Sequence record: PP596835.1
Direction: 5' to 3' (one strand)
DNA from: Escherichia phage Dru_SM1
Length of the DNA: 60,633 nt
Part shown: piece after piece, positions 1 through 60,633 of the stretch
Layout: each line of letters begins with the position of its first letter
How positions within the stretch are numbered: the first letter of the stretch is position 1
Position numbers and translations under genes: made by a program
The notes under the pieces: generated by a model
The model's database searches: none
What the model saw: the letters and a program-made list of their open reading frames with translations, nothing else
Told to the model about the DNA's origin: nothing

Positions 1-11
1 AGGGGGCTTCC

Positions 12-569
12 ATGAACGGGGCAAGTCAAGAGCAATATGATCGTGACTGGACGAATTACATCCAGTATGCAAATAGCTTGTCCGCTGAAGAGATGGCAAT
101 ACGTGACAAAGTTGTTGCTGAGTACATGTTCGACTACAATTGGACTAACGCTTGCATGAGATGCGGGTTCAATGCTATGTTTGCACAGGAGCTTGGCCAA
201 CGCTTTGCCACGGACTGTTATGTTCGATGGAAGCTCAAGGAGATTGAAAGATCCCGTGTTCAACGTACTTCTGAGCAAGCTAACATTGAAGCAGACCTTG
301 AGCGTCAGCATATCATTGAAGCATTAAAACGTGAAGCTCATTATACAGGACCGGGATCTTCTCAAGCTGCTAGAGTCGCCGCATTGGGCAAGCTTGCACA
401 AATTTATGATTTGGATGCTCCCAAGAAGGCTAAGATTGATGTTACTAACAGAGGCGGCGTAATGATAGTCCCTGCTGTAGCAAATATTGACGAATGGGAA
501 AAAACTGCATCCGAGTCTCAACAACGACTAGTTAAAGAGACTGAAGATGGAGCTAAACCGACAACCTGA
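12..569 (+). CDS. putative terminase small subunit
   Basis: 185-aa ORF directly upstream of and overlapping the large terminase gene; AGGGGG RBS before ATG at 12; assigned by position only. Confidence 0.45.
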   Translation: MNGASQEQYDRDWTNYIQYANSLSAEEMAIRDKVVAEYMFDYNWTNACMRCGFNAMFAQELGQRFATDCYVRWKLKEIERSRVQRTSEQANIEADLERQHIIEALKREAHYTGPGSSQAARVAALGKLAQIYDLDAPKKAKIDVTNRGGVMIVPAVANIDEWEKTASESQQRLVKETEDGAKPTT

Positions 570-2106
570 TAACATGCCGCGAGTCGTCTGGAAACCACAT
601 CCAGGTTCACAGACACTCGCTCTATCCTGCCCCGCTGATATTATCTTATACCATGGAACTCGCGGTCCTGGAAAAACGGACTGCCAGCTTATGCGTTTCC
701 GTAAGAATGTTGGTGTAGGGTACGGTAAATTTTGGAAGGGTATTATATTCGACCGTGAATATAAAAACCTTGATGACCTTGTAACTAAATCCCAGCGTTG
801 GTTTCCTGAATTTAAAGACGGGGCTAAATTCCTTAGTTCTAAGTCTGATTATAAATGGGTTTGGCCTACTGGTGAAGAGCTACTGTTCCGCGTTGCTTGT
901 AAAGAAAAGGATTACTGGTCTTATCACGGTCACGAATACCCATTTATCGGATGGAACGAATTGACAAAATATCCGGACGGGCGTTTGTTTGAAGCTATGA
1001 TGTCCTGTAACCGTTCATCTTTCCTACCAGAAGATAACCCAATTATCAATCCAGATGGTACGGTTACATATTTACCGGATATCCCTCTTGAAGTGTTTGC
1101 TACCAGTAACCCGTTCGGTGCGGGGCATAACTGGGTTAAGAAACGCTTCATTGACGCTGCACCGATGGGTAAAATACTCAGGAAGACTACGCGAGTGTTT
1201 AACCCGAGGACGCAGAAAGACGAAGATGTGGTTACGACGCAATGCCATATCTTTGGTTCGTACCGTGAAAACAAAAACCTAAGTCCAAAATATATTGCAG
1301 AACTTATGTCTATCACAGACCCGAACAAGCGTGCTGCATGGTTGGGCGGGAGCTGGGATATTACATCCGGTGGTATGTTCGATGATCTGTGGCGTAGCAC
1401 TGTTCACAAAGTACGTCCATTCCCGATTCCATCAAGCTGGAAGATTACACGTTCTTTCGACTGGGGTTCTTCAAAACCATTCTCCGTTGGCTGGTGGGCT
1501 ATTAGTGATGGTTCGGATGTTGTACGTGAAGATGGTACTACATTCTCTACTGTACGCGGTGACTTGTTCCGTATTAACGAGTGGTACGGCACTAACGGTA
1601 AAACAAACGAAGGTCTACATTTGCTGGACTCAGAGATTGCAAGCGGTATACTGGAGCGGGAATTGGCCTGGGGTATACACGACCGTGTAGTTCCTGGACC
1701 TGCGGATAACTCTATTTGGGATCTGGAGAACAATAACTCTACCGCTGCAACAATGGCGAAGAAAATCCGTCTTAACGGCAAGCTGTATAACGGTATCCAT
1801 TGGAAGAGAAGTGATAAATCTGCTGGGTCGCGTAAACGCGGATGGCAGAAAATGCGTGAGTTTCTTAAAGCTGCATTGCGGGAAGATGCAAACGGTAAAC
1901 CTTTGCCCGGTCCGCGCGAGAATCCAGCAATGTACATTTTTGATAACTGCAACTATTTCTTTGAGCTGGTTCCAAGTCTGCCTCGCGATGAAGTGGATCA
2001 GGACGACGTTGATACGGAATGTGAAGACCATATGGGTGATGAAGTTCGTTATATGGTTCTGGATCAAGCTGTTTATACAGGTGTTGGCAAAACTATCGGT
2101 ATTTAA
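547..2106 (+). CDS. terL: terminase large subunit
   Basis: 519-aa ORF; N-terminal P-loop-like ATPase motif (YHGTRGPGKTD); acidic C-terminal region; sits between putative small subunit and portal. Confidence 0.8.
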   Translation: MELNRQPDNMPRVVWKPHPGSQTLALSCPADIILYHGTRGPGKTDCQLMRFRKNVGVGYGKFWKGIIFDREYKNLDDLVTKSQRWFPEFKDGAKFLSSKSDYKWVWPTGEELLFRVACKEKDYWSYHGHEYPFIGWNELTKYPDGRLFEAMMSCNRSSFLPEDNPIINPDGTVTYLPDIPLEVFATSNPFGAGHNWVKKRFIDAAPMGKILRKTTRVFNPRTQKDEDVVTTQCHIFGSYRENKNLSPKYIAELMSITDPNKRAAWLGGSWDITSGGMFDDLWRSTVHKVRPFPIPSSWKITRSFDWGSSKPFSVGWWAISDGSDVVREDGTTFSTVRGDLFRINEWYGTNGKTNEGLHLLDSEIASGILERELAWGIHDRVVPGPADNSIWDLENNNSTAATMAKKIRLNGKLYNGIHWKRSDKSAGSRKRGWQKMREFLKAALREDANGKPLPGPRENPAMYIFDNCNYFFELVPSLPRDEVDQDDVDTECEDHMGDEVRYMVLDQAVYTGVGKTIGI

Positions 2107-2117
2107 CTGGAGGGTAT

Positions 2118-3614
2118 ATGGGTATTGATGCAACTCACCCGCTATATGACAAGTGGAAGGACGCATGGGTTAAGTGCAACGACTGCTATGAGGGTGAAGA
2201 TAAAATTAAGGAAGAAGGTGTTAAATATCTACCACCTTTAGCTTCCATGATTATTGATGGGATGAATAATCCTAATGATTTGGGCTTTCAACGTTGGCTC
2301 GCTTATCGTCTGCGTGCTAACTTCCCTGACGATTATTCAAGTGCGGTTACAAACAATTTAGGTCTGCTACACCAGAAGCCTCCTACAATCCAGCTCCCAC
2401 CTGAAATGGAATACATGCGGGAGCTGTGTACTGCGGACGGTGAAGACATTATTGCTCTGCTACGTCGCATCAATGAAATGCAGTTAAAAAATGGACGTTT
2501 GGGCCTGCTGCTGGACTTGCCGAAAGGTGAGGATGTAAATAACAGACCTTATATTAGCGTTTATGATGCGTTATCCATTATCAACTGGGATGATGGTAAA
2601 GATGAATTGGGCAATATCAACTTGAACATGGTTGTTCTGGATGAAAGCGGTCCTGTACGTGTCAATCAGTTTGACTGGAAAGAAGAGAAGCGTTATCGCG
2701 TTCTACAATTAGGTCCAATGGACACAGATGAAGTAGCAGGTGGAGCAGTCTACTCCCAACATCTGTTTATTAACAATACCAATTATGATGAAGGGCAAAT
2801 GATTGCTCCTTATTATAAAGGTAATACGCTGGATGAAATTCCTTTCCAGTTTGTCAATACAACAGATATTACCCCAGCACCGGAAGCGCCGCCATTGTTG
2901 GGTCTTGCTAACATTTGTCTAAGCATGTACCGAAGTGACGCGGATTACCGCCAATGCTTGCATATGCAGGGTCAGGATACTTTAGTTGTTGTTGGTGGTT
3001 CCATGGAAAATGGAGATAAAGCCCCTCAGCGTATTGGTCCTGGCGCTGTCATTAACGTTGCTATTGGTGGTGACGCTAAATATGTAGGTGTTAGCGGTGA
3101 CGGTTTGTCCGAGCAACGTCTCGCACTGGCAGCGGATAAGCAGGAAGCCCAAATTAAAGCCGGGCAAATGGTAAACAACACCAAGAGCACGCAGGAATCA
3201 GGCGAAGCTATGAAAACGCGTATTGCTGCGCGTACAGCTAGCCTGATTCGAATTGCGTATACTGGTGCGGCAGGTTTGGAAAACTTGCTGAAGGTTTGCG
3301 CTAAATGGATGGGTGCTGATCCAGAGAAAGTTGTGGTTAAGCCTAATCTTGAATTTACCAAGAGCATGTTTAACGGTCAGGACTTTGTTCAAATTATTAC
3401 TGCACGCAACCTTAAGGCTCCACTCAGCTTGCAGTCTATCCATGGCTGGCTTGTTGATCAGGGCTTAACCACACTAAGCTTTGAAGAAGAAATGGCAATT
3501 CTTGAAGAAGAGCTTAAGAAGTGGCCTCTGCCCGATGATGCTAAGGCTGATTTAAACGCAGAGCAGCAAGTAAACAAAGATCCTAAGGAAGACGACGCTT
3601 CCGATAAAGAATAG
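2118..3614 (+). CDS. portal protein
   Basis: 498-aa ORF immediately after terL with GGAGGG RBS; size, acidic C-terminus and position typical of portal proteins. Confidence 0.65.
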   Translation: MGIDATHPLYDKWKDAWVKCNDCYEGEDKIKEEGVKYLPPLASMIIDGMNNPNDLGFQRWLAYRLRANFPDDYSSAVTNNLGLLHQKPPTIQLPPEMEYMRELCTADGEDIIALLRRINEMQLKNGRLGLLLDLPKGEDVNNRPYISVYDALSIINWDDGKDELGNINLNMVVLDESGPVRVNQFDWKEEKRYRVLQLGPMDTDEVAGGAVYSQHLFINNTNYDEGQMIAPYYKGNTLDEIPFQFVNTTDITPAPEAPPLLGLANICLSMYRSDADYRQCLHMQGQDTLVVVGGSMENGDKAPQRIGPGAVINVAIGGDAKYVGVSGDGLSEQRLALAADKQEAQIKAGQMVNNTKSTQESGEAMKTRIAARTASLIRIAYTGAAGLENLLKVCAKWMGADPEKVVVKPNLEFTKSMFNGQDFVQIITARNLKAPLSLQSIHGWLVDQGLTTLSFEEEMAILEEELKKWPLPDDAKADLNAEQQVNKDPKEDDASDKE

Positions 3615-3710
3615 TTGCAACTTCCAAATTGATTGGTTTATATTAACGAACACGGGGCTGGGACGGCTCAGCTCCAAAAAACGTCACACGGGTGACAACG
3701 GAGATAAGAA

Positions 3711-4583
3711 ATGAAAAAGAGTTCTGTAGCTATTAATGTTGGTATGGCTTTGATTAATCCACGCGCTCGCGGTGAAGGTGATGTGGAACTGGAATACGAA
3801 TATGCATCTGCGGAAGAGATCCCGGCAGAGTTTGCTGCTCTTTACGCAGAGCAGGGTGGTAAATACGTTCTTGCAAAAGTTAAAGGTGTAGCCCCTGCTG
3901 ATAGCGTTCGTCGTCTGGAGAGTGCATTAGCAAAAGAACGTAACGATCATCGTCAGGTGAAGCAACAGATTAGCGCACTTGGGCGTCCGGTTGAAGAAGT
4001 CCTTGCGGACCTTGATCGTATCCCTCAACTGGAAGCTGCTGCTAACGGTAAAGGTACTCCGGAAGACATCGAAAAGATGATTAAAGCCCGTCTTGCTCCG
4101 CTCGAGCGTCAATTGCAAACTGTAGCAGCTGAACGCGATTCCGTTAAACAGGAAATTGAAGGCTACCGCACTCGCGAAACTAAAGCGAAGATTAAAGATG
4201 CAGTTATTGCCGCTGCTTCTGGTGCTAAATTGCGTCCATCTGCTATCGAAGACGCTGTAACTTATGCACAGTTGCAGATGACCGTCGACGAGAACGGCAA
4301 TGTGGTTACGAAAGATGGGGCTGGTGTAACTCCATACCTAACTCCGGCGGATTGGCTTAACGAGATCCTCCCGAAACGTCCTCACTGGGTTGAAGGTTCT
4401 GCTGGTGGCGGTGCATCTGGTCCTGGCGCTGGCGGCCATCACGGTGAAGACCCATACAGTCACGACGGTTGGAACATCTCTAAGCAGATGAACCTCTGGA
4501 AAACTAACCAATCTTTAGCTAAACGCTTAGCTGAAAAGAATGGCGTAGATCCGCTGAAGCCTGTACGTCCTGCTAAGAAATAA
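3711..4583 (+). CDS. putative scaffolding protein
   Basis: 290-aa charged Ala/Glu/Lys-rich protein between portal and major capsid genes; Gly-rich C-terminal segment. Confidence 0.45.
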   Translation: MKKSSVAINVGMALINPRARGEGDVELEYEYASAEEIPAEFAALYAEQGGKYVLAKVKGVAPADSVRRLESALAKERNDHRQVKQQISALGRPVEEVLADLDRIPQLEAAANGKGTPEDIEKMIKARLAPLERQLQTVAAERDSVKQEIEGYRTRETKAKIKDAVIAAASGAKLRPSAIEDAVTYAQLQMTVDENGNVVTKDGAGVTPYLTPADWLNEILPKRPHWVEGSAGGGASGPGAGGHHGEDPYSHDGWNISKQMNLWKTNQSLAKRLAEKNGVDPLKPVRPAKK

Positions 4584-4597
4584 GTTGACATCCCGAC

Positions 4598-4630
4598 GTC
4601 CCTGATGTTAAGTTTCAACACATCAGGGAC
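4598..4630 (+). other. stem-loop between scaffold and capsid genes (10-bp stem GTCCCTGATG / CATCAGGGAC), preceded by TTGACA at 4585-4590; no U-tract
   Basis: inverted repeat read directly from sequence; function not established. Confidence 0.5.
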
Positions 4631-4705
4631 ACGGGTTCCTAAACAGCCTTCCACGGGGAAAGGCTACCAACAGTAAACAAATCAATCCTTTTCCTGGAGA
4701 CAAGT

Positions 4706-5767
4706 ATGTCTAAATCTAAAATTATTCTACCATTTGGTCGTGGTGAAACTGACCTGACTCGTTTGAAGGATGTCATTGTCCCTGAAATCTTCACTGGTTA
4801 TGTGCAGACGCAGACCGCTGAACTTTCTGCTCTGATTCAATCCGGTGCAGTTGTAATGGACGAGCGTTTATCTGCTAACCTTGCTGGTGCAGGTTTGACT
4901 TTTAACGAGCCGTTCTATAACGACCTGAAAGATGAAGACGAAGATATCGCGGTTGATAAAGGTAATCCGTCCAAACCGTCAAATATCACTACCGGATCTG
5001 AAGTTCAGGTTCGTATGAGTCGTTCAAAATCCTGGGGTTCTGCGGATCTGGTATCTGCTTTGATTGGTAACGACCCAATGACCGCTATCGGCAACCGCGT
5101 GTCTGCGTGGTGGGTTCGCCGTCTGCAAGCTGCATACATCGCAACCTGGAAAGGTGTATTTGCTAATGCGAAGGAATCCCATAACGACGATTTGACTTTC
5201 GATATTTCCGGTTCTTCGTTTGTAAACAACCAGACCAACTTTACCGCGTCTAACTTCATCAACGCAACGGCAACGATGGGTGATGCTGCTCGTGGTCTGA
5301 CCATGATTATGGTACACTCTACCGTTCGTAACCGTATGCGTCAGTTGAACCTGATCGACTTCATTCCGGATGCTCGCGGTGAAACTCAGTTTGAGTATTA
5401 TCAGGGTCTGCGTATTATTGAAGATGACTCCATGCCGCACAATCCGACTACTGGTGTGTTTGAAAGCTGGCTGTTCGGTCCGGGCGCAACTGCAATGGGT
5501 GCTGGTTCACCGAAAGTACCGACTGCGGTTGTTCGTGACGAAGCTGCTAACAATGGCGCTGGTGAAGAAGTTCTTCACAACCGTGTTGAATGGATTCTGC
5601 ATCCAGTCGGTCATGCTTGGGCTGCTGCTCAAACTGCTAAAGGTGGTCCGTCTAACGCTGCAACTACTAACAACCTGGCCCATGCAGATTCCTGGCGTCG
5701 TGCGTTCCCTGAGCGCAAGCAGCTTAAAGTTGCTCGCCTGATTACTCGTGAGTATCAGGGTTCCTAA
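4706..5767 (+). CDS. major capsid protein
   Basis: 353-aa ORF after scaffold gene, GGAGA RBS, followed by a strong terminator; order and size typical of HK97-fold capsid proteins. Confidence 0.65.
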   Translation: MSKSKIILPFGRGETDLTRLKDVIVPEIFTGYVQTQTAELSALIQSGAVVMDERLSANLAGAGLTFNEPFYNDLKDEDEDIAVDKGNPSKPSNITTGSEVQVRMSRSKSWGSADLVSALIGNDPMTAIGNRVSAWWVRRLQAAYIATWKGVFANAKESHNDDLTFDISGSSFVNNQTNFTASNFINATATMGDAARGLTMIMVHSTVRNRMRQLNLIDFIPDARGETQFEYYQGLRIIEDDSMPHNPTTGVFESWLFGPGATAMGAGSPKVPTAVVRDEAANNGAGEEVLHNRVEWILHPVGHAWAAAQTAKGGPSNAATTNNLAHADSWRRAFPERKQLKVARLITREYQGS

Positions 5768-5798
5768 GGCTTCACTCAACGCCGCGCTGTAGTATTTT

Positions 5799-5825
5799 GG
5801 GGACATCTTATGTCCCCTTTTTTAT
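5799..5825 (+). terminator. rho-independent terminator after major capsid gene
   Basis: perfect hairpin GGGGACAT-CTT-ATGTCCCC followed by TTTTTTAT. Confidence 0.7.
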
Positions 5826-5836
5826 AGAGGTGAATT

Positions 5837-6187
5837 ATGAGATACGAACGCTATGCACATAAACGTCAATACAAACGTTATGAGCGTCATACTTCTGAAA
5901 TTGTTCCGCCCCCAGCACCACTTCCGGTCTTTACTTCACAGCCTCAATCTGTTAGCGTAAATGAAGGCGAGCAGATTACTTTAACTGCTACTGCTGAGAA
6001 CGCTAAAAGCTATAAATGGGAAAAAGATAGTGTTCCGATGGAAAGTCAGACAACTAACACTTTAACCATTGCTTCAGCTACAACAAGTGATGCTGGAAGT
6101 TATCAGCTTGTAGCAGCTAATTCAGAAGGTAAGACTACTCGCTCTAATAAAGCAACAGTAACGGTGACTCCGACTGGCGTAGTTTAA
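5837..6187 (+). CDS. Ig-like domain protein (possible capsid decoration protein)
   Basis: 116-aa ORF; C-terminal ~85 aa have the beta-strand pattern of bacterial Ig-like domains (SVSVNEGEQITLTATAE ... DAGSYQLVAANSEG ... ATVTVTP); GAGGTG RBS. Confidence 0.5.
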   Translation: MRYERYAHKRQYKRYERHTSEIVPPPAPLPVFTSQPQSVSVNEGEQITLTATAENAKSYKWEKDSVPMESQTTNTLTIASATTSDAGSYQLVAANSEGKTTRSNKATVTVTPTGVV

Positions 6188-6251
6188 GAAACATTGACCT
6201 TACTGTTAAGTTAAACGATAATTTAAGCGGTTGTAACAAAGGAATAAATCA

Positions 6252-6905
6252 ATGAAAACACTAATTGAAGCACTGTTAGAACTCGATCCGGATAACCCGA
6301 ATCATTGGACTAACGATGGTTTACCTAAAGTAGACGCTCTTCGTTTTGCTACTGCTAACCCGTCTTTGACCCGCGACGATATTACGTCCGCTGCTCCACT
6401 GTTTACTCGCGACAACCGCGTGCTGGAAGAACCGGAACCTGTTGAACCAGTTAAATCCGCTGATCCAGTTTTACATGAAGCTGTTAAACAGGAGAAAGCT
6501 CATGAGGAACAAAAGAAAATCGCGGTTGCAACGATGCAAATCGAAGTTAAGATTAGCGAAGCACTGCGTGCTCTTCTGGAGCCGGAAAAAATCGGTGACA
6601 CTTCCAGCCTAAGCGATGAAGAGCTAAAAGTGAAGAGCGAAAAGCTCGGCAATGTGGTTAAAGAGATTGCTGACACCAAGCACGCGCTGGAGCTTGCTAT
6701 TGCAGACGTTCAATCGGATCTGGATAAGATTATCGTTGAGCAGGAGCGTCGTCGTCCTAAGTCCGGTCTTACTGCAACTCAGATGTATCTTGAAGCGCAG
6801 AAAAAACGTAAACCTGAAGACATGCTTTCTGACCATCGCTTCCAGAACCCTATTGACGATCCGGTTGCCCGTATGGTTGCACGTAATATGATGCGTCGAG
6901 GTTAA
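6252..6905 (+). CDS. hypothetical head-module protein
   Basis: 217-aa acidic ORF with RBS in the head gene block. Confidence 0.4.
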   Translation: MKTLIEALLELDPDNPNHWTNDGLPKVDALRFATANPSLTRDDITSAAPLFTRDNRVLEEPEPVEPVKSADPVLHEAVKQEKAHEEQKKIAVATMQIEVKISEALRALLEPEKIGDTSSLSDEELKVKSEKLGNVVKEIADTKHALELAIADVQSDLDKIIVEQERRRPKSGLTATQMYLEAQKKRKPEDMLSDHRFQNPIDDPVARMVARNMMRRG

Positions 6906-7043
6906 CCATGGAAATGAGCCATAGACAATATGTGTTGTGGCTCCTCCGACGTAATAGAAAACGGCGTCAAGAAGACGCCGTTTCTGTTCCTGAAGAAGAG
7001 CTCCCGCCACTTATCCCTACAACCATCGCAATGAGGAAGAAAG

Positions 7044-7550
7044 ATGGAGATTCCACTGATAGTTGAAGATGGTACTGGTGTACCGGACGCCAACAGTTAT
7101 GTGACCATTGAACAAGTCCGCATGTATGCCGCAATGCGAGGTATTGTACTTCCAAGTGAAGATGAAGATCTAAAGACAAAGATCTTCGACGCTATGGATT
7201 TTGTGGAAGGGTACGGTCAACGGTTTAAGGGTTACAAAATGGACCCACAGCAACCGCTAAATTGGCCACGCTACGGGGTGTTTGTGGACGGGTTCGAGCT
7301 ACCCCAAAGCCCTTTGCCAAAGGCGCTTATAAACGCGGTTTGCCAGCTTACAGCGGACTCAGCCACCGGCGGTCCTCTTAATGGAAAAACTACTGCATAT
7401 GCAGTCAAAAGAACTAAAGTAGAAGGGCTTGAGATTGAATATGCAACTGGTAGTACCGCGCAATCCGGACCAGCAAAGACTTACGATAAAGCAATGACGT
7501 TTTTATCACCTTTGCTGGGTTATCAAATGGGTAACAGATTAATACGGTGA
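7044..7550 (+). CDS. putative head-tail connector/adaptor protein
   Basis: 168-aa ORF between head and tail genes; position-based. Confidence 0.35.
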   Translation: MEIPLIVEDGTGVPDANSYVTIEQVRMYAAMRGIVLPSEDEDLKTKIFDAMDFVEGYGQRFKGYKMDPQQPLNWPRYGVFVDGFELPQSPLPKALINAVCQLTADSATGGPLNGKTTAYAVKRTKVEGLEIEYATGSTAQSGPAKTYDKAMTFLSPLLGYQMGNRLIR

Positions 7551-7553
7551 TTT

Positions 7554-7934
7554 ATGAGCTTTCCTTATGAGCAGTTAGTTGAAGCTGCAAAGCAAATGAT
7601 TAACGACGCTGGCGTGAACTGTACCCTTGTGGTCATGGAAGAAGGAGAAGGTCAAGATGAGTGGGACGATCCTAGTGTTGAAAAACGCTACCCATTTATT
7701 GGAGCTTTTCTTTCTCCGAAGGAAAAAATGATCGGTGGGAGCCTTGTTTCTGCTGGCGAATTGAAAGTCTTAACCTATCCAATGACTCCGCCATTGACAC
7801 GCGATAAGGCAATGACTGCACGCATTGAGCGTATGTCACCGGATGGGGAACTGGAAGTGTGGACCATAAATGAGTTTGTTGATACACGACCAGCTAACGT
7901 TTCTGTTCTTTACACTTTTAAGGTGACGCGATAA
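7554..7934 (+). CDS. putative head closure / head-tail joining protein
   Basis: 126-aa ORF, tightly packed in the neck gene block. Confidence 0.3.
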   Translation: MSFPYEQLVEAAKQMINDAGVNCTLVVMEEGEGQDEWDDPSVEKRYPFIGAFLSPKEKMIGGSLVSAGELKVLTYPMTPPLTRDKAMTARIERMSPDGELEVWTINEFVDTRPANVSVLYTFKVTR

Positions 7935-8341
7935 TGGGATTCGGGGCGGATATTCGACGTGCAAGTCAGAAGGTACTTGTTCAGACAAGCGAACAGGCCA
8001 AAAAAGTCGTTGTCAAGTTCACAGAGAACGTGATACAGGATACTCCTGTTAAGACCGGACGCACAAAAGGTGGTTGGCGGTCATCCATTGGTGCGCCGTA
8101 TGCAACGGAAACTATCCGCCTCGATCCTACTGGAGAGATGGCTAAAGCTGAAGCCCGAGTTGTTGCACGTCAACTACCTAATGATAAAGACTGGACTTTT
8201 TATTTTAGCAACATGACTCCATATGCTGGCAAATTGGAGTTCTTAGGTTGGTCACAGCAAGCCCCGAACGGTATGGTTCGTATTAACGTAGCGAAGCTTC
8301 CAATGTTGATACGTCAAGCTATAGCAGAAGGAAAACTATAA
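7934..8341 (+). CDS. putative neck protein (HK97 gp10-like)
   Basis: 135-aa ORF; KTGRTKGGWRS segment resembles the gp10-family neck proteins; overlapping start/stop with neighbours. Confidence 0.4.
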   Translation: MGFGADIRRASQKVLVQTSEQAKKVVVKFTENVIQDTPVKTGRTKGGWRSSIGAPYATETIRLDPTGEMAKAEARVVARQLPNDKDWTFYFSNMTPYAGKLEFLGWSQQAPNGMVRINVAKLPMLIRQAIAEGKL

Positions 8342-8790
8342 TGCTTGGATACGATTTCATTAATGATGCATTTAATAAGATGCTACGCGAAGCAGTTGGA
8401 CCGGATATTGGTATAGCGTGGAAGAATAAGAAGTTCACACCTAAAGCCAACCAGATGTGGTTAAGGGCAATCAATGCTCCCGCTTCCACTTACGCAGCAA
8501 CGCTAGGTGATAACGGTCTGAATGAAATTCCTGGTTTCTACCAAATTACAGTATATAGCCCTTTAAACACTGGAACGTCTAAGCAGAATCAAATCTTGGA
8601 TTCTATTCGGAAAAAGTTTAAACTGGGCTTGCGTATCCCGTGCCCGGATGACCACACGTTACGGATTGTCAGTTTAGACTTTTCGCAAGGTGGACAAACT
8701 TCGCTGAACGATTTTACCAAAGGCGGGGTTGAAGATAACTGGGACGTTAACTTTATCACAATCTATTGGTCGGCTCGTGAGCCGAGGTAA
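8341..8790 (+). CDS. putative tail terminator / tail completion protein
   Basis: 149-aa ORF immediately upstream of major tail protein gene. Confidence 0.35.
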   Translation: MLGYDFINDAFNKMLREAVGPDIGIAWKNKKFTPKANQMWLRAINAPASTYAATLGDNGLNEIPGFYQITVYSPLNTGTSKQNQILDSIRKKFKLGLRIPCPDDHTLRIVSLDFSQGGQTSLNDFTKGGVEDNWDVNFITIYWSAREPR

Positions 8791-8804
8791 GAGAGGATCT
8801 AAAT

Positions 8805-9740
8805 ATGGCTACAGGTTCACGTTATTCGTGTTACTACGTCAAAGAAGATGTAAGCAACACTACGCCAGCGAGTGCGGAGTTTACTCCGTTCCGTGTGACC
8901 AGCTCCGGTCTGGACATTAATATTGCAACGCTGGAATCTGAAGAACTGCGCGATGACGCTGAAACTGCGGACTTCCGCCTCGGTGCTCGCAGTGTTGAAG
9001 GTACAGTAACGGGCGAAATGTCCTTCGGCACCTTCGATGATCTTATTGCTGCTGCACTTCGTGGGGAGTGGCAAGACAACGTCCTTAAAGGCGGTATTGT
9101 CCGTCAGTCATTTACTTTCGTAGACTATAACGCAGATCTGCCGTCAGGTAAATATACAATTTATCGCGGTTGCGAAGTTAATAGCATGACTTTCTCATTG
9201 TCTGCGGAAAACATGACCACAGTGGAATTCGGTATTGTTGGTCGCTCGATGGAGATTGCGGAATCGCTCCCATCTGGTGCAACTATCAAAGACCGTACGA
9301 CTACTTCACCGATGGATGGCTTCTCCGGTCGCTTGCTGGAAAACAACAAAGAAATCAGCGTTATTACGGAAATCGGTCTTACCGTTGAAAACGATATCTC
9401 TCCGCGCTTCGTTGTTGGCTCGAAGTTCTCCATTGAACCGTCTGCTGGTCGCCGTGCTGTAACTGGTACAGCTAACGTTTACTTCCTGGATAACAAACTG
9501 CGTAAGAAGTATCTGGATGAAGTGGAAACTTCAATCAAGTTTGATCTGATTGACCCAAGCAATCCGCAACAAAAATACACTGTGGAAATCCCTCGCGTGA
9601 AATTCACTGAAGCTCCGCGTCCTATTGACGGTGAAGGGGATATCATGCTTAATATGGGCTACCGCGGATTGCTGGACCCAACAACCGCAAGTTCCATCAA
9701 AATTACCCGCGTTCTAGCGGCAAATAAGGATAAGAGATGA
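8805..9740 (+). CDS. major tail (tube) protein
   Basis: 311-aa ORF with AGAGGA RBS, immediately upstream of the chaperone/tape-measure pair. Confidence 0.6.
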   Translation: MATGSRYSCYYVKEDVSNTTPASAEFTPFRVTSSGLDINIATLESEELRDDAETADFRLGARSVEGTVTGEMSFGTFDDLIAAALRGEWQDNVLKGGIVRQSFTFVDYNADLPSGKYTIYRGCEVNSMTFSLSAENMTTVEFGIVGRSMEIAESLPSGATIKDRTTTSPMDGFSGRLLENNKEISVITEIGLTVENDISPRFVVGSKFSIEPSAGRRAVTGTANVYFLDNKLRKKYLDEVETSIKFDLIDPSNPQQKYTVEIPRVKFTEAPRPIDGEGDIMLNMGYRGLLDPTTASSIKITRVLAANKDKR

Positions 9741-10144
9741 CCGACACCAAAAAAGCCAAAGTTGCAGTAGCTAAAAGCTTCCGTGATTTTAAAACTGTGA
9801 GCCGGGCAAACGACCCAGCAAACACTAAGCCGATGAATGTGGTTATTCCTGGTGTAGGCGACACGGGCGAAAAACTCTACATTCGTAGCCGTTACTGCAC
9901 AGAGTACCGTGATGCTGAACTGAAAGCACAGCGTCAACTGTTGGCGCTTATGCAGGGTAAAGACGGTGAAGTAACGGATGCTATGAAGGAAGATATCCTT
10001 ACCCGTTCACTGTGTAATCTTGTAGCAGGTTGGACTTTTGACGAGCCACCGACTGTTGACAACGTGTTTGAGTTCTTAACGGAGAACCCAACTGTCCGAG
10101 AAGACCTTAACGTATTTGCCGCTAAAGATAGTAATTTTTTCTAA
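9737..10144 (+). CDS. tail assembly chaperone (G-like)
   Basis: 135-aa acidic ORF between major tail protein and tape measure genes; ends at a slippery heptamer. Confidence 0.65.
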   Translation: MTDTKKAKVAVAKSFRDFKTVSRANDPANTKPMNVVIPGVGDTGEKLYIRSRYCTEYRDAELKAQRQLLALMQGKDGEVTDAMKEDILTRSLCNLVAGWTFDEPPTVDNVFEFLTENPTVREDLNVFAAKDSNFF

Positions 10145-10542
10145 AAGCGCGCAGACAGTTAATTGATAAAAAGATCCTCCAATGGGAACTAAATAGTAAA
10201 GTCCCCGGCGGGGGATCTTCTTTATTATCGCAACTGCAAAAGGTTGAGGAACAGTCTGGTAAGACGCCACCTAAGCTTAAAGAATATCGGGAAAAGGAAA
10301 TACCGGTTTGCTTTGAATACCTGTCTACTTTATTTGATGATATCTACACTGGAGGGGATTTTAGTTATACAGAATTGCACAGCTATCAAGTGACAATGGG
10401 CTTACGTCTTCAACCGTACGAATGCGAAATACTGCGGCAGCTATGGCTTGAAAAGCGCGTGTCAGAAGCTGAACAAAATGCTAAACTCATGGAAAGTCAA
10501 ATGCAAAATCAAAATAAAGGTAGAAGAAAAAGGAGAAGATAA
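9737..10542 (+). CDS. tail assembly chaperone, -1 frameshift fusion product (GT-like)
   Basis: -1 frame from 10141 is open for 133 codons with no stop until TAA at 10540-10542, which overlaps the tape measure ATG; extension has no ATG or RBS of its own. Confidence 0.5.
10135..10141 (+). other. candidate -1 programmed frameshift slippery site T_TTT_TTC
   Basis: heptamer XXXYYYZ at the last two codons of the chaperone gene; the -1 frame opens exactly here after a TAA at 10132-10134. Confidence 0.5.
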
Positions 10543-13500
10543 TGGCCGAAACCGCTTCGCTAGTAATCAGAGTTGACGCGAGAGGGATTAGTACCGCGGA
10601 CTCCATGTTGCGGAACTTAGCGCGTACAGGTGACACAGCGGAGCGGTCTGCTCAACGTGTTACCTCCAGCTATAAAACATTGTCTAACACATCTAACGAA
10701 CTTGCAACTGTCACAAGTCGTTTAGATGCTGCAATTGTAGGAATGATTAGCGTTGACACCATTAATCGTGTTATTTCGCTGTCTGACTCCTGGACCATCC
10801 TTACCAACAAACTTGAACTAGCTCGTATGGGTAATGAAACCGTTGCGGATTCCCAGCAACGTGTGTTTGATATTGCCCAGCGGTCGCGTACAAGCTTGGA
10901 AGCAACTGCAACTCTATATTCCCGTCTCCAGCGTGCAATGAAGAATACTGGTATGACGGGTATGGAGCTTGGACGTATCACTGAAACGATCAACAAAGCG
11001 ATGATTGTTTCCGGTGCAACGTCACATGAAGCAAGCGCTGCCCTTATTCAGTTTTCGCAAGCGATGGTATCCGGTGTTTTGCGCGGGGATGAATTCCGAT
11101 CTGTTGCGGAACAAGCTCCACGCTTAACTCAAATCATGTCCGATTCGTTAGGCGTTACCATTGGACAATTGCGTGAGCTGGCCTACAGCGGCAAGTTAAC
11201 CTCAGATGTGGTTATCAAATCGTTGTCTGGTGCTGCGGATACAATTGATAAAGAATTTAGCCGCACTATGCCAACGTTCAACCAGCAATGGACAGTTGCA
11301 ACAAACAACCTGACTAAGTTTATGGGCGAATCCCAAAAGACTCAAGGTGCGGTCGCTGCATTGGGGCAGACGTTTGTTGCGTTATCCAAAAACTTAGGAA
11401 CGGTTGTAACGGTTGGTTCAGCTTTAGCCACAGTAATTACCGCCCGTATCATTACGGCAATGCTTGCTAAGACTAAAGCGTCTATAGCTGCTGCAAAAGC
11501 ATCTCAGATGGAAGCTGCACAAACGGCGGCAACTACTGCGGTGATGCAAAGCTCTATTGGCGTTACTGCACAGAAAGCGGCTGCGGATCGTGCTGCTTCG
11601 CTTGCAGCGTTACAGGTTGCTCGCGGGTCATTAGCGGTTGCTAAAGGTACGGCAGCGGAAGCAGGCGCACGTCTTGCTCTTATTAACGCTACCCGTGCGC
11701 ATTCTGCGGCAATTATGGCGGACGTACAAGCGCGGCAAGCGCTCAATGCTGCGCTCAATGCAACTGTACCAGCCGCAAGCCGGGCAGCTACAGCAATGAG
11801 CGTGCTGCGCGGTGCTATGGGGTTAATTGGCGGTCCTGTTGGTGTAGCAATGCTGGCAGCGGGTGCAATTTACTCTTATAAGGCATCGCTGGAAGCTGGT
11901 CGTGCGGAAAACAATCAGTTTGCGGATAGTGTTGGTTCTGTACGCGAGAAACTGATGCAGATGACAGAAGCTCAGTTGGCAGCTAACGCAGTTAAAGCTC
12001 GCGCAATTCTCCCCGAACTTGAAGAGCAAATGAAACGGGAACAAACTGCTCTTAAATCTGCAACGGAAACGCAGAAGTTCTATGAAGCACAATTAAAACG
12101 TCGTGCTGCGTCCGGTCGTGATACAGCTAGTGCCGAGAAGAACTTACAAATTGCAACGGATAACGTCAAGCTTGCTGCCGAGCGTGCTGAAGAAGCTCAA
12201 CGCCGTTACAACAATGTCTTAGAAATGACAAGCCCCGCTATCGAGAAGATAATCCCTCTAGCGCGTCAGCTTGCTGCTGATATGAAGGCCGTTCTTAACA
12301 TCAAATCCGGTCCGCTTATTGACGAAAAAGTATTGGATCGCTTTAAAGGTCAACTCGGGGACGTTAACCGTGAGATCGACGTTAACACGGTTAAAGGTGC
12401 TGGTAACGCTCGCCAGGCTGCAATCCTTAGCGGGCTGTATCAAACTCTAGGCAAGGATGCAGACACATATGGAAGTCTAATCCGCAAAGTAGCTATGGGG
12501 CAGGATGTTAGCTCTGAAGCAACAAGCGAGTCCGCAAAAGAACTTGTTAAATATGCTCAAGAGCTAGCGGAAGCTTACGGCAAGAATTATGATCTCGAGG
12601 AAGCGGAGAGGAACCGAACTAAAGCGACAAAAGACGGTATTAAAGCAGAACAACAGAACGCCAAAGTTATTGACGATTTACGCAACAAGCTTAACGAAGT
12701 AACCACAGGGGTTAAGGAAAACGCTAAAGCTAAAGCGCAAGCTGTGGCACTCAATAAGTTAAATGCGTCCGCAACGGCTGCGGAAAAAGCAGAAGTTGTT
12801 AGTCTTGCTGCTGCAATTTACGATGCAGAAGAAGCTCAAAAGAAACTGGACGAGCGTAAGAAGAATCGTAAGTTTGCTCAGGGTCTGTTAGATGAAGGTA
12901 TGACAGACTATGAAAAAATCGCGTACGAGCAAAATACAAAGATTGCAGAGCTTAACGCAAAACAGCGAGCCGATGATTTAGCTTACTATCAGCTTTACGA
13001 AGATGCTAAAACCCAAGTGCTGAAAAAAGCAAGCATGGAAAGGGAAAACCTGGATAAAGTTCTTATGAACCGAATGATATCCTTTTCTCAGGAATCGTTG
13101 GGTATTATACTGTCAGGGCTGGAAGAAGGTGTTAGTAAGCAGAACTTTATTTATAAGGCAATGTTTGCCGCACAGAAAGCAATGCAAATCCCATCAATCC
13201 TTGCTAACACGGAAACCGCGGCATCTGCGGCGCTTGCGTGGGGTACACAGCAAGGCGGTGCTACAATGGGCGCAGCTATGGCTGGGATTGTTAAAGCTAT
13301 GGGTTATGCGTCAGCTGCTACTGTGGGTGGCTTAGCAATCGCTGGCATGGCACACGATGGTATTGATAATGTTCCACGCGAAGGTACATGGTTATTGGAT
13401 AAAGGTGAACGCGTACTTAATGCTCCGTCTAATGACAAGTTAAACCGCTTCCTGGATAGCCAAGCTTCACAACAAGGTGGCGTGAATATGTCTGGTGGTG

Positions 13501-13658
13501 TTAGCATTGTCCAGTATATCACGGTGCAAGGGAATGGCGATGCTGCACTCACGCAAGCCATGCAGCAAGCGGCTCGTGATGGTGCGGAGCAGGGATATAA
13601 TAAAGTTCTTACAGACTTTGCATCCCGAGGAACAATTCGTAGAACTGCAATGGGGTAA
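10542..13658 (+). CDS. tail tape measure protein
   Basis: 1038-aa Ala/Gln-rich helical protein with Gly-rich C-terminal region; position after chaperone genes. Confidence 0.85.
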   Translation: MAETASLVIRVDARGISTADSMLRNLARTGDTAERSAQRVTSSYKTLSNTSNELATVTSRLDAAIVGMISVDTINRVISLSDSWTILTNKLELARMGNETVADSQQRVFDIAQRSRTSLEATATLYSRLQRAMKNTGMTGMELGRITETINKAMIVSGATSHEASAALIQFSQAMVSGVLRGDEFRSVAEQAPRLTQIMSDSLGVTIGQLRELAYSGKLTSDVVIKSLSGAADTIDKEFSRTMPTFNQQWTVATNNLTKFMGESQKTQGAVAALGQTFVALSKNLGTVVTVGSALATVITARIITAMLAKTKASIAAAKASQMEAAQTAATTAVMQSSIGVTAQKAAADRAASLAALQVARGSLAVAKGTAAEAGARLALINATRAHSAAIMADVQARQALNAALNATVPAASRAATAMSVLRGAMGLIGGPVGVAMLAAGAIYSYKASLEAGRAENNQFADSVGSVREKLMQMTEAQLAANAVKARAILPELEEQMKREQTALKSATETQKFYEAQLKRRAASGRDTASAEKNLQIATDNVKLAAERAEEAQRRYNNVLEMTSPAIEKIIPLARQLAADMKAVLNIKSGPLIDEKVLDRFKGQLGDVNREIDVNTVKGAGNARQAAILSGLYQTLGKDADTYGSLIRKVAMGQDVSSEATSESAKELVKYAQELAEAYGKNYDLEEAERNRTKATKDGIKAEQQNAKVIDDLRNKLNEVTTGVKENAKAKAQAVALNKLNASATAAEKAEVVSLAAAIYDAEEAQKKLDERKKNRKFAQGLLDEGMTDYEKIAYEQNTKIAELNAKQRADDLAYYQLYEDAKTQVLKKASMERENLDKVLMNRMISFSQESLGIILSGLEEGVSKQNFIYKAMFAAQKAMQIPSILANTETAASAALAWGTQQGGATMGAAMAGIVKAMGYASAATVGGLAIAGMAHDGIDNVPREGTWLLDKGERVLNAPSNDKLNRFLDSQASQQGGVNMSGGVSIVQYITVQGNGDAALTQAMQQAARDGAEQGYNKVLTDFASRGTIRRTAMG

Positions 13659-13661
13659 TAT

Positions 13662-14246
13662 ATGCTCACTTGGCCCGAAGAGCTTAGACCATCGGAAATG
13701 GAATGGTATCTAGTTTCAAACGCTGTAGAATTTACAAGCCCCTTCAATGGGGCTTCCCAAACTGTGTCATATCCCGGATCTCGTTGGGAAGCGACACTGA
13801 CATTTAGCAACTTAAATGACTGGCAATCCAGAAAGCTTGAATCAACGTTAGCTAAACTTGATGGCAAAGCTGGTCGCATTATGCTTCAGGATTTTGGTCG
13901 CTGGGGTAGGCCTCCAATGGGATTACCTGTGGTTAATGGTGCAAATAACACTGGGACAACTTTATCAACTAAGGGTTGGACTCCTGACCGTAAGGTATTA
14001 TGGGAAGGGGACTATATCGCAGTAAACAATGAATTAAAATTGATAACAGAAGATGCTTGGAGTGATTCTTCTGGTAACGTAATTTTAAACATTGCCCCAA
14101 TGTTAAGAAGCATCCCTCCAAACGGTGTAAAGATTGAAACTCAGAAACCCCAAGGATCTTTCCGTTTAGCCGAAAACACAAATGGAGTTAAACGTCAACC
14201 TGCATTTAATAACTCCTTTACTTTAAAATTCTCGGAGGCGTTCTAA
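13662..14246 (+). CDS. minor tail protein (M-like)
   Basis: 194-aa ORF immediately after tape measure gene; order as in lambda-type tails. Confidence 0.45.
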   Translation: MLTWPEELRPSEMEWYLVSNAVEFTSPFNGASQTVSYPGSRWEATLTFSNLNDWQSRKLESTLAKLDGKAGRIMLQDFGRWGRPPMGLPVVNGANNTGTTLSTKGWTPDRKVLWEGDYIAVNNELKLITEDAWSDSSGNVILNIAPMLRSIPPNGVKIETQKPQGSFRLAENTNGVKRQPAFNNSFTLKFSEAF

Positions 14247-14830
14247 TGTTATTCAGTCCGTTTAGCGATAGCCTTCTTAGCGCAATGGAGCAACCAAACG
14301 TCGCGCTAGTGTTGGCAGCGGAAATAGACTTCCCTTCCGGTATCACCCGCGTGCATACCGGAACAGGAACTGTTATTATCAATGGTCAGACTTTTCTTGG
14401 TGTAGGTACTCTAGGGGATGTTGGATCGGTTACAGAAGAAAACAGCACAAGCTCAAGCACTATGTCCATGGCACTTAGCGGTCTGGATATGAGTCTTGTA
14501 GGGGAGACGTTAAACGAAGAAGTTATTGGCCGCAATGTTATTTGCTATCTTGCGGTTATGAACGATCAAGGCGTTGTCACTGGTGCAAACGTATTATTTG
14601 AAGGGTTTATTACAGATACAGCTTTACAAGCAGGACAACAAAATGCTTTGAGCTATGTTATTGCCAATGTCTTTGAGCGTTGGTCACAAGGTTTACCGGA
14701 TCGCTATACGGATGAAAGTCAACAACGTTTACATCCAGGCGATCGGTTCTTTAGATATGTCGCACAAATGGCTGAACGTTCGATCTTTTGGGGGAGTAAA
14801 AAAGATGCGCCAGGATTCACGTATGAGTAA
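14246..14830 (+). CDS. minor tail protein (L-like)
   Basis: 194-aa ORF in the tail tip block. Confidence 0.45.
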   Translation: MLFSPFSDSLLSAMEQPNVALVLAAEIDFPSGITRVHTGTGTVIINGQTFLGVGTLGDVGSVTEENSTSSSTMSMALSGLDMSLVGETLNEEVIGRNVICYLAVMNDQGVVTGANVLFEGFITDTALQAGQQNALSYVIANVFERWSQGLPDRYTDESQQRLHPGDRFFRYVAQMAERSIFWGSKKDAPGFTYE

Positions 14831-15239
14831 AATGCCAGGATGGCAGACACGTTTATTAACCACAGTAAAGGAGTTGTCATCGACTCCTTTTTCTTGGGGC
14901 GAAAACGATTGCTGTACGTTTGCCGCTAAATGTGTTGATGCACAATACAACACAAATATTTATAATCAGATAGCAGGTAAATATAGCACAGAGCTTGGAA
15001 GCAAGCGATTTTCAATTGAAAAAGTCGGAACAGCTTATCTTCCAACCTTGCTGGATGCTTACCTGAGTGAGCGTGTTGATAAGAACTTTGCACAAAGAGG
15101 AGATGTGGTTACATTTGAGGGAGCATTGGGCTTAACTGCTGGCATATTATGGACGGGATATGTATGGGCTATGGGTCCGAACGGTGTGGAAACATTCCCG
15201 CTTAATAAGATCAAAATTACGGATATTTGGAGGGTCTAA
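14805..15239 (+). CDS. tail assembly protein with NlpC/P60-like motif (K-like)
   Basis: start moved to ATG 14805 (GGGGAG RBS); contains WGENDCCTFAAKCV, resembling the catalytic Cys region of NlpC/P60 domains in K-type tail proteins. Confidence 0.5.
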   Translation: MRQDSRMSKMPGWQTRLLTTVKELSSTPFSWGENDCCTFAAKCVDAQYNTNIYNQIAGKYSTELGSKRFSIEKVGTAYLPTLLDAYLSERVDKNFAQRGDVVTFEGALGLTAGILWTGYVWAMGPNGVETFPLNKIKITDIWRV

Positions 15240-18190
15240 TGCCACCAGCAATAATTGGAGCAGCAATAGCTTTAGGTGCTTCCGCTGCCGCTGCGGCGGG
15301 GTGGATTGCTACGGGCGTAGCTTTAGCTATTGGTATGGCTGCAACTGCGGCGGGTGCTCTTTTAACTAAGACACCTAATATGAACTTTAATGCTTATAAA
15401 GGTCAACAAGAGCGTAAACAGGTTTTACGAGCAGCCGCAGCGTCTCGAACAGTAGTGTATGGCACAACGGTCGCTTCCGGAGTTATGACGTTTGCCGAGG
15501 AGCAGCCCGGAGATCAGGACAAAGACGAACTCCTGCATATGGCGCTTGTTGTAGCTTCACATCCATTGGAGGGGATTGGTGATATTTGGCTTGGGGATGA
15601 TCTTGTACAGACTTTCGAACAGTATGTTACTTGGGAATTTCATAACGACCGTCAGACTGTAGATCCATTCATGTTAAGCAATTGCCCTTCCTGGAAAGAG
15701 GATATGATTGGGAAAGGGATTGCATGGCTTCGCATTAGCTTTAAATTTAATGCGGAAAAATTCCCGTCTGGCTTGCCAAACATTAAGCTTCTTAAAAGAG
15801 GTCGCCGTGTATATGATCCTCGTTCTGGTTATACCATATTTAGCGATAATGCAGCGTTAGTGATACTTGATTACTTCCGCACGTATTTAAAGCGCAAAGA
15901 TGAAGATATTAACTGGGACCAATTCAAAGAAGCGGCTAACATCTGTGATGAATACGTCAATAACGCCGATGGTTCTACAGAGCGCCGTTATAAAATCAAC
16001 GGTGAATTTGAAGTAGATGAAGCCCCATCCAAAATTCTGGATGCTATGTTGCAAGCTTGTGGCGGCGAGCTAACGTATGTAGCGGGTAAACACGGTCTTC
16101 TGGTTGGCGCATATTACGGTCCAGCAACAATGACGCTGGACGAAAGTTGTATTGCTGGGGATATTAAAATTGTTCCAGAGACTTCTTATAAGGAGCGCAC
16201 CAACACCATCACAGGGACATTTATTGATCCAAAGCAAAACTATGTTGAAGCGGACTTCCCCCCAGTTGTGGTTAAGGAATGGGTGGAAAAAGATGGCGGT
16301 GAAATAACTCAGGACATGGATTTCCGATTTGTAACAAGTGAATATCAAGCCCAACGTTTATCTAATATTATTCTACGTCGTAAACGTGTTGGACGCACAA
16401 TTGAGATTCCTTGTAACATGAAGGGTTATAAATTTCGTCCAGGAATGTATGTAAAAGTTACCATTACGCAGATTGGCATGAAGAATGTTGAAATGCGTGT
16501 TACTAAATGGTCCTTTAACCCTAAAGGTGGTGTTAACCTTACCTTACGTCAAGATTTCCTGGAAATGTGGGACGATGCAATTGGTAAGCCTATGGACAGA
16601 CCAGATCTTGTAGACTTGCCAAGTGGTGGTGTTGCCCAACCTCAAAATCTTCAATACCAGATATTGCAGATTAGTGATGTGGTACAGGGGGTATTATCCT
16701 GGACCAACATGGGGCAAGTTGCATATAACCGCGTAGCTGTGCGACAGGGAGGTGTCACTATTTGGACAGCACAAGTCCCCGGCCAAAGCGTTCGTGTCAC
16801 TGGGTTGCTGCGTGGGTCGTATACTGCGCACGTTCAAGCTGTATCGCACAGTGGCGCAATATCACCGGAAGCTTATCTGGAGTTTAATATTCAAGCCCCA
16901 CCGCCGCCTTCATCTGTCGAAATACAGAACGGTTATTTTTCTTTAACTCTTATACCAAAGATTGCAGAGCTCACTAGTGTTAGCACACAATTTGATTTCT
17001 GGACGTCTGGTGAAACAAAACTGCCGTCTGTTAATACAGATGTTGTTGAGCGCGATGCGACCCGTGAAGGTATGGGAACTATATGGCAGAAAAATAACTT
17101 ACTCAATGACCACACTTATTACTGGTATGTAAGAACTATCAATGCCTTTGGGTCGTCCGCGTTTGTGGAAGTTGAAGCTCGTGTATGGGCAGAAACTGCA
17201 CAGATCATAGAAATTATGGATAAAGAGTTTCAAGAAACTGAAACTTTCAAAAACCTCATGGAGACTGTGCAAAAGGTTGATGACGGTGTAACGGAATTGT
17301 CCAAAGTAGTTGAAGGACAAGCTACAAAAATTGAATCGGTTCAGAGTAGTGTGGGTGATGTTGTTGTTACCGTGCAAGAGCAATCACAAGCACTAGCAGA
17401 TCTTAATGGCAAACTTTCCGCTCAATGGGGCCAAAAGGTTCAAATAGACAATAATGGCAACAAATACGTTGCAGGTATGCAGTTAGGTATTGAAGGTAGC
17501 GGAGGACAATTCCAGTCTTACTTTATGGTGAGCGCTGATAACTTTGCTATTTATAATCCTGTAGCGGGGGCTGCAAGCTTAGCGTTTGTTATTAAGAACG
17601 GTCAAACCTTTATTCGTGAAGGCTTTATTGAAGACGGTTCTATCAATAACGCAAAAATTGGTAATATTATTCAATCCTATAACTGGAACGGTAACGATCA
17701 AGGTTGGGCAATTACTAAAGACGGTTATTTCCACGTTAACAACATAATTGCAAGAGGGACTATTTACGCAACCAACGGTGAGTTTAGAGGGACCGTGTAT
17801 GCAACTAATGGTAAATTCACTGGAACTGTTGAAGCTCAAAGCTTTATTGGCGATATTGCAAACATGCACACTGGAACGAACGTTAGTCGAACGGCCAACG
17901 GTGTACTGGAAAAGGTAATAACATACACAGATTCATCCTCCTCAGGTCATGCAAGACACGTCTGTGTCATAGCAAACGTGAGAGGGAATGGTGCAGGTAC
18001 GATAAACATTAACGGATCCGAGGGTTCTTCCAGCGTACAGGATAGAGAACGACTTATTATGCATTCTGCTGTTGTAACTGGTCCAAACGTTACGGTAAGA
18101 ATTACAGTTTCCGCTCAGAACAATAGAGGGGCGTCTATAGCCTCGCCTACTATTATTGTTTCGCACGGATCCGGTTCATTCACTGGTTAA
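15227..18190 (+). CDS. tail tip / host specificity protein (J-like)
   Basis: 987-aa ORF; hydrophobic Ala-rich N-terminus; largest tail-tip gene in lambda-type position; followed by a terminator. Confidence 0.7.
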   Translation: MEGLMPPAIIGAAIALGASAAAAAGWIATGVALAIGMAATAAGALLTKTPNMNFNAYKGQQERKQVLRAAAASRTVVYGTTVASGVMTFAEEQPGDQDKDELLHMALVVASHPLEGIGDIWLGDDLVQTFEQYVTWEFHNDRQTVDPFMLSNCPSWKEDMIGKGIAWLRISFKFNAEKFPSGLPNIKLLKRGRRVYDPRSGYTIFSDNAALVILDYFRTYLKRKDEDINWDQFKEAANICDEYVNNADGSTERRYKINGEFEVDEAPSKILDAMLQACGGELTYVAGKHGLLVGAYYGPATMTLDESCIAGDIKIVPETSYKERTNTITGTFIDPKQNYVEADFPPVVVKEWVEKDGGEITQDMDFRFVTSEYQAQRLSNIILRRKRVGRTIEIPCNMKGYKFRPGMYVKVTITQIGMKNVEMRVTKWSFNPKGGVNLTLRQDFLEMWDDAIGKPMDRPDLVDLPSGGVAQPQNLQYQILQISDVVQGVLSWTNMGQVAYNRVAVRQGGVTIWTAQVPGQSVRVTGLLRGSYTAHVQAVSHSGAISPEAYLEFNIQAPPPPSSVEIQNGYFSLTLIPKIAELTSVSTQFDFWTSGETKLPSVNTDVVERDATREGMGTIWQKNNLLNDHTYYWYVRTINAFGSSAFVEVEARVWAETAQIIEIMDKEFQETETFKNLMETVQKVDDGVTELSKVVEGQATKIESVQSSVGDVVVTVQEQSQALADLNGKLSAQWGQKVQIDNNGNKYVAGMQLGIEGSGGQFQSYFMVSADNFAIYNPVAGAASLAFVIKNGQTFIREGFIEDGSINNAKIGNIIQSYNWNGNDQGWAITKDGYFHVNNIIARGTIYATNGEFRGTVYATNGKFTGTVEAQSFIGDIANMHTGTNVSRTANGVLEKVITYTDSSSSGHARHVCVIANVRGNGAGTININGSEGSSSVQDRERLIMHSAVVTGPNVTVRITVSAQNNRGASIASPTIIVSHGSGSFTG

Positions 18191-18196
18191 ACAAAA

Positions 18197-18220
18197 CCCC
18201 GCTAATGCGGGGTAATTTTT
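18197..18220. terminator. bidirectional rho-independent terminator
   Basis: hairpin CCCCGC-TAAT-GCGGGG flanked by A-run upstream and TAATTTTT downstream; sits between convergent J-like gene and lipoprotein gene. Confidence 0.6.
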
Positions 18221-18452
18221 AGTAATCTATAACACAGTTGGAAGGACTACCAATTCGTCGGTAGTCGTGATCAATCTCATGACACCATTGCCCAGTCATT
18301 GGAAGTTTTTCGGTATCATAGATTAAAGAACCGTTACCGTCACGGTCTAAAGGTTTTGGAATAACACCGGAATTAGGCTTTCCTGTGTCCAGACCAGTAC
18401 CGCAAGCAGCTAACAGAAATGTTAATGCTAAAATTACAATAGAACTTTTCAT
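18219..18452 (-). CDS. small lipoprotein (candidate receptor-blocking superinfection-exclusion protein)
   Basis: 77 aa from ATG at 18452 with AAAGGAG RBS; signal peptide plus lipobox (LTFLLAAC-G); lone opposite-strand gene between tail fiber genes. Confidence 0.6.
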   Translation of the reverse strand: MKSSIVILALTFLLAACGTGLDTGKPNSGVIPKPLDRDGNGSLIYDTEKLPMTGQWCHEIDHDYRRIGSPSNCVIDY

Positions 18453-18489
18453 CGGGACTCCTTTTAGGTTGTTGTCAAGGTTCAAGTTT

Positions 18490-18517
18490 AATATACTTGT
18501 TAGGTTGAGTAAGTCAA
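18490..18517 (-). promoter_or_regulatory. candidate sigma70-type promoter for the lipoprotein gene (TTGACT-N16-TATATT)
   Basis: -35 TTGACT (rc of 18512-18517) and -10 TATATT (rc of 18490-18495), 16-nt spacer, ~40 nt upstream of the start. Confidence 0.4.
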
Positions 18518-18535
18518 TTAAATGTGGGAGAAATT

Positions 18536-20674
18536 ATGGCTACGCGCTTGCACGGCATCTTGCTGGATGGGTTGAATAATCCAATTATTAACGCTACAGT
18601 TGCTCTTATTGCTAAAGGGAACACAATTACCGTTCTTAATGGTAGTGAGGCTATATTTCGCACTGACGGATCCGGTGCGTATAATGTAACTGTCCAGACT
18701 GGTCATTATAAAGTAATCATCGGACCTCAAGGTATTGAGCCTTATAAAGCTGGGGAGATTGTTATTTATGGTGACAGTCCTGAAGGTTCGCTGAACGGAT
18801 ATTTAATTAACGGGGCTCCAGAAGAATTAACTCCAGATGTTATCAAACAAGTCCAGCAACTTGTGGCTAACTCTGAAGAATATGCTTTGCAAGCTGGGCG
18901 TTCTGCTGCGGCAGCAAACGCAGACGCTACGGACGCACGTAACAGTAAAGCGGCGGCTGCAACCTCAGCAAGTGAAGCATTAACTTACAAGAATGATTCT
19001 AAAACTAACGCGGATGCGGCTAAACAAGCCCAGTCCAGTGCTGCTGGTTCTGCTAACACTGCAACCAAAGCTGTAACCACAATAACAAATCTCAAAAAGG
19101 ATGTTGAAAAGTTAAAGTCGGATACACAGACTATTAAGAATAGTTCAGTAAGCGAGACGCAAGCAATTAAGGACGCCGCTGTGTCCGAAACTACCGCGCT
19201 AAAAGACGCTGCCGCTGCTTCAGCTACGAAAGCAGCTAATAGCGCCACCGAAGCCGGAAAACAAGCAGGTAACGCAGGTACAAGCGCAACAAACGCTAAG
19301 AACGATGCAGACCGCGCAAAGACGGAAGCTGACCGTGCGGAATCTGCTGCCAACAATGCACCAGAAATTCAGCCGTTACCTGATGTGTGGATACCGTTTA
19401 ACGATTCTCTAGATATGATTACGGGCTTTTCGCCTTCATATAAAAAGATTGTTATTGGTGACGATGAAATCACAATGCCTGGCGACAAGATTGTTAAGTT
19501 TAAGCGAGCTTCAACTGCGACATATATTAATAAATCGGGTGAATTTGTCGTTGCGAAAATTGATGAACCACGATTTGAACGTGAGGGCCTACTTATTGAG
19601 GGGCAAAGAACGAACTATATTCTTAACTCGCTTACTGTTTCTAAATGGGGTGCATCTTCGTGGTTGACAATTTCATCAAGCGGAGTTGATAGCTTTGGTT
19701 TTACATATGGTCGATTTGATGTTCAGTCTAGTAATGTTGGAAGCACAACATCCGGTAATATTGCCGTGGCTCCTTCACCAAGAGCATTTGACGTTACTGG
19801 TGGTGAGAAGTATTGCACTATATCTTGCCGATGCAAATGTGAATCAGACATAGATATTCGATGCAGACTCCGATTTGAGAACTACGACGGGACTGCCACA
19901 TCCTTCATTGGCGATGCGTACATGAATATGCAGACTTTAGATATAACAACTACAGGTGGCGCGGCAAATAGAATTACAGCTAAAGCGGTCAAGGATAATG
20001 CTACAGGATGGATATTTTTTGAAGCGACAATAAAAGCACTAGATACCGAAAATATGATTGGTGGCCAAGTTCAGATAGCACCATCTCAAAGAGTTGGTTC
20101 TTTTGCAGATGGTGATCATATTATTGTTGCAACGCCGCAATTCGAAGGTGGGGCGACTGCATCGTCATTCATCATATCTGATACAGTTGCAGCAACACGC
20201 GCAAGCGACACGGTAACTGTTCCTATAAAGAATAATATTTACTCCATTCCTTTCACAATACTGTGTGAAGTACATAAGAACTGGTATAAAACGCCAAATG
20301 CAGCGCCACGTGTTTTTGATACCAGCGGTTATCAAACCGGAGCGGCTATTATTCTTGGCTTCGGTCGTTCAACAGATTACGACGGATTTCCTTATTGCGA
20401 TATTGGAAGAGCTAACATCCGGGTAAACGAAAACGCATCGCTTGAAAAAATGGTTATGGGGATGCGTGTAAAAGCAGATCAATTGACATGTGCAATAAGT
20501 AACGGACGTATATCCAGCGAAACAAAAACAACCTGGACTTATATTCAAAGCTCCGCAACTATTCGTATCGGTGGTCAGACAACGACAGGACAACGTCATT
20601 TATTTGGTCATGTCAGAAATTTTCGAGTATGGCATAAAGCATTGACTGACCGTGAATTGAAGGAGTCTGTATGA
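18536..20674 (+). CDS. tail fiber protein
   Basis: ORF 18524-20674; likely start ATG 18536 (GGGAG RBS); Ala/Ser/Thr-rich repetitive central region (AKQAQSSAAGSANTATKAV...) typical of fibrous proteins. Confidence 0.6.
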   Translation: MATRLHGILLDGLNNPIINATVALIAKGNTITVLNGSEAIFRTDGSGAYNVTVQTGHYKVIIGPQGIEPYKAGEIVIYGDSPEGSLNGYLINGAPEELTPDVIKQVQQLVANSEEYALQAGRSAAAANADATDARNSKAAAATSASEALTYKNDSKTNADAAKQAQSSAAGSANTATKAVTTITNLKKDVEKLKSDTQTIKNSSVSETQAIKDAAVSETTALKDAAAASATKAANSATEAGKQAGNAGTSATNAKNDADRAKTEADRAESAANNAPEIQPLPDVWIPFNDSLDMITGFSPSYKKIVIGDDEITMPGDKIVKFKRASTATYINKSGEFVVAKIDEPRFEREGLLIEGQRTNYILNSLTVSKWGASSWLTISSSGVDSFGFTYGRFDVQSSNVGSTTSGNIAVAPSPRAFDVTGGEKYCTISCRCKCESDIDIRCRLRFENYDGTATSFIGDAYMNMQTLDITTTGGAANRITAKAVKDNATGWIFFEATIKALDTENMIGGQVQIAPSQRVGSFADGDHIIVATPQFEGGATASSFIISDTVAATRASDTVTVPIKNNIYSIPFTILCEVHKNWYKTPNAAPRVFDTSGYQTGAAIILGFGRSTDYDGFPYCDIGRANIRVNENASLEKMVMGMRVKADQLTCAISNGRISSETKTTWTYIQSSATIRIGGQTTTGQRHLFGHVRNFRVWHKALTDRELKESV

Positions 20675-20946
20675 AAGACTTAACGATGAAATTTAAGGAT
20701 AAGAAAGCATTTGAAGACTTCCTTGTGGTTATTGATTGGGAAGGCAATGAAACTTTGCAAAATCAAATAATGCTTGATGTTATAGGTTACACCTATACCG
20801 AAGTTGAAAGTTTATCGGATGAACCAACATATATTCAAAATGAAGGATATTATGTAAACGTAAGGGTTATTGATGACTCATTTGATTTTACACAGTACAG
20901 TAACCACAGTGTTATTTTTGATCAACCTTTAAGAGAATGGGCCTAA
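20671..20946 (+). CDS. hypothetical protein (possible fiber accessory)
   Basis: 91-aa acidic ORF overlapping the tail fiber stop. Confidence 0.4.
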   Translation: MKDLTMKFKDKKAFEDFLVVIDWEGNETLQNQIMLDVIGYTYTEVESLSDEPTYIQNEGYYVNVRVIDDSFDFTQYSNHSVIFDQPLREWA

Positions 20947-21049
20947 TTATGACTAAGCAAGTAACAAATATTCCAGCTGACATCAAAACTCTCTTAAAAA
21001 GAGTGCAAACCTGAGCGACTTAGCAGACCGTGCCGCAGCGTGGTTAAAC

Positions 21050-22270
21050 GTGCGCCCGCTTGGGTCTACTCCACTTGCTGGAGATCCCGTTGGAGACTAT
21101 GACGCCGCAACTAAGCGTTGGGTGGAGAATAGGATTAATACTGGTACAGTAGGGCCCACAATGAATGGCGTTATGAATTACGGGGTCGGGGATTTTCATC
21201 TTCGAGATAGCCGTGCGTATATTCAACCGTATGAGGTGGTTTCTGACGGACAGCTTCTTAATAGGGCTGACTGGCCTGAATTGTGGGCGTACGCGCAAAT
21301 GGTTGGGGCCATAGATGATTCAGTTTGGTTAGCAGATAAATTTCAGCGTGGCAGATATTCATTGGGGGATGGAACAACAACCTTTCGTGTTCCAGATAGA
21401 AATGGGGTACAGCAAGGGTCAATACGCGCTCTTTATGGCCGTGGAGATGGTGGGAATAGTGGTGCAAATGGGCAACTGTTCGAATCCGCTGCGCCTAATA
21501 TCTATGGGCGTATTGCTAGTTATTCTGGTTCGTCATACGCTCAGGTATTCAGCGATATCAATCAAGGTGCATTTAGAACAAGTAATGATCTATTCCCTGA
21601 TGCCAGAGGTGATGCAATCCCGATAACTGGTGCAATTGCAATATCCGGGCGTTATAATACTCTTGAGATTGATGCGTCACGTTCAAGCCCTATCTACGGT
21701 GCGTCCACTGATGAAATCCTTACGCGCAACTTTGTTGGTGTGTGGGTAATCCGTGCATCTGGCGGGTTTGTTGCTGCAAACACATCCTGGAGCGTTAAGA
21801 ACTCGGATAAGAGCACACTTCCGCAGAATACCTCCGTTCGCGGCGGTGAGGTGGTTTCGGAATATTCCAACCCAGCAGGTAAGCAATTCGCGCGCATGTA
21901 CTCAAACTCTGTATGGGGTTCTGCTAACGCGGCTGTTATTGAGGCAGAAGGTTCTACTAGACACTCCTACAAATTTTACGAGAATGGCACAGTTGACTTC
22001 CGACAGTCGGGTAGGGTTAACACCTTCCATATGAACACACCTATGGGTACATGGAATGATGCTACTGAGGCCCTAATGAACAACCTTACTACTAATGGCA
22101 TGAATAGGGTTGCCATTGCTAGTGGTTCCGACACACTAGTTCGTGGCTATTCTATCGGGGGGTATCGCCCTAATGGCTACCCAACCAAGGTCGGTTACCA
22201 TATGGATCATTGTAAAAAGCATGTTAAGGGGTATGCTTTACTTCGTAACCAGTTGGTTACATCCGCTTAA
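21050..22270 (+). CDS. tail fiber protein with tail-collar-like motif
   Basis: 406-aa ORF; segment GDGTTTFRVPDRNGVQQGSIRALYGRGDGGNSG resembles the phage tail collar domain; start is GTG at 21050 per ORF track (first in-frame ATG is at codon 38), so start uncertain. Confidence 0.55.
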   Translation: MRPLGSTPLAGDPVGDYDAATKRWVENRINTGTVGPTMNGVMNYGVGDFHLRDSRAYIQPYEVVSDGQLLNRADWPELWAYAQMVGAIDDSVWLADKFQRGRYSLGDGTTTFRVPDRNGVQQGSIRALYGRGDGGNSGANGQLFESAAPNIYGRIASYSGSSYAQVFSDINQGAFRTSNDLFPDARGDAIPITGAIAISGRYNTLEIDASRSSPIYGASTDEILTRNFVGVWVIRASGGFVAANTSWSVKNSDKSTLPQNTSVRGGEVVSEYSNPAGKQFARMYSNSVWGSANAAVIEAEGSTRHSYKFYENGTVDFRQSGRVNTFHMNTPMGTWNDATEALMNNLTTNGMNRVAIASGSDTLVRGYSIGGYRPNGYPTKVGYHMDHCKKHVKGYALLRNQLVTSA

Positions 22271-22295
22271 CAAATCCATATATGGAGATTTTCCT

Positions 22296-23003
22296 ATGTC
22301 TGACATGACTCTTTTACCTACTAATCTCGGTGGCGACGGTTTCGGTGGTGAAGCTGGTGCGGCTGGTATCGGTGGCGCGATCGGTGGTTTGATTGGTTCC
22401 TGGATCGGTAACGGTTGGGGCAGCAATGGTGGTTGGGGTGGTCGCGGTAACTTCGCTGGTCCGGTGGAAGTGCAAGCTTCTGTTGACACCAACGCAATTC
22501 TGCAAGCTATCAACAACGGTACTCTTCAGACCATTCAGGGGCAGAACGGTACTAACCTGACTGTTGAGCGCTCCGCTGCTTCTACCTATAACGGCATAAC
22601 TCAGCAGAACACTCAGAACATGCTGGCTTCCGTTCAGGGTTTTGCTGGTCTGAACACGCAGATCCAGAGCGGCACAAGCCAAGTGCTCGCGGCTCTGTGT
22701 AACAACGAAGCAGCTAATATTACCCGTTCCTTCCAGGCGCAGCTAGAAGCTCAGAAGTGTTGCTGCGAAACCAACCTGAACATCGAGCGTCAAGCAGAAG
22801 CTACTCGTGCGCTCCTGCGCGATCAGCACGCACAAGCGCAAGCTGTTCTGATCTGTGACCTGAAGTCCCAGTTGCAGGAAGCTCGCTTTGCAAACTCTCA
22901 GTTGGCACAAACGGCTGGTCTTACTTGTAAGATCAATCAGGTTGAGCAGTTAGTTAACTTTAAACTGCCAACTCCTCCAACTCCTCCGACTGGCTGCTGC
23001 TAA
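22296..23003 (+). CDS. glycine-rich, Cys-cluster protein of unknown function
   Basis: 235 aa from ATG 22296 (GGAGA RBS); N-terminal Gly/Trp-rich region (GGDGFGGEAGAAGIGGAIGGLIGSWIGNGWGSNGGWGGRGN), internal KCCCE and C-terminal PTPPTPPTGCC. Confidence 0.5.
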   Translation: MSDMTLLPTNLGGDGFGGEAGAAGIGGAIGGLIGSWIGNGWGSNGGWGGRGNFAGPVEVQASVDTNAILQAINNGTLQTIQGQNGTNLTVERSAASTYNGITQQNTQNMLASVQGFAGLNTQIQSGTSQVLAALCNNEAANITRSFQAQLEAQKCCCETNLNIERQAEATRALLRDQHAQAQAVLICDLKSQLQEARFANSQLAQTAGLTCKINQVEQLVNFKLPTPPTPPTGCC

Positions 23004-23073
23004 TCGTTGAAGTGTGGTTAAACTAAAGCGCCTTTCGCTCCTCCGCTTGGGCGCTTTTAACAGAGGTACTATC

Positions 23074-23442
23074 ATGAGCCACATTAAAATTGCAACGATG
23101 GGAATGCCACGGGTCAAATTGCCTAAGGTTGCTTTACCTCGCATTAGCGTAGGTGAGCACCACCATGAACATGAGAAAGAGGAATATAAACATGCTCAAT
23201 CTTATGCTCGAGATCATGAACATATGGCAGCTATGTCAAATGTTCTTGACCGGATGGAAGAACCTCCGCATACGTGGGCGGCGTACCACGACAAGCCCGG
23301 CGGTATGATGTCCATTGTTGAAATGGAATACCGCGAATTAATGGAGTGTAAGAAAGAAGGCGACCGCGCAGGGATCATGAAAGAGTTAACTGATCTTGCC
23401 GCAGCTTGTACTTGCGCTCTTCAAAAAATGAAAGATATGTAA
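23074..23442 (+). CDS. hypothetical protein (weak MazG-like resemblance)
   Basis: 122 aa from ATG 23074; His/Glu-rich; segment VEMEYRELMECKKEGDRAGIMKELTDLAA loosely resembles MazG-type pyrophosphohydrolase helices. Confidence 0.3.
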   Translation: MSHIKIATMGMPRVKLPKVALPRISVGEHHHEHEKEEYKHAQSYARDHEHMAAMSNVLDRMEEPPHTWAAYHDKPGGMMSIVEMEYRELMECKKEGDRAGIMKELTDLAAACTCALQKMKDM

Positions 23443-23457
23443 GAATAGGAAGCCGAC

Positions 23458-23988
23458 ATGCAAAACGTAAACGCAGGAATGGGCGTAACCCAGTTCAACG
23501 GGATGAAACCGAAAAACTCCATCAACATGGGCGGTGTTGATTGGACGTTACGTCGGGACGCTACCGATTCAACTACCATGTTCCCACACCAGAAGGTGAG
23601 CTGGCTTAATGCTGGATGTGAACCTATGGGTGATGGAAGGGTTCATTACTGTTGGATTATGGGAGTGATACCGCCTACGCCGGGCACTATCGAACGACCC
23701 GTGAATGTGATGTATGTCGGCTTCCACCAGTTCAAGATTACAATTGCTCCAAACTCCATTAGTCAATCAGATCTTGATCGTATGCATGTTTACGTCAGCG
23801 ATGGCACAGACTTCGCAGGGGATTTTATTAGTAAGTTTCTTGGTATGCAACCAGAGCAGCCTGTAGAAGCACGCGAGCATATTAGCCCGTGGCCACCCAT
23901 GATTGATCAGGAAGTGCTGCAACCAAAGACCGCTCAAACGGTCCCTCAGAAACCGGAGCAGAAGGTGAAACCAAATGACGAAGAATGA
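23458..23988 (+). CDS. hypothetical protein
   Basis: 176-aa ORF with AGGAAG RBS. Confidence 0.45.
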   Translation: MQNVNAGMGVTQFNGMKPKNSINMGGVDWTLRRDATDSTTMFPHQKVSWLNAGCEPMGDGRVHYCWIMGVIPPTPGTIERPVNVMYVGFHQFKITIAPNSISQSDLDRMHVYVSDGTDFAGDFISKFLGMQPEQPVEAREHISPWPPMIDQEVLQPKTAQTVPQKPEQKVKPNDEE

Positions 23989-24259
23989 AGGTATTGATAA
24001 AGTCGTTGAAGGGCTTTCTATTCGTGCTCATGTTATAGCAGACGAAGGTCATGATCAACTTACAATTATGAAATCTGCATTCAGCGATTTTAAGTCTCTT
24101 GGAAACTTAAGCGGGTTAATGACTGTGGTGTCGACCGGAAAATTAACCCAGCAGCAAATCAGTCTAGCTCAGCGTATTGCTGTTAAAGTTATTGCGGTAC
24201 TTGGGATGATTGAAGCTGAAAAGCCCAGTTCCAAGCAGGATAACGAAAGCGACCTTTAA
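23975..24259 (+). CDS. hypothetical protein
   Basis: 94-aa ORF overlapping upstream gene. Confidence 0.4.
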   Translation: MTKNEGIDKVVEGLSIRAHVIADEGHDQLTIMKSAFSDFKSLGNLSGLMTVVSTGKLTQQQISLAQRIAVKVIAVLGMIEAEKPSSKQDNESDL

Positions 24260-24270
24260 GGAGGTCTACT

Positions 24271-24474
24271 ATGTGTGGTAATACTAACCGTTGCTGTCTA
24301 GGCAGTCCTGCAACACAAGCAGGTATACTTCAGGGGCAATTGGCTCAAGCAGCGTGTAATTGCAAAACTTTTCAACCAGTAGCGCCAACTCCTGTGTTTG
24401 TGAATGCTTTTGCACCGCCTGTTTTCAATACTTTTGGCGTATACCCATACGGTGCTTTCTTTCGTATATTCTAA
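24271..24474 (+). CDS. small Cys-rich protein
   Basis: 67 aa with AAGGAGG RBS; 5 Cys in the first 31 residues (CGNTNRCC ... CNC); followed by a terminator. Confidence 0.4.
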   Translation: MCGNTNRCCLGSPATQAGILQGQLAQAACNCKTFQPVAPTPVFVNAFAPPVFNTFGVYPYGAFFRIF

Positions 24475-24484
24475 GAAGAGAAAA

Positions 24485-24507
24485 GGGGCAAACGCCCCCT
24501 TTCTTTA
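24485..24507. terminator. bidirectional terminator between convergent rightward and leftward gene blocks
   Basis: hairpin GGGGC-AAAC-GCCCC with A-run upstream and T-rich downstream. Confidence 0.5.
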
Positions 24508-24786
24508 ACGCTTATGAAAAGCTGACAGGATTGCAAGTGTTACAGCACCCAATCCGACGACGGTAGCATAAGTGAGTTGGCGTTGAACTTTAACAAAGCC
24601 ATAATAGGTGCTAGGGATGTCTACAATCCCAAACGCCATGGCAAAGCTGGTCGCAAGTAGTGCTACAGCAAGGGCGCGTAATAACGCCCTGCTCATTGCT
24701 GTAAAGCCCTTCTCATTACTATCTCCGGTCATTATAACAACAATGATTAGAAATAGCGAAACGACAACTAATAGATATTCCATCAT
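24505..24786 (-). CDS. small membrane protein
   Basis: 93-aa ORF with two long hydrophobic segments. Confidence 0.45.
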   Translation of the reverse strand: MMEYLLVVVSLFLIIVVIMTGDSNEKGFTAMSRALLRALAVALLATSFAMAFGIVDIPSTYYGFVKVQRQLTYATVVGLGAVTLAILSAFHKR

Positions 24787-24989
24787 TTGCGTCTCCTGTA
24801 CATGTATTGATCATACGCAGTCGCAATAATAGTGACTGGCCAGCAAGCGAGTATACATAGAAGACTTACAATCTTCTCCCAAAGTTTCTTATGGGCTAGC
24901 GCATAATCATAGTTATTCCAACAAAAGAAATAAGTCATTGTTGCAATAACTGCACCAATTACAAAATACATAACCACATATTCATGCAT
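24783..24989 (-). CDS. small membrane protein
   Basis: 68-aa ORF with two hydrophobic segments and basic C-terminus (YRRRK). Confidence 0.45.
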   Translation of the reverse strand: MHEYVVMYFVIGAVIATMTYFFCWNNYDYALAHKKLWEKIVSLLCILACWPVTIIATAYDQYMYRRRK

Positions 24990-25176
24990 CGGTAAACTCC
25001 CAAATCAGATTATAATTATTTCCCGCTGGTACATAGCGCCCTGGACGTGGATCGAAGCTTTTCACTGAAAACTCCAGCGTTCCAGCGCTATATAGTTGCA
25101 CCTTTTGTCCGTCCCACGGTCCGCCGATCAATTTAAAAGTCTGTCGATAACCTTTTGCAGCTTTAGCCATGCTCAC
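24982..25176 (-). CDS. hypothetical protein
   Basis: 64-aa ORF, start/stop overlap with neighbours. Confidence 0.4.
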   Translation of the reverse strand: MSMAKAAKGYRQTFKLIGGPWDGQKVQLYSAGTLEFSVKSFDPRPGRYVPAGNNYNLIWEFTDA

Positions 25177-25212
25177 TCCTTAAATACCCGCGCGAACGCG
25201 GGTATTATTTTA

Positions 25213-25428
25213 TTACGCTTCCGGTGTTTCCGGTGTTTCCGGTGATGGTTCATCAGGAACAACAATAACGTCGGCTAAAACTTTCAACGCTTCTTGTTGC
25301 TCCGCTGTCATATTATTCCAGTAATAGACGTGAATGTAAACTACTGGTTTGTCACCATGTTGCCACGGTTCGCGACTTACTACATCCACACCTAAATCGC
25401 TTGCTACGCTCTTTTCTTTACCGGCCAT
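25213..25428 (-). CDS. hypothetical protein
   Basis: 71-aa ORF with acidic PETPETPEA tail. Confidence 0.4.
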   Translation of the reverse strand: MAGKEKSVASDLGVDVVSREPWQHGDKPVVYIHVYYWNNMTAEQQEALKVLADVIVVPDEPSPETPETPEA

Positions 25429-25460
25429 GCTAATGTACCCCTTTAAAGTTTTACACGCTG

Positions 25461-25754
25461 CTAGCCCCCAAAAGTACCCCTATGATCAAGGGTTCTAATG
25501 CGCTGCTCCAGCCAACGTGCGTTCTTTTCAAAATGTTTATTGGTACGCGCTGCTTTGCACGCATCAATAATACCTAACTCACATCCAAGCTGCGTTTGTC
25601 CCATCACGTAAGAATTGGTTAACATGCTGGATACAAGCTCTTCACATTGTAACTTAATAGGATGGTCTTGGCATAGTTTCTTTGCTGCATCTTTTAAATC
25701 CACAGCTTGGACACCAGGCGCTATCAGCAAAGTTACGAGTAATAAACGTTTCAT
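25461..25754 (-). CDS. secreted protein with signal peptide
   Basis: 97-aa ORF; N-terminal signal peptide (MKRLLLVTLLIAPGVQA-VD) and 4 Cys. Confidence 0.45.
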   Translation of the reverse strand: MKRLLLVTLLIAPGVQAVDLKDAAKKLCQDHPIKLQCEELVSSMLTNSYVMGQTQLGCELGIIDACKAARTNKHFEKNARWLEQRIRTLDHRGTFGG

Positions 25755-26038
25755 TATGCTTTCCCTTTACGACATAAGGCTTGAAGTTCCAGAAGCGCAT
25801 CAATGTCTTCCTGTGGAGTTACACCAACGTGAATTGGATATTTATCGCGGCATTCGTTGCCGACTTCAACAGTGTGGTTAATGTAGCCGTAAACACATCC
25901 ACCAATAACAGTGAAGATAAGCGCAACAATCATTGTAAGGTACTTACCTTGTTTGCGTTCTTCATTTTGTTTATTAAGCTGACGGTTAAGTTCCACCGCG
26001 TCAATTTTACCTTTATTGTAATCGTCTACTAAGCTCAT
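25754..26038 (-). CDS. membrane protein
   Basis: likely start ATG 26038 (AGAGGAGA RBS); one transmembrane segment (LTMIVALIFTVIGGCVYGYI). Confidence 0.45.
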   Translation of the reverse strand: MSLVDDYNKGKIDAVELNRQLNKQNEERKQGKYLTMIVALIFTVIGGCVYGYINHTVEVGNECRDKYPIHVGVTPQEDIDALLELQALCRKGKA

Positions 26039-26102
26039 TTTGTATCTCCTCTTGTTGTATGCATATATTAAAACAGACCCGCGAAGGGTCTGCAAGTAGA
26101 AT

Positions 26103-28088
26103 TTAGGCGTATCCCATGTCTTCGAGATACTTCTCTGCTTTAGCTATATAAGAATCATAATCTATGTCGTCCGGTATTTTATCCGGTAGCGTCATGATCG
26201 GGACACCTCCCGCGCTACCAGCTACACGGTTGCCCGAGTTAGCATAGATTATTTCAGGTGTTTCTTCATTAGTGCTTAAGTACCAGCGTACAACCTTACC
26301 CAAAAATTCGCCATTCCATACCGCGCCGCCTTTTACCGCACGTAGGATAATGAATTTTCTAATATCGTTGCAATTGCGTATAGTACGAGAAACAGGCGTA
26401 CCGTGGGCCAAACATTCACATACAGCTTCCATAATGATCTCACCAGTACAGTTCTTTTGAAGACCTGTCTTGGCAAACCAGCCTTTACGCTTGATTTCAA
26501 CATTTCCTTCCTCGTCAGGTTCTTTTACTGCAACATAGTTATTGACGTTAGCACTGTACAGCTTGTCATAGTAGTTGGATTCCATTTCAAAACCTGTTAC
26601 GGATTCCCACCACTTAATCATGTTATCAACGAAATCCTGCATATGGTCTGGATACTTAACCACAATACCATCCGTGTTAGCTGAGATTACTTTAACACCA
26701 TTCAACTCAAATGCCTCAATAAGCATCAACAGTGAAAGCTGTCCGGTTAATGTAACTTGTATCAATAATTGCGGAGCGTACAGTACGGACCACATAGACC
26801 CCAGCTTACCAAACGATCCGTTGATAACGATCTTCAGCGTGTTGGCTGTGTTCTTGTCCCCTGAGTGCTTAGCTGCAATACGACGATCTACAATACTCTT
26901 ATAAACACGAAGGAACGCTGGTCCCAACTGTTCTGGATATAAGCCCTGATTAAGAATGATTGAAGGATAATAAGACGTTACGTCAATGTCCCGCTTTTTG
27001 ATACCAGGCTCTTTACCGTGACCAGCACACTCTTCGGAGCTATGCAAACCACCAATACCCATACGGTAGACACCGTCCGCAATCTTGATCTCAAGACCTG
27101 TTAATGCAGGAGGTAAGCTGATACCACCGTTATCGCTAACAATAAAGCGACAGTCCCGAACAATATCCAAAACACTATTCATCAAAGGAGTTTGAAAACG
27201 AATAAAGTCTGGTATGTTGTATGCATACTTTGTTCCAGGATAAACTTGCGGACGCTGTGGGCGCACTCCCGTCAACGCTTGGATTTCGTGCTTAATTACG
27301 TCTTCTGCAATCTGTGCATCTGAGCGTGAACGCAGGTCCACACCGTATTCTTGCGACATAATTTCACGCAAGTGAATAGGCTCTTGCAATGCAATAAAAC
27401 ATTCTTCCGTCTGTACAAGGTCGTTAATACAGTACCAGCGCACAATAAGCATCTGGTCTTGCGTCAACATTGTATTAGGCTTGAACGGTAAATCCTGCAT
27501 ACGACGAGTATGTACACGTCCGCCGTATTGTTTCAAACCGCCGGACCCAGGCAGCACTTCCATGATATCGATGTGGTTAACGTTCTGCATACGCTTGAGA
27601 CGGTAACTCTTTAATACATCCGAAGGACGCCAGTCTTCAACGATTATTTTATCAGTTGCGTCTTTAAGCTGAGCATTAGAGCAGCCGTTAAGCGCAAGCG
27701 TAGCAATGGGCATATCGTACCCGTTACCGTTAAAGCTTACGATAAGGAAGTTTGTCATTACCCAGTTAAGTAATAAGCAATTCAAACTACAACCGTGATA
27801 CATCTCGAAGTAGACAACTTTCTTAGTTCGCACTCCGCGAAATGCAATTAAGAAATAATTTGGATAACATTCTATATCATATACAAGCGGTTCGCGGTTA
27901 ATCCATGCTTGAATAAGTTCGTCCTGTGTGTACAGGTTGTATTGGAAGTTCCGCGCTTCCTCAAGATTAGGCAAATAATCCGGGCGCTCCCAAGTGCGTT
28001 CCGGCGGTAAACGTTTAACCTTTTCTTTCTTTGCTTTTGGCTCAGGCGGTAAGTCCTGCCAAAAGAAACCAATAGCATCTGTCCGCAT
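26103..28088 (-). CDS. DNA polymerase, family B
   Basis: Exo I motif YDIECY, motif A DVTSYYPSII, motif B KIVINGSFGKLG, NTDG near C-terminus; start set to ATG 28088, which overlaps the upstream stop (TAATG). Confidence 0.8.
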   Translation of the reverse strand: MRTDAIGFFWQDLPPEPKAKKEKVKRLPPERTWERPDYLPNLEEARNFQYNLYTQDELIQAWINREPLVYDIECYPNYFLIAFRGVRTKKVVYFEMYHGCSLNCLLLNWVMTNFLIVSFNGNGYDMPIATLALNGCSNAQLKDATDKIIVEDWRPSDVLKSYRLKRMQNVNHIDIMEVLPGSGGLKQYGGRVHTRRMQDLPFKPNTMLTQDQMLIVRWYCINDLVQTEECFIALQEPIHLREIMSQEYGVDLRSRSDAQIAEDVIKHEIQALTGVRPQRPQVYPGTKYAYNIPDFIRFQTPLMNSVLDIVRDCRFIVSDNGGISLPPALTGLEIKIADGVYRMGIGGLHSSEECAGHGKEPGIKKRDIDVTSYYPSIILNQGLYPEQLGPAFLRVYKSIVDRRIAAKHSGDKNTANTLKIVINGSFGKLGSMWSVLYAPQLLIQVTLTGQLSLLMLIEAFELNGVKVISANTDGIVVKYPDHMQDFVDNMIKWWESVTGFEMESNYYDKLYSANVNNYVAVKEPDEEGNVEIKRKGWFAKTGLQKNCTGEIIMEAVCECLAHGTPVSRTIRNCNDIRKFIILRAVKGGAVWNGEFLGKVVRWYLSTNEETPEIIYANSGNRVAGSAGGVPIMTLPDKIPDDIDYDSYIAKAEKYLEDMGYA

Positions 28089-29041
28089 TAAACACGTTCT
28101 CCAATTAAAACACCGCGAAGATTTTCCCCAAAGAATGCGCAAGGTTGCGGATACAAACTAAAGTCCGCAGTCTTAACCACATTTTCAAGCAATAGCAGGA
28201 TATCAATATTGTACACTCCCGTTATTGTGCGGTCTTGTAATACGAAGCTCGCACCTTCTGCATCATCGTAATGAGTACGCGCTAGACCGTTTTCAATATA
28301 TACGCGAGGACGATCTTCTGCAAAAGGTTTAATTTTATGCAAACCCTCAAAAAGACCGGGATCAACAGGATGTGCATTGCATTGAACATTTAAAATACGA
28401 CGTATATCCGGCCACTCCGCATCAATAAGCTGTGTTCGCAACCAGCGACCTTCTGGATAATGAAATGTTACATTGTTCTTGCTAACCTGAATATGTGTCG
28501 GGTTAGCTTTAATGCGCAGTATTTCTTTAATAGCAACAGACGGTATTATGCAGTCAATAGGGAATTGATTACCAAACCAATATTCCGCAATGGTGACGTT
28601 ATTTGTAGCAAACAGGCTACCGTTATTAATCAGAATACCGCAAGCCCACGGGCGGGATGCATCTGAGCCTACAAACGGAGCAACGGACTTCACACCATGA
28701 ACGAGGCGAGCCCCATCTATTTCGTATAAATCACCTTCAGGGAATACGTGAGGCGTTTCCTTGTCAATGCAGCGTATAGCAACACGAAACGGTCCGGACT
28801 TAATATTAAGTTTACCGTTAGCCATCATTGTTAACTGTACGGTTTCGTCACAGTTTGAAATAGCTTTAATCATAGGCCCAGCTTCGGGCTTGCAATCAAT
28901 ATCCAGCTCAATAGGGCTACCCAGTGCAATAACACCGTTAAAGCCCTGTACCTGTCCATCACGGATAAGAAAGCTGGTAAGCCCTTCTACCAGTTCCTTT
29001 TTAGCGACGGACCCTTGAACAAATTTAAGAGCGTCTAACAT
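28088..29041 (-). CDS. hypothetical protein (possible polymerase accessory / sliding clamp; unverified)
   Basis: 317-aa ORF translationally coupled to the DNA polymerase gene; function guessed from position only. Confidence 0.3.
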   Translation of the reverse strand: MLDALKFVQGSVAKKELVEGLTSFLIRDGQVQGFNGVIALGSPIELDIDCKPEAGPMIKAISNCDETVQLTMMANGKLNIKSGPFRVAIRCIDKETPHVFPEGDLYEIDGARLVHGVKSVAPFVGSDASRPWACGILINNGSLFATNNVTIAEYWFGNQFPIDCIIPSVAIKEILRIKANPTHIQVSKNNVTFHYPEGRWLRTQLIDAEWPDIRRILNVQCNAHPVDPGLFEGLHKIKPFAEDRPRVYIENGLARTHYDDAEGASFVLQDRTITGVYNIDILLLLENVVKTADFSLYPQPCAFFGENLRGVLIGERV

Positions 29042-29268
29042 TAGCGATCCTCGATTGCTCTAATTGTGGTTAAATCTAATTCGCAGGTTGGAGGGTATCC
29101 ATAAAGTCCCATTTGTTTTCCTTGTGCATTAAACCATGTACCTGACGGATCCTGCCACTGCTTAGGTGTCTTGTGGAGAAATACTACTCTGTTTTCACCG
29201 TAATAATTAATTCTTACTCCTGTGTGAGTATATTTACGTTTACCTTTTGGTCTTCTTAAGTTGGCCAT
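29041..29268 (-). CDS. hypothetical protein
   Basis: 75-aa basic ORF overlapping neighbours. Confidence 0.4.
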   Translation of the reverse strand: MANLRRPKGKRKYTHTGVRINYYGENRVVFLHKTPKQWQDPSGTWFNAQGKQMGLYGYPPTCELDLTTIRAIEDR

Positions 29269-30188
29269 CAGAACAACTCCATTACACGATCACGGAATGT
29301 GCCGTCATGGGTGGCGTTAATGTTTGCAGCAATTACACCATACGCCCATAAGTTGAAGGCAGCACGTGATTCATAGATTGTTGATAAACGTTCGTAAGTG
29401 AAACCGTTTTGCTCAAGGTATTTAAGGACAGCATCCTGTTCAATTTCAGTTAATGTTGAAACATGCTTACCAAAATGATGGCGGTCCGGTGACTTATCTG
29501 ATACGCGCATTGGTCCCCACGGAGGAGTAACCACACTTCCAAACGCTGCCGCTTGAATCCAGGAGGATGAGTCACAGCTATACCACGGATAACGCTCCAT
29601 AATGGTTGTTGACGTAATACCAAACGCATGAAGTTTAATCTTAGCACGCCCGCTACCGTCGCAAATATATTTGTCCCACATGCGGTCAAGCCAAGTTTTA
29701 AGCGTGTCCGTTGAACGCCCTACCATGCCCCCGATGGTGATGTATTCGTAGTTCTTCATGTAGTATTCAAGATAGCGGAAGTCCTCCCCGAAGTGGAAGC
29801 AGGGTAACGGTTTAGCACCGCGTGCTTCCATTTCAAGCTGGTTACGGTAGGTTTGCAACGGATCACCGATACCATCGAGCACCGACGCCATTACTGCACC
29901 ATCTTCTACGCGAAGGATGTCTTTGTTGCGCTTAATGTATTCGCAGTATTCAACAATATCAATGTGAGCACCCAAAGAGTGCGCGGAGAATGCGCCGGAG
30001 TCGAGAAACACTTTAGCCCCGTCCGCACGCATCTGATCAACATACTTTTGACGTCCAACGTAGTGGTATGATTCCAAAATATGGGGCAGATTGCGCGTGA
30101 TATTTTTCTCATGCTCGGATAGCTTTTCGTAACGCTGCTGTCCAGGCATATAACCGTTCGTGTAAACTGCTGCCATAAAAACGTTCAT
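29268..30188 (-). CDS. dpdA: DpdA-like DNA transglycosylase (tRNA-guanine transglycosylase homologue)
   Basis: 306-aa ORF; TGT-like region (KVFLDSGAFSAHSLG), ~300-aa size, and position next to folE/queD/queC/queE. Confidence 0.6.
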   Translation of the reverse strand: MNVFMAAVYTNGYMPGQQRYEKLSEHEKNITRNLPHILESYHYVGRQKYVDQMRADGAKVFLDSGAFSAHSLGAHIDIVEYCEYIKRNKDILRVEDGAVMASVLDGIGDPLQTYRNQLEMEARGAKPLPCFHFGEDFRYLEYYMKNYEYITIGGMVGRSTDTLKTWLDRMWDKYICDGSGRAKIKLHAFGITSTTIMERYPWYSCDSSSWIQAAAFGSVVTPPWGPMRVSDKSPDRHHFGKHVSTLTEIEQDAVLKYLEQNGFTYERLSTIYESRAAFNLWAYGVIAANINATHDGTFRDRVMELF

Positions 30189-30391
30189 TTTTGGAATGGT
30201 CCTCCAAACTGATCAATTAATTCTAAAGTACGCCACGCTTCATTAAATGCTTCGTCCGCTCGATGTTTAGCGTCAATAATCTGCTGCTTTAAAACATCTG
30301 TAGGCGCATCATTCTGTATTGCAGAGCAAGCATCCGCAGTACCTGCTTTAAGCTGGTAGAATGCTGTCTCTAAGATTAGTTGTCTTGACAT
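30185..30391 (-). CDS. hypothetical protein
   Basis: 68 aa from ATG 30391 with GGAGGAAAT RBS. Confidence 0.4.
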   Translation of the reverse strand: MSRQLILETAFYQLKAGTADACSAIQNDAPTDVLKQQIIDAKHRADEAFNEAWRTLELIDQFGGPFQK

Positions 30392-30462
30392 ATTTCCTCC
30401 AATGACTAAAAAGCCCATACCAGTATTATGACCGATATGGGCTTGATCTGTAAAGCTATCTA

Positions 30463-31110
30463 TTATTTACAAGCTTCGAGGAACTCCCGGCGCCAATATG
30501 CACCCATATCGGTTCCCCCCAGCCCCGCGCGTGCGGTGCATCCGCGGAATGCTTTGGTAATAGTAGAGCTGCCGCATACCTGCTTAACACCGCGCGACTC
30601 CATGCACATATGCTTGGCGTCAATATAAACACATACAGCTTTCGGGTTTAAATGCTCCTGAATAGCGTCAGCAATCTGGTTAGTTAGACGCTCTTGCACT
30701 TGCAAGCGACGGCTAAAAGCATCAACCACGCGAGACAGTTTACTGAGCCCCACGATGCGACCGTTAGGAACATACCCCACGACAGCGCGACCGATAATAG
30801 GGGCCATATGGTGTTCACAATGACTGTAAACAGGAATATCACGAACAATGACCATTTCATTGGTGTTTTCCGCCCCATCCTCAAAGGTTTTAAACAGACC
30901 AGCAATATCTACATCGTAACCGCTAAACCATGTAGCATAAGCTTTAGCGACACGGTCTGGAGTCTCTGCTAATCCTGGACGTAATTCAATGCAATCTTCA
31001 ATCTGAGTTAGTAAAGTATGCACCGCGCGAGCAATACGGAATTGAGTACCTTCATTATCAATAGTAAATTTTGGCATGGTTTGCAGTTTCCTTGTTGTTA
31101 ATGTGGTCAT
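30463..31110 (-). CDS. folE: GTP cyclohydrolase I
   Basis: 215-aa ORF; catalytic region CEHHMAPI and [23 protein letters not shown] closely resemble bacterial FolE; start overlaps queD stop. Confidence 0.85.
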
Positions 31111-31111
31111 A

Positions 31112-31633
31112 TTACAGGCTATAGTTTACGTGACATTTCGAAGTTTCTTCGATGGTGCATTCTACAAGTTGAACACCATGTTCGTCAAGCAGTTGTGGCC
31201 CAATTACTTCAACCATGTACGCAGCTAAGTTTTCAGCGGTCGGGTTGAATGGAAGTGACACCAGCGAACCTAAATAATCCATTTGATCCCGATGCGACAT
31301 ATTGTCCATAGTTGTCGTATCTACAAATTTATTTAAGCTCTTAATGAGAGGATCATGCTCCCAGTGCAGGAACTTATGGTCCCAGTTATCTTCCAGCCAC
31401 TGACACAGCGTAGTTTTGACCACACTAAAATCGATCACGCGTCCCACGTCGTCCAGCCCACCTTTTTCGCGAAGTGTGCCACAGCGAATAACTTTAACGT
31501 CCGTACGACCTTTCGGTGCAACCTTAAAGTAAAACTTATAGTTGTGACCGTGAATGTGGCGACATTTGCTTTCATGACCCACAACACGATGTCCGGCGCA
31601 AATCTCATGTGAACGAATTACTGTATAGCTCAT
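31112..31633 (-). CDS. queD: 6-carboxytetrahydropterin synthase
   Basis: 173-aa ORF with QueD/PTPS zinc motifs (CAGHRVVGH ... CRHIHGHNY). Confidence 0.8.
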
Positions 31634-31887
31634 TTTAATACCTCTTTAGATTGTTCAATTTCTAACGCACGCTGTGCAGACGCAATAATGTCTTTCAAAT
31701 CTTCTACAAGATTCTTATGACCGCGTTCGCCAGGCTGCAACGCCTTTTTAATCAAATGTTGTAAAGCTGGGTTAGTTGTCTTCCAAGCTTCCAAGACATC
31801 ATACACGTCCACGATGCATTTTACAACATTCCCGTTTTGATCTTTACCATAAATAACTTTCTGGTATTTATTCAAATTATCTTTCAT
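31630..31887 (-). CDS. hypothetical protein
   Basis: ORF 31630-31932; likely start ATG 31887 abutting the upstream gene. Confidence 0.35.
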   Translation of the reverse strand: MKDNLNKYQKVIYGKDQNGNVVKCIVDVYDVLEAWKTTNPALQHLIKKALQPGERGHKNLVEDLKDIIASAQRALEIEQSKEVLK

Positions 31888-31889
31888 TT

Positions 31890-32369
31890 TTACGCTCTCG
31901 CTGTACGTGAATGAACTTCGTAAACAACCCAAAGGATAGCGGACGCTGTGAATTTACTTAAGCTCATTGCTACCATAGATCCCGGATTAACAATACCTAT
32001 AATACTTAAGAACACAATGGAGTCAATTGGTACAGCTACCAAAGAGCTGATAAATACTCGTTGATGGAAAGGCTTCTTGGTGACCGTGTATACTACATAA
32101 TCCGCAAACTCACTAAGCGCAAAAGACGCAACGGATGCAACTACAACCGCAGGATCTCCGAACACCCAGCTAAGAATGCAACCAACAATCATTGCAGGGA
32201 TAACACCTTTGCCAGCGTTACGCTGTGCGTAATCACGAAGAACAAAGATAATACCTACAAAGAAAGCCATCATAGGGACTACGCCAAGTGGCGTATTAAG
32301 CATCGGAAGGTAGGAAAAGCCCAGGTTTACGAATGTAATTGCAGCCAGATAAGCAACGATAAATTTCAT
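31890..32369 (-). CDS. multi-pass membrane protein (possible queuosine-precursor transporter)
   Basis: 159-aa ORF with ~5 hydrophobic segments inside the que cluster; transporter role inferred from context only. Confidence 0.35.
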   Translation of the reverse strand: MKFIVAYLAAITFVNLGFSYLPMLNTPLGVVPMMAFFVGIIFVLRDYAQRNAGKGVIPAMIVGCILSWVFGDPAVVVASVASFALSEFADYVVYTVTKKPFHQRVFISSLVAVPIDSIVFLSIIGIVNPGSMVAMSLSKFTASAILWVVYEVHSRTARA

Positions 32370-32489
32370 ACTTTTGTTCTCCAGTTTTAACAGCGCTATT
32401 CGCTGGTTGTTGGGTTTAAAAGCTTTAGTAGTATAGTTGGGTTACCGCACCCTAAACAATGCGCTAGCGGTGCGGTTTTCGCGGTAAGA

Positions 32490-33197
32490 TCAAGCTTTGC
32501 TAATAAATTCGCTGTACCCTTTAGCACGCAGTTTGCACGCTGGACATTCCCCGCAACCGTATCCCCAGTCATGCAGAGTACGACGGACGCCATTATAGCA
32601 CGTATGGGACTGCTCAATTACTGTGGTTAAGAAACCAACCTTATCCGCCAGCTCAAACGTTTCTGCTTTATTTAAACGCATAAGCGGAGTAACAAAATGG
32701 ATATCTGTTTCATATCCAACGTTTAAGGTAGCTTCAAGCAAATCTACAAACTGCTGACGGCAATCCGGATAACCGCTATAGTCCGTTTCACAGACGCCCG
32801 TAACCACATATCGGGCTCCAACCTTCTGCGCGTAGGCGTGCGCGGTAGTCAGGAAAAGGGCGTTACGGTTTGGCACAAAGCTTGCTGGAAGGTTGTTGTG
32901 CTGTTCGTGATGTTCGTTAACATCACCTTCGTTTCCGATTAAAGCACTATTGCCGATCTGTTTCAATGCAGGTAATTCAAAGACAACAAACGGAACATTG
33001 TGCTCTTTACAAATTTGATTAGCACAAGCCAGCTCAATGTTATGACGTTGACCGTATGCAAAACCAATAGCGTAGACTTTATCGTAGTTATTCAGTGCAA
33101 GACCTAGACAAGTCACGCTGTCCTGGCCGCCAGACAGGACGACAACGGCGGAGTTATGATTTTTTACAGGGAATACCAGTTTATCTAATTTATTCAT
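32490..33197 (-). CDS. queC: 7-cyano-7-deazaguanine (preQ0) synthase
   Basis: 235-aa ORF; PP-loop VVLSGGQDS; C-terminal zinc Cys cluster (CYNG...GCGECPAC); stand-alone QueC size, no extra domain. Confidence 0.85.
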   Translation of the reverse strand: MNKLDKLVFPVKNHNSAVVVLSGGQDSVTCLGLALNNYDKVYAIGFAYGQRHNIELACANQICKEHNVPFVVFELPALKQIGNSALIGNEGDVNEHHEQHNNLPASFVPNRNALFLTTAHAYAQKVGARYVVTGVCETDYSGYPDCRQQFVDLLEATLNVGYETDIHFVTPLMRLNKAETFELADKVGFLTTVIEQSHTCYNGVRRTLHDWGYGCGECPACKLRAKGYSEFISKA

Positions 33198-33198
33198 T

Positions 33199-33387
33199 TT
33201 AGAAACCTTTAAGGCTAATATTAAGGTTAACGACTACTTGTTCAACTACAGCTTCAGATGTTACCTGACGCTGGTGTATCTCAAGCTCCGAATGTATTTT
33301 CTTGGATGCAGCGCGACAAATAGCGTCATTCAACTCGTCTTGTAAACGTTGAATTTTCTGCATAAGGATTACAGTTTCTTCATTCAT
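33199..33387 (-). CDS. hypothetical protein
   Basis: 62-aa ORF between queC and queE. Confidence 0.35.
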   Translation of the reverse strand: MNEETVILMQKIQRLQDELNDAICRAASKKIHSELEIHQRQVTSEAVVEQVVVNLNISLKGF

Positions 33388-33592
33388 TTACTTCACCTTT
33401 AATATCGCAAGGGTTAATTGTTACGTTAGACATTACAATTGGATGATTGCGCGCTCCAATTGTACTAACGTGATTAATATCCAATTCTACATGCACGCCC
33501 TGCATAGTAGCGTGAGCAATTGAAGAATTAAGTTTTTCTACCAGCTCAGTGATCATTTCCTGATGCTGTTTCGCTTCTTCCAAAGTGACCAT
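33380..33592 (-). CDS. hypothetical protein
   Basis: 70-aa ORF overlapping neighbours. Confidence 0.35.
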   Translation of the reverse strand: MVTLEEAKQHQEMITELVEKLNSSIAHATMQGVHVELDINHVSTIGARNHPIVMSNVTINPCDIKGEVNE

Positions 33593-34299
33593 TATTCCAC
33601 CCCGATATATTTGTGAACCTGAAGCTGCAACGTGTAACCGTGTTTCATACAGCTTTGGACAACGGCTTGGATATTACTGTGGTTAAGGTCTTCATCCTGC
33701 TCGTCCATTGGCTGTAAATATATCTTACCCTTGAAACCCTTCGGAGGTCTAGCGATAAATGGCGTAGCTTGATGATCTAATGCTTGAAGAGGTAAACCGT
33801 CTTCCACGTTTACACAGCACGCTTTAAGTACATATTTAAATGCATTAGCGCGGTACAGCACAGAAGGATGAATCTTTGAAGTCTTGGGACTACATACAAT
33901 CACAGGTAACTGGGAAAAGTTCTTAGGTAAAGGCATAGACCCATTAGTTTCAATTTGCACCAAATAGCCCCGCGATAACAGTTGTTCAATGAAGGGGTTA
34001 ATTTGCTGACGGAACGGTTCACCCCCAGTGATAACCACAAGTGAGGTGCTATTGCCCGATTCCAGCTTACGGCTTTCGATTAAACGCATAATATCAACGA
34101 TATGATAAAGGCTACGACCAACAGTATAATCTGTATCACAGCCAGGACATTGCAGGTTACACCCAGCAAGACGCACAAATACAGCAGGTTGACCGCAGAA
34201 TGGACCTTCACCCTGAATGGTAGAGAATACCGAATGCACGTCTAAATACATATCGTTTTCTTTAGAACGGGACTCGGGAGCTTGTTGATTAATATTCAT
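33592..34299 (-). CDS. queE: 7-carboxy-7-deazaguanine synthase (radical SAM)
   Basis: 235-aa ORF; QueE-type motifs (TIQGEGPFCGQPAVFVRLAGCNLQCPGCDT); AGAGGA RBS. Confidence 0.8.
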   Translation of the reverse strand: MNINQQAPESRSKENDMYLDVHSVFSTIQGEGPFCGQPAVFVRLAGCNLQCPGCDTDYTVGRSLYHIVDIMRLIESRKLESGNSTSLVVITGGEPFRQQINPFIEQLLSRGYLVQIETNGSMPLPKNFSQLPVIVCSPKTSKIHPSVLYRANAFKYVLKACCVNVEDGLPLQALDHQATPFIARPPKGFKGKIYLQPMDEQDEDLNHSNIQAVVQSCMKHGYTLQLQVHKYIGVE

Positions 34300-34311
34300 C
34301 TTAAATCCTCT

Positions 34312-34343
34312 AGTGAAAAAGAAAGCGCCTCATTGGGCGCTTT
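34312..34343 (-). terminator. rho-independent terminator (leftward)
   Basis: hairpin AAAGCGCC-TCATTG-GGCGCTTT followed on the minus strand by a T-run (rc of GTGAAAAAG); lies between the Ala/Lys-rich gene and queE. Confidence 0.5.
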
Positions 34344-34368
34344 CATTATAACGTGATATGTTTTGATA

Positions 34369-35169
34369 TTACAAGCCGTTCAGGGCTTCCGGTACTGGTA
34401 CAGGTACGCGACCAGTCACACCATTAAATTTCTTCCAGCGTGCATACTGGGTTTTAACGGTATCTTCGTTCAGACCATGTCGACCAGCCAGGTTCAGAAC
34501 ATAAGAGATCGGAGCAGGCTGACCCAGCGTAGCGCTAATGTGGTCCATCAGAGCCCAGGCACGACCGCAGGAAGTTTCCGGTTGCGGACGACGAACACCG
34601 TTCTGTTCCGGCATACGATTAGCTTCTTTTTCTTTCTCGCGGAGCTCTTTAGCGCGCGCTTTTTCCGCTTCTTTTTCTGCCTGTTTTGCAGCACGGATCT
34701 TGTCTTTGAAGCCTTTAATAGTAGCTTCCAGACCATCCACCAGGCCCTGAGCAGAAGTTACAGCACCGGACAGGTCTTCACCTTTAGACTTCTTAACAAC
34801 AGCTTTCAGCTCTTTCAGAGCTTCTTTAATGGTCTTCAGGTTTGCAGATCCCTGAGTTTCTGCTTCCGTGATTTGTTCAACAGTGCTTTCGTCGGTGACG
34901 GTAGCCAAAGAGTTTTTCAGAATTTCAGCAGCGTTAGCAATCGCATTAAATTTGTTTTCCGCTTCAGCGCGGATTTCAGCTTGTTTCTTTTCAGCGGCAG
35001 CTTTTTTCTCTGCTTCTTTTTTCTCTTTTGCTACGCGTGCAGCTTCAGCAGCAGCGGCTTTCTTAGCTTCTGCGTCATTCACAGTAGCTTCTTTCTTTGC
35101 AGGTTTAGCAGATTTTGCAGCGGCAGCGGCGGCTGCAGCAGCAGCTTTTTTGTCTTCAATGTTGCTCAT
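34369..35169 (-). CDS. Ala/Lys-rich protein (histone H1-like low-complexity region; possible DNA-binding protein)
   Basis: 266 aa from ATG 35169; N-terminal ~200 aa are Ala/Lys/Glu repeats (KKAAAAAAAAAAKSAKPAKKEA..., AKEKKEAEKKAAAEKK), C-terminal ~70 aa non-repetitive. Confidence 0.5.
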   Translation of the reverse strand: MSNIEDKKAAAAAAAAAAKSAKPAKKEATVNDAEAKKAAAAEAARVAKEKKEAEKKAAAEKKQAEIRAEAENKFNAIANAAEILKNSLATVTDESTVEQITEAETQGSANLKTIKEALKELKAVVKKSKGEDLSGAVTSAQGLVDGLEATIKGFKDKIRAAKQAEKEAEKARAKELREKEKEANRMPEQNGVRRPQPETSCGRAWALMDHISATLGQPAPISYVLNLAGRHGLNEDTVKTQYARWKKFNGVTGRVPVPVPEALNGL

Positions 35170-35295
35170 TCTCTTCACTCCGAATTGTTATGGGTTCGTT
35201 TGTTACCAACGGGTTAAATGTACCAAAGGATTTTGTGACACGCAACCCCTTATCTGAACATTTTTAAAAATATTTTTGATCAAGCTTAGAACTTA

Positions 35296-35790
35296 CTAGC
35301 TCTTTGCCCCTCTTCCCGGCGTCCATGCAGCTTGCAATGCGGGTTGTTCACAAACGACCCGGGCACCGGAAATAATACCACCCTCCCGTTCAGCATCGTA
35401 TTTGACACGGGCAGGTTTCCAAAGTCCTTCATCCATTGACGGAACGTATTGCCCAATTTGAGGTGAGCAAAAGCCTTGGATATCGTATTCCACACAGAAT
35501 TCGGCTTGTGCGCTGATTTGGGCGTGATCCAGGATTGTTTCTGGAAGTTGCGTAAAGTAATCAAACAAAATGCGCTCAACGATTTCCCGTTCATAAGGTG
35601 CAGCTCCTAAATTTTCTGTCAAGTTAATATAAAGCATTTGAAGATCAACATCTTCAAGATCATGTAAATTGTCTACTGGTGTTACCAGTGTCGACTCAGG
35701 GCAACAAATAATTCCAAGTTGGTGTAGTGTCAGCCAATTGGGATGCTTTGCCAAGAGTTCAAATTTATCTGTATCAATTAGGACGTACAT
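35296..35790 (-). CDS. hypothetical protein
   Basis: likely start ATG 35790 with AGGGGA RBS; acidic. Confidence 0.4.
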   Translation of the reverse strand: MYVLIDTDKFELLAKHPNWLTLHQLGIICCPESTLVTPVDNLHDLEDVDLQMLYINLTENLGAAPYEREIVERILFDYFTQLPETILDHAQISAQAEFCVEYDIQGFCSPQIGQYVPSMDEGLWKPARVKYDAEREGGIISGARVVCEQPALQAAWTPGRGAKS

Positions 35791-35848
35791 TGCAATCCCC
35801 TGTAAATAAGTAATGCCCAATAGTAGGAGCATTAGATGTTGAAGTCAA

Positions 35849-37825
35849 TTAGAACGGAACGTAATCCGGATCATCTACTTGTACAGGATTAACCACATTA
35901 TTCACCGTTATACCTTGCGTATTCTGTGAAACAATATCATCCCAGCTCACATCATCGTTATAGCTTGGACCTTCGGTTGTTCCATCCTGCCCGTATACTT
36001 TAACTTGAATAGCTTCGTCGTCCTGTGGAGCTTCAAACTTACCGAAACACGTACCATCATAATCATAGTTCAATATCTCAGGCCATTTCTTATTGGTATG
36101 AACTTTGATGTATTTCGGTGTTTTAAGCATTGCAGCAACATCAAGAGCTTCTTCAATAGTTTGTGGTAAAGGAAGATGCGTCCTTTTCTTCCACCATGCA
36201 ACCGCTTTACGACCTGCCCAGTCGCCATGCAGCAAAGCTACCCATTCGCTAAATATTTTACTACCGCAATAATAAGTCACCTTCATTGTTGGAGGTTTAG
36301 AGCTGTCATTGCGTTTAGTGTGCTTCGCATAAGTAACATGCGTAACTTTAAAGTCTTCAACTACCGGAATGTCCTGCTTGATCAGGGCTTCCGTACTTGC
36401 AGCTTTCTTGAGTTTGGTCTGGAACTTAAACTCATGACCGCAAAAGCCTTCTTTAACGTAATCCGTCCCGCGTAGCCTAAATCCTTTCAGATATAATTGT
36501 TGAACTTGTTCCTGTGTGACGCTGTCCATTGGGATTGGTGCGAAGCCACCGCAATAGCGAGCAGATGCATGATTATACGACCCGCATACATCACATTCTT
36601 TAACCGGAGCAGTACCAGCACCTTTTTCGCCAGGGCGCTTGGGCTTAACAGGGTCGTTAATAGGGCCTAAACGCCGCGTATTACCGCTGAAATCCAGTAC
36701 AAGGCAGTTCTGCTTAGGGCTTGCCGCAATAGCTTGTAAGCGCCCCTCCTGCGTGGAAAGATCAAAGCCCTCCGCGTACACCGGACGCGTACCGCGACCC
36801 AGCATCTGGACCCATAGCACCGCCGACGCAGTGGGGCGAAGCATGATAATCAGATCAAGCATTGGATGGTCGAAACCTGTGGTTAAGACGTTGTTGTTCG
36901 TTAACGCACGAAATTCACCGCGCTTGAACTTTTCAATAATCTCGTCACGCTCTTTTGCATCAAGCTTTGAGTGAATACATCCGCAACTAATACCCATATC
37001 GTTCAGCATATCGCACGCGTCTTTAGCGTGTTCAATACCAGAACAAAATATAAGCCAGCTTTGACGGTCTTCACCACATTCAATCGCTTCCTCAAGTGCG
37101 CGGAGTGTTGCGTCATCGCGATTTACCGCACTTTGCAACTCACTCTGGATAAACTCACCGCCGCGTTTACCTACCCCGTTGAGGTCCAACTCCATCTTTG
37201 TACGCTTCGGCACAACCGGAAGCAAATAACCTTGCTCCAGGAACCAGTTAAAGGCTTCAGGGGTAGTTGCATCAAACGTTACTTTATCAAATAAAGCATC
37301 ATCGTCTTCGTTTTCCTTAACAATTGAGCCGTAACCCAGTCGATAAGGTGTAGCGGTAAGGCCGATAATTTTTAAATACGGGTTAACTTCACGCAATGCT
37401 GCAAAGAACTTCTTATACATTGTTGCATCACGCGGACTAATAAGGTGCGCTTCATCCACAAAGATTAGATCAACCTTGCCGAACTTTTTAGGATGCTTAG
37501 CAACAGATGCAATCCCCGCAAAGGTAATAAGATTGTAGACTTCTTTACGCTTCAAACCTGCGCTGTAAATACCTGCTGGCGCTTCGGGCCAGACTTTCAT
37601 TAATTTATCATAGTTTTGTGCAATTAACTCTTTGACGTGAGTTAACATCATTACGCGCTGGTTTGGATACCATTTGTAAAGCAGATCGAGGAACCCCGCG
37701 ATAACGAGCGATTTTCCTGTCCCTGTTGGTAACAGGATCAAAGGGTTCCCCGCGTTACCCTTTTCAGCGTCAAAATAGCGAAAAACGCTATAGACTGCTT
37801 CCTGTTGATAATCGCGGAGATTCAT
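35849..37825 (-). CDS. SF2 DEAH-box helicase
   Basis: 658-aa ORF; Walker A (LLPTGTGKS), DEAH (FVDEAHLIS), helicase C region (LTTGFD, QMLGRGTRP); Cys cluster CDVCGSYNHASARYCGG. Confidence 0.75.
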   Translation of the reverse strand: MNLRDYQQEAVYSVFRYFDAEKGNAGNPLILLPTGTGKSLVIAGFLDLLYKWYPNQRVMMLTHVKELIAQNYDKLMKVWPEAPAGIYSAGLKRKEVYNLITFAGIASVAKHPKKFGKVDLIFVDEAHLISPRDATMYKKFFAALREVNPYLKIIGLTATPYRLGYGSIVKENEDDDALFDKVTFDATTPEAFNWFLEQGYLLPVVPKRTKMELDLNGVGKRGGEFIQSELQSAVNRDDATLRALEEAIECGEDRQSWLIFCSGIEHAKDACDMLNDMGISCGCIHSKLDAKERDEIIEKFKRGEFRALTNNNVLTTGFDHPMLDLIIMLRPTASAVLWVQMLGRGTRPVYAEGFDLSTQEGRLQAIAASPKQNCLVLDFSGNTRRLGPINDPVKPKRPGEKGAGTAPVKECDVCGSYNHASARYCGGFAPIPMDSVTQEQVQQLYLKGFRLRGTDYVKEGFCGHEFKFQTKLKKAASTEALIKQDIPVVEDFKVTHVTYAKHTKRNDSSKPPTMKVTYYCGSKIFSEWVALLHGDWAGRKAVAWWKKRTHLPLPQTIEEALDVAAMLKTPKYIKVHTNKKWPEILNYDYDGTCFGKFEAPQDDEAIQVKVYGQDGTTEGPSYNDDVSWDDIVSQNTQGITVNNVVNPVQVDDPDYVPF

Positions 37826-37827
37826 AA

Positions 37828-38736
37828 TTAATCTTTCCCGTAATAATTAGCTACTTGATAGTTTTGGCAACCAACTTTCTGACCTTGAGTATCTACTGTA
37901 CTGGAATGGAAATTGCAATACCATGTTCCATCTTCTTTAGGCTCAAGGAATTGGCATGTGCGACAGTTTACTTCCGGCATAGTTTTACGCCAGCATAGTG
38001 AGGAGTGATCGCACCATTTACATTCGAAGAAAGTGGAATCTTTAAATGCGCGGTCCGGAATATCTGTAGCAATAGCAATCTGCACACCACGATCAATATA
38101 CATGTCCGCGGTAACAGGATCAAACGGAATAATTTCTGCGTAAACTTCATCGTCATTCTTGTTTACAGCAAGATATAACGCTGCGCCAAGACCTAGTTTT
38201 CGCATGTACACGTTCATCTGTACATAGTGCTCAGGTTTGGCTTCTTTAACACCTTTAGCTTTCAGCTTTTTAAAAGACTTATCGTTATGCGTCTTCATTT
38301 CGGTGAGCACAGGCATCCCAGGCTGCACGTCCGGACAACCTATAACCACACCATCGCAGGAACCGCCAAAGTGTCCGCCAGCTTCGCTGATACGGAACTG
38401 GTGTCCATTTTCGTCCTGCTGATAGACCTGCATACCTGCTGCAAGAAGCATAGCAATGAAACGCGCTTCTTCCAGATGTCCGCGGTTAAACAGTCGAAGC
38501 TGGCGCCCGTCAAACTCTTTGCGTGTAGCCCAGCGATATCCATAGAAAAGCTTGCGTGCGCATTGCTGCCCAATAAGGGAAGCGCCTAAGTGACTGCGGT
38601 TACCGCTTTCAGGGCGATAAGCGTCTTCAATTGTGGGAATGACTACGCCAAGATACTTACGGTAAGTCCCACCCTGATCTTTTTGCACACCGTCATTGAT
38701 CGCTTGAAGTGTTTTTTCTGCAATATAAATAGCCAT
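37828..38736 (-). CDS. PD-(D/E)XK nuclease, Cas4/RecB-like with Cys cluster
   Basis: 302-aa ORF; one N-terminal Cys and a C-terminal cluster (ECKWCDHSSLC) flank a D...E.K core (DGVVIG...LTEMK). Confidence 0.5.
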   Translation of the reverse strand: MAIYIAEKTLQAINDGVQKDQGGTYRKYLGVVIPTIEDAYRPESGNRSHLGASLIGQQCARKLFYGYRWATRKEFDGRQLRLFNRGHLEEARFIAMLLAAGMQVYQQDENGHQFRISEAGGHFGGSCDGVVIGCPDVQPGMPVLTEMKTHNDKSFKKLKAKGVKEAKPEHYVQMNVYMRKLGLGAALYLAVNKNDDEVYAEIIPFDPVTADMYIDRGVQIAIATDIPDRAFKDSTFFECKWCDHSSLCWRKTMPEVNCRTCQFLEPKEDGTWYCNFHSSTVDTQGQKVGCQNYQVANYYGKD

Positions 38737-38801
38737 TGGAATACCTTAGAAAAATAAGCCGTCGAAAGACGGCTTATGGACACTACAGAGGGAGGGTTAT
38801 C

Positions 38802-39689
38802 TTACTGCTGCCACGGCGGGACTGCTGCTTGTGCCGGATGCGGTTCAGCTTGCTGCTGCGGCTGAGCTTGCTGCTGAGGTGCTGCTGCCTGGCCAGGCTG
38901 TGCTACCTGCTGCGCCCACGGCTGCTGAGCTGCTTCCGGTGCTACTGGCTGTTGTACTGGAGCTTGCTGCACTGGCTGCTGTGGTGCTGCGTTTTGAGCA
39001 GGATTATCCCACGGCTGCGGTGCGGCATTCTGCCACGGTTGTGCTGCTGCGCCCTGCTGTGGTGCTGGTTGCTGCTGCACAGGCTGCTGAACTGGCTGCT
39101 GTTGCTGCACCGGAGCTTGCTGCTGTACAGGCGCTTGCTGTTGCTGAGCAAACGGGTTAGCTGCTGGTTGCTGCGGTGCTGCGCCCGGGAAAGCTGGCTG
39201 CTGAGCTGGCGCACCTGCACCGAACGGGTTAGCTACTGCTGCTTGAGTACCCATTGCTGGAGCACCTGCTTCTTTTTCTGCATACTTAACCGGATCGTTG
39301 ATGTTAGCATAACCGTTAGGCTCGTTGCTGTCTTCATAACCTTCCTGAGAACGAACTTTCAGACGCAGGTTCAGCGGAATGTTATGCAGTTGAGCAGGAG
39401 TATCCCAGCGAATTACGCCAACCGCATGGGAAAGCGCGCCCAGTTGCTCGTAAGCGATACGCACGGTATCTTCGTTATCGTTGATAACGTTATAACGAGC
39501 GAAGATTTTACGGCCTTTAGCAAAACCATCAATGATGCTAAACGTTACCTGGATTGCCATACCGCCATTTTTGGTCGGTTTGAATTCAGATGCTTCAATT
39601 ACTGCTTTATACCAACCTTTCGGCAATGCGCCGTAAGAAGGTGCTTGATAGCTGCTCGCGTCAAAGTGGAAATTAGTTGGCATAGTCAT
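38802..39689 (-). CDS. putative ssDNA-binding protein with Gln/Pro/Ala-rich C-terminal tail
   Basis: 295-aa ORF; N-terminal ~130-aa globular region then low-complexity Q/P/A repeats; sits next to Sak4-like ATPase. Confidence 0.4.
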   Translation of the reverse strand: MTMPTNFHFDASSYQAPSYGALPKGWYKAVIEASEFKPTKNGGMAIQVTFSIIDGFAKGRKIFARYNVINDNEDTVRIAYEQLGALSHAVGVIRWDTPAQLHNIPLNLRLKVRSQEGYEDSNEPNGYANINDPVKYAEKEAGAPAMGTQAAVANPFGAGAPAQQPAFPGAAPQQPAANPFAQQQQAPVQQQAPVQQQQPVQQPVQQQPAPQQGAAAQPWQNAAPQPWDNPAQNAAPQQPVQQAPVQQPVAPEAAQQPWAQQVAQPGQAAAPQQQAQPQQQAEPHPAQAAVPPWQQ

Positions 39690-40417
39690 TAGTTGATACC
39701 TTTCATTTTGTTGATAACAGAACCTAAGTGTGGGACTTCAACCGCATCTAAACGTCCCGAACGATCCTTAGCGATTGTATTAAAGTCCGGTTGAGTTTGC
39801 AAGTAACGATACGAGTTACCTTGCTGATCCTTATTTACATTCAGACGAAACACTTCGTCGAAGAAATAAGGGAGCATTTGCCCCAATTTGGACCCAGGCA
39901 TAGATGGAGCATACGCGGTAACACCGGAGACTTCATCTTTGTCTTTGCCCATTTTAGCAGACATATAAACATGTTTGCCAGGAATATCGCGAAATTTACG
40001 GATTAGATCTTGCATCTTTTCAAGCAAAGTACCATAAGCTTGACGAGGATCTTTTGTTCCTTTTTTCGCATTGTTTAAACATTGTTCAGCAATTTCGCTC
40101 AAGCTGTCAAGCGCAATAGAATCGAAATACTGCTGGTTAGCTGGAGTTACACACCACTGATAAGCAGCTTCAACGTCCTCCAGACATTTAACTTCGATAA
40201 CAGGAATGTCATAAACGATCGGCAATCCCATGTTACCATAAACGCGATTAAGGTTTTCCGCTGCAATAGACAACAGACCGGACTCTGCGCTGATCAAAAT
40301 TGGTTTAGGTAGTGTGGCTACAAGGCTGGTTTTACCCATACCCGCTTCACCGTAAACCAGAATTTTAACGCCTGTGTCTTGCACTACTTGTGAAGACATT
40401 TTAATTTCAATGGCCAT
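39689..40417 (-). CDS. RecA-like ATPase (Sak4-like recombination protein)
   Basis: 242-aa ORF; Walker A LVYGEAGMGKTS; size and neighbourhood typical of Sak4-type proteins. Confidence 0.55.
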   Translation of the reverse strand: MAIEIKMSSQVVQDTGVKILVYGEAGMGKTSLVATLPKPILISAESGLLSIAAENLNRVYGNMGLPIVYDIPVIEVKCLEDVEAAYQWCVTPANQQYFDSIALDSLSEIAEQCLNNAKKGTKDPRQAYGTLLEKMQDLIRKFRDIPGKHVYMSAKMGKDKDEVSGVTAYAPSMPGSKLGQMLPYFFDEVFRLNVNKDQQGNSYRYLQTQPDFNTIAKDRSGRLDAVEVPHLGSVINKMKGIN

Positions 40418-40482
40418 TTAACGCCTCTCTTTTAAGTTCGTGCTCATTGTAACGTAATATACTTTGAACCCTCAATTACTTT

Positions 40483-41397
40483 TTAATCTAATGCCTGATC
40501 ACTTTCATCGCGGAAATGCATAAAGTTAGCAAAACGCGGTTTATCTTTAACACCATGAGGGAAGTGTTTATATGAAATAGTCCGACCTTTAATCTTGTCA
40601 GGGTTATTCCAATAATAAATCTTATCCTCTTGCGTTAATTTACCAGGACTAACGTTGATTGTATTGCCCGTCTTAACGTCTTTACAAACAAGCGTCCCGA
40701 TCATACCGTTAGGAACTTTATTTTCCTGATGTGAAGATCGTGTAGTCCTTCCCAGCTCGTTAACAGTGGCTTCATTAAGATTAGTTTCACCCTCGATAAT
40801 ATCGAGGACAATAGCGTCTTCCTGAATAAAGCGTTTAATACGAAGATATCCACCTTCGCGAACTGTACCTCGCCCATGCTTATAAGGCTTTTCAGGATCG
40901 CGGATAATAATACCTTCATAACCCATATCAAGCCAGATGTTTTCCCAGTAGAGCAGCTCTTGCAAAGACTTAACCACATACATCGGCACAACTTGCAGAT
41001 CGAGCAATTCCCCTTTAGCGTGCTGTGTGGTTATAAAGTCTTTCATCATGTTGTAGCGTGCTTCATAGCCCAGCTCTGCAACACTTTCCGCGCACAGATC
41101 AAAGATGTGCCATTTCAGGAATGGTTCACCTTCAATTGTGTTTACCGCACTGGTTGTTTTACGGCACAGATCCGGGTCCGTTTCAACTCCTGCCGCAAGT
41201 TCACCGTCATAGCCCATGTACTGAGGACCGCTGAAAATTGCGCTTGTATGGCGGTTTTTAAACAGCTTTAAGCTTCGCCCTACTATCCGCCCGTCCGGAT
41301 TTAAACCGCGCACACCGTCGATTTTAGGCAGTATACAGCACGGAAACTTAATCTTTTCTTCAACCGCGTCAGTCGCTAAATGTGGCTTGAATGCCAT
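40483..41397 (-). CDS. ATP-dependent DNA ligase
   Basis: 304-aa ORF; adenylation motif PKIDGVRG (KxDG) and overall size of small phage ligases. Confidence 0.65.
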   Translation of the reverse strand: MAFKPHLATDAVEEKIKFPCCILPKIDGVRGLNPDGRIVGRSLKLFKNRHTSAIFSGPQYMGYDGELAAGVETDPDLCRKTTSAVNTIEGEPFLKWHIFDLCAESVAELGYEARYNMMKDFITTQHAKGELLDLQVVPMYVVKSLQELLYWENIWLDMGYEGIIIRDPEKPYKHGRGTVREGGYLRIKRFIQEDAIVLDIIEGETNLNEATVNELGRTTRSSHQENKVPNGMIGTLVCKDVKTGNTINVSPGKLTQEDKIYYWNNPDKIKGRTISYKHFPHGVKDKPRFANFMHFRDESDQALD

Positions 41398-41406
41398 ATG
41401 CCCTCC

Positions 41407-42060
41407 TTACATTTCATAGTCAAAGTCTGACCAGTCTGAGCGAGTTGTAATTGAATTTACGCCCATACCTTTACCCATAGAACGCCGCCAAACGGTTGCA
41501 GCTTTTTGAGCTTTCTCTTTCATACGAGTATTGCGACGTAAATGTCCGCTGCCCTTTTTAGGTCTATTTTCCTTTTTCTTTGCTTCGGAAATAAGCTCTT
41601 TACATTCCTGCAAACGGATTTTGCTTCTTTCCAATCGCATAGCAGAACGCGCACGTTCATCGCAGAATCTTTGTGCTTTACTACGTTGGTCTTGCGTGCT
41701 CGTATGACCTTTAACGTGGCGGAACTCAATAGTTAGATTATATTTACGCAATTGATCGTTCAACCATTTGAAAGCTACACCTTCCTGTTCACTTTTCCAG
41801 CTTGCTTCTTTATACACTTTAATAGCTGTTGAACAATCTGTTTGCACAATTAAATGATCGCCCGGATGGATTAATTTAGCCTTCATTCCCTCCCAAATAA
41901 CATTACAGATTGCCATTGTTTCAGCTGCATTATTATCAGGAGCTCCGCGTAACGGTCCACCGTTAGCGTTATTTCCACGGTTACACACTACCCATCCACC
42001 GTATCCCGCGGCTTTTGTATTTGGACAAAAACTTGCATCGGATATAATTGTTACTCGCAT
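41407..42060 (-). CDS. ribonuclease H
   Basis: start set to ATG 42060 (AGGAG RBS); RNase H-like segments (TIISDASF ... AAETMAICNVI ... IVQTDCSTAI ... FRHVKGH); basic C-terminal extension. Confidence 0.6.
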   Translation of the reverse strand: MRVTIISDASFCPNTKAAGYGGWVVCNRGNNANGGPLRGAPDNNAAETMAICNVIWEGMKAKLIHPGDHLIVQTDCSTAIKVYKEASWKSEQEGVAFKWLNDQLRKYNLTIEFRHVKGHTSTQDQRSKAQRFCDERARSAMRLERSKIRLQECKELISEAKKKENRPKKGSGHLRRNTRMKEKAQKAATVWRRSMGKGMGVNSITTRSDWSDFDYEM

Positions 42061-42103
42061 AATAACTCCTGTTAAAAAGGGGTCTACTGACCCCTTTAGT
42101 TTA

Positions 42104-42895
42104 TTACAGTTTGTCTTTGAACTCTTCGATATATTGCTCGATCGGATACTGTTTGCGTTTGAAACGATCAAACAAGATTTTAGCTGCGGTTACGTCTTCT
42201 TTATTCTCCTTATTTGCGCCAGGAGCCATAAAATCACGCCACGTGAAACCGTTCAAAGTATGCATGTTTGCAATGTGTTTATTGTAACGACTTTCCCAGT
42301 CCACACGCGGACCTTCCATCTTGCGCAAACCGCGTCCAAGAACTTGGACATATACATCTTTCTGACGTTGTACAGCTTCACCATTATAAGGTCCGGTTTT
42401 AAACTCAACAACACTACCGTTAAGATCTGCACCATCTGCAAAATTTTGCAACAGAGTGTCAATAACGTCATTGAACGTCTGGACCATCACTTTTCCCTGA
42501 GCAATACCTGCCAAATAACCGACGTTTTCTTCACCGTACAACTCAATCAGTTCTTTCTTGGTCGCTTCTGCTTCTTTGATTGCGGACAAAGCCAACATCT
42601 GTTGTTCGAACATGTACTCCTGTTCCAGGAAGTGCGTATATCGCTCTTCATCCACTTTGCAGACAATCCATTTGTATTCAACATCCTTGCTGAAGTCCGG
42701 ATACTGATCTACTTCTACTACTTCCGTAGTAAAGAACTTGCCGTTATATTGAATAACAACTGTATCGCCCGGCTGCAATTCGTCACTTTCCAGAGCACGA
42801 TAGGTATAAAGACGACCACCTGCTTCAAACTTAACTTTGACAGTTACAACGCCTTTTAACAGAGCATGATAAGCTTTCTGAAATTCTTTACGCAT
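42104..42895 (-). CDS. hypothetical protein
   Basis: 263-aa ORF in the replication block. Confidence 0.45.
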   Translation of the reverse strand: MRKEFQKAYHALLKGVVTVKVKFEAGGRLYTYRALESDELQPGDTVVIQYNGKFFTTEVVEVDQYPDFSKDVEYKWIVCKVDEERYTHFLEQEYMFEQQMLALSAIKEAEATKKELIELYGEENVGYLAGIAQGKVMVQTFNDVIDTLLQNFADGADLNGSVVEFKTGPYNGEAVQRQKDVYVQVLGRGLRKMEGPRVDWESRYNKHIANMHTLNGFTWRDFMAPGANKENKEDVTAAKILFDRFKRKQYPIEQYIEEFKDKL

Positions 42896-42936
42896 TTTAG
42901 TTTCCTCTTGGGCGGATTGACCGCCCGTTAATGTGG

Positions 42937-43407
42937 TTAGGCTTTATTTGGCACAATTTCCAGAGACGCGGAACCAACTTTCGATTCAACGCACTGGTTA
43001 AAGACTGCGGCTTGCTCTGCTGTAAGTTTGCGCCAAGCCGCAACTTTCAATACAGGTTTATTTTCTACAAGCTGATCAACGTTAACACCAACTTTAATCA
43101 AATCGCCCAGGATTCCGTTAAGGCTTGGAAGATCAATCTTACGATCAATCTTGTGGGTCATTTTCATAACCCCGCCAGTAATTTCAACTTTATTAGTCCC
43201 CTCAGACGGCGCTGGGAAATAGGACTTAATAATCTTATCACGGAGTGCTCGCTCACGAGCTTGCAGCTTCTGCAATTCCGCTTTAGTTTTATACCACTCA
43301 ATTACATCTGCTTCTGTTGCTTGTACTGCTTTATCTGCGTCGAACATTTTTCTGTCCTCTGTTGTGTTTCGATGTATGTATAGTAGCACATCCATGTGCT
43401 TAGGCAA
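42937..43407 (-). CDS. hypothetical protein
   Basis: 156-aa ORF. Confidence 0.45.
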   Translation of the reverse strand: MPKHMDVLLYIHRNTTEDRKMFDADKAVQATEADVIEWYKTKAELQKLQARERALRDKIIKSYFPAPSEGTNKVEITGGVMKMTHKIDRKIDLPSLNGILGDLIKVGVNVDQLVENKPVLKVAAWRKLTAEQAAVFNQCVESKVGSASLEIVPNKA

Positions 43408-43410
43408 GAC

Positions 43411-44004
43411 TTATTTTTTATCTAAATGACGTGAAATCATGATCGGATGCGTAGCAGCTTCTTCCTCTGATGTAACCACATTGGCAGAAGTACCAGTAGA
43501 CCCGAAGCCATTAGCACCGCGCTCAGTAGTTTTGAGCTCGTCTACTTCTACCAGTTGCACGCAAGGCACCTTAATAAGCATAGCTTGCGCAATACGGTCG
43601 CCATGACTGACTACAAAACCACCATCATTATCAATAGTAAGCTTAACCTTAACTTCCCCAGTGTAATCGCTGTCAATAACACCTACGCAGTTAGCCAAAC
43701 GAACGTCATTTTTGAACCCATGTCCACTCCGGGAGTAGACCATAAGCGCATATCCTTTAGGGATATCAAATGCTAACCCTGTACGGAATACGTGCTCGTA
43801 AGAGAAAATGATTTGTTCACAACCGTCTTCACTTTTGAGATCCGCGTGCAGGTCAAAGCAAGCTGCCCCCGCACTGGCAAACGATGGCAGGATTGCGGTG
43901 TCTGTTAAGCGTTTTACCCCGAGAAGAGTTGGCGCAAAGGATGTAGCAGATATGCTAGAATTAGTTATAGAAATAGTGTGCATGTTATTCAATACGTCAG
44001 TCAT
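43411..44004 (-). CDS. dut: dUTP diphosphatase
   Basis: dUTPase motifs (AGAACFDL, RSGHGFK, GVIDSDYTGE, RGANGFGSTG); N-terminal extent uncertain. Confidence 0.75.
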   Translation of the reverse strand: MTDVLNNMHTISITNSSISATSFAPTLLGVKRLTDTAILPSFASAGAACFDLHADLKSEDGCEQIIFSYEHVFRTGLAFDIPKGYALMVYSRSGHGFKNDVRLANCVGVIDSDYTGEVKVKLTIDNDGGFVVSHGDRIAQAMLIKVPCVQLVEVDELKTTERGANGFGSTGTSANVVTSEEEAATHPIMISRHLDKK

Positions 44005-44016
44005 AATTTCACCTTA

Positions 44017-44481
44017 TTAAGAGTATGTACCTGTTTGAACAATGTGATTAATAGCATGTGCTCTGAAGATTTCCCTAAAATCTTCAAGTTCTATTGTAGC
44101 ACGAATTGGCTCCTTTTTAATATAATAATTGAACTCATTAATATCAAAGACGGAAGGGTTCATACATATAACAACTTTCCAACCCGCTCTAGGAATCTTA
44201 TACATTAAGACTGGGATCTTATTACATTCCTGTGCAGACTTAACAGTTTGCTTCCACCATGTGTTAACAGCAAGAGTTGCATGGTTTTTGATCTCTACAC
44301 AATATTGGCAAGTATTATCAATATCCGCACCACCTACAGCCGATTGATTTTGTCGCCTTTGTGCAATAGGTTTAGGTGGTAACGGTTTACCAATAAGCTT
44401 ATGCACTTCCGCATAAATATCGTTGAAAAAATCGCAAGCTTCCCTTTCAGCTCTCTGACCTTTTTGCCGTATGTTGACCAT
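44017..44481 (-). CDS. putative PD-(D/E)XK nuclease (possible resolvase)
   Basis: ORF 44017-44586; likely start ATG 44481; core GGADIDNTCQYCVEIK matches the D...(D/E)xK pattern. Confidence 0.4.
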   Translation of the reverse strand: MVNIRQKGQRAEREACDFFNDIYAEVHKLIGKPLPPKPIAQRRQNQSAVGGADIDNTCQYCVEIKNHATLAVNTWWKQTVKSAQECNKIPVLMYKIPRAGWKVVICMNPSVFDINEFNYYIKKEPIRATIELEDFREIFRAHAINHIVQTGTYS

Positions 44482-44959
44482 GATTTGCAAATTCCTTATG
44501 TAATTCCAATCTTTTAGTTCTAACCCAAGCTTTAGCAGCTTGCAAACCTTCAGGTGTAAGTTCAAAATATTTTGATACCAAAACACCTTTTACATGTAAG
44601 TTCGCATAATAGACTTGAATGCCATTATGTTTTGTAATAGTTACGCACTTAACACCAGTCTTTGAATCTTTACGAATAACCATATTATAATTGTTCTGTG
44701 AACGATCAGCTAGTCTAAGATTTTCTATTCTGTTATCATCTCGAACTCCGTTAATATGATCAATTATCTTGTCTTCAGGAATATCACCATTGAAGTATTG
44801 CCATATTAACCTGTGAGCGAAATAAAATCTCTTATCAATTTTACCTTGAATGTAACCGTCCTGACGTTTTGTACCAAATGGTCTTTTATTATAACCGTTT
44901 TTATTTCTTTGAAATAATTTGCCATCTATATAAATAAAGCGATCGTTTACATTGATCAT
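44447..44959 (-). CDS. HNH homing endonuclease
   Basis: HNH motif DHINGVRDDNRIENLRL; start likely ATG 44959 (MINVNDRF); 3' end overlaps the downstream nuclease gene. Confidence 0.7.
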   Translation of the reverse strand: MINVNDRFIYIDGKLFQRNKNGYNKRPFGTKRQDGYIQGKIDKRFYFAHRLIWQYFNGDIPEDKIIDHINGVRDDNRIENLRLADRSQNNYNMVIRKDSKTGVKCVTITKHNGIQVYYANLHVKGVLVSKYFELTPEGLQAAKAWVRTKRLELHKEFANHGQHTAKRSES

Positions 44960-45145
44960 GTTTACCTCCTTTATATGTATTTTAATATGAAGTAAAATCA
45001 ATCTCAATAAAAAAGCGCAACGTTTTCACGCTGCGCTTAGTTTAAATAAGGTACTTGACTATTCAGCTTCCCTTATTTCCGGTAAATTATACAGCCTCGC
45101 CAAAGGCTGGTGACGGTTTGGTACATCTGGCGCCGTCGCGTTAAA

Positions 45146-45172
45146 CATCGTTCACATCGTTCACATCGTTCA
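45146..45172. repeat. tandem repeat (CATCGTTCA)x3, with a fourth copy at ~45267
   Basis: three perfect head-to-tail 9-mers inside a 345-bp non-coding gap (45008-45352). Confidence 0.8.
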
Positions 45173-45352
45173 TTAAGTTGCGGGTTTACCCTGTCCGCTC
45201 CAGGAAGCCCAGCGAAAGTAGTTGCTGTAAGGAGGTACAGCTACCGCTTTCAAGGGCTTGAGTTAAGCATCGTTCACTAAGTTAATGTTGTTAAATTGTT
45301 AAACCTCGTTAACTGTGGTTATCTTAAAGGATGCAGTCTTGAATGGCAAGCT

Positions 45353-45670
45353 TCAATTTTGCGCGGTTCCCTTTTCCGCTTTTGGTGCTAAAGTACCATC
45401 ATTTAACATCAACTCAAAACCTGTTACTTGGTCGGTTGGAACAATAGGGTAATTCATAATAGCCATGTGGATACAATGCCCTCCGTCACATTCATCGATG
45501 TATTCATTACCCCAATAGTATAAATGCCCATCTCTTCGAATATCCATTGCTGTCGGGAAGTCTACAAGAATTCTTTTGATTTCTTTTCGTCCTTCTTTAT
45601 GCAGATTAGTTTCAATACGGATAAGCTCCGCATAAATTGCTTCACAGATAGTATTTACAATTCCCATCAC
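45353..45670 (-). CDS. hypothetical protein
   Basis: 105-aa ORF. Confidence 0.4.
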   Translation of the reverse strand: MMGIVNTICEAIYAELIRIETNLHKEGRKEIKRILVDFPTAMDIRRDGHLYYWGNEYIDECDGGHCIHMAIMNYPIVPTDQVTGFELMLNDGTLAPKAEKGTAQN

Positions 45671-45993
45671 CAGTCCGCCTTTTCTGTTTCGTTAATACAT
45701 TTTACAAGTTGATCAATACTTACATCAACGTAAATCTCACTCTGCTCAAGCTCTTTTATAAACTCATCCTCACAGCGGATTGGATTATGAAGCGATCCAA
45801 TTTCATACACTTGAACATGAGGAATAAGCGGTAAAAGATAAGTCCTTACCAGCTTGATCAGGACATGATGTTGATCTCTTTCCTGCAAATCAATATTATT
45901 GTCTTCACAAAAACCATCAATAATATCTCCGTCCCCGAAACCAAATTTACTTGCTAATCCATAAGCTCGTAATCTTAGAACGTTATCGGTCAT
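45667..45993 (-). CDS. hypothetical protein
   Basis: likely start ATG 45993 with GAGGG RBS. Confidence 0.4.
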   Translation of the reverse strand: MTDNVLRLRAYGLASKFGFGDGDIIDGFCEDNNIDLQERDQHHVLIKLVRTYLLPLIPHVQVYEIGSLHNPIRCEDEFIKELEQSEIYVDVSIDQLVKCINETEKADW

Positions 45994-46013
45994 CTTTATC
46001 ACCCTCACAAAAG

Positions 46014-46283
46014 TTACAACTTAAACTTAACTACTCTCTGGTATCTAAGAAGTTGTGTAACAACCTTATCTAATTCCGTGATACGCCGTTTAATTTTGAG
46101 CCTTTTTCGCAATTGACCAATATTATTAATGTTCAGTTTGTCTAATTCTTTTCTTAAATATGACAAAAGATTTAATTGATACTCTATGACAAACCCAATT
46201 CTAAAATAAGACCCAGTAGTAGACTGAGGCGGTATGCAGGCAGGCCACACAGGAAAATCGTCAATGTTCATTTCACACCTCAC
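46014..46283 (-). CDS. hypothetical protein
   Basis: 89-aa ORF. Confidence 0.4.
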   Translation of the reverse strand: MRCEMNIDDFPVWPACIPPQSTTGSYFRIGFVIEYQLNLLSYLRKELDKLNINNIGQLRKRLKIKRRITELDKVVTQLLRYQRVVKFKL

Positions 46284-46512
46284 AGAATGTACATAAACCA
46301 GAAATAACCAGCTACGAAAATAGCACCCGCAAATAATTTTAAAGGCTCAAACATTGTCCCCTCCGTTAACTTTATGCTGTAAGTATAGCAGGACTTACGA
46401 TGTATGCAACAACTTTAGACTTGAAATACATCTATAAAATAGCACGATTTGCCTTTACCTTTGATCCGTCTAGCTGTACTATTAACTCATAAACAGAGCG
46501 GAGGATTACAAA

Positions 46513-46737
46513 ATGGTCATGCTGAATAAAGTATATAGCACAATGGGCGCGGATTATAAAGTTGTACGTCACCCTCGTACTGGCAAATTTGAAGCATATA
46601 TCCGTCCAATGGGTGAAGGTTGGATGTATTACGGTACTTATGACGACGCTGAGCAAGCTTATAAAGAGGCGGAAAGTGCAGCGGAAGCATCCGAAATTAT
46701 GGCAAGGTACGACGTCGATGATTATTACCTTAGCTAA
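46513..46737 (+). CDS. hypothetical small protein encoded opposite to the surrounding leftward genes
   Basis: 74-aa ORF with GGAGG RBS; followed by a hairpin terminator. Confidence 0.45.
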   Translation: MVMLNKVYSTMGADYKVVRHPRTGKFEAYIRPMGEGWMYYGTYDDAEQAYKEAESAAEASEIMARYDVDDYYLS

Positions 46738-46741
46738 CAAT

Positions 46742-49124
<2,383 letters not shown>

Positions 49125-49125
49125 C

Positions 49126-49650
49126 TTATACACCCAATTTGTTACAACCATGGTTCTTGTGAAAATTGTAATCGGTTAATGCTTTACTTACAGCCATTTG
49201 TGCATCTTCAAAAGTATCGTATACTCCAAGATATTTTGAAGTCCCGTCAACGCCTATACGAGCTTGCCATTTATTAGTAGCTTTGTGAAATGTAACTCCA
49301 TTTACTCCAGAGGTATTATTGCGTTTCTTACTTTGATTTCGTCCATTTTCTTTGTGAGTAACAAGACGCAAGTTTTCAATGCGGTCGTCGTAACGAACAT
49401 GATTAATATGGTCAATCTCATACCCTTCGGGAATGGGTCCATTATGCATTTCCCATACTATACGTGAACGACGATATAGTTTACCGTTAAGGGTAATACG
49501 AACATATCCTTTATCTGTAAGCGTACCCGCAACGCAACCTTCTTTCGCTCTTGCGCCCATATCTTTCTTCCAATACAACACTCCTTCATTATATTGGAAT
49601 ATCACCGCCCATTGTGGGAAAGCTTTAATTTCAGCGGGAAACAGTTCCAT
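49126..49650 (-). CDS. HNH homing endonuclease
   Basis: 174-aa ORF; HNH motif IDHINHVRYDDRIENLRL; first 16 residues resemble the primase N-terminus. Confidence 0.7.
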   Translation of the reverse strand: MELFPAEIKAFPQWAVIFQYNEGVLYWKKDMGARAKEGCVAGTLTDKGYVRITLNGKLYRRSRIVWEMHNGPIPEGYEIDHINHVRYDDRIENLRLVTHKENGRNQSKKRNNTSGVNGVTFHKATNKWQARIGVDGTSKYLGVYDTFEDAQMAVSKALTDYNFHKNHGCNKLGV

Positions 49651-49656
49651 ATTTAA

Positions 49657-49860
49657 TTAAGACCTCCGACGCTTATCGCCTTGCATCTTTTCCAGGACGG
49701 GTTCTGCCAATGAACGTTTATAGATGTACACGCTACCGATTTTAATAGCGCCGGGAATGCATTCGCGCATTCTGGAGAGCTTAAATTTTGAAATACCGAA
49801 CTGGTTTTCAATTTCGGTAGTTGTTATATAGTTGTGATTAAATTCTTCGACGTGGGTCAT
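49657..49860 (-). CDS. small DNA-binding protein (helix-turn-helix, excisionase/AlpA-like)
   Basis: 67-aa basic ORF near the start of the leftward block; HTH-like segment. Confidence 0.45.
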   Translation of the reverse strand: MTHVEEFNHNYITTTEIENQFGISKFKLSRMRECIPGAIKIGSVYIYKRSLAEPVLEKMQGDKRRRS

Positions 49861-49921
49861 AGCTCCTCCTTTGTCCGCACACTATACACAGATAAGAGGA
49901 GCCATTGCAATGCGTTTTGCA

Positions 49922-50665
49922 TTATTGGATTTCAGTTCTTTGGTACTGCATCACGATCTGAAATACCTGATCCGGTGTTCGCCCTTCGCGCAACTGTATC
50001 ATCCATTCATCCAACTGTTCTAAACGTGCTTGAGCTTCGTTAATGTCCTTAAACGGCTGCCATGATACGGGGACACAGCCATTAACACTTAGAGTAATTG
50101 ATGTAGTCCCGTTTTCATACACTCTAAGCGCGCAAGTCGGCCAAACGCCACGCTTATCCCATACAGGCGGGTTTTCTACCGATTTATAAGTGCTATACCA
50201 TTTATTGCGAAGCGATGTTCTTTCCTTATCCGTCAACGGAGCGCCTTTAACCCTTTCATGCTCCTCCAGCCAAGCTTTAAATTTTGGGTCCGGTTTGCGC
50301 CCAACTTTTCCACCTTTCCCTTTCGCATGTTCTTTAAAAGCTTGTTCATATGGATCATTGCCATGCGATTTGTGCCAGTTAAACATACCATCATAACGTG
50401 TTATCTCTTTAGCATCCAACTCGCGTCCCAACTTATTGCTTACCCATGCGCGGAAAGCGGCTCGCTCTGGACCCCATTTACCCGTTTTCTGTCTTGTAGC
50501 TTTTTTAACAGGCTGCTCCACATCTTCGTTGAAGTAATTTTCTACCATTGCAAGCGCCTGGCTTTTAGATGGTGCACCGCGCAACCGTGAGCACTCCTGG
50601 ACGATCCATGCAGCGAAGCACAACTCCTTAACCACAGTTTTAGATGCAATCATTTCTTCACTCAT
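49922..50665 (-). CDS. hypothetical protein (first gene of leftward block)
   Basis: 247-aa Lys-rich ORF next to the control region. Confidence 0.45.
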   Translation of the reverse strand: MSEEMIASKTVVKELCFAAWIVQECSRLRGAPSKSQALAMVENYFNEDVEQPVKKATRQKTGKWGPERAAFRAWVSNKLGRELDAKEITRYDGMFNWHKSHGNDPYEQAFKEHAKGKGGKVGRKPDPKFKAWLEEHERVKGAPLTDKERTSLRNKWYSTYKSVENPPVWDKRGVWPTCALRVYENGTTSITLSVNGCVPVSWQPFKDINEAQARLEQLDEWMIQLREGRTPDQVFQIVMQYQRTEIQ

Positions 50666-50760
50666 AATAACACTCCTCGTTATAAGAATAGATTTAAGCC
50701 GTCCACAAAACTTTTACAGTATCGCAAAACCTTTAAAAGTTACGTTATAAGGGAATTATA

Positions 50761-51000
50761 TTAAAAGATAGTGCTAGTGGCAATTATAGTGGCATTACTG
50801 CGTATAGTGCGCCGTTGCTGGCTTTCAATGTCCTGCCACTATAACTGCACAAACGGCTATCACTACTATTTTGTATAAAGTATAAATTTTTGGGTTTTGC
50901 GTTACGTATAAATACCCCCTTTAAACTAAGAATTATAGTAGTAGTGGATAAACATAGTGAAATGCCACTATCACTACTTACTATAATTAATTTAATAAAA
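50761..51000. promoter_or_regulatory. iteron/operator-like repeat cluster (core TATAGTG / CACTAT, at least 8 copies in both orientations)
   Basis: 10-bp inverted repeat TATAGTGGCA (50785-50794) / TGCCACTATA (50833-50842); three direct ATAGTG copies at 17-19-bp spacing; TATCACTACT twice. Confidence 0.5.
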
Positions 51001-51290
51001 AATTGGGGTATCTGTACCAAAAACCTAAAACTTTCAGTCAACAGACTAAAAACGGATAGAAACTAAAAGTTAATAATTAATACCATAAATATATATAAAA
51101 TAAGGTTTTATTAGTAATTTATATAGTACCTATTGGTATTAGTTGACGTTCGCAAGGTCTGCTACAAAAAATCACAAAACTCACAAAAAGTGAAAGTTTG
51201 CAAGTCATGGCAAAATTGTTAATAGAATATAGTGTATGGATATACAGTATTATTCCAGATTCCGGAATAATTGGAATAATGGAATAAATT
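51001..51290. other. AT-rich non-coding region (candidate DNA unwinding element / divergent promoters)
   Basis: ~290 bp ORF-free and strongly AT-rich, with short direct repeats (TCACAAAA x2, GGAATAAT x3); between the two divergent gene blocks. Confidence 0.4.
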
Positions 51291-51456
51291 ATTGAACTAT
51301 TGTGATCGGAAGGTATATCAAGCTATAATCTGCGTTAAGGCAGAGAGGAGTTATTGCAGAGGTCCGGTAACACGGGCAGCCTCCACAGCAATAACAAGTC
51401 TACAGGAGGCTGTCTTACGTAGCGCGCGCAAAATTAAACTATTGTTTGGAGGGAAT

Positions 51457-51786
51457 ATGAGTCTTGAATGGGATTATAAAAAACACTGGTGGAAGAAAGA
51501 GCCAAAATGGAATAAATATTTTGAGTATAAGGATGGAGATTTATTCTGGAAGAAGGACTTTAAGAAATACGGCATATCCAAAGGTGATGAAGTTAAAGAT
51601 GTTTGTGCTCCGCATCTTCATTGTAAAATTTGCTTGGCACCTATTTGCCAAGGTGAAAACCGTAAAGTCTTAAGGGCTCGTGTCGTTTATGAAATGTTCC
51701 ACGGTCCACAGGGTAAAGGAGCTGTCTTCGGGAAGTATATCAACGACCCGAAGAATGACATGATTGAAAATCTTTATCTAAAATAG
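51457..51786 (+). CDS. degenerate HNH endonuclease-like protein
   Basis: ORF 51292-51786; likely start ATG 51457 (GGAGGG RBS); N-terminus matches the intact HNH genes (FEYKDGDLFWKK) but the HNH region is altered (INDPKNDMIENLYLK instead of IDHI(D/N)H...RIENLRL) and the C-terminal domain is missing. Confidence 0.4.
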   Translation: MSLEWDYKKHWWKKEPKWNKYFEYKDGDLFWKKDFKKYGISKGDEVKDVCAPHLHCKICLAPICQGENRKVLRARVVYEMFHGPQGKGAVFGKYINDPKNDMIENLYLK

Positions 51787-51817
51787 GGCTCCCGCAGAAG
51801 CCCGTTGGTTGATGTGG

Positions 51818-51952
51818 TTATAGAACTCGCCAGTTAGTGATTAAGCCTTGCGAGAGCATAAACTTGCCAGTCTGCTCCGCGTCGTAGCGGTTATTGAAAA
51901 CATCTTCTACTTCCCAATCGCTACCAAAATATTTTATTTCTAAAGTGAACAT
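51818..51952 (-). CDS. small hypothetical protein (44 aa)
   Basis: ATG 51952 with AAGGAG RBS at 7-nt spacing; below the ORF-track size cutoff. Confidence 0.3.
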   Translation of the reverse strand: MFTLEIKYFGSDWEVEDVFNNRYDAEQTGKFMLSQGLITNWRVL

Positions 51953-52005
51953 AATAAACTCCTTTGCTGTTAATGATATAATTATAGGTCAGCTTGAAGG
52001 AAAGA

Positions 52006-52620
52006 TCAAGCATCTAAACCATTATATTTGCGCCAGGCGTAGAACTGAATGGCTACCGTTGTTCCGTTGTAAGAAGGCATTGCTGCTTTCATTTCTTTCA
52101 GCTCCGGCGTGCGGCCCAGTTCCTTCAGAAGCTTGTCACCCATTGCCCACACTTCGGCAGTTTTTCCTTTGAGCGGCTTGCGAGCGCCATTTTTGAAATC
52201 GCAGCGAGCAGTTTTTACATCCTGTTTTGGCGCGGCAGCTTTTGGCTCTTCAATTTTGATTTCAGAAACCTGCGTGGCAGCTTTTGCATGTTTCATATCT
52301 TTCTCTTCCTCCTGCTCCAAAGCTTCGAGGCAGCTTTTGACAATTTCCGGATTTACCATCGGGCGCAGTACCGAGACGCTGGAAGCTGGCGCGGCGGTCG
52401 GTGCCGGGACTTTCTGCTCCGGCTGTTGCGCTTTTTTATGGTCGCGCAGTACCTGAAGCACTTCCTTCTCGACGATGTAAAAACCAATCTCGTCCTGATG
52501 GATTAACTGTTCGTGTGCGTCGCGTGCAACCTGACCCCAGCGAGTCTTAAGGGCACGGCGTGCATTCGTTTTCATGGTGTAGCGCATTTTGTCCTGTTCG
52601 CGGTGAGTTACTTTAGACAT
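52006..52620 (-). CDS. hypothetical protein
   Basis: ORF 52006-52665; likely start ATG 52620 with AAAGGAG RBS; Ala/Pro/Lys-rich central linker. Confidence 0.45.
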   Translation of the reverse strand: MSKVTHREQDKMRYTMKTNARRALKTRWGQVARDAHEQLIHQDEIGFYIVEKEVLQVLRDHKKAQQPEQKVPAPTAAPASSVSVLRPMVNPEIVKSCLEALEQEEEKDMKHAKAATQVSEIKIEEPKAAAPKQDVKTARCDFKNGARKPLKGKTAEVWAMGDKLLKELGRTPELKEMKAAMPSYNGTTVAIQFYAWRKYNGLDA

Positions 52621-52693
52621 GGTATAGCTCCTTTCGTTAATATTAGTTTGCTTATTACTGCCCACCGTAATGATGAGCAGTGTATAAGAAAAC

Positions 52694-52942
52694 TTATTGC
52701 ACGATTGCTACGAAATCGGCGGTTGCGATATCCATGCTTGCGAAAGCATGGATGCCATAGTCGGTGTCGTTTTCGGCGTTAAACGCTTTGAGGAACTGCT
52801 GTACTGCCGCTTTATGGTTAAGCGTTACGTCGATAGCATAGTCCCAGCTATAGACTTTGCGCTTGCCAAAACCTTTAACTGCAATGCGTGCGCCTTTGGT
52901 GTTAGTTGGTGCCAAAAATTTGGTGATGATAGAAGTAGCCAT
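52694..52942 (-). CDS. hypothetical protein
   Basis: 82-aa ORF. Confidence 0.4.
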   Translation of the reverse strand: MATSIITKFLAPTNTKGARIAVKGFGKRKVYSWDYAIDVTLNHKAAVQQFLKAFNAENDTDYGIHAFASMDIATADFVAIVQ

Positions 52943-53013
52943 AATGTAATCCTCTTTTTGTTTAAGTTGACTTATTATTGCCCAGTCAGATCAACTAGGC
53001 AAGATATAAATCA

Positions 53014-53177
53014 ACTATTTTCGCTTACATAATCCAGTGCAGCTTCGAGGAAATAAAATTCTTCCTGCTTATATAAGCTGATTGCCCACTCCAGCTGAGC
53101 GCGGGTAAGGTGGCGATATTTGTTGTCGATGCAGTAGCTGCGACCGAAGTACATAATAGTGAAGTATGAGCTGGACA
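53014..53177 (-). CDS. small hypothetical protein (54 aa)
   Basis: ATG 53177 with GGAGG RBS; more protein-like than the overlapping 72-aa ORF in another frame. Confidence 0.3.
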
Positions 53178-53396
53178 TAACGCGCCTCCAAGTGTGGTTA
53201 AGAAGTAGTACCGTGTTGCTATGGGTACATAATAGCGATGCATTGTGATATTGAATAGGCCAAACGTGCTATTTTGATATTGTTTTGCATCTAGTGAAAA
53301 TTATGCTTGCCCTGCATGTTTAGCACTAATGGCCTAACTAACATCACATCATCTGGAGTATTCGCGCAGGCGTACACATGCTTATAAGGTGGTGCC

Positions 53397-53510
53397 GGAT
53401 CGACCAGGTGGGAGCGGTGCACAGGATCGACCAGGGGCATCCGGCGCCCTGCGTGTGCGGAGCCTACCAGGTGGGAGCAGCTCCTGCGTGTGCCGGAAAT
53501 ACCAGGTGCG
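53397..53510. repeat. GC-rich degenerate direct repeats (ACCAGGTGGGAGC x2, GATCGACCAGG x2, CTGCGTGTGC x2)
   Basis: four ACCAGG(T)G units ~26-37 bp apart in a GC-rich island within a divergent intergenic region. Confidence 0.5.
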
Positions 53511-53562
53511 CGCGAGCCCATGCACTTTACAAAATATTTTTATAAAAAGTGCAAAAAGGTGT

Positions 53563-53590
53563 AGACATATGATCGGTCTAGCACTACTAT
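53563..53590 (+). promoter_or_regulatory. candidate promoter for the rightward small genes (TAGACA-N16-TACTAT)
   Basis: -35/-10-like hexamers ~50 nt upstream of the ATG at 53640; weak. Confidence 0.25.
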
Positions 53591-53639
53591 ATACACATAC
53601 CGCAAGGGTACTACAAATTAACTCAAAGGGGTTTACATC

Positions 53640-53843
53640 ATGTCTATTCGTAACGTTATCTGTGTAATGGTTGCAAACAATAATTTTGGTTTCGTAGAAG
53701 GTGCAGAGTATAAAATGGATCTTAAAACTCGTTGCATTATTAAAGGTGAAGAGGAATGGCGTGCAGTAGTAGAAGATTGCGGAGATATCTACATCTATAG
53801 TTCTGATACAATGAAAACTATCGCTGTCTTCGAATTTAACTAA
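53640..53843 (+). CDS. hypothetical protein
   Basis: 67-aa ORF with RBS. Confidence 0.4.
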   Translation: MSIRNVICVMVANNNFGFVEGAEYKMDLKTRCIIKGEEEWRAVVEDCGDIYIYSSDTMKTIAVFEFN

Positions 53844-53911
53844 GCTAACTTATACAATGGGCATTAATACAGTGCCCATTAATAAGCTAACTAATTATAA
53901 CGAGGTGTATT

Positions 53912-54097
53912 ATGTCTACGGACACTGTGAAGTCTGTAAATAATAGCAACAGAACATTTAAAGTTATGTATTATGGTCAGGACGTTGGTCAGGTCAAGGC
54001 GCCCAGCCGTATCGTGGCGGAAGAGTTCGTCCGTACAGAGATGCAACTTGGAATCGCCGATTTTGGCGCCATCGTTAAACTGGTAGAGGTGTACTAA
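53912..54097 (+). CDS. hypothetical protein
   Basis: 61-aa ORF with GAGGTG RBS. Confidence 0.4.
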   Translation: MSTDTVKSVNNSNRTFKVMYYGQDVGQVKAPSRIVAEEFVRTEMQLGIADFGAIVKLVEVY

Positions 54098-54098
54098 T

Positions 54099-54239
54099 AT
54101 GCCACGCAAATACACGCTTACACGCGCACAGCACGCGCTATTAATTGCAGCAATGCGCGCAGAATATGCAGTTCATGGCTGGCATAGTGCCATGATGCGC
54201 GGTAAAAGCATATATGCGGACATGCGCTCGCAAGGATAA
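54099..54239 (+). CDS. small hypothetical protein (46 aa)
   Basis: ATG 54099 directly after the upstream stop; basic; below the ORF-track cutoff. Confidence 0.3.
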   Translation: MPRKYTLTRAQHALLIAAMRAEYAVHGWHSAMMRGKSIYADMRSQG

Positions 54240-54730
54240 CGCACACAGCAGCACCACAGCGAGCTAAAGCTCAAAGGTAATGGTAATGCATTACCAACAC
54301 ACAACGAGCACGCTGTACCCCACAAAGCGGCGCTAATTTCAACACTCACAGGCCGTACGAGTTAACGTACAGCCTGCTCTGCTATATGCACGCCCCATAC
54401 ACAGCCAGCTCACGATATACATTAATATAATAACGAATGAAATAGATTCGTCTGGAAGAATAACAGATCTTGCAGTCACAGACCGGTCCAATGAGCCGAC
54501 TCATAGACCCCACCTAGGATCATCAGGGTACTAATAATCACCCGAGGGCGCCTTATCCATCCTGATAGTAAGTCCACGCCTAAATCTCACCTGTCACATA
54601 GCCTATCCACCTATATGCGAAGGCAGACCCGACCCACCTTAGAATCTACCCTATCAACATATTCATCATTGAAAAATCTGTGGGTTATTGCTAAAATATA
54701 GATGACAAAAAATTGATCGAAGGTATTGAA

Positions 54731-55204
54731 ATGAACTGGAATGATATATTTGAATACAGAGATGGTGTTTTGTATTGGAAGCTGAGTAGGCGATGTATAA
54801 ACGCAGGCGACAGAGCAGGATGTGTTCAAGAGGATGGATACACGAGAATAGTATTTGAAGGTAAGCAATACCTGCGACACCGCATAGTGTGGTTAATGCA
54901 CGGAAGAACTATTCCGAAAGGTATGGAAATTGATCACATTGACCATGACCGCCAAAATGACCGAATTGAAAATTTACGTTTAGTTAGTGCTGTAGTAAAC
55001 TGTCAAAATAAAGGAAAATATATCAGTAACACAAGCGGCGTCACTGGTGTAAGTTGGGACAGAAAGAATTTAAAATGGTTTGTAACTATAAGAGTGAATA
55101 AAAAGAATGTATTTTTAGGTCGTTTTGACAAATTCGATGAAGCAGTTAAGGTACGAAAGGAAGCGGAATTGCTGTATAATTTCCACGAAAATCACGGTAA
55201 ATGA
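54731..55204 (+). CDS. HNH homing endonuclease
   Basis: HNH motif IDHIDHDRQNDRIENLRL; likely start ATG 54731 (GAAGG RBS). Confidence 0.7.
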   Translation: MNWNDIFEYRDGVLYWKLSRRCINAGDRAGCVQEDGYTRIVFEGKQYLRHRIVWLMHGRTIPKGMEIDHIDHDRQNDRIENLRLVSAVVNCQNKGKYISNTSGVTGVSWDRKNLKWFVTIRVNKKNVFLGRFDKFDEAVKVRKEAELLYNFHENHGK

Positions 55205-55223
55205 TGGTTAAGCAGAGGAAATT

Positions 55224-55421
55224 GTGAGACTTGGACCTTATCTTGGTTATTATGGTCGGGCTTTTTGGAATGATGAAACTAAAAGGTTTGAAGGTTGGCT
55301 AATTACACCTGAACGTTTTACATTTCATAGTGTAAAAGAGAAAAATATCGTTCTTAATTTTCAAAAATGTGTCACTAAATATGTAGAGGAGCAAGAAGAA
55401 TGTCTTATGTGTCAGCATTAG
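55224..55421 (+). CDS. hypothetical protein
   Basis: 65-aa ORF. Confidence 0.35.
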   Translation: MRLGPYLGYYGRAFWNDETKRFEGWLITPERFTFHSVKEKNIVLNFQKCVTKYVEEQEECLMCQH

Positions 55422-55765
55422 AAGCTGCTGGATGCGAAGTATTAGATTTTGTTGAGTTTGGTTGTTATCAGGGTGAATGGCTTGCCCTGATAAGAAAAGA
55501 TGGTGTATTGGGAGTTTGCGAAGGGTCTTATGGATCATGCTCTGGTTGCGATTCATTTCAAGCTGAATTTGGCTGGGGTGATGAGGAAAGTCCCGATTAT
55601 CAGAAACGTCTTGCTGAATTTGGTGAAAGTTACTTACCAGCTAACAGCTTTGAAGAAATGATCGCCAAACTTCAAAAGGATATTGAGAATTATGATTGGG
55701 ATGACGATTATAAATCTATGCTAGAAACTGTTCGTGAATGGCAGAAAAATATAGGACAAGTATAA
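55400..55765 (+). CDS. hypothetical protein
   Basis: 121-aa acidic ORF with several Cys (CEGSYGSCSGC). Confidence 0.4.
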   Translation: MSYVSALEAAGCEVLDFVEFGCYQGEWLALIRKDGVLGVCEGSYGSCSGCDSFQAEFGWGDEESPDYQKRLAEFGESYLPANSFEEMIAKLQKDIENYDWDDDYKSMLETVREWQKNIGQV

Positions 55766-55816
55766 TTATCAATCTATAATGGGCTCTACGGAGCCCTTAA
55801 TTATCTGGAGGTTGTT

Positions 55817-56119
55817 ATGCTGTATTTAGGAATGGATTTAAATCGAGAAAAACCGGATATCCCTGCGGTCGATTCTAAAACTGCAATCAAAGTCCTGTTT
55901 TTCGGTCAGGAAATCCCTGTGGCGCCTTGGGCTACTCACATTGCAGTGGACGCTAACGGTGTTGTCCACTGTTATAATAGTAAGCCTAAAGCATATGAAC
56001 AACTTAAAGAATGGCTGCATGATGGTGATAAGAGTCGCTACTGCGGTGAATTTGACCTTGAAGGCGCGGACTGGCGGGATACATTGAAGGAGATTACTAT
56101 ATATGTCACAGAAAAATAA
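55817..56119 (+). CDS. hypothetical protein
   Basis: 100-aa ORF with GGAGG RBS. Confidence 0.4.
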   Translation: MLYLGMDLNREKPDIPAVDSKTAIKVLFFGQEIPVAPWATHIAVDANGVVHCYNSKPKAYEQLKEWLHDGDKSRYCGEFDLEGADWRDTLKEITIYVTEK

Positions 56120-56576
56120 ATGCTATGATTTAGAACGCGACGCTTGTGAATTAGATCAAGCTGGAGGTTATTACTCCCGCCATGTTATGGCAATGACGTC
56201 CGAAGGTTTGCACAGCAAAGGTGATATTGCTGCGGAACTGGGTTATCGTGACATGCGCATTGACCAGTTAGAAGCAAAATGGCGTGCTCAGGAAGAACGT
56301 GCAGAAAATGCTGAGACGGATCTTGTCAACATGCGTGCTGCTGAGCACGCTCTATCTGATTCTTATATTCGTTTGCGTCAAATTGTTGGTGCAATGAATC
56401 CGCCTGGTGTGAGCAGCGAAGAGGTGTGGGCGCATACCGAGAAGAAGGCTCAAGAGTTGCGTGATCGCTGCGAAGCTCTGGAAGCTGTAGCCAAGGACTT
56501 CCTGCGTCGTAATAAATATGGTCCTTTGTTCTATCGTGATTTGTATAACCGTTTTAAGGAGGTTATTGGTGATTGA
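56103..56576 (+). CDS. hypothetical protein
   Basis: 157-aa ORF. Confidence 0.4.
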   Translation: MSQKNKCYDLERDACELDQAGGYYSRHVMAMTSEGLHSKGDIAAELGYRDMRIDQLEAKWRAQEERAENAETDLVNMRAAEHALSDSYIRLRQIVGAMNPPGVSSEEVWAHTEKKAQELRDRCEALEAVAKDFLRRNKYGPLFYRDLYNRFKEVIGD

Positions 56577-56639
56577 AGAAAATATCAAATATTGGAAAGG
56601 TTTTATTGATGAAATGTTGAAACCATTGGAGAAGAAATA

Positions 56640-57032
56640 ATGCTATTAGTCGTCACCGGAGGTCGAGATTTTAAGCATGCGGAGTATATTTATGCTCAAT
56701 TGGATAAGCTGCATATGCAAAGAAGGATAACCACACTTCGCCACGGTGACGCTGACGGTGTTGACCGCATTTGCGCACAGTGGGCAGAGCGCAACGGTAT
56801 TAAGACAGAAGCGTTCCCTGCCCCGTGGGACAATCTTTCCTTACCAAATACCAAGATACGGTATAACGCCAAGGGTGCTTATAATGCACAAGCTGGCGCA
56901 TACCGTAACCAATTAATGCTGAATACTGATCCTAAACCAGATCACGCTATTGTGTTTCCTGGCGGAGCTGGTACTATGGATATGTACAGACGGATTAAAG
57001 CATCCGGTATTCCTTACACATTAGCGGAGTAA
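56640..57032 (+). CDS. SLOG/LOG-like Rossmann protein (DUF2493-like)
   Basis: 130-aa ORF with motifs VVTGGRDF, HGDADGVDRICAQWA and FPGGAGTMD typical of SLOG/LOG-type nucleotide-binding folds. Confidence 0.45.
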   Translation: MLLVVTGGRDFKHAEYIYAQLDKLHMQRRITTLRHGDADGVDRICAQWAERNGIKTEAFPAPWDNLSLPNTKIRYNAKGAYNAQAGAYRNQLMLNTDPKPDHAIVFPGGAGTMDMYRRIKASGIPYTLAE

Positions 57033-57035
57033 ATA

Positions 57036-57506
57036 ATGGCTGACGTTAAAACTATTGTTGATGCAATGGACGAATCCAAAGACTGTCAACTGAAGAAGTC
57101 GTTTGAAGTAAAACAGGTTACAGAGACTCAGTTGGTCTGTAATTTTGCGCGTTATTGTGGACTGGGGCGCGGGAAAGACTGGAACGGGCTTATTGTTATG
57201 CCCACATCACAGATCCTCGTTTACGTCCGCAATATTCTTGAGGATTTATTATATCTTCAAATTGATATTGGTGACGTAGAAATTAACATGACCGCGAGCT
57301 CTACCATTGTGGTTAAATGGCAGTCGGGCGAGACACTGCGTTTGGAAGCGTGTCATTGTGCTAAGAGCTTGCACCACCTGCGCGGCTGTCATTACCAGTT
57401 TGTTGGGTTTGTACATCCGCAAGGGTTAAGCGAGCGTACGGCGCTGGTAGCGCGTTTGCTGCTGCGTCCTTATAATAACGAGCCGGAAGTCATATACGAG
57501 GCATAA
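57036..57506 (+). CDS. hypothetical protein
   Basis: 156-aa ORF. Confidence 0.4.
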   Translation: MADVKTIVDAMDESKDCQLKKSFEVKQVTETQLVCNFARYCGLGRGKDWNGLIVMPTSQILVYVRNILEDLLYLQIDIGDVEINMTASSTIVVKWQSGETLRLEACHCAKSLHHLRGCHYQFVGFVHPQGLSERTALVARLLLRPYNNEPEVIYEA

Positions 57507-57507
57507 G

Positions 57508-57714
57508 ATGGAAACTCCATTAGCTAAACAAATGATAGAGCGTGCGGATCGGGACGGTTTACCGGAAGACCATGCTATGCGTCGAACTGCCCAAGTATTT
57601 GACGAAATTAGCGTTAAATATGCGATGGGTAAGAGCACGCCTAAAGGTTTATTGGGCGCCTGGGCTCGCGCTCGGCGCTGCTGGTGCAACTACACCGGAG
57701 AACCACTTGTATGA
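57508..57714 (+). CDS. hypothetical protein
   Basis: 68-aa ORF, stop overlaps the next start (ATGA). Confidence 0.35.
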   Translation: METPLAKQMIERADRDGLPEDHAMRRTAQVFDEISVKYAMGKSTPKGLLGAWARARRCWCNYTGEPLV

Positions 57715-58133
57715 TTAAACACGTTAAACAGCCAACGTTGAATACATGCGTTTCTGCGTGTTTGGCAATGATCCTTAATAAACCTGTCGAAAAGGTCATT
57801 AAGGAATTTCACAGTCGTTATTATAACAACTGGGAAATCACTATCAGCGAATATTTGACTAAAAACGGCGTCCAGCATCATTGTTCAGAAGGTGGTGGGC
57901 GTGAAACTTTGCATATGGGAGGTTTGTTCCTGTGCACGGTGCCAAGTCTTAATATTCCTGGCGCATTGCACCAGATTGTGATTGATATGACGGATCACAA
58001 GTTTATTGTGCATGATCCAATTAAAGGATGGGAAGGTAAAAAGTTCTATGTTGGTCCGGATCAAGATCCTGAAGAGCCTGGAGCTTTTATCATTCATACT
58101 TGGGTCAAAGACGTTGAAATCCTGCCTTATTAA
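57711..58133 (+). CDS. putative papain-like cysteine peptidase (C39-like)
   Basis: ORF 57684-58133; start ATG 57711; N-terminal QPTLNTCVSACLAMIL (Gln/Cys region of C39-type peptidases) and downstream HKFIVHDP candidate catalytic His. Confidence 0.45.
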   Translation: MIKHVKQPTLNTCVSACLAMILNKPVEKVIKEFHSRYYNNWEITISEYLTKNGVQHHCSEGGGRETLHMGGLFLCTVPSLNIPGALHQIVIDMTDHKFIVHDPIKGWEGKKFYVGPDQDPEEPGAFIIHTWVKDVEILPY

Positions 58134-58195
58134 TTTTCTTGCTATCACATAACCCTTCATTGTATTGTGTACCCATCGAATAAGAGGGGTACACA

Positions 58196-58381
58196 ATGAC
58201 CAAACTATACGCCGGATTGTTTTTATTTGCGACGTTGATGTTCGCTGGGCTTTATACCTATACAGTAGTCGAACAACCTTCCACGGTTATCCGAATCTTT
58301 GCAAGTACAGGGCTTTGCATCTGTCTTATTCTGTTTGTTTTATGCATTGTTATTATCCAAGACCAAAGGAAAGTTAAATGA
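58196..58381 (+). CDS. small membrane protein
   Basis: 61-aa ORF with two hydrophobic segments. Confidence 0.35.
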   Translation: MTKLYAGLFLFATLMFAGLYTYTVVEQPSTVIRIFASTGLCICLILFVLCIVIIQDQRKVK

Positions 58382-58842
58382 CCACAATTGCGTTCGATGG
58401 AAAAGTATTAGCTGCGGACCGTGGAGTTATGCGCGGGGAAGCTGTGACTGCTTATAAGAAAGTTCATAGCGTGAATGGACATCGTGGACGTTTTTTACTG
58501 GGCTTGTGCGGCCTTACAGCATTTACCGATCAGGTGTTGCGTTATTTTAATAGCGCGGAACCTGTTAAGTTCCCTGATATTAAACTTTACAGCAAAGATG
58601 ATGATTACGGGCAAACTTGCGGTCTTGCTGTCACTCCGGAAGGCACTTGCCATTTTATTTATAACGATGGTACTTTGAGCGAACCCATGCTGGATGGATG
58701 GGGATCTGAGGGTAGCGGTTGTGTGTTTGCTGCTGGCGCGTTAGCTGCTGGTGCAAGTGCGAGCGAAGCTATTGAGTTGGCAATTAAACACACCACATGT
58801 GCATTCCTGGGAGTTGATACAATATCATTTGAGGGTTTTTAA
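58378..58842 (+). CDS. HslV/proteasome beta-subunit-like Ntn hydrolase
   Basis: 154-aa ORF; begins MTTI (Thr nucleophile directly after Met, as in HslV); GKVLAADRGVMRGEAV and GSEGSGCVFAAGALAAGASASEAIELA align by eye with HslV conserved blocks. Confidence 0.5.
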   Translation: MTTIAFDGKVLAADRGVMRGEAVTAYKKVHSVNGHRGRFLLGLCGLTAFTDQVLRYFNSAEPVKFPDIKLYSKDDDYGQTCGLAVTPEGTCHFIYNDGTLSEPMLDGWGSEGSGCVFAAGALAAGASASEAIELAIKHTTCAFLGVDTISFEGF

Positions 58843-59103
58843 ATGACTACATTCAGTCACCTGATCCCACCTGCTTATCATAGTAAGGTAGTTGACCACG
58901 GGACGCATGTTGTAATTGGTGGCGAAATCTTTATCACAGATAACGAGGAAATCGCCATTGCAATTATTGACAGCACTCAGCATGACTTTATGGTTATCCT
59001 GCAACACGAACCAGATAACTTCACTTTTTACTCCAGCTACGGGGTCGATAAAGGTGGAAAAAGTCTTGTTGCTTTCTACATTAACGACTGGTTTGACGGG
59101 TAA
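58843..59103 (+). CDS. hypothetical protein
   Basis: 86-aa ORF directly after the HslV-like gene. Confidence 0.4.
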   Translation: MTTFSHLIPPAYHSKVVDHGTHVVIGGEIFITDNEEIAIAIIDSTQHDFMVILQHEPDNFTFYSSYGVDKGGKSLVAFYINDWFDG

Positions 59104-59188
59104 TCTCCTTAGATCAATTCTCCTTGCGCCGTATCAGCCTTCTCTGCTACCCTTCATATGTTCATGTCAAGCGGAGGAGGCTTTAAGC

Positions 59189-59626
59189 ATGGCACTTCAA
59201 CCTCGTGGTATTCGTAATAACAATCCAGGCAATATTCGCTGGGGTGATAATTGGCAGGGCTTAGTTCCTGCTGATAAGCGAACCGATAAATCTTTTGCGC
59301 AATTCACGCAACCGATTTACGGCATTCGTGCACTAGCGAAAATCCTGACAAACTACACCAAACGTGAAGGCTTGCCCAATGTGGGTAAGAAAAACATCGA
59401 CACTGTACGTGAAATTATCGCTCGCTGGGCACCGCCTAACGAAAACGATACGGAAGCGTATATTCGCTCTGTTGCCAAAGCAATTGGTGTTCAACCTAAC
59501 GATCCAATTAATGTCTTCGACAAGGCAATTATGTCAGGATTGGTGAAAGCAATCATTCGTCATGAAAATGGCATGATGCCCTATACCGATGACGTAATTA
59601 ACCGCGCTATTGCAATGGTACTTTAA
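59189..59626 (+). CDS. putative endolysin (family not determined)
   Basis: ORF 58916-59626; likely start ATG 59189 (GGAGGAGG RBS); sits immediately upstream of holin and Rz/Rz1; no catalytic family assigned. Confidence 0.45.
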   Translation: MALQPRGIRNNNPGNIRWGDNWQGLVPADKRTDKSFAQFTQPIYGIRALAKILTNYTKREGLPNVGKKNIDTVREIIARWAPPNENDTEAYIRSVAKAIGVQPNDPINVFDKAIMSGLVKAIIRHENGMMPYTDDVINRAIAMVL

Positions 59627-59662
59627 CTGACGGGGCGTTAGCCCCTTTTATTTGGAGGGAAC

Positions 59663-60007
59663 ATGTTCAATTCACCCAACGAACATTGGGCAGTTCTAGC
59701 GGGGTTTGCGTTTATCTCCCTCATTGGGGGAGCTCTCGGTTATGTCATGCGTACAATAGACGCTGGTAAGAAAGTACGGGCAAGTATTGCGTTTCTTGAA
59801 GGCTTATCCGCCGCTTTCTTTGGCGTTATAATGTATGCGATCTACAGGGAGTTTAACATCAGCCTTTGGTTCGCTTTTGGCCTTGCTGGCCTATTTGCTT
59901 GGGCAGGTTCACGTGCTACGCTAAAAGCCCTAACGTCGCTTATAGCTTCACGGACAGGGATCAAACTCGATTCAGGGGACTGCAAACATGAAAACGATTC
60001 TAAATAA
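59663..60007 (+). CDS. putative holin
   Basis: 114-aa ORF with ~3 transmembrane segments and charged C-terminus, between endolysin and spanin genes. Confidence 0.5.
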   Translation: MFNSPNEHWAVLAGFAFISLIGGALGYVMRTIDAGKKVRASIAFLEGLSAAFFGVIMYAIYREFNISLWFAFGLAGLFAWAGSRATLKALTSLIASRTGIKLDSGDCKHENDSK

Positions 60008-60461
60008 CTTCTTCGGTTTTATAAAAACTAAACCGCGTCTGTTTATCGAGTATTTGATGATCGGCGCGGTTGTGTTTTTATGCGGGGTGGCTGCATACTT
60101 GTGGTCACAGAACGAGCTCAGCAAAACTAATTTAAATCATGCTGAGCAAAGACTAACCGTTGTAGAACGGGACAATGCAAAGCTGGGCGAAGCTGTTGTA
60201 TTTCTTGCATCCCAACGGGAGAAGGATACTGAATCCTATCGAAAATTGGCTTCAGCAATTGAAAGTGAGCAACATAACCACAGGTTGCTTCAGGACAAAT
60301 TAAAAGCACTGGAGAAAAGCAATGCCGACGTCAAAGCTTATCTTAATGAGCGTGTTCCTGATGATTTGCGCAGGCTGCTCGACGGAGATACAACCTCCAC
60401 CGCCGCAGATAGTGAAGATAAAACTTCCAGCTCATCTGTTGGTAGAATGTCGGGAAGTTGA
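59988..60461 (+). CDS. Rz: i-spanin (Rz-like)
   Basis: 157-aa ORF; N-terminal transmembrane anchor then charged coiled-coil-like region; Rz1-like gene embedded in +1 frame. Confidence 0.55.
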   Translation: MKTILNNFFGFIKTKPRLFIEYLMIGAVVFLCGVAAYLWSQNELSKTNLNHAEQRLTVVERDNAKLGEAVVFLASQREKDTESYRKLASAIESEQHNHRLLQDKLKALEKSNADVKAYLNERVPDDLRRLLDGDTTSTAADSEDKTSSSSVGRMSGS

Positions 60462-60624
60462 TAAATATCCTTTGGTTTATACGAGGGATATTATCCAACG
60501 TTTGCAGGATACAGAAACAGCTCTGACTGAATGTAAACTGAGGGTTAAGGAAATCATACGCTATGAAGCTGAAAATGTTTCGCTTGATTTTGTAGGATCA
60601 AGCAATTATATTCAGCCTAAATAG
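60322..60624 (+). CDS. Rz1: o-spanin (Rz1-like lipoprotein)
   Basis: 100-aa ORF inside the Rz gene in another frame; signal peptide with lipobox-like LMICAGC and proline run (QPPPPQ). Confidence 0.55.
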   Translation: MPTSKLILMSVFLMICAGCSTEIQPPPPQIVKIKLPAHLLVECREVDKYPLVYTRDIIQRLQDTETALTECKLRVKEIIRYEAENVSLDFVGSSNYIQPK

Positions 60625-60633
60625 CAATAAGAA

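What the first reader, a model, noticed from the sequence alone, without database searches (positions are those of the whole stretch)
10135..10542. Programmed -1 frameshift in the tail assembly chaperone gene
The chaperone ORF ends with ...AAT TTT TTC TAA. The heptamer T_TTT_TTC (10135-10141) is a canonical XXXYYYZ slippery site, and the -1 frame becomes open exactly there (TAA at 10132-10134 closes it just upstream). It then runs 133 codons without a stop to TAA at 10540-10542, which overlaps the tape measure ATG. The extension has no ATG or RBS of its own, so the otherwise empty 400-bp gap is best explained as the T part of a G/GT-type frameshift product.
Basis: partly seen in the sequence, partly recalled or inferred. 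Interest (0 to 1): 0.5.

Follow-up and report, generated by a model that had tools for sequence, protein, structure and literature searches.

The report
Known tail-chaperone −1 ribosomal frameshift
This is the ordinary, already annotated ribosomal slip that lets a tailed phage make a short and a long version of its tail-assembly helper protein from one gene; the reading is correct but not new.

Summary
ORF 9737..10144 ends AAT TTT TTC TAA. The −1 frame opens at 10135 and runs 135 sense codons to TAA 10540-10542, which overlaps the tape-measure ATG at 10542. It is the only open frame of six (chance about 5e-5).

The window is a Seuratvirus, about 98% identical to E. coli phage CAjan. GenBank records of phage Seurat (KM236243) and SA80RD already carry this joined CDS. 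Seurat's slippage note maps to window 10138.

- The extension matches Pfam Phage_TAC_18.
- PHROG 569 covers both halves in order.
- Substitutions in the 80 start-less codons are mostly synonymous in the −1 frame only.
- All 13 relatives examined, from at least five genera, carry T_TTT_TTC (or T_TTT_TTA) in the same phase. G homology ends, and T homology starts, exactly at the encoded Phe-Phe.
- All 64 metagenomic relatives have a G-frame ORF overlapped by the −1 frame; 63 of those −1 frames are long. 52 carry a canonical heptamer.

New here:
- The site is conserved more widely than any record states.
- A positionally conserved stem-loop (10164-10227) lies 22 nt past the heptamer, too far for a classical stimulator. 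Its role is unknown.

No expression data exist.

The parts
8805..9740 (+). Tail tube (major tail) protein gene, the upstream neighbour of the chaperone gene
   Evidence: PF18906 Phage_tube_2, E = 6.9e-42; ORF list
9737..10144 (+). G: tail assembly (tape measure) chaperone, the 0-frame product, 135 aa, 15.2 kDa
   Evidence: ORF list. PHROG 569 positions 11-126 (E = 2.8e-26) and PHROG 313 'tail assembly chaperone' (3.2e-11). Pfam Phage_TAC_4 is only weak for this protein (E = 0.048), but 6 of 10 homologues match at E up to 0.01.
10132..10134 (+). TAA that closes the −1 frame just 5' of the heptamer
10135..10141 (+). Slippery heptamer T_TTT_TTC. tRNA-Phe in both the P and A sites can re-pair in the −1 frame.
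   Evidence: Sequence. Same phase in all 13 relatives examined. In 34 of 64 IMG/VR relatives, with other shift-prone motifs in the rest. U_UU.U_UU.C is listed among efficient E. coli −1 motifs (PMC4066793).
10142..10144 (+). 0-frame TAA directly after the heptamer (a 'shifty stop' arrangement)
   Evidence: The adjacent stop is shared with Nonagvirus JenK1 and Kpn2-P2 but not with Vid5, K4PH164, PSTCR4 or the Pseudomonas phages.
10141..10542 (+). T segment: −1 frame codons from CTA (10141) to TAA (10540-10542), 133 aa, basic (pI 9.4)
   Evidence: Translation. PF23812 Phage_TAC_18, E = 3e-9. PHROG 569 positions 129-256, E = 3.9e-46. Synonymous against non-synonymous codon changes in the first 80 codons: 15 against 4 (Skure) and 27 against 14 (STP-SP5).
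9737..10542 (+). Predicted GT fusion, 268 aa, 30.9 kDa, junction ...AAKDSNFF|LKARRQ...
   Evidence: The identical join is annotated in phage Seurat KM236243 (AIW03876.1) and in SA80RD.
10164..10227 (+). Stem-loop in the T coding region: 17 bp stem, 10164-10180 paired with 10210-10227 (one bulge), starting 22 nt 3' of the heptamer. It contains an alternative terminator-like hairpin at 10201-10216 followed by CTTCTTTATT.
   Evidence: MFE −27.5 kcal/mol, z = −3.0. Terminator-like pattern. Strongest local structure in the G-T region of most of the 17 lineages tested. More stable than synonymous recodings. Function not established.
10542..13658 (+). Tape measure protein gene; its ATG overlaps the T stop (TAATG)
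   Evidence: PF20155 TMP_3, E = 1.5e-58; ORF list

Best explanation
This is a programmed −1 ribosomal frameshift of the lambda G/GT type in the tail-assembly (tape-measure) chaperone gene of a Seuratvirus.

Most ribosomes translate 9737..10141 and terminate at TAA 10142-10144, giving G (135 aa). A minority slip back one base on U_UUU_UUC. tRNA-Phe on UUU (P site) and tRNA-Phe on UUC (A site) re-pair with UUU UUU. Those ribosomes then read CUA AAA GCG ... to TAA 10540-10542, giving GT (268 aa, 30.9 kDa).

By analogy with lambda, the G part binds the tape measure protein and the T part recruits the tail tube protein. Neither ends up in the virion.

Shown here:
- the anatomy of the two frames;
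- coding constraint in the −1 frame;
- family membership of the T domain;
- conservation of site and phase.

Inferred, not shown:
- that slippage actually occurs;
- its efficiency;
- the roles of G and GT.
For: - Anatomy. The overlap is 10 nt, the heptamer is in phase, and this is the only open frame of six.
- Synteny: tube gene, then G, then T, then tape measure gene.
- T domain: PF23812 Phage_TAC_18, above the gathering score.
- PHROG 569 aligns G to profile positions 11-126 and T to 129-256, so the family profile is itself a fusion.
- Purifying selection acts only in the −1 frame, including the 80 codons that have no start codon. Skure: 15 synonymous against 4 non-synonymous. STP-SP5: 27 against 14. 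Other frames: 1/18, 1/19, 5/38, 1/40 (whole region).
- In 13 relatives the heptamer is T_TTT_TTC or T_TTT_TTA in the same phase. These are Seuratvirus, Nonagvirus, Vidquintavirus, Craquatrovirus, Abidjanvirus and unclassified phages, with locus GC roughly 0.45 to 0.6.
- T homology begins at the encoded FF. G homology ends at FF, and the 0-frame tails beyond it (0-31 aa) are unrelated.
- All 64 IMG/VR relatives have a G-frame ORF of at least 128 codons overlapped by the −1 frame; that frame runs 105-248 codons in 63 of them.
- The same join is annotated in the Seurat and SA80RD records.
- U_UU.U_UU.C is frameshift-prone in E. coli (PMC4066793).
- The class is widely conserved in tailed phages (review PMC5009743).
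Against: - There is no protein, ribosome-profiling or reporter evidence for this phage or its genus. The Seurat genome announcement only lists a 'tape measure chaperone'.
- G itself scores below the Pfam threshold for a chaperone family.
- No classical stimulator sits at the usual distance. I saw no Shine-Dalgarno-like sequence upstream (my reading). The nearest strong stem starts 22 nt downstream.
- Many GenBank records of close relatives do not annotate the fusion.
Confidence: 0.9

Rival explanations
1. The downstream ORF is translated on its own from an internal start codon, as many annotators assumed, giving a small separate protein. No fusion is made.
For: Several GenBank records annotate only a short ORF:
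- WildeMaa uses an ATG equivalent to window 10396.
- Skure uses a TTG equivalent to 10330.
- STP-SP5 uses a start equivalent to 10222.
- JenK1, K4PH164 and Vid5 use other starts.
Against: - Those starts all differ. The equivalents of 10222 and 10330 are TTA in the window.
- I saw no Shine-Dalgarno-like sequence before 10375 or 10396 in the upstream bases printed.
- The Pfam match covers extension residues 37-106, which begins well upstream of the first start at residue 81.
- Homology and synonymous-biased substitution begin at the heptamer, 80 codons before any ATG, GTG or TTG.
- The −1 frame opens exactly at, or a few codons before, the heptamer in nearly every relative.
Confidence: 0.03
2. 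The frame change is made by RNA polymerase stuttering on the T6 run. One extra U in a fraction of transcripts would then be read by standard translation. The product is the same, with one extra Phe possible.
For: - The site is a homopolymer run: T6 here, T7 in JenK1, Kpn2-P2, K4PH164 and the Pseudomonas phages.
- Transcriptional slippage on T/A runs is an established route to −1 frame products (review PMC5009743).
Against: - Six or seven T is short for efficient slippage by bacterial RNA polymerase (my own knowledge, not tested here).
- The phase of the run relative to the 0 frame is kept in all lineages examined. Ribosomal slippage requires that; polymerase slippage does not.
- About 30 of the 64 IMG/VR relatives have only a run of four or five T: A_AAT_TTT, or C_AAT_TTT_A and G_GTT_TTT_A. 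That fits ribosomal heptamer or tetramer rules but not polymerase stuttering (tetramer rules in PMC4066793).
Confidence: 0.04
3. Same fusion, different step. A single P-site tRNA-Phe slips from UUC to UUU while the A site holds the slowly decoded TAA (a 'shifty stop'), instead of two tRNAs slipping together on the heptamer.
For: - The 0-frame TAA directly follows the heptamer in Seuratvirus, Nonagvirus JenK1 and Kpn2-P2.
- U_UU.Y tetramers alone are shift-prone in E. coli (PMC4066793).
- The most distant relatives keep only a U_UUU tetramer.
Against: - In Vid5, K4PH164/EC151, PSTCR4, Baskent, PMBT28 and Ab18/Lucjan the stop lies 4 to 94 nt further on. The next 0-frame codon there is a sense codon, yet the full heptamer is kept. 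An adjacent stop is therefore not required in the family.
- The two routes give the same protein and cannot be separated from sequence.
Confidence: 0.2
4. The frame break is a sequencing error or a pseudogene, and the real gene is one continuous ORF.
For: Homopolymer runs are common sites of sequencing indels (my own knowledge).
Against: - The same two-frame layout occurs in 34 independently sequenced close relatives and in distant genera.
- It also occurs in 64 metagenomic contigs, none of which has a single fused ORF.
- The 0-frame stop follows at once, and G-only homology ends there.
Confidence: 0.01

Closest known systems
Phage lambda G/GT tail assembly chaperone frameshift, and the class defined by Xu, Hendrix and Duda (Mol Cell 2004), as summarised in PMC5009743
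   Same: - Two overlapping ORFs lie between the major tail gene and the tape measure gene.
- The second ORF is in the −1 frame and has no start codon near its 5' end.
[quoted passage not shown]
- The predicted result is an abundant short product and a rare fusion.
- No stimulator lies at the classical distance.
   Different: - The heptamer is U_UUU_UUC, not lambda's G_GGA_AAG (my own knowledge).
- The 0-frame stop abuts the heptamer.
- There is no detectable sequence similarity to lambda G or T. The T domain belongs to Pfam Phage_TAC_18.
- The ratio of products and the protein-binding roles are untested here.
Annotated 'tape measure chaperone' with ribosomal slippage in Escherichia phage Seurat (KM236243, AIW03876.1/AIW03877.1) and in SA80RD (OL960575)
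   Same: It is the same gene, about 97-98% identical in DNA. The heptamer is the same. Seurat's slippage position, record 10236, maps to window 10138.
   Different: Nothing of substance. Those annotations are also predictions. The nearest relative, CAjan, and many other records leave the fusion unannotated.
Phage P2 E/E+E' tail chaperone frameshift (cited in PMC5009743 as having higher efficiency)
   Same: It is a −1 frameshift on a T-rich heptamer in a tail chaperone gene. From memory the P2 site is T_TTT_TTG; I did not check this here.
   Different: P2 is a myovirus, and its proteins were not detected as relatives in any search here. I made no test of similarity in the signals.
dnaX and IS3-family −1 frameshift signals of E. 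coli
   Same: They use an X_XXY_YYZ heptamer. U_UU.U_UU.C is used by some IS elements (PMC4066793).
   Different: Those signals rely on an upstream Shine-Dalgarno-like element, a hairpin or pseudoknot 5-9 nt downstream, or both. Here I saw no Shine-Dalgarno-like element, and the conserved stem starts 22 nt downstream.

Membership tests
G/GT-type tail assembly chaperone with programmed frameshift (Xu et al. 2004 class) | The gene pair lies between the major tail (tube) gene and the tape measure gene. | tested here: met
   Tube gene PF18906 at 8805..9740 and tape measure gene PF20155 at 10542..13658 flank the pair.
G/GT-type tail assembly chaperone with programmed frameshift (Xu et al. 2004 class) | The second ORF overlaps the 3' end of the first in another frame and has no start codon or ribosome binding site at its 5' end. 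| tested here: met
   The −1 frame is open from 10135. The first ATG, GTG or TTG is at 10375. The overlap is 10 nt.
G/GT-type tail assembly chaperone with programmed frameshift (Xu et al. 2004 class) | A slippery sequence lies in the overlap, in the right phase. | tested here: met
   T_TTT_TTC at 10135-10141.
G/GT-type tail assembly chaperone with programmed frameshift (Xu et al. 2004 class) | The two-frame arrangement and the shift site are conserved in relatives despite sequence divergence. | tested here: met
   13 of 13 phage relatives examined have the heptamer in phase. All 64 IMG/VR loci have a G-frame ORF overlapped by the −1 frame, which is long in 63; 52 carry a canonical heptamer and 12 only a U_UUU tetramer.
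G/GT-type tail assembly chaperone with programmed frameshift (Xu et al. 2004 class) | The proteins belong to tail-assembly-chaperone families. | tested here: met
   - T: PF23812, 37.3 bits against a cut-off of 27.
- G: PHROG 313, E = 3.2e-11, and PHROG 569.
- G against Pfam Phage_TAC_4 is below threshold for this protein (E = 0.048). 6 of 10 homologues match at E up to 0.01, best 9e-5.
- Fold not confirmed: the AlphaFold single-sequence model had pLDDT 43 and no solved relative was found.
G/GT-type tail assembly chaperone with programmed frameshift (Xu et al. 2004 class) | Both G and GT are made, in a fixed ratio with GT the minor product. | not testable with these tools
   This needs proteomics, western blots or reporter assays. 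None was found for Seuratvirus.
G/GT-type tail assembly chaperone with programmed frameshift (Xu et al. 2004 class) | Both products are needed for tail assembly and are absent from virions. G binds the tape measure protein and T binds the tube protein. | not testable with these tools
   Genetic and biochemical property, known for lambda (PMC5009743).
Stimulated bacterial −1 frameshift signals (dnaX / IS3 type) | A downstream hairpin or pseudoknot lies 5-9 nt from the heptamer. | tested here: not met
   In the window the stem starts at 10164, 22 nt after the heptamer, or at 10157 with a weak outer helix. The Pseudomonas-phage relatives Ab18 and Baskent do have hairpins 5-7 nt away.
Stimulated bacterial −1 frameshift signals (dnaX / IS3 type) | An upstream Shine-Dalgarno-like element lies about 10-14 nt 5' of the heptamer. 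| tested here: not met
   The sequence 5' of the heptamer is gccgctaaagatagtaa, with no GGAGG-like run (my reading).
Rfam RNA families | A match to a curated frameshift element or other RNA family. | tested here: not met
   Nothing reached a gathering score in the whole window. The only hit was a chance-level one on the − strand (RAGATH-25, 20.4 bits against 49).

The most novel reading that the evidence does not exclude
The positionally conserved stem-loop about 22-35 nt 3' of the U_UUU_UUC site (10164-10227 here) is found in Seuratvirus, Nonagvirus, Vid5-like and K4PH164-like phages, with different sequences but the same place in the T reading frame. It could be a functional cis-element of this frameshift cassette that acts at a non-classical distance. 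It might set the G:GT ratio, for instance by acting on ribosomes that have just shifted. It might instead stabilise or end the abundant tube-G transcript. Either would be a new variant of the otherwise stimulator-free G/GT signal.
Probability: 0.25. Interest if true: 0.4.

Novelty: already known. Interest (0 to 1): 0.15.

Why it matters
**Practical value.** Correct annotation matters here. The nearest relative, CAjan, and most of the 34 close GenBank records either miss the fusion or invent unsupported internal starts. RefSeq and PHROG 569 also mislabel these chaperones as 'tail length tape measure protein'.

**Scientific value.** It is modest. The survey shows one chaperone family (Phage_TAC_18 T domain) in which the U_UUU_UUC site, its phase and the domain boundaries are fixed across enterobacterial and Pseudomonas siphoviruses of several genera. 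The survey also turned up a conserved downstream RNA structure whose role could be tested.

Nothing here changes the understanding of frameshifting or of tail assembly.

Tried and rejected
- **Large protein collection.** A search with the 268-aa fusion returned no hit at E up to 0.001. I could not ask whether unshifted single-ORF fusions exist there, and I could not build an admissible alignment for structure prediction.
- **AlphaFold2 on G alone.** Mean pLDDT was 43, which is unusable, so I ran no fold search.
- **PDB sequence and profile searches.** These gave only chance matches (Rof, a designed repeat protein, DNMT3B).
- **Rfam and tRNA scan.** Nothing found.
- **Intrinsic terminator.** The 10201-10216 hairpin with a T-rich tail matches the pattern. 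I rejected it as a general explanation because the equivalent hairpins in JenK1, Kpn2-P2 and K4PH164 have no U tract. A weak terminator specific to Seuratvirus is not excluded.
- **Covariation in the stem.** There was none in the Seuratvirus set, where the core stem is invariant, and none in the K4PH164 group. The JenK1/Kpn2-P2 group had three compensatory pairs among four sequences. The structural evidence therefore rests mainly on position-specific stability.
- **The +1 frame.** It is open for only 28 codons across the G stop.
- **Independent initiation, polymerase slippage and sequencing error.** See the rival explanations.

Full report
**1. What is in the sequence**

ORF 9737..10144 (+ strand, 135 aa) ends AGT AAT TTT TTC TAA. 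TTTTTTC occupies 10135-10141, in X_XXY_YYZ phase with that ORF.

In the −1 frame, TAA at 10132-10134 is followed by 135 sense codons: FFLKARRQ...GRRKRRR. These end at TAA 10540-10542. That stop shares its last base with the ATG of the 1038-aa ORF 10542..13658.

The two frames overlap by only 10 nt (10135-10144). A frame change can therefore occur only on this heptamer.

The −1 frame is the only one of six without stops in 10135-10541. The others have 4 to 17 stops. Local composition gives P of about 5e-5 for 135 open codons, and none of 20,000 shuffles was open.

The heptamer is depleted in the window, with 13 copies against 22.4 ± 4.5 expected. This copy is the only one on the + strand in the first 35 kb.

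- The fusion is 268 aa and 30.9 kDa, not about 29 kDa.
- There are ATG codons in the extension, at 10396, 10489 and 10501, and a TTG at 10375.
- The first 80 codons have no ATG, GTG or TTG.

**2. Where the window comes from, and what is already on record**

The region is 95-98% identical to 32 phage records of the genus Seuratvirus (Queuovirinae). The best match is E. coli phage CAjan at 98.1%.

The GenBank record of phage Seurat (KM236243) carries a joined CDS named 'tape measure chaperone' (AIW03876.1). A note on the short CDS reads 'ribosomal slippage (10236)', and that position maps to window 10138. SA80RD has the same annotation.

Other records differ:
- CAjan calls the proteins hypothetical.
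- The BASEL phages annotate only a 48-aa ORF from the ATG equivalent to 10396.
- Skure and STP-SP5 use TTG starts at other places.
- RefSeq labels both ORFs 'tail length tape measure protein'.

The Seurat genome announcement mentions a tape measure chaperone but gives no data (PMC4342423). I found no paper with expression evidence for this genus.

**3. Identity of the parts**

- The upstream gene, 8805..9740, is a tail tube protein (PF18906, E = 6.9e-42).
- The downstream gene is a tape measure protein (PF20155, E = 1.5e-58).
- The extension matches PF23812 Phage_TAC_18 (residues 37-106, 37.3 bits, cut-off 27).
- G matches PHROG 313 'tail assembly chaperone' (E = 3.2e-11).
- G and T match PHROG 569 in order, at profile positions 11-126 and 129-256. 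That family profile is therefore itself built from fusions.
- G scores only E = 0.048 against Pfam Phage_TAC_4. Six of ten homologues match it at E up to 0.01.

No solved structure is related by sequence. A single-sequence AlphaFold model was too poor to use (pLDDT 43).

**4. Comparative evidence**

I read the junction in 13 relatives:
- Seurat, Skure and STP-SP5 (Seuratvirus);
- JenK1 (Nonagvirus);
- Vid5 (Vidquintavirus);
- PSTCR4 (Craquatrovirus);
- K4PH164 and EC151;
- Kpn2-P2;
- Baskent_P4_1;
- PMBT28;
- Lucjan and Ab18 (Abidjanvirus).

T-domain identity to the window falls to about 25-30% in the most distant of these.

Every one has T_TTT_TTC, or T_TTT_TTA in K4PH164 and EC151, in the same phase of the upstream ORF. 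Every one has a −1 frame of 117-243 codons that runs to the tape measure gene.

In a protein alignment the T homology begins at the Phe-Phe encoded by the heptamer. The G homology ends at the same Phe-Phe. The 0-frame tails after it are 0 to 31 residues long and unrelated to one another.

This pattern is expected if the functional polypeptides are G-up-to-FF and G-FF-T.

A scan of IMG/VR with the T-domain alignment added 64 loci. All have a G-frame ORF of at least 128 codons overlapped by the −1 frame. In 63 of them that frame is long, 105-248 codons. Their shift sites are:

| Motif in the overlap | Loci |
|---|---|
| TTTTTT[C/A] | 34 |
| A_AAT_TTT as the candidate (17 as the sole heptamer) | 17 |
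| A_AAA_AAG | 1 |
| Only a U_UUU tetramer (such as C_AAT_TTT_A or G_GTT_TTT_A) | 12 |

**5. Coding constraint**

I compared the 80 start-less codons with two relatives.

| Relative | −1 frame, synonymous / non-synonymous | Substitutions at third positions | Other two frames |
|---|---|---|---|
| Skure | 15 / 4 | 19 of 22 | 1/18 and 1/19 |
| STP-SP5 | 27 / 14 | 37 of 56 | 5/38 and 1/40 |

The start codons chosen by other annotators are not conserved. The equivalents of 10222 and 10330 are TTA in the window.

Independent initiation, sequencing error and a chance ORF are therefore very unlikely.

**6. Mechanism**

On U_UUU_UUC, tRNA-Phe (which reads UUU and UUC) can re-pair in both the P and A sites after a −1 shift.

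Sharma et al. measured all heptamers in E. coli. They list H_HH.U_UU.Y among the most efficient. U_UU.U_UU.C shows more than 0.1% frameshifting without a stimulator and is under-represented in genes (PMC4066793).

The junction is ...AAKDSNFF|LKARRQ... .

In Seuratvirus, Nonagvirus and Kpn2-P2 the 0-frame stop directly follows the heptamer. This may add a P-site slip during slow termination. The stop is 4-94 nt away in other lineages, so it is not a family requirement.

Polymerase slippage is disfavoured by the conserved phase and by relatives with only four or five T. Sequence alone cannot exclude it.

The functional model comes from lambda: G binds the tape measure protein, T recruits the tube protein, and the ratio is about 30:1 (PMC5009743). 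It is not tested here.

**7. A by-product: a conserved downstream RNA structure**

Window 10164-10180 pairs with 10210-10227. This is 17 bp with one bulge, enclosing a small inner hairpin. The MFE of 10135-10235 is −27.5 kcal/mol, z = −3.0. The stem starts 22 nt after the heptamer.

Sliding 70-nt windows were run in 17 lineages. Mean z-scores were −2.3 and −2.9 for windows starting 14 and 28 nt from the heptamer, against about 0 elsewhere in the G-T region. In most enterobacterial lineages this is the strongest structure in 600 nt, with z from −3.2 to −7.1.

With the protein sequence held fixed, native codons fold better than synonymous resamples in 9 of 14 lineages (z from −2.0 to −3.5).

The stems differ in sequence between lineages, but they are centred on the same stretch of the T alignment.

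Covariation evidence is thin:
- three compensatory pairs in the JenK1/Kpn2-P2 set;
- none in the K4PH164 set;
- an invariant core stem in Seuratvirus.

Synonymous sites between the window and STP-SP5 are most conserved over 10124-10218, with 12 of 14 codons identical in 10174-10218 against about 50% elsewhere.

The window has A at 10185 where the other Seuratviruses compared have G. This slightly weakens the stem.

In Seuratvirus only, an alternative 6-bp hairpin (10201-10216) followed by CTTCTTTATT fits a terminator pattern.

The Pseudomonas-phage relatives Ab18 and Baskent instead have hairpins 5-7 nt from the heptamer, which is the classical distance.

The spacing in the window is too long for a classical stimulator. 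In lineages with an adjacent stop, 0-frame ribosomes terminate before reaching the stem, so only shifted ribosomes must unwind it.

Possible roles are modulation of frameshifting or of T translation, or protection or termination of the abundant tube-G transcript. None is shown.

**8. Verdict**

The feature belongs to a textbook class and is already annotated for this genus, so novelty is 'already known' and interest is low.

My confidence that a GT fusion is made by −1 ribosomal slippage at 10135-10141 is about 0.9. The rest is split mainly between polymerase slippage and independent initiation.

The downstream stem-loop is the only element that might repay an experiment.

Noticed in passing
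window 10164-10227; equivalents in L005, L009, L011, L006, L007, L025, L026: A strong stem-loop inside the T coding region starts 22-35 nt 3' of the heptamer. It sits at the same place in several genera but has different sequences. It is more stable than shuffles and than synonymous recodings. No Rfam family matches it.
   Followed up: partly
window 10201-10226: An intrinsic-terminator-like hairpin, GTCCCCGGCGGGGGAT followed by CTTCTTTATT, lies inside the T segment. It cannot form at the same time as the long stem. It is conserved in Seuratviruses, but the equivalent hairpins of other genera have no U tract.
   Followed up: partly
window 10185: The window has A where the five other Seuratviruses aligned have G (AAAAAG against AAGAAG). 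This is a synonymous Lys change that removes one G-C pair from the stem.
   Followed up: no
GenBank/RefSeq records of relatives; PHROG 569: Annotation is inconsistent. Seurat and SA80RD carry the joined CDS. Other records leave the ORFs hypothetical or use non-conserved TTG or ATG starts. RefSeq and PHROG 569 name these chaperones 'tail length tape measure protein'.
   Followed up: yes
L050-L057, L062, L066-L068 (IMG/VR); also L047, L077: The most distant T-domain relatives keep only a run of four or five T at the junction: AAT TTT A or GTT TTT A, which reads F-Y in the −1 frame. This suggests slippage on a U_UUU tetramer or an A_AAU_UUU heptamer, not on U6.
   Followed up: partly
L012 (Aeromonas phage AP1, MT713136.1, 239850-241719): Near the end of this 254-kb Straboviridae record there is a partial T-domain homologue and a fragment resembling the Seuratvirus tube protein. 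They are in scrambled order and lie opposite an annotated 'hypothetical protein'. This looks like a chimeric assembly with a Queuovirinae-like phage.
   Followed up: partly
window 14246..14830 and 14655..15239: Two 194-aa ORFs in the distal tail module overlap by 176 nt in the mechanical ORF list. The second probably starts later, near 14820-14830, and not at 14655.
   Followed up: no
L011, L026, L027 (positions 2-20 of alignment A5): In Kpn2-P2-like phages a small hairpin, UCCCUU...AAGGGA, encloses the heptamer itself in its loop. It is not seen in the window.
   Followed up: no

What the first reader, a model, noticed from the sequence alone, without database searches (positions are those of the whole stretch)
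18197..18536. Independently transcribed lipoprotein gene on the opposite strand between tail fiber genes
A 77-aa lipoprotein (signal peptide plus LAAC lipobox) is encoded on the minus strand between the J-like gene and the tail fiber gene. It has its own AAAGGAG RBS and a near-consensus promoter (TTGACT-N16-TATATT), and ends at a bidirectional terminator. Small lipoproteins at this position in other coliphages (Llp of T5, Cor of phi80/HK022-type phages) block the phage receptor and exclude superinfection.
Basis: partly seen in the sequence, partly recalled or inferred. Interest (0 to 1): 0.55.

Follow-up and report, generated by a model that had tools for sequence, protein, structure and literature searches.

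The report
LamB-linked phage exclusion lipoprotein gene
This is a real, strongly conserved small lipoprotein gene next to the receptor-binding end of a virulent coliphage's tail-tip gene; a relative of it has been shown to make E. coli immune to phages that enter through the maltoporin LamB, so the finding is correct but largely anticipated in the literature.

Summary
A 77-aa ORF lies on the minus strand at 18219-18452, with a canonical lipobox (LAAC, Cys17), an AAAGGAG ribosome-binding site, a 10/12 sigma-70-like promoter (18517-18490) and a bidirectional hairpin terminator (18196-18213). It sits between the J tail-tip gene and the lateral tail fibre gene of a Seuratvirus genome, closest to phage KurtStettler/Bas22.

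The protein shares only its signal peptide with T1 Cor and T5 Llp (both phrog_1119). It belongs to a small separate family, phrog_12984. One member, Lpp010 (gp116 of temperate phage mEp010, 55% identical), excludes LamB-dependent phages including lambda when expressed from a plasmid (PMC11893012).

Among the 25 BASEL small siphoviruses, the four that use LamB (Bas21-24) are the only ones with a homolog. The gene always lies about 30 nt downstream of J and convergent with it, in at least six phage or prophage lineages. Its mature part is under strong purifying selection (dN/dS 0.02-0.07).

The most likely role is an outer-membrane lipoprotein that makes LamB unusable as a receptor. How it could block a porin that has no plug is unknown, and van den Berg et al. 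(2022) already raised that question. Verdict: new member of a known kind; low to moderate interest.

The parts
18219..18452 (-). Lipoprotein precursor CDS (77 aa plus TAA stop), member of phrog_12984 and of the 'type-C Lpp' (Lpp010) family
18405..18452 (-). Signal peptide (aa 1-16) ending in the lipobox L-A-A, followed by Cys17 (codon 18404-18402); variable between homologs
18222..18404 (-). Mature 61-aa lipoprotein. It has the lipidated Cys17, a +2 Gly (outer-membrane sorting) and a conserved Cys57/Cys73 pair (candidate disulfide). Conserved motifs are PNSGVIP, DTEKLPMTGQWC and RRIGSPSNC.
18458..18464 (-). Shine-Dalgarno AAAGGAG, 5 nt upstream of the ATG
   Evidence: conserved as AAAGGAG in Seuratvirus and 9g
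18490..18517 (-). Sigma-70-like promoter TTGACT-N16-TATATT. It lies in the 83-nt divergent intergenic region, and its -35 hexamer ends 19 nt from the tail fibre ATG.
18196..18213 (.). Bidirectional intrinsic terminator hairpin shared by the convergent J and lipoprotein genes
   Evidence: equivalent stem-loop or terminator annotated in 9g and mEp010
17741..18190 (+). C-terminal about 150 aa of J, the HK97-type putative LamB-binding end. It is 93% identical in amino acids to Bas22, 87% to HK97 and 69% to mEp010. The lipoprotein gene is always linked to this end of J.
15227..18190 (+). J-like tail tip protein gene (987 aa)
18536..20674 (+). Lateral tail fibre gene, divergent from the lipoprotein gene (context only; this neighbour is not conserved in other lineages)

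Best explanation
The gene encodes a small outer-membrane lipoprotein that makes the phage's own terminal receptor, the maltoporin LamB, unusable.

Proposed sequence of events:
1. Host RNA polymerase transcribes the gene from its own sigma-70-type promoter, on the strand opposite the late tail operon. Transcription stops at the hairpin shared with J (inferred).
2. The precursor is exported, lipidated at Cys17 and cleaved by signal peptidase II. Because residue +2 is Gly, Lol sends it to the outer membrane (inferred from sequence rules).
3. The 61-residue mature peptide, probably clamped by a Cys57-Cys73 disulfide, acts on LamB so that J-type tail tips can no longer use it (inferred from the homolog Lpp010 and from gene-receptor association).

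In a virulent phage the likely benefit is twofold: exclusion of competing LamB phages during infection, and protection of progeny from being wasted on LamB in cell debris. This matches the role proposed for T5 Llp and T1 Cor. It is a functional analogue of Cor/Llp, not a homolog.
For: Homology to a tested protein:
- It is 55% identical (E = 4e-22) to mEp010_116 = gp116 = Lpp010, and both fall in phrog_12984.
- Lpp010 expressed from a plasmid excludes the LamB-dependent phages mEp010, mEp044, mEp554 and lambda (PMC11893012 sections 3.6, 3.7).

Association with the receptor:
- In BASEL Bas01-25, the four LamB users (Bas21-24) all have a homolog at 84-94% identity.
- None of the 21 phages using FhuA, BtuB, LptD, YncD or TolC appears among the 43 hit records. 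Fisher p is about 8e-5, but the phages are not phylogenetically independent.
- The four LamB-dependent mEp phages have a homolog; the two OmpA-dependent ones are not among the hits (PMC11893012).

Linkage to J:
- The gene is always convergent with J and about 30 nt after its stop. This holds in Seuratvirus, Nonagvirus, Dhillonvirus, Drexlerviridae, mEpimmI phages, Salmonella and E. coli prophages and a metagenomic contig, while the gene on the other side varies.

Sequence features:
- The lipobox rule is met in 30 of 32 members and +2 is never Asp.
- Cys57 and Cys73 are invariant in the 24-sequence alignment A2.
- dN/dS of the mature part is 0.02-0.07.
- Mature-peptide identity does not track divergence of the J C-terminus (Spearman rho 0.003). 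That fits a constraint imposed by a common host target.

Published context:
- Promoter, RBS and terminator are confirmed.
- The literature had already predicted exclusion lipoproteins downstream of gpJ in LamB phages such as Bas23 (PMC9586334; PMC8594841).
Against: - There is no experiment on this protein or on any Queuovirinae homolog.
- The Lpp010 data are spot and plating assays, so a block of adsorption to LamB has not been separated from a later block.
- Lpp010 fails to exclude mEp013, which also needs LamB (PMC11893012).
- LamB has no plug and no known allostery, so the Llp mechanism cannot simply be transferred (PMC9586334).
- HK97 and lambda use LamB without having this gene, so it is not obligatory.
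- The structure prediction was poor (pLDDT 61-63) and gives no mechanistic support.
- Promoter activity and timing of expression are inferred.
Confidence: 0.8

Rival explanations
1. The lipoprotein excludes phages after adsorption. It would block tail-tip penetration or DNA passage through the periplasm or inner membrane, rather than masking LamB.
For: - Lpp010 was tested only by plating (PMC11893012).
- mEp013 needs LamB yet escapes Lpp010, so LamB is not simply removed.
- LamB lacks the plug and allostery that Llp exploits (PMC9586334).
- A periplasm-facing outer-membrane lipoprotein is well placed to meet an incoming tail tip.
Against: - The gene is present only in phages that use LamB, across J C-termini that are just 30-38% identical to each other.
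- Lpp010 also excludes lambda, whose J C-terminus is unrelated (17-24% identity). From general knowledge, lambda's inner-membrane requirement (ManYZ) also differs from HK97's (PtsG). LamB is the component these excluded phages are known to share.
Confidence: 0.12
2. It is a 'moron' whose main function is unrelated to phage entry, for example changing host envelope properties as lambda Bor does, or modulating maltodextrin uptake. Exclusion would be a side effect.
For: - It is a small independently transcribed gene on the reverse strand within a late operon, the classic moron layout.
- It is also found in prophages of E. coli and Salmonella.
Against: - It is kept under strong purifying selection in strictly virulent Seuratvirus, Nonagvirus, Dhillonvirus and Drexlerviridae phages.
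- It is always tied to the receptor-binding end of J.
- Its presence follows receptor usage.
Confidence: 0.05
3. It is a lysis protein (o-spanin, Rz1-like), or it is a spurious ORF.
For: Rz1-type o-spanins are also small outer-membrane lipoproteins.
Against: - The window has its own lysis cassette at about 59.2-60.6 kb. It holds a holin, an i-spanin (59988-60461) and an overlapping Pro-rich lipoprotein ORF (60322-60624). The same cassette is annotated in Bas22.
- No i-spanin partner lies next to 18219-18452.
- The ORF is clearly coding.
Confidence: 0.02

Closest known systems
Lpp010 (gp116, 'type-C lipoprotein') of temperate coliphage mEp010 and its mEp013/044/554 variants (Negrete-Mendez et al. 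2025, PMC11893012)
   Same: True homolog: 55% identity over 73 aa (E = 4e-22), the same PHROG (12984), and the same conserved Cys pair and motifs. The position is the same, convergent with J, and a terminator is annotated between the two genes in mEp010. The phages are LamB-dependent, and the mEp010 J C-terminus is 69% identical to the one here.
   Different: The host phage is temperate and unrelated in the rest of its genome. The mature N-terminal segment differs and is 3 residues longer. No close sigma-70 match lies directly upstream, and a small ORF (gp117) precedes it. Exclusion has been shown for Lpp010, not for this protein.
Unnamed 'lipoprotein'/'hypothetical protein' genes downstream of gpJ in the LamB-targeting Queuovirinae Bas21-24, CAjan, Seurat and 9g. 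These were noted as bona fide RBP/exclusion loci by Maffei et al. 2021 (PMC8594841) and as likely SE lipoproteins by van den Berg et al. 2022 (PMC9586334).
   Same: Orthologs at 79-94% identity, with the same locus, promoter hexamers, RBS and terminator.
   Different: Most of these phages carry a different J C-terminal class (CAjan-type, about 31-34% identical to the HK97-type here), while the lipoprotein stays at least 92% identical in its mature part.
T5 Llp and T1/phi80/N15 Cor (phrog_1119, 'Cor superinfection exclusion protein')
   Same: Size is similar (75-77 aa precursor; T5 Llp mature peptide 62 aa as annotated, versus 61 aa here). All are lipobox lipoproteins with a Cys pair, encoded next to the receptor-binding gene(s). 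The T1 and T5 genes have their own promoters or terminators annotated nearby. The role is receptor inactivation and exclusion (PMC9586334).
   Different: There is no sequence relationship beyond the signal peptide (hhalign aligns 20-21 columns only), and the PHROG differs. Their target is the plugged TonB-dependent transporter FhuA, where Llp acts through the plug by reverse allostery. LamB has no plug.
Lambda Bor / HK97 'reverse moron' genes
   Same: Small genes with their own transcription signals, inserted in reverse orientation in late operons.
   Different: No homology. Bor is not linked to receptor specificity.

Membership tests
phrog_12984 / type-C Lpp (Lpp010-like) lipoproteins linked to LamB phages | Sequence homology to Lpp010 and to the family profile | tested here: met
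   The window protein hits phrog_12984 at E = 1.4e-48 over 77/77 positions, and Lpp010 hits the same PHROG at E = 1e-26. tblastn gives 55% identity at E = 4e-22.
phrog_12984 / type-C Lpp (Lpp010-like) lipoproteins linked to LamB phages | Lipoprotein signal peptide with lipobox Cys and a non-Asp +2 residue | tested here: met
   LAAC with Cys17 and +2 Gly. The rule is met in 30 of 32 family members.
phrog_12984 / type-C Lpp (Lpp010-like) lipoproteins linked to LamB phages | Conserved mature core: PNSGV, DTEKLP.TGQWC, RRIGSPSNC, and two further Cys | tested here: met
   Alignments A1 and A2.
phrog_12984 / type-C Lpp (Lpp010-like) lipoproteins linked to LamB phages | Gene convergent with J and immediately downstream of it, separated by a hairpin | tested here: met
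   The gap is 28 nt and contains hairpin 18196-18213. The same layout is seen in 10 other loci.
phrog_12984 / type-C Lpp (Lpp010-like) lipoproteins linked to LamB phages | The phage uses LamB as terminal receptor | not testable with these tools
   Proxy evidence only. Bas22 has a J C-terminus 93% identical and is LamB-dependent with complementation (PMC8594841 S5 Table and the S8/S10 figure legends).
phrog_12984 / type-C Lpp (Lpp010-like) lipoproteins linked to LamB phages | Expression excludes LamB-dependent phages | not testable with these tools
   Shown only for Lpp010 (PMC11893012 section 3.7).
Cor/Llp superinfection exclusion lipoproteins (phrog_1119) | Sequence homology of the mature protein to Cor or Llp | tested here: not met
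   hhalign of family alignment A2 against T1 Cor and T5 Llp aligns only the signal peptide, 21 and 20 columns. The window protein does not hit phrog_1119 even at E <= 1, while Cor and Llp do. There is no PDB sequence hit to Llp.
Cor/Llp superinfection exclusion lipoproteins (phrog_1119) | Llp-like fold | tested here: inconclusive
   The AF2 models are poor (pLDDT 61 and 63). The Foldseek PDB search returned nothing with E <= 0.001.
Cor/Llp superinfection exclusion lipoproteins (phrog_1119) | Acts on FhuA | not testable with these tools
   The association data point to LamB instead.
Cor/Llp superinfection exclusion lipoproteins (phrog_1119) | Small lipoprotein gene beside the receptor-binding gene(s), with its own transcription signals | tested here: met
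o-spanin (Rz1-like) | Embedded in or adjacent to an i-spanin gene in a lysis cassette | tested here: not met
   The lysis cassette with i-spanin and o-spanin candidates lies at about 59.2-60.6 kb. It is annotated in Bas22.

The most novel reading that the evidence does not exclude
This family may disable a plug-less, non-allosteric trimeric porin (LamB) by a mechanism unlike Llp's reverse allostery on FhuA. Two possibilities are threading a disulfide-clamped, largely extended 61-residue peptide into the channel from the periplasm, and being displayed on the cell surface over the J-binding loops. Either way it would probably also shut down maltodextrin uptake. The mature peptide stays at least 92% identical across phages whose J C-termini are only about 30% identical. 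Lpp010 also blocks lambda, whose J C-terminus is unrelated. Together these suggest a generic, receptor-side block that could serve as a portable LamB switch.
Probability: 0.45. Interest if true: 0.55.

Novelty: new member of a known kind. Interest (0 to 1): 0.25.

Why it matters
It adds one more well-defined member to the only family so far tied by experiment to exclusion of LamB-dependent phages. The comparative data tighten three points: strict linkage to the 3' end of J in unrelated phage lineages, presence only in LamB users, and very strong conservation that is independent of the J variant.

In practice the gene is a usable in-silico marker for LamB tropism in small siphoviruses. It is also relevant to phage-cocktail design, because a cell infected or lysogenised by a carrier should resist other LamB phages.

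The open question is mechanistic: how a 61-residue lipoprotein inactivates a porin without a plug. The gene's existence and its probable role are not new.

Tried and rejected
- Pfam, NCBIfam and PADLOC scans gave no family beyond weak signal-peptide matches to LptM.
- A PDB sequence search gave only a spurious hit to a designed repeat protein.
- Two AlphaFold2 runs, on the full-length and mature-only alignments, gave pLDDT 61 and 63 with almost no regular secondary structure. The Foldseek search against the PDB returned nothing significant. Fold-level comparison with Llp therefore remains open.
- A profile search of 1.84 billion representative proteins found only three family clusters plus one weak repeat match in a giant adhesin. 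No bridge to a larger family was found.
- I tested whether lipoprotein divergence tracks divergence of the J C-terminus, as a sign of co-evolution with the phage receptor-binding domain. There was no correlation (rho = 0.003).
- The o-spanin reading was rejected because a separate lysis cassette exists.
- The TTG start at 18485 (88 aa) was rejected. The ATG at 18452 has the Shine-Dalgarno sequence, matches all homologs, and leaves a standard n-region.
- Promoter conservation outside the Queuovirinae: each lineage examined except mEp010 has some sigma-70-like match upstream, read by eye and not scored. The sequences are not homologous, and mEp010 has only weak matches.
Full report
**1. What is there**

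The window is essentially a complete Seuratvirus (Queuovirinae) genome. The region around the finding is 92% identical in nucleotides to Escherichia phage KurtStettler (Bas22). In Bas22 every gene from the terminase through the gene four positions past the lateral tail fibre module is on the + strand, except one small gene.

That gene corresponds to the ORF on the minus strand at 18219-18452. It starts at ATG 18452 and stops at TAA 18221-18219, giving 77 aa. AAAGGAG lies at 18464-18458, 5 nt upstream of the ATG.

The J stop (18190) and the lipoprotein stop (18219) are 28 nt apart. That gap is filled by a 7-bp hairpin with 6 G-C pairs (18196-18213), flanked by T-runs on both strands. Its free energy is -14.9 and -15.1 kcal/mol, with z = -4.2 and -4.5 against shuffles.

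Upstream, an 83-nt divergent intergenic region holds TTGACT-N16-TATATT at 18517-18490. A 10/12 match is expected only about 0.025 times in a given 100 nt on one strand. Both hexamers are unchanged in KurtStettler, SHIN8 and CAjan. In 9g the -10 is unchanged and the -35 is TTAGCT.

Transcription itself remains an inference.

**2. It is a real lipoprotein gene**

- The N-terminus MKSSIVILALTFLLAAC meets the PROSITE-type lipoprotein rule, with Cys17 as the lipidation site.
- Residue +2 is Gly. By the established Lol sorting rule this predicts outer-membrane localisation.
- The same holds for 30 of 32 relatives, and +2 is never Asp.
- The mature 61-residue part contains two further Cys (57 and 73). 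They are invariant in the 24-sequence alignment A2, along with the motifs PNSGV, DTEKLP.TGQWC and RRIGSPSNC.
- Against Seuratvirus and Nonagvirus orthologs, the synonymous distance of the mature part is about 0.9-1.5 while dN/dS is 0.02-0.05. It is 0.07 against KurtStettler, where dS is only 0.1. The signal peptide varies freely.
- The protein hits PHROG 12984 ('lipoprotein', no function assigned) at E = 1.4e-48.
- It hits no curated Pfam, NCBIfam or PADLOC family.
- The family is small. There are 28 clusters at 90% identity, and only three clusters among 1.84 billion representatives at 50% identity.

**3. What it is related to**

tblastn finds homologs in 43 phage records. These cover:
- Seuratvirus: KurtStettler 93.5%; CAjan, Seurat, slur01 and others 82-86%.
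- Nonagvirus 9g: 79%.
- Dhillonvirus: Maverick, EP23, HH3, PNS1 at 66-72%.
- A Drexlerviridae phage of Enterobacter (AS5): 59%.
- The temperate phages mEp010, mEp013, mEp044 and mEp554, and MagusPhagus: 52-55%.

The mEp010 homolog is mEp010_116. This is gp116 = Lpp010, the 'type-C lipoprotein' of Negrete-Mendez et al. 2025. When expressed from plasmid pLpp010, it excluded mEp010, mEp044, mEp554 and lambda. In the same paper the lamB knockout abolished infection by exactly mEp010, mEp013, mEp044 and mEp554 (PMC11893012 sections 3.6, 3.7). Lpp010 falls in the same PHROG as the window protein.

**4. Association with LamB**

The BASEL S5 table lists terminal receptors for 25 small siphoviruses. 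Bas21-24 use LamB. All four appear among the 43 records with a homolog. None of the 21 phages that use FhuA, BtuB, LptD, YncD or TolC does. That group includes the Seuratvirus VogelGryff/Bas25, which uses LptD and matches the window only from the tail fibre gene onward.

LamB dependence of Bas22 was confirmed by complementation (PMC8594841, S8/S10 figure legends). A simple Fisher test gives about 8e-5, although the carriers are related to one another.

The gene is not universal among LamB phages. Lambda and HK97 lack it.

**5. Linkage to J**

The gene is convergent with J and about 30 nt beyond its stop in every locus examined. These are Seuratvirus, Nonagvirus, Dhillonvirus, Drexlerviridae, mEpimmI phages, a Salmonella prophage, an E. 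coli prophage and a 44-kb metagenomic contig.

The gene on the other side differs between lineages. It can be a tail fibre, a small hypothetical gene or an IS-disrupted region. The unit that moves is therefore the 3' end of J plus the lipoprotein gene.

The last 150 residues of J fall into at least four classes that are only 30-38% identical to each other:
- HK97-type: this window, Bas22, 9g, mEp010 and an E. coli prophage.
- CAjan-type: CAjan and Maverick, with SHIN8 as a duplicated variant. Bas21, Bas23 and Bas24 match the window's J C-terminus at the same about 34% as CAjan.
- AS5-type.
- A Salmonella type.

Lipoprotein identity does not follow J identity (Spearman rho 0.003). The mature peptide is 92-98% identical among the four Queuovirinae compared (KurtStettler, SHIN8, CAjan, 9g), whichever J class they carry. 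Both the HK97-type (Bas22) and CAjan-type (Bas21, 23, 24) phages use LamB. The simplest reading is that a shared host target constrains the peptide, not the phage's own receptor-binding domain. This is an inference.

**6. Relation to Cor and Llp**

T1 cor (L005:29623-29850, minus strand) is a reverse-oriented 75-aa lipoprotein gene that overlaps an annotated terminator just past the two genes that follow J. T5 llp (L006:35430-35663) is a 77-aa lipoprotein gene divergent from the receptor-binding gene oad, with promoters annotated in the gap between them.

Both fall in phrog_1119, 'Cor superinfection exclusion protein'. The window protein does not. Profile comparison aligns only the signal peptides.

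A fold comparison could not be made. Two AlphaFold2 runs gave pLDDT 61 and 63, and Foldseek found nothing significant in the PDB.

The protein therefore works like Cor/Llp, on the evidence above, but it is not a member of that family.

**7. Mechanism and its limits**

The steps below separate what the sequence shows from what is inferred.
- Shown by sequence: a gene with its own RBS, a promoter-like site and a terminator, encoding a lipobox precursor with an outer-membrane sorting residue.
- Inferred from the homolog and the association data: the mature lipoprotein renders LamB unusable by J-type tail tips.
- Unknown: how it does so.

[quoted passage not shown] The same paper notes that LamB-targeting phages such as Bas23 'likely do have SE lipoproteins'. 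It also notes that LamB has no known allostery, and suggests surface exposure as one possibility.

Lpp010's failure to exclude LamB-dependent mEp013 (PMC11893012) shows that the block is not simple removal of LamB. Because only plating was measured, a post-adsorption block stays a live rival, at about 0.12.

The spanin reading is excluded, because the window has its own lysis cassette (holin 59663-60007, i-spanin 59988-60461, overlapping Pro-rich lipoprotein ORF 60322-60624).

**8. Novelty and verdict**

The locus type was described by Maffei et al. 2021. The presence of a likely exclusion lipoprotein in LamB-targeting Bas23 was pointed out by van den Berg et al. 2022. A 55%-identical homolog was tested in 2025.

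This window adds a new member, 93.5% identical to an existing GenBank entry. The analysis adds comparative support: strict J linkage, LamB-only distribution, strong purifying selection and independence from the J class.

It is a correct and well-observed finding of an ordinary, largely anticipated element. Interest is 0.25. The remaining interest lies in how a plug-less porin is blocked.

Noticed in passing
window 17801-18202: The 3' end of J, up to the first half of the terminator hairpin, is 89.6% identical in nucleotides to the 3' end of J in the temperate lambdoid phage HK97 (87% in amino acids over the last 149 residues). HK97 has no lipoprotein homolog, only a 207-nt gap before stf. This points to a recent mosaic exchange between a virulent Seuratvirus and a temperate phage, with the joint at the terminator.
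   Followed up: partly
L002 (phage SHIN8), J gene 747-3980, C-terminal part: SHIN8 J carries a tandem duplication of about 37 aa (RIIVTANIGETSITRRIERAANGPAMDVTIPLAVKG, twice) in the receptor-binding end. This makes it 1077 aa long.
   Followed up: no
window 21050-22270 and 22296-23003: The lateral tail fibre module differs from KurtStettler. Where Bas22 has a 510-aa 'lateral tail fiber chaperone', this window has two ORFs. One is a 406-aa tail-fibre-like ORF (phrog_6921, matching only profile positions 190-566, GTG start). The other is a 235-aa protein of unknown function with a Gly-rich N-terminus and a Cys-rich C-terminus ending PTGCC (phrog_9288).
   Followed up: partly
window 18264-18353 (lipoprotein residues 34-63): The core D-R-D-G-N-G-S-L-I-Y-D-T-E resembles an EF-hand or SdrD-B-type calcium-binding loop. 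The family profile weakly matches nine repeats of a 4467-aa adhesin with SdrD_B and CshA repeats (P0030, E = 4.6e-6). The first Asp positions are not conserved in the family, so the meaning is unclear.
   Followed up: partly
window 59988-60624: Lysis cassette end: an i-spanin candidate (59988-60461) overlaps an out-of-frame 100-aa lipoprotein ORF (60322-60624, MPTSKLILMSVFLMICAGC..., Pro-rich). The latter is an o-spanin candidate, longer than the 61-aa o-spanin annotated in KurtStettler.
   Followed up: no
window, whole: Sigma-70-like sites with at least 10/12 matches number 30 on both strands, against 17.9 +/- 3.8 in first-order Markov simulations. Many minus-strand sites lie in the early/replication region between 25 and 58 kb. 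This fits host-polymerase-driven early transcription.
   Followed up: no
L014 (E. coli GCA_032852905.1 contig) 2663-3891 and P0025: In one E. coli prophage the region upstream of the lipoprotein gene is interrupted by an IS (transposase with rve domain). In another widespread E. coli cluster (P0025, 29 contigs) the lipoprotein is frameshifted after residue 54 and loses both conserved Cys, so it is probably a pseudogene.
   Followed up: no

What the first reader, a model, noticed from the sequence alone, without database searches (positions are those of the whole stretch)
22296..24474. Glycine-rich Cys-cluster protein and a small Cys-rich protein after the tail fiber genes
The ORF at 22296-23003 has an N-terminal Gly/Trp-rich tract with repeated GxxxG spacing, a central Gln/Asn/Thr-rich region, CCC and CC clusters and a proline-rich C-terminus. 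The ORF at 24271-24474 (67 aa) packs 5 Cys into its first 31 residues. Glycine-zipper tracts of this kind occur in membrane-inserting toxins and some virion proteins. Their position just after the receptor-binding genes suggests a virion-associated or host-envelope-active role.
Basis: seen in the sequence. Interest (0 to 1): 0.5.

Follow-up and report, generated by a model that had tools for sequence, protein, structure and literature searches.

The report
Cys-triad membrane protein accessory cassette
The two cysteine-rich genes are real and are the first and last genes of a five-gene, dispensable cassette that moves between unrelated phages; its lead protein is a membrane-anchored helical rod with an invariant triple cysteine, and its function is unknown.

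Summary
ORF A (22296-23003, 235 aa) and ORF E (24271-24474, 67 aa) are expressed-looking genes under purifying selection in a Seuratvirus genome.

The "virion or toxin" reading is only partly supported. A founds a large uncharacterised family: PHROGs 9288, 16490 and 8119, no Pfam, NCBIfam or PDB relative. Members occur in phages of Enterobacteria and of Bacillota anaerobes. Each has an acidic N-tail, a glycine-zipper or plainly hydrophobic membrane segment, a long polar helix and a universally invariant CCC.

A is followed in fixed order by B (weakly MazG-like), C (beta-rich, no known fold), D and sometimes E. This cassette sits after tail fibres, after terL, or among early genes in different phages.

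A has been lost repeatedly: an amber codon in SeppeHuegi, deletions in SHIN8, GottfriedDienst and 9NA, and decayed copies in T5-like phages.

No homology was found to colicins, microcins, spanins, holins or fibre chaperones.

Best guess: a late-made, oligomeric cytoplasmic-membrane accessory factor, for exclusion or egress control, rather than a core virion part. Confidence in this guess is low. Topology, oligomer state, thiol chemistry and virion presence are all untested.

The parts
22196..22295 (+). About 100 nt conserved leader upstream of A. It holds the GGAG Shine-Dalgarno sequence (22284-22287). In this window it overlaps the 3' end of the tail-fibre ORF.
   Evidence: Megablast similarity to about 20 Seuratviruses with other fibre alleles starts at query position 1196-1207, which is window 22195-22206. 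Sequence. A weak TTGTAA-16-TATGCT promoter-like match was seen by eye only and fell below the threshold of the scan.
22296..23003 (+). Gene A, 235 aa: acidic N-tail, glycine-zipper membrane segment, long polar helix, invariant CCC, Pro-rich tail ending in CC. Lead gene of the cassette (phrog_9288).
22329..22463 (+). Codons 12-56 of A: the Gly/Trp-rich tract, with the hydrophobic core AGAAGIGGAIGGLIGSWIG (residues 20-38) and the GxxxG chain G26 to G46.
   Evidence: Kyte-Doolittle 1.27 here and 1.6-2.3 in relatives. AF2 predicts a helix at 23-33. Conserved glycines.
22758..22766 (+). Codons 155-157 of A: the CCC triad, the only universally invariant residues of the family.
   Evidence: Alignment A3 of 28 members at 20-46% identity to the window protein. 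61 of 62 distant representatives have exactly one CCC. Four have no other Cys.
22965..23000 (+). Codons 224-235 of A: the tail LPTPPTPPTGCC. It is lineage-variable. Other members carry Thr/Ala-rich tails or Gly/Cys/aromatic tails.
23074..23442 (+). Gene B, 122 aa (phrog_9157): His/acid-rich N-half and a conserved C-terminal two-helix core, xEMEYxEL...KELTDLAAA. Weakly MazG/PRA-PH-like.
   Evidence: (annotated 'putative pyrophosphatase').
23458..23988 (+). Gene C, 176 aa (phrog_8329): beta-rich soluble protein with no known fold relative.
23975..24259 (+). Gene D, 94 aa (phrog_7239): small protein with one amphipathic hydrophobic stretch. Its secondary structure was not predicted here.
24271..24474 (+). 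Gene E, 67 aa (phrog_25697): an invariant Cys-rich N-half, MCGNTNRCCLGSPATQAGILQGQLAQAACNC, and a variable Pro/aromatic hydrophobic C-half. Optional fifth gene of the cassette. AAGGAGG Shine-Dalgarno at 24258-24264.
   Evidence: Homologue after D in Sashavirus, 9NA and yong3.
24481..24503 (.). GC-rich hairpin with T-runs on both strands: a bidirectional terminator that closes the cassette and the convergent replication operon.
   Evidence: Annotated the same way in SA126VB.

Best explanation
Gene A encodes a single-pass cytoplasmic-membrane protein. It has a short acidic N-tail, a self-associating glycine-zipper transmembrane helix, and a helix of about 130 residues rich in Gln, Asn and Thr that carries an invariant Cys-Cys-Cys. 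It is made late in infection.

A is the lead gene of a portable, non-essential cassette, A-B-C-D with or without E, that inserts at junctions of the structural region in unrelated phages.

Proposed mechanism, which is inferred and not shown:
- A oligomerises in the infected cell's cytoplasmic membrane through the glycine zipper.
- The rod subunits are tied together at the Cys triad, either by a bound metal or by inter-subunit thiol links. In Seuratvirus, Sashavirus and yong3 the small Cys-rich hydrophobic protein E may join at this point.
- The assembly changes what can cross or trigger that membrane. The most likely effect is blocking DNA entry by later-arriving phages (superinfection exclusion). 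Tuning the timing of lysis or egress is the next possibility.
- B, C and D have no signal peptides or transmembrane segments and would act on the cytoplasmic side.

A is not a colicin or microcin-like toxin, a spanin, a tail-fibre chaperone or a core virion component.
For: Shown:
- Real genes under purifying selection, with good ribosome-binding sites.
- A membrane segment across the family: Kyte-Doolittle up to 2.3, an N-tail with 0.3-0.6 K+R against 2.2-2.3 D+E, and about one Arg just after the segment.
- AF2 gives a short helix at 23-33 and one uninterrupted helix at 89-220, with pLDDT up to 90 around residues 170-200.
- CCC is universally invariant, and some members have no other Cys.
- The order A-B-C-D is fixed in Seuratvirus, Nonagvirus, Hanrivervirus, Sashavirus, PY100-like Yersinia phages and many IMG/VR contigs. 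E follows D in three lineages.
- The cassette's position varies: after J and tail fibres, after terL, after internal virion proteins, or among early-strand genes.
- A occurs in phages of Bacillota as well as Enterobacteria, so the common target is not an outer membrane.
- A is dispensable or lost repeatedly: Q83 amber in SeppeHuegi, deletions in SHIN8, GottfriedDienst and 9NA, and decayed copies in T5-like phages.
- B, C and D have no hydrophobic segment above Kyte-Doolittle 1.52.

From established knowledge:
- Exclusion genes often sit next to tail or DNA-delivery genes. Examples are T5 llp, T1/phi80 cor, HK97 gp15 and P22 sieA. The P22 SieA abstract was seen.
- Such genes are accessory.
Against: - No experiment or homology ties A to exclusion or to lysis.
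- A is co-oriented with late genes and only 25 nt from the fibre gene. An exclusion function is usually needed early.
- A separate lipoprotein gene (18219-18485, minus strand) already looks like the receptor-blocking exclusion factor.
- Partners such as a MazG-like protein are not known for exclusion systems.
- Topology is unresolved. The charge bias only weakly favours N-out/C-in. One distant relative that lacks the CCC (P0238) has a Lys-rich stretch before the membrane segment.
- There is no heptad periodicity in the most conserved part of the rod, so a coiled-coil oligomer is not demonstrated.
- The Bacillota branch has unrelated neighbour genes.
Confidence: 0.35

Rival explanations
1. A is a virion-associated, membrane-inserting protein. 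It would be an accessory ejection or tail-tip component whose hydrophobic N-terminus enters the host membrane at infection, with B, C and D as assembly helpers.
For: - A is always co-oriented with, and usually at the distal end of, structural genes: after J and fibres, after internal virion proteins in podovirus-like contigs, and between head genes in Bacillota phages.
- It has a strong Shine-Dalgarno sequence.
- From memory: a glycine-zipper N-terminus followed by long Gln-rich helices is the architecture of the phiX174 DNA pilot protein H. Tape-measure and ejection proteins also carry hydrophobic segments.
- Deletions in SHIN8 and GottfriedDienst removed the lateral fibre and A together.
Against: - Viable phages carry an amber codon or deletions in A.
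- Distribution is patchy among close relatives, for example Solent against 9NA.
- The cassette also sits away from tail genes.
- A does not co-vary with fibre alleles.
- A MazG-like partner is not a morphogenetic factor.
- No PDB or Pfam link to any virion protein.
Confidence: 0.2
2. A is a lysis-timing or egress regulator: a holin- or antiholin-like single-pass membrane protein whose glycine-zipper helix joins or modulates the holin lesion.
For: - Late-operon position and a membrane anchor.
- Presence in phages of both diderm and monoderm hosts fits a cytoplasmic-membrane target.
- Dispensability fits accessory lysis regulators.
- From knowledge: glycine-zipper and Gly/Ala-rich weakly hydrophobic helices are typical of pinholins and SAR domains. 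T4 holin T is a 218-aa single-pass protein.
Against: - A complete lysis cassette (endolysin, holin, i-spanin, o-spanin) lies at the other end of the genome.
- No endolysin gene was seen next to A in the loci whose neighbours were examined.
- No holin family match.
- The N-tail lacks the positive charges of SAR anchors.
Confidence: 0.17
3. The cassette is a cytoplasmic thiol- or metal- and nucleotide-based counter-defence or metabolic module. A would be merely tethered to the membrane with its rod and CCC inside the cell, working with the MazG-like protein B.
For: - The charge bias favours N-out/C-in.
- B, C and D lack export signals.
- There is no even-number bias of Cys, and some members have only the CCC, which argues against intramolecular disulfide pairing.
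- The family is present in strict anaerobes.
- B has weak hits to MazG-like proteins. B is His-rich, with 10 His.
Against: - No PADLOC or other hit for any of the five proteins.
- B's hits are not significant, with E-values of 0.02-0.7.
- The Bacillota branch lacks B, C and D.
- Thr-rich and Pro-rich tails are more typical of extracytoplasmic linkers.
Confidence: 0.12
4. A is a lateral tail-fibre chaperone, as annotated in phage PJ16.
For: Its position directly after fibre genes in several genera, and the PJ16 annotation 'lateral tail fiber chaperone'.
Against: - No co-variation with fibre alleles.
- The cassette sits next to terL in Sashavirus and apart from tail genes in YenM_12.
- SeppeHuegi keeps a full fibre gene but has an amber codon in A.
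- A has a membrane segment, which is unexpected for a soluble chaperone.
- No match to fibre-assembly families.
Confidence: 0.03

Closest known systems
Phage superinfection-exclusion membrane proteins (P22 SieA, HK97 gp15, T4 Imm/Sp; T5 Llp and T1/phi80 Cor as lipoprotein versions)
   Same: They are accessory and dispensable, membrane-located, and encoded beside tail or DNA-delivery genes. They are frequently exchanged or lost.
   Different: - No sequence or profile similarity.
- A is larger, with a 130-residue helix and an invariant CCC.
- A comes with three or four conserved partner genes.
- A appears to be expressed late.
- A is found across sipho-, myo- and podovirus-like phages of both diderm and monoderm hosts, whereas known exclusion proteins are specific to their own injection apparatus.
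Two-component spanins (lambda Rz/Rz1)
   Same: An N-terminal membrane helix followed by a long helical domain with functionally important Cys. There is also a nearby small Pro- and Cys-rich protein (E), which superficially recalls the o-spanin.
   Different: - E has no signal peptide or lipobox.
- The phage already has i- and o-spanins in its lysis cassette.
- The family occurs in phages of monoderm Bacillota.
- The N-tail is acidic rather than basic.
phiX174 DNA pilot protein H
   Same: A glycine-zipper hydrophobic N-terminus followed by long helices rich in Gln, Asn and Thr. This is an architecture-level resemblance recalled from memory.
   Different: - The PDB-wide profile search returned only three weak hits, none of them protein H.
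- H is an essential virion protein of a tailless phage, whereas A is dispensable in tailed phages.
- Tube formation by A is untested.
Glycine-zipper membrane proteins (SlyB/Pcp-type lipoproteins; pinholin and SAR helices)
   Same: Consecutive GxxxG repeats within a weakly hydrophobic helix, a motif known to drive tight helix-helix packing.
   Different: - No Pfam glycine-zipper family was hit even at E up to 1.
- The SlyB match has E = 6.4.
- There is no lipobox.
- Distant family members replace the zipper with an ordinary hydrophobic helix.
All-alpha NTP pyrophosphohydrolases (MazG / PRA-PH), for gene B only
   Same: The conserved core xEMEYxEL...(15)...KELTDLAA resembles the EXXE(12-28)EXXD metal-binding motif. 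There are weak hits to PRA-PH and to AF_0060.
   Different: - The hits are below threshold.
- Only E85 and E88 are invariant, and the final Asp is His in several members.
- Only about 50 residues are conserved.

Membership tests
Colicins / microcins (glycine-rich bacteriocins) | Sequence homology to a colicin translocation or pore domain, or to a microcin | tested here: not met
   No Pfam hit for A or E at E up to 1. None for 28 family members. None in NCBIfam. The PDB profile search returned only three weak hits, the best at E = 0.08, and none is a colicin.
Colicins / microcins (glycine-rich bacteriocins) | Double-glycine leader (LSxxELxxIxGG) with linked immunity and export genes | tested here: not met
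   The N-terminus MSDMTLLPTNLGG does not fit the leader consensus (read from the sequence). The neighbours B, C and D are not ABC exporters or immunity proteins.
Pfam glycine-zipper families (Gly-zipper_Omp / YMGG / OmpA, Rick_17kDa_Anti; SlyB) | Profile match to the family | tested here: not met
   None listed at E up to 1. SlyB 7ojf matched at E = 6.4.
Pfam glycine-zipper families (Gly-zipper_Omp / YMGG / OmpA, Rick_17kDa_Anti; SlyB) | Consecutive GxxxG repeats in a hydrophobic helix | tested here: met
   The chain G26-G30-G34-G38-G42-G46, with G30 invariant and G26, G34 and G38 at least 90% conserved. This is a motif-level resemblance only.
Two-component spanin (i-spanin plus o-spanin) | i-spanin: N-terminal transmembrane helix plus a periplasmic helical domain | tested here: inconclusive
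   A transmembrane segment and a long helix are present. However, the N-tail is acidic and the topology is unresolved.
Two-component spanin (i-spanin plus o-spanin) | Partner outer-membrane lipoprotein with signal peptide and lipobox | tested here: not met
   E starts MCGNTNRCCLGS, with no signal peptide or lipobox.
Two-component spanin (i-spanin plus o-spanin) | Located in the lysis cassette; restricted to phages of diderm hosts | tested here: not met
   Endolysin, holin, i-spanin and o-spanin lie at the far genome end in SeppeHuegi. The family is present in Lachnospiraceae, Ruminiclostridium and Faecalimonas contigs.
Holins | Match to a holin family, and adjacency to an endolysin gene | tested here: not met
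   No Pfam or PHROG holin match. No endolysin gene was seen beside A in the loci whose neighbours were examined.
Holins | Forms lethal membrane lesions at a programmed time | not testable with these tools
   This needs expression and lysis-curve experiments.
Tail-fibre assembly chaperones (Tfa / gp38 / intramolecular S74 type) | Co-variation and obligatory adjacency with the fibre distal domain; profile match | tested here: not met
   A is 94-98% conserved downstream of unrelated fibre alleles. The cassette sits after terL in Solent and apart from tail genes in YenM_12. There is no family match.
Superinfection-exclusion membrane proteins | Membrane location, accessory status, and a position beside host-recognition or DNA-delivery genes | tested here: met
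   membrane segment; dispensable; position. These features are permissive, not diagnostic.
Superinfection-exclusion membrane proteins | Blocks adsorption or DNA entry of a superinfecting phage | not testable with these tools
   This needs EOP, adsorption or DNA-entry assays with A expressed in trans.
phiX174 H-type DNA pilot proteins | Sequence or structure homology to the H coiled-coil tube; decameric tube | tested here: not met
   No H chain appears among the three weak hits of the PDB profile search at E up to 10. The oligomer state could not be tested because only a monomer AF2 run was available.
MazG-like all-alpha NTP pyrophosphatases (gene B) | Profile match, and the EXXE(12-28)EXXD motif | tested here: inconclusive
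   PRA-PH at E = 0.023, with 15.6 bits against a cut-off of 21.3. PDB 2p06 at E = 0.33 and 1yvw at E = 0.69. E85 and E88 are invariant, while the second motif is only partly conserved.

The most novel reading that the evidence does not exclude
The A family defines a previously unrecognised class of phage late membrane machinery. It would be an oligomeric rod or channel held together by a Cys-triad metal or thiol centre, conserved from coliphages to phages of gut Clostridia. It would travel with lineage-specific soluble partners and, in some lineages, a small Cys-rich hydrophobic co-subunit (E). It would perform a general membrane function, such as a new mode of exclusion, of DNA or protein passage, or of lysis control, that no known phage protein family covers.
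Probability: 0.25. Interest if true: 0.75.

Novelty: new variant of a known kind. Interest (0 to 1): 0.5.

Why it matters
The genes are catalogued only as "hypothetical". Together they form one of the more widely shared accessory cassettes of enterobacterial siphoviruses, including several BASEL reference phages.

- The lead family reaches phages of gut Bacillota.
- An invariant triple cysteine in a membrane-anchored helix has no described counterpart among phage proteins.
- Natural knock-outs already exist: SeppeHuegi (amber codon), 9NA against Sasha or Solent, and GottfriedDienst. Its function is therefore directly testable with available phages.
- If the cassette governs exclusion or lysis timing, it would matter for cocktail design and for phage competition in the gut.

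Tried and rejected
- **Pfam, NCBIfam, PADLOC and PHROG annotation.** Only "unknown function" PHROGs were found.
- **PDB profile searches for A and B.** Nothing significant.
- **AF2 of A.** The result is a low-confidence single long helix (mean pLDDT 59), so no fold search was run on it.
- **A and E as paralogues.** BLASTP found nothing significant.
- **E as Seuratvirus-only.** This was suggested by the word-indexed search and was overturned by the Sashavirus, 9NA and yong3 homologues.
- **The Bacillota neighbours X, Y and Z as remote B, C and D.** hhalign probabilities were below 1%. An impression that Y looks ferritin-like comes from memory only and has no Pfam support.
- **Heptad coiled coil.** No 3.5-residue periodicity. 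There is a 3.64 peak only upstream of the CCC.
- **Even-Cys bias as a sign of disulfide pairing.** Absent.
- **Literature.**
  - Both BASEL papers turned up in searches; only the first was searched, and its one use of "sugar-binding" concerned other proteins. Nothing on this gene was found.
  - The Seuratvirus comparative paper, the accessory-gene screen and CRISPRi-ART, and the Sfin-1, Sf11, Vid5, P400 and eiAU papers do not address this gene.
  - The CAjan, 9NA-like and PY100 virion-proteome papers are not held.
- **Other annotations.** The BASEL annotation "putative sugar-binding protein" for the KarlJaspers homologue and the PJ16 annotation "lateral tail fiber chaperone" found no support here.
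Full report
**Source of the window.** The window is a Seuratvirus genome (Queuovirinae). The stretch 22196-25500 is 94-98% identical to SeppeHuegi, Greed, CAjan, slur01 and others. Every record annotates the genes under the finding as hypothetical, apart from one "putative pyrophosphatase".

**Observation check.**
- A starts at an ATG preceded by GGAG, 25 nt after the tail-fibre stop codon. E has an AAGGAGG ribosome-binding site.
- Residues 12-56 of A hold 21 Gly and 3 Trp. By reading the sequence, there is an unbroken GxxxG chain from G26 to G46, and its central glycines are conserved.
- A has eight Cys, including CCC155-157 and the terminal CC. E has five Cys in its first 31 residues.
- Against phage SA126VB, dN/dS is 0.076 for A and 0.167 for E. 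The N-half of E is invariant and its C-half is fast-evolving. Both are therefore real, constrained genes.

**The A family.**
- A matches phrog_9288 end to end. No Pfam, NCBIfam or PADLOC model matches, and no PDB sequence is significantly related.
- A word-indexed search found 170 clusters at 90% identity.
- A profile search of 1.8 billion representatives found 121 clusters at 50% identity. Most are 200-290 aa and match full-length.
- tblastn places homologues in Seuratvirus, Nonagvirus, Sashavirus, Hanrivervirus and Tlsvirus-like Drexlerviridae, T5-like Epseptimavirus, PY100-like Yersinia myoviruses and Edwardsiella phage eiAU.
- Distant members fall in phrog_16490 and phrog_8119. They are encoded on contigs of Lachnospiraceae, Ruminiclostridium, Faecalimonas and other Bacillota.
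- Across 28 members at 20-46% identity to the window protein, the only invariant columns are the three cysteines.
- The shared plan is:
  - an acidic N-tail, M-x-x-M-x-L-x-P in the proteobacterial branch;
  - a hydrophobic segment flanked by Gly/aromatic tracts;
  - one to three QGF(A/S)GLN-like motifs in most members (up to four by eye in some sequences);
  - (D/E)CCC, then the best-conserved block T..I..EG..TR.LI…LCD.K.KI..LE.Q and SQ.AQT;
  - a variable tail that is Thr/Ala/Pro-rich or Gly/Cys/aromatic-rich.

**Structure and topology.**
- The glycine-zipper tract scores only 1.27 on a 19-residue Kyte-Doolittle window. The homologous segment in relatives is an ordinary transmembrane helix, with values up to 2.3. 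I therefore read it as a membrane anchor.
- Family-wide, the N-tail of about 23 residues has 0.3-0.6 K+R and 2.2-2.3 D+E. The 25 residues after the segment have about one K/R. This is a weak positive-inside lean towards N-out/C-in and is not decisive.
- AF2 on 66 sequences gives mean pLDDT 59. It predicts a short helix at 23-33 and a single helix at 89-220, most confident at 170-200. I ran no fold search on that model.
- Hydrophobic periodicity is 3.64 residues upstream of the CCC. There is no 3.5 signal downstream, so a classical heptad coiled coil is not shown.
- Cys counts show no even-number bias: 35 even against 27 odd among the distant representatives. Four members have only the CCC. The triad itself, rather than intramolecular disulfide pairs, is what is conserved.

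**The cassette.**
- The three genes after A are B (23074-23442), C (23458-23988) and D (23975-24259). They are homologous to the three genes after the A homologue in KarlJaspers (Hanrivervirus) and in Yersinia phage YenM_12.
- Iterated profile searches over 87 fetched loci found A followed in the same order by B, C and D, or by B or C alone, in every proteobacterial-type lineage except L027, where A is followed only by a 75-aa ORF.
- JenP1 (Nonagvirus) has A-B-C-D.
- E first looked Seuratvirus-specific. However, Sashavirus phages and 9NA encode MCCRTSCCLGIPATQFGLLQSQIAH…FVFW directly after D. Hafnia phage yong3 holds an intermediate copy. A tblastn search of 2.3 Gb with that protein listed no other group: every row shown was from these lineages or Seuratvirus E.
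- The unit is therefore A-B-C-D with or without E.
- Its location differs between phages:
  - after the J-like protein and lateral fibres in Queuovirinae, Hanrivervirus, eiAU and IMG/VR loci L017 and L027;
  - after internal virion proteins in podovirus-like contigs;
  - after terL in Sashavirus;
  - as a separate plus-strand unit among minus-strand small genes in YenM_12.
- In Bacillota phages A lies between a large ORF that looks, by eye only, like a minor-head (SPP1 gp7-type) protein and one that looks scaffold-like. Neither was searched against any family library. It is followed there by three other conserved genes, which show no hhalign similarity to B, C or D.
- B has only sub-threshold similarity to MazG/PRA-PH proteins, with E85 and E88 invariant.
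- None of B, C or D has a signal peptide or transmembrane segment.

**Dispensability.**
- SeppeHuegi, a plaque-forming BASEL phage, carries CAG to TAG at codon 83 of A.
- SHIN8 and GottfriedDienst have deletions that run from the lateral fibre gene into or through A but keep B to E.
- 9NA retains only the first 45 codons of A fused to unrelated sequence. It lacks B, has a truncated C, and keeps D and E, whereas its relatives Sasha and Solent have the full set.
- The T5-like phage examined (vaffelhjerte) holds a frameshifted remnant after its L-shaped fibre gene, and other T5-like Salmonella phages give only partial tblastn matches.
- Intact copies are under strong purifying selection. This is the signature of an accessory gene that is useful in nature and expendable on laboratory hosts.
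- A also does not co-vary with fibre alleles. The recombination boundary lies about 100 nt upstream of its start.

**Comparison with known kinds.**
- Colicin, microcin, glycine-zipper and tail-needle homology is absent.
- A spanin reading fails for three reasons. E has no lipobox. The genome has its own endolysin, holin and i/o-spanin cassette elsewhere. The family occurs in monoderm hosts.
- A holin reading lacks both a family match and endolysin adjacency.
- A fibre-chaperone reading fails on co-variation, on position and on the SeppeHuegi genotype.
- The architecture recalls phiX174 protein H and i-spanins. The genomic behaviour recalls exclusion genes such as P22 sieA, HK97 gp15 and T5 llp. 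Both are resemblances and not memberships.

**Most likely mechanism.** This is inferred, with confidence 0.35.
- A is made late, inserts into the cytoplasmic membrane and oligomerises through its glycine-zipper helix.
- The rod subunits are joined at the Cys triad by a metal or by inter-subunit thiol links, possibly together with E.
- The assembly alters passage or triggering at the membrane. Exclusion of later phages is my first choice and lysis or egress timing my second.

Rivals:
- a dispensable virion-borne membrane-inserting protein (0.2);
- a lysis regulator (0.17);
- a cytoplasmic thiol, metal and nucleotide module working with the MazG-like protein B (0.12);
- a fibre chaperone (0.03).

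**Limits.** The analysis produced no virion proteomics, no multimer prediction and no topology or expression data. The three most relevant proteome papers could not be read.

**Novelty.** The genes are already catalogued as unknown PHROG and pVOG families. New here are:
- recognition of the cross-phylum family with an invariant CCC;
- the five-gene portable cassette;
- its repeated natural inactivation.

Noticed in passing
window 18219-18485 (minus strand): An 88-aa ORF. From its second Met it reads MKSSIVILALTFLLAAC, which is a lipoprotein signal peptide with a lipobox. It lies antisense between the J-like tail-tip gene and the lateral fibre gene. It is probably a Cor/Llp-type receptor-blocking exclusion lipoprotein. 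The SHIN8 record annotates it as 'lipoprotein'.
   Followed up: partly
L001 (SeppeHuegi) about 6270-6272, equivalent to window codon 83 of A (22542-22544): A natural amber mutation (CAG to TAG) splits gene A into two annotated CDSs in a BASEL reference phage. This is a ready-made knock-out for functional tests.
   Followed up: yes
L098 (Salmonella phage 9NA) 1684-2665: 9NA gp12 consists of the first 45 residues of A fused to unrelated sequence. B is missing, C (gp13) is truncated, and D (gp14) and E (gp15) are intact. The classical lab phage carries a decayed cassette, while Sasha and Solent have it whole.
   Followed up: yes
L004 (Salmonella phage vaffelhjerte, T5-like) 4752-5342: A frameshifted, truncated copy of A lies directly after the L-shaped tail-fibre gene, with no B, C or D. 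It looks like a remnant carried along with fibre-gene exchange.
   Followed up: partly
L043 5881-8126 and L031, L035, L087, L092-L095: The Bacillota-type A proteins have a strongly hydrophobic transmembrane segment. Some have two CCC motifs. They share the tail RPxPxPAYITxSPY…GCxCG. They are followed by three conserved genes of about 142, 196 and 140 aa that are unrelated to B, C and D. The 196-aa protein looked ferritin-like by eye but has no Pfam support.
   Followed up: partly
window 21050-22270 and 20947-21049: The second tail-fibre ORF starts at a GTG 104 nt after the preceding gene. It is about 570 nt shorter than its SA126VB counterpart. Its last 25 or so codons read into the conserved leader that precedes A in all Seuratviruses. 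This suggests a recombination or deletion junction.
   Followed up: no
window 23074-23442 (gene B), residues 28-52: A His/Glu-rich tract, HHHEHEKEEYKH…HEH, precedes the conserved core. Equivalent His/Asp-rich tracts occur in the KarlJaspers and YenM_12 B proteins. This may be a metal-binding region.
   Followed up: no
P0122 (223 aa, metagenomic contigs up to 61 kb): This ORF fuses A residues of about 41-171 to the C-terminal half of C. It represents another deletion derivative of the cassette.
   Followed up: no
window 24481-24503: A GC-rich hairpin flanked by T-runs on both strands sits between the convergent late operon and the replication operon. It is a bidirectional terminator.
   Followed up: partly
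family-wide C-termini (P0126, P0146, P0150, P0171, P0189, P0199, P0209, P0214 and others): Many A homologues end in Thr-rich runs followed by …AA, …GA or …TA. This could be a degradation or processing signal. It is unexplained.
   Followed up: no

Follow-up and report, generated by a model that had tools for sequence, protein, structure and literature searches.

A variable accessory island downstream of polB in Escherichia phage Dru_SM1, with a possible superinfection exclusion pair and a candidate anti-BREX gene

Phages encode several kinds of small envelope protein that shut a second phage out of an infected cell. T4 Spackle (Sp, gp61.3) is an early, periplasmic, helical, disulfide-bonded exclusion protein of 75 aa that is dispensable in single infection (PMC7677548). 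[quoted passage not shown] T4 Imm and P22 SieA are small, polytopic, non-essential inner-membrane proteins with which the resident phage stops DNA injection, and Cor and T5 Llp are exported small siphophage proteins, outer-membrane lipoproteins that mask the receptor and prevent reinfection; the place after gpJ is the expected site for a lipoprotein of the Cor/Llp type (PMC8594841). Here we compare these systems with a locus of Escherichia phage Dru_SM1 (PP596835.1; the window, that is, the whole stretch analyzed, is 60,633 nucleotides long). Seuratviruses are common coliphages; the BASEL reference set includes members of the group, and they are phage therapy candidates.

The locus consists of six consecutive minus-strand ORFs, g1 to g6, located between the polB stop (26103) and a bidirectional intrinsic terminator (24481 to 24503; terminator scan, folding energy of -18.4 kcal/mol), which separates g1 from the convergent rightward block and is annotated for both strands in phage Seurat. 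An earlier note on this DNA had described six consecutive small ORFs past the DNA polymerase gene and their separation from the lysis cassette at 59189 to 60624, and both points are borne out; the cassette, composed of an endolysin, a Phage_holin_3_3 holin, an i-spanin, and an o-spanin lipoprotein, is distinct and complete at the right end. The sizes given there (64 to 97 aa) hold for the most part, but g3 has 62 aa from an ATG behind AAGGAG, the 64-aa version starting at a GTG. Its description of all six products as membrane or secreted proteins goes too far, since by sequence only four are envelope proteins, namely g6 (one transmembrane [TM] segment), g5 (Sec signal peptide), g2 (two TM segments), and g1 (three), and the basic g3 and the acidic g4 are soluble. 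Likewise, three proteins with one or two TM segments had been counted, which is correct for g6 and g2 but not for g1.

All six are real genes, as judged from their ribosome-binding sites, overlapping stops and starts, and selection. A Shine-Dalgarno site is present for each, start and stop codons overlap at g6/g5, g3/g2, and g2/g1, and purifying selection acts on 6/6 genes (dN/dS of 0.04 to 0.3 where divergence is informative, about 10 relatives). Cysteine and motif positions are invariant despite identities of 25 to 50%, and synteny is conserved across genera. More than 30 Seuratvirus records carry the six genes, annotated as hypothetical proteins, and the Seuratvirus comparative-genomics paper is silent on them. 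The six proteins had no match in Pfam (E ≤ 1), NCBIfam, or PADLOC, a PHROGs scan returned unknown-function families only, and Rfam and tRNA scans over the region gave nothing. The small KpAvs2-activating protein Ksap1 was considered and ruled out, as it belongs to Dhillonvirus and not to Seuratvirus.

Relatives hold different subsets of the genes, so the six are not a single system but form three translationally coupled units, g6-g5, g4, and g3-g2-g1. The site is empty in Nonagvirus JenP2. Of the island genes, g1 and most of g2 are missing from VogelGryff, g2 from STP-SP5, and g4 from yong3; contig L041, whose polB is 98% identical to that of the window, has only a 26%-identical g5-like gene and a g3-like gene. 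The clustering of four exported proteins among six neighbors is not significant (permutation p of about 0.14 for this genome with a crude gene list), and the units may therefore have unrelated functions; the locus stands out by its conservation, by translational coupling, and by synteny rather than by enrichment. Published deletion primers for DruSM1 allowed us to connect the genes with mutants: 18/18 primer halves match the window exactly, and ORF30 to ORF35 correspond to g1 to g6. Each of these ORFs was deleted singly ("deletion mutant synthesized: Yes"), and among them only the ORF32 (g3) deletion is flagged with a changed defense phenotype (Supplementary Table S1, 10.1101/2024.04.14.589459). 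The exclusion reading considered below is directly testable, since the deletion phages already exist. The locus is best explained as an accessory island that varies between phages, is not essential, and occupies the 3' end of the Seuratvirus leftward replication operon; within it, g6-g5, with or without g2 and g1, would act in superinfection exclusion and g3 against BREX; we put the probability of this whole explanation at about 0.4.

Two further hairpins lie within the locus. A conserved one between polB and g6 (26067 to 26096, minus strand; terminator scan, GCAGACCC-TTCGC-GGGTCTGT, then TTTTAAT, folding energy of -13.6 kcal/mol) is terminator-like, and its flanks, TTGCAG-N17-TTTAAT, are promoter-like. 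Hairpin and flanks also immediately precede g6 in yong3, in contigs L018 and L041, and, in spite of an inserted additional gene, in STP-SP5; no second copy of the element or its promoter-like motif occurs elsewhere in the window, and no convincing sigma-70 promoter was found. A GC-rich 10-bp hairpin between g4 and g3 (25183 to 25206, minus strand; terminator scan, folding energy of -15.8 kcal/mol), conserved in STP-SP5, splits the g6-g5-g4 part from g3-g2-g1. It probably acts as a weak terminator or attenuator, because on the minus strand it is followed by just three T residues.

The g6-g5 unit begins with g6 (ORF35, Seurat gp29; 25754 to 26038, minus strand), a predicted single-pass inner-membrane protein of 94 aa with an N-in/C-out topology deduced from the charge distribution around its hydrophobic segment (residues 35 to 53). 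The predicted cytoplasmic N terminus is conserved in the family alignment (DDYNKGKI..ELNR), and the predicted periplasmic tail of about 40 aa contains the invariant C62..KY and C89-R/K-x-G. An AF2 single-sequence model shows helices at residues 3 to 66 and 75 to 90 (pLDDT of 80.6), and dN/dS is 0.04 to 0.27. Its stop overlaps the start of g5 (TAATG). g5 (ORF34, Seurat gp28; 25461 to 25754, minus strand) encodes 97 aa and is predicted to be a Sec-secreted periplasmic protein. As the earlier note had noticed, it combines a signal peptide with four cysteines: the n-h-c signal reads MKR, LLLVTLLIAPGV, VQA/VD, with a 12-residue hydrophobic core and cleavage expected between VQA and VD. The mature part of about 80 residues is modeled by AF2 as four helices (pLDDT of 77.6 overall and 86 to 91 in the core) and contains the invariant C28, C37, C58, and C66; no fold relatives were found in PDB or BFVD. 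A weak match of g5 to phrog_1256 ("valyl-tRNA synthetase modifier," E of 0.0015) spans the signal peptide and was dismissed. The overlapping g6-like/g5-like pair is retained in the very divergent contig L035 and also occurs in L034. g6 is missing from Vid5-like phages and L041, indicating that g5-type proteins can work without it.

On alignment and model evidence, g5 founds an undescribed family of putatively secreted, four-cysteine, helical proteins. The signal peptide and the four cysteines are present in 17/17 aligned members, and only 15 clusters turned up among 1.84 billion representatives; word-indexed homologue searches with g5 and g1 gave nothing beyond Seuratvirus-like proteins. Distant members, with 21 to 31% identity to g5 and an hhalign probability of 97.7% between the mature-only g5 profile and this group, are encoded just ahead of the TMP_3 tape-measure gene in prophages of Proteus mirabilis and Providencia. 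A terminator hairpin follows these prophage genes and other secreted or lipoprotein morons adjoin them; promoter matches were not above chance, and tblastn against isolated phages gave no match.

g5 resembles Spackle in coming from a virulent phage, in lying apart from the lysis genes, and in having a predicted cleavable signal peptide that would place g5 in the periplasm. Both mature proteins are compact, all-helical, and disulfide-containing, with about 75 to 80 residues, and both are dispensable in single infection (PMC7677548 for Spackle; g5 by sequence, model, and the listed deletion). Neither sequence nor fold homology of g5 to Spackle was detected, and a Pfam search of the tape-measure and distal tail proteins encoded here found no muralytic domain that could mark a tail-borne lysozyme as a Spackle-type target. 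HK97 gp15 is also a small envelope protein, and the prophage relatives of g5 occupy a comparable slot. However, gp15 is inserted in the membrane, whereas g5 would be soluble and secreted, and in the window g5 follows polB of a virulent phage rather than lying in a tail operon; no YebO/gp15 match was found in Pfam for any of the six proteins (E ≤ 1). The prophage morons are only remotely linked to g5, and the insertion slot they share with gp15 is an analogy rather than a test. Cor and Llp differ from the island products in that a lipobox is present in 0/6 and the g5 cleavage region (VQA followed by V) has no cysteine. The phage has a lipoprotein of 77 aa elsewhere, encoded in antisense orientation past gpJ (18219 to 18452, minus strand), which argues against receptor masking as the role of the island.

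These comparisons suggest how the unit could act. g6-g5, possibly together with g2 and g1, would be produced alongside the replication genes, a timing deduced from gene order and at odds with the terminator-like hairpin between polB and g6, and would work in the periplasm or at the inner membrane of the already infected cell, stopping DNA delivery by the second phage in the manner of T4 Imm/Sp and HK97 gp15 but through unrelated proteins. The partner of g5 might be a component of the incoming tail tip or tape measure, or a host factor needed by that component, and g6 might hold g5 at the membrane or control it there; in the cytoplasm, g3 would work as an anti-BREX factor. Exclusion is favored for g6-g5 because the genes run in the same direction as the replication genes, far from a complete lysis cassette; because single deletions are viable and those other than the g3 deletion leave sensitivity to the defense library unchanged, as for a superinfection-only function; and because the distant g5 relatives are terminator-flanked prophage morons at the HK97 gp15 moron site. 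The envelope function proposed by the earlier note (exclusion, lysis inhibition, or remodeling) thereby gains indirect support for g6-g5 in the form of exclusion but fails for the cytoplasmic g3 and g4. Exclusion by g6-g5, possibly with g2 and g1, at the DNA-entry step is nevertheless a tentative assignment that may well prove wrong. If it is right, the pair would bring a new protein family to the short list of exclusion mechanisms with a molecular explanation, explain interference between cocktail components, and provide a handle on tape-measure proteins crossing the periplasm. A wider formulation is rather unlikely, namely, that the g5 family of Enterobacterales phages, Sec-secreted and doubly disulfide-stapled, encoded after polB and often coupled to a g6 anchor in virulent siphophages and as morons before the tape-measure gene in temperate ones, blocks tape-measure-mediated genome delivery in the periplasm as a new class of exclusion protein, with the island also carrying the new anti-BREX protein g3.

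The two remaining envelope proteins are encoded in the distal unit. g2 (ORF31, Seurat gp25; 24783 to 24989, minus strand) has 68 aa and, by sequence, two TM segments in the inner membrane, with a WP motif within TM2 and YRRRK at the C terminus; its dN/dS is 0.13 to 0.6, and in relatives it is absent (STP-SP5), extended to 98 aa (yong3), or truncated (VogelGryff). Small two-TM proteins of g2-like build follow g5-like genes in Vid5 and Salmonella contig L044; homology of g2 to these is not demonstrable. g1 (ORF30, Seurat gp24; 24505 to 24786, minus strand) has 93 aa and three hydrophobic segments, is predicted to span the inner membrane in an N-out/C-in orientation, and has a highly conserved loop, YYGFVK.Q(H/R)QLTYA (alignment), with dN/dS of 0.06 to 0.09 at informative divergence. 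Both are comparable to T4 Imm and P22 SieA in size and topology. Neither matches Imm_superinfect or any other family, and homologues of g1, with a conserved loop motif of their own, occur only in virulent siphophages (Seuratvirus, 9NA/Sashavirus-like, and Eiauvirus); no g1 homologue was found in bacteria (one genome from each of 185,579 species).

The membrane proteins could instead adjust the timing of lysis, with g6/g5 sensing or passing on a periplasmic signal like T4 RI and g1/g2 modulating the Phage_holin_3_3 holin in a holin- or antiholin-like manner. Their architecture agrees with this idea: g1 (three TM segments, N-out/C-in, basic C terminus with an HKR tail) is built like a class I holin and g2 (RRRK tail) like a class II holin, and g6, with its membrane-anchored periplasmic domain, and g5, as a periplasmic partner, resemble the RI/RIII pair of T4 lysis inhibition. 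The distant g5 relative in contig L038, preceded by a coiled-coil protein whose C terminus has a TM segment, would fit as well, as would viable single deletions without defense phenotypes for all but g3. The genomic context is wrong, however. The genes lie 33 kb from the complete holin-endolysin-spanin set, in the opposite transcription block and together with replication genes; none has a holin or antiholin match in Pfam or PHROGs; and VogelGryff, which lacks g1 and g2, is an ordinary plaque former of the BASEL collection (PMC8594841). The g6/g5 pair is not spanin-like either, as only some 40 aa of g6 would extend into the periplasm and g5 is no lipoprotein, the true spanin pair being encoded at 59988 to 60624. 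Lysis inhibition is less well supported than exclusion because of this neighborhood and because terminator-flanked prophage morons beside tail genes suit expression in lysogens rather than lysis, and we consider a role in lysis timing improbable.

g3 (ORF32, Seurat gp26; 24982 to 25170, minus strand), a basic, soluble, cytoplasmic protein, contains the invariant motif (L/V)(I/V)GGP(W/F)DG and has homologues in yong3 and L041. Its alleles are divergent, with dS saturated between phages that are otherwise 95% identical and dN/dS of 0.03 to 0.17, a sequence pattern that looks arms-race-like. Deletion of ORF32 is listed as changing "Brex type1" in Supplementary Table S1 of the preprint, where no complementation clone is listed and whose main text does not take up the effect (10.1101/2024.04.14.589459); the primers map exactly and delete 25013 to 25167. 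g3 is thus a candidate anti-BREX factor. Like the DNA mimic Ocr of T7 and the SAM lyase of T3, it is a small phage protein, and BREX type I activity is listed as changed by its deletion; unlike them, it is basic rather than an acidic DNA mimic, is not of enzyme size with its 62 aa, and matches no known family. If confirmed, g3 would be a new and very small anti-BREX candidate for phages whose BREX resistance is currently unexplained (10.64898/2026.05.19.726188).

Its product being acidic, as in many small anti-defense proteins, g4 invites the question of whether the whole island serves counter-defense or immunity, with g4 and g3 as cytoplasmic anti-defense proteins and g5 as a periplasmic inhibitor resembling T6SS or bacteriocin immunity proteins, or as a blocker of a membrane-based abortive-infection or injection-sensing defense. 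g4 (ORF33, Seurat gp27; 25213 to 25428, minus strand) is a soluble 71-aa protein (pI 4.4) with a conserved motif, EPW.HGDKPV.Y.H.YYW, a PETPE tail, and dN/dS of 0.04 to 0.2; it is found in STP-SP5 and L034 but not in yong3 and L041. The flag for BREX type I on the g3 deletion and the hypervariability of the locus, a trait of counter-defense islands, are consistent with this reading, and two tandem g5-family paralogues on the Budvicia aquatica chromosome lie beside a gene with a weak VasI (T6SS) match. ORF33 is deletable with no defense phenotype listed (10.1101/2024.04.14.589459), and the combination of fold or sequence similarity to Tai4/Rap-like T6SS periplasmic immunity proteins with linkage to a T6SS effector was not found for g5. 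We give an island-wide counter-defense role a low probability.

Host takeover, in which the small envelope proteins would inhibit or rewire division, transport, envelope-stress signaling, or peptidoglycan turnover to the benefit of phage production and have no role against other phages, is equally doubtful. Takeover factors are frequent among the small early proteins of phages, and the island has the orientation of early or middle genes; moreover, both the cytoplasmic and the periplasmic ends of g6 are strongly conserved around a variable TM segment, as for a cross-membrane linker. Against it, each gene is dispensable in the laboratory, Nonagvirus has the same replication module and hosts without the entire island, and a growth-inhibitory factor would be costly in a lysogen, yet g5 relatives occur in prophages. 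Should none of these readings hold, the locus would be an ordinary island of dispensable ORFan genes. Chance frames or decaying remnants without function, suggested by the short length, missing curated families, and individual deletability of the ORFs, have next to no probability and are already refuted by purifying selection on all six, along with the retained ribosome-binding sites and coupling, the invariant cysteine and motif positions, and the synteny described above.

Among its homologues, g1 is invariably the final gene of a small-gene operon, and in three phage groups it adjoins a convergent five-gene module, A to E. We dropped a functional link between the two, as some 9NA-like contigs carry g1 without the module and Nonagvirus carries the module without g1.

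The 60.6-kb window is a complete-looking genome of a Seuratvirus (Queuovirinae) coliphage, with an identity of 96 to 98% to SLUR75, Greed, Seurat, CAjan, and the BASEL Seuratviruses across 24000-28200. Structural genes run rightward up to ~24.5 kb, replication and deazaguanine genes form a leftward block from ~50.7 kb down to 24.5 kb, and the lysis genes end a second rightward block. The earlier note placed six consecutive small ORFs downstream of polB, and this observation is largely correct: six successive minus-strand ORFs, g6 (25754-26038), g5 (25461-25754), g4 (25213-25428), g3 (24982-25170), g2 (24783-24989), and g1 (24505-24786), occupy the interval from the polB stop to a bidirectional terminator. 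Each is preceded by a Shine-Dalgarno sequence, and the overlaps of g6/g5 (TAATG), g3/g2, and g2/g1 point to translational coupling. Hairpins are found after polB, after g4, and after g1. The first of these three (26067-26096, minus strand), between polB and g6, has the flanks TTGCAG-N17-TTTAAT. The whole element also immediately precedes g6 in divergent relatives, including where an extra gene has been inserted after polB; it may be a terminator or attenuator combined with a promoter.

Compared with Seurat, CAjan, four BASEL phages, phiG7, Salmonella phage STP-SP5, and Hafnia phage yong3, every one of g1 to g6 has a dN/dS of 0.04 to 0.3 wherever substitutions suffice, indicating that they are real genes. 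They match six PHROGs families of unknown function and give no match in Pfam, NCBIfam, or PADLOC; for g5 and g1, a word-indexed search of 5.8 billion proteins returned nothing beyond Seuratvirus-like sequences. By Kyte-Doolittle scans and charge distribution, g6 has a single transmembrane (TM) segment (residues 35 to 53) and is probably oriented N-in/C-out, g2 has two TM segments, and g1 has three hydrophobic segments. The one protein noted earlier as having a signal peptide and four Cys residues is g5, whose signal peptide is classical, with a VQA/VD cleavage region; the accompanying count of three proteins with one or two TM segments holds for g6 and g2 but not for g1. Both g4 (pI 4.4) and g3 (pI 9.5) are soluble. 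The predicted products comprise four envelope proteins (g6, g5, g2, and g1) and two cytoplasmic ones. The statistical case for a cluster of exported proteins is weak (four among six neighbors, permutation p of ~0.14 on a crude gene list).

The island is accessory and mosaic, and consists of real genes. In Nonagvirus JenP2, polB is directly convergent with the tail-fiber block, and Providencia phage PSTCR4 has a single 51-aa ORF in this position; in Pantoea phage Vid5 and Vid5-like contigs, the site encodes a secreted g5-like protein with four Cys residues and a two-TM protein of 72 aa. STP-SP5 is without g2 and has an additional gene after polB; in yong3, g4 is missing and the g2-like gene is longer. 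VogelGryff (Bas25), a viable BASEL phage, carries a natural deletion of ~2 kb (L014, its compared locus, 1552-1773, against window ~22850-24890) that stretches from the 3' end of the Gly-rich gene into mid-g2; with it, g1, the greater part of g2, and four genes of the convergent rightward module are lost. In L041, an ENA metagenome contig of a Seuratvirus whose polB is 98% identical to that of the window, the cassette at 1964-2523 contains only a g5-like secreted gene (26% identical) and a g3-like gene, followed directly by the convergent block. Such differing gene subsets and alleles indicate that the six genes are not one obligate system.

Within the island, g6 and g5 are a conserved pair. 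Contigs L034 and L035 keep the overlapping g6-like/g5-like arrangement, the latter with a g5 relative of only 26% identity, which argues for a functional pair. In alignment, the cytoplasmic N terminus of g6 is nearly invariant, the TM segment is variable, and the periplasmic tail has invariant Cys62, Lys-Tyr, and Cys89; an AF2 single-sequence model predicts one long helix (3 to 66) and a second helix (75 to 90). g5 defines a new secreted four-Cys family, for which an exhaustive profile search of 1.84 billion representatives found only 15 clusters. One member, P0026 (382 aa, repetitive), looks like a spurious match; the other distant relatives are proteins of 88 to 109 aa that share the signal peptide and the four Cys residues, and they align to g5 with the signal peptide removed at an hhalign probability of 97.7%. 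Prophages of Proteus mirabilis and Providencia carry the g5 relative directly in front of the TMP_3 tape-measure gene, with a terminator hairpin behind it; in Proteus, genes for a lipoprotein and for another secreted protein lie beside it. A Salmonella contig has it as the closing gene of an operon of small genes that converges on tail-fiber genes, and a two-TM protein follows it. The Budvicia aquatica chromosome (L031 to L033, 4492-6709) has two tandem paralogues outside any obvious prophage, adjoining a secreted 258-aa protein with a subthreshold match to VasI (T6SS).

We suggest, at a probability of roughly 0.3 to 0.35, that g6-g5, and possibly g2 and g1, would exclude superinfecting phages at the step of DNA entry. 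By analogy, the island might work most like T4 Imm/Sp or HK97 gp15. T4 Spackle, a periplasmic early protein of ~75 aa, helical and disulfide-bonded, that mediates exclusion (PMC7677548), is a precedent for exclusion by a protein of this kind. The slot of the prophage g5 relatives, in front of the tape-measure gene, is also that of HK97 gene 15, the moron described first, which encodes an inner-membrane exclusion protein (PMC3594210). However, the island proteins are members of none of the T4 Imm, T4 Sp, and HK97 gp15 families, all homology tests against which failed. The envelope functions proposed in the earlier note are plausible for g6, g5, g2, and g1 but wrong for the soluble g3 and g4. 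ORFan envelope genes are commonplace in phage genomes, and the locus is accordingly of moderate interest; the link of the g5 family to the prophage moron slot and the ready-made deletion mutants make it a cheap, well-defined target.

These mutants belong to the PhiDruSM1 library (bioRxiv 10.1101/2024.04.14.589459, Supplementary Table S1). All 18 half-primers (20 to 35 nt) are identical to the window, which is thus PhiDruSM1 or a nearly identical phage, and exact mapping equates ORF30 to ORF35 with g1 to g6, all given as successfully deleted (10.1101/2024.04.14.589459, Supplementary Table S1). The envelope proteins are therefore dispensable for plaques and neutral to the cytoplasmic defence systems tested, a profile as expected of functions visible only in superinfection or lysis timing. 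Control of lysis timing, which this profile also fits, is an unlikely explanation; periplasmic immunity or counter-defence is equally improbable, as is host takeover. The six genes are not lysis parts: the right end has its own endolysin (transglycosylase-like), holin (Phage_holin_3_3), i-spanin, and o-spanin lipoprotein, with no canonical component missing, and the island stands apart from this lysis cassette as the earlier note had it. Nor are g1 to g6 the receptor mask; a separate 77-aa lipoprotein (18219-18452, minus strand; lipobox LAAC, phrog_12984) lies antisense immediately after the gpJ tail-tip gene, the position of cognate exclusion proteins in small siphoviruses (BASEL study, PMC8594841). 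It is likely the Cor/Llp-type receptor-masking exclusion protein of this phage, and its gene (ORF21) is deletable (10.1101/2024.04.14.589459).

Among ORF30 to ORF35, only ORF32 (g3) is listed with a defence whose activity changed, BREX type I (10.1101/2024.04.14.589459). The deletion was PCR-checked; the table has no complementation clone, and the main text is silent (10.1101/2024.04.14.589459). Among phages ~95% identical elsewhere, g3 occurs as several sharply divergent alleles that differ most at the C terminus, and their saturated dS (dN/dS of 0.03 to 0.17) indicates allele exchange at 24982-25170. From this supplementary-table entry and the allelic diversification, g3 is tentatively a candidate anti-BREX factor, at somewhat less than even odds. 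The same table marks deletions of ORF36 (DNA polymerase) and ORF37 (processivity factor; together 26103-29041, minus strand) as "synthesized: Yes" (10.1101/2024.04.14.589459), which is unexpected in replication genes. Inside the deazaguanine-modification cluster, a 159-aa protein with five hydrophobic segments (31890-32369, minus strand) may be a precursor transporter.

The g1 family shares a conserved loop, YYGFVK.QHQLTYA, and is limited to virulent siphophages (Seuratvirus, 9NA/Sashavirus-like, and Eiauvirus); no g1 homologue was found in one genome each from 185,579 bacterial species. Its members always come last in an operon of small genes, and the gene before them usually encodes another small exported protein with Cys residues. 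Convergent on g1 is a five-gene plus-strand module (22290-24474) encoding a 237-aa Gly-zipper/Cys-rich protein, a 121-aa His-rich protein with a weak PRA-PH/MazG-like match, a 176-aa protein, a 94-aa protein, and a 67-aa Cys-rich protein ending in FFRIF. Its last three genes (ORF27 to ORF29) are deletable (10.1101/2024.04.14.589459). The 176-aa gene is present in 140 phage records and ranges over Seuratvirus, Nonagvirus, 9NA/Sashavirus, Eiauvirus, Drexlerviridae, and Yersinia phages.
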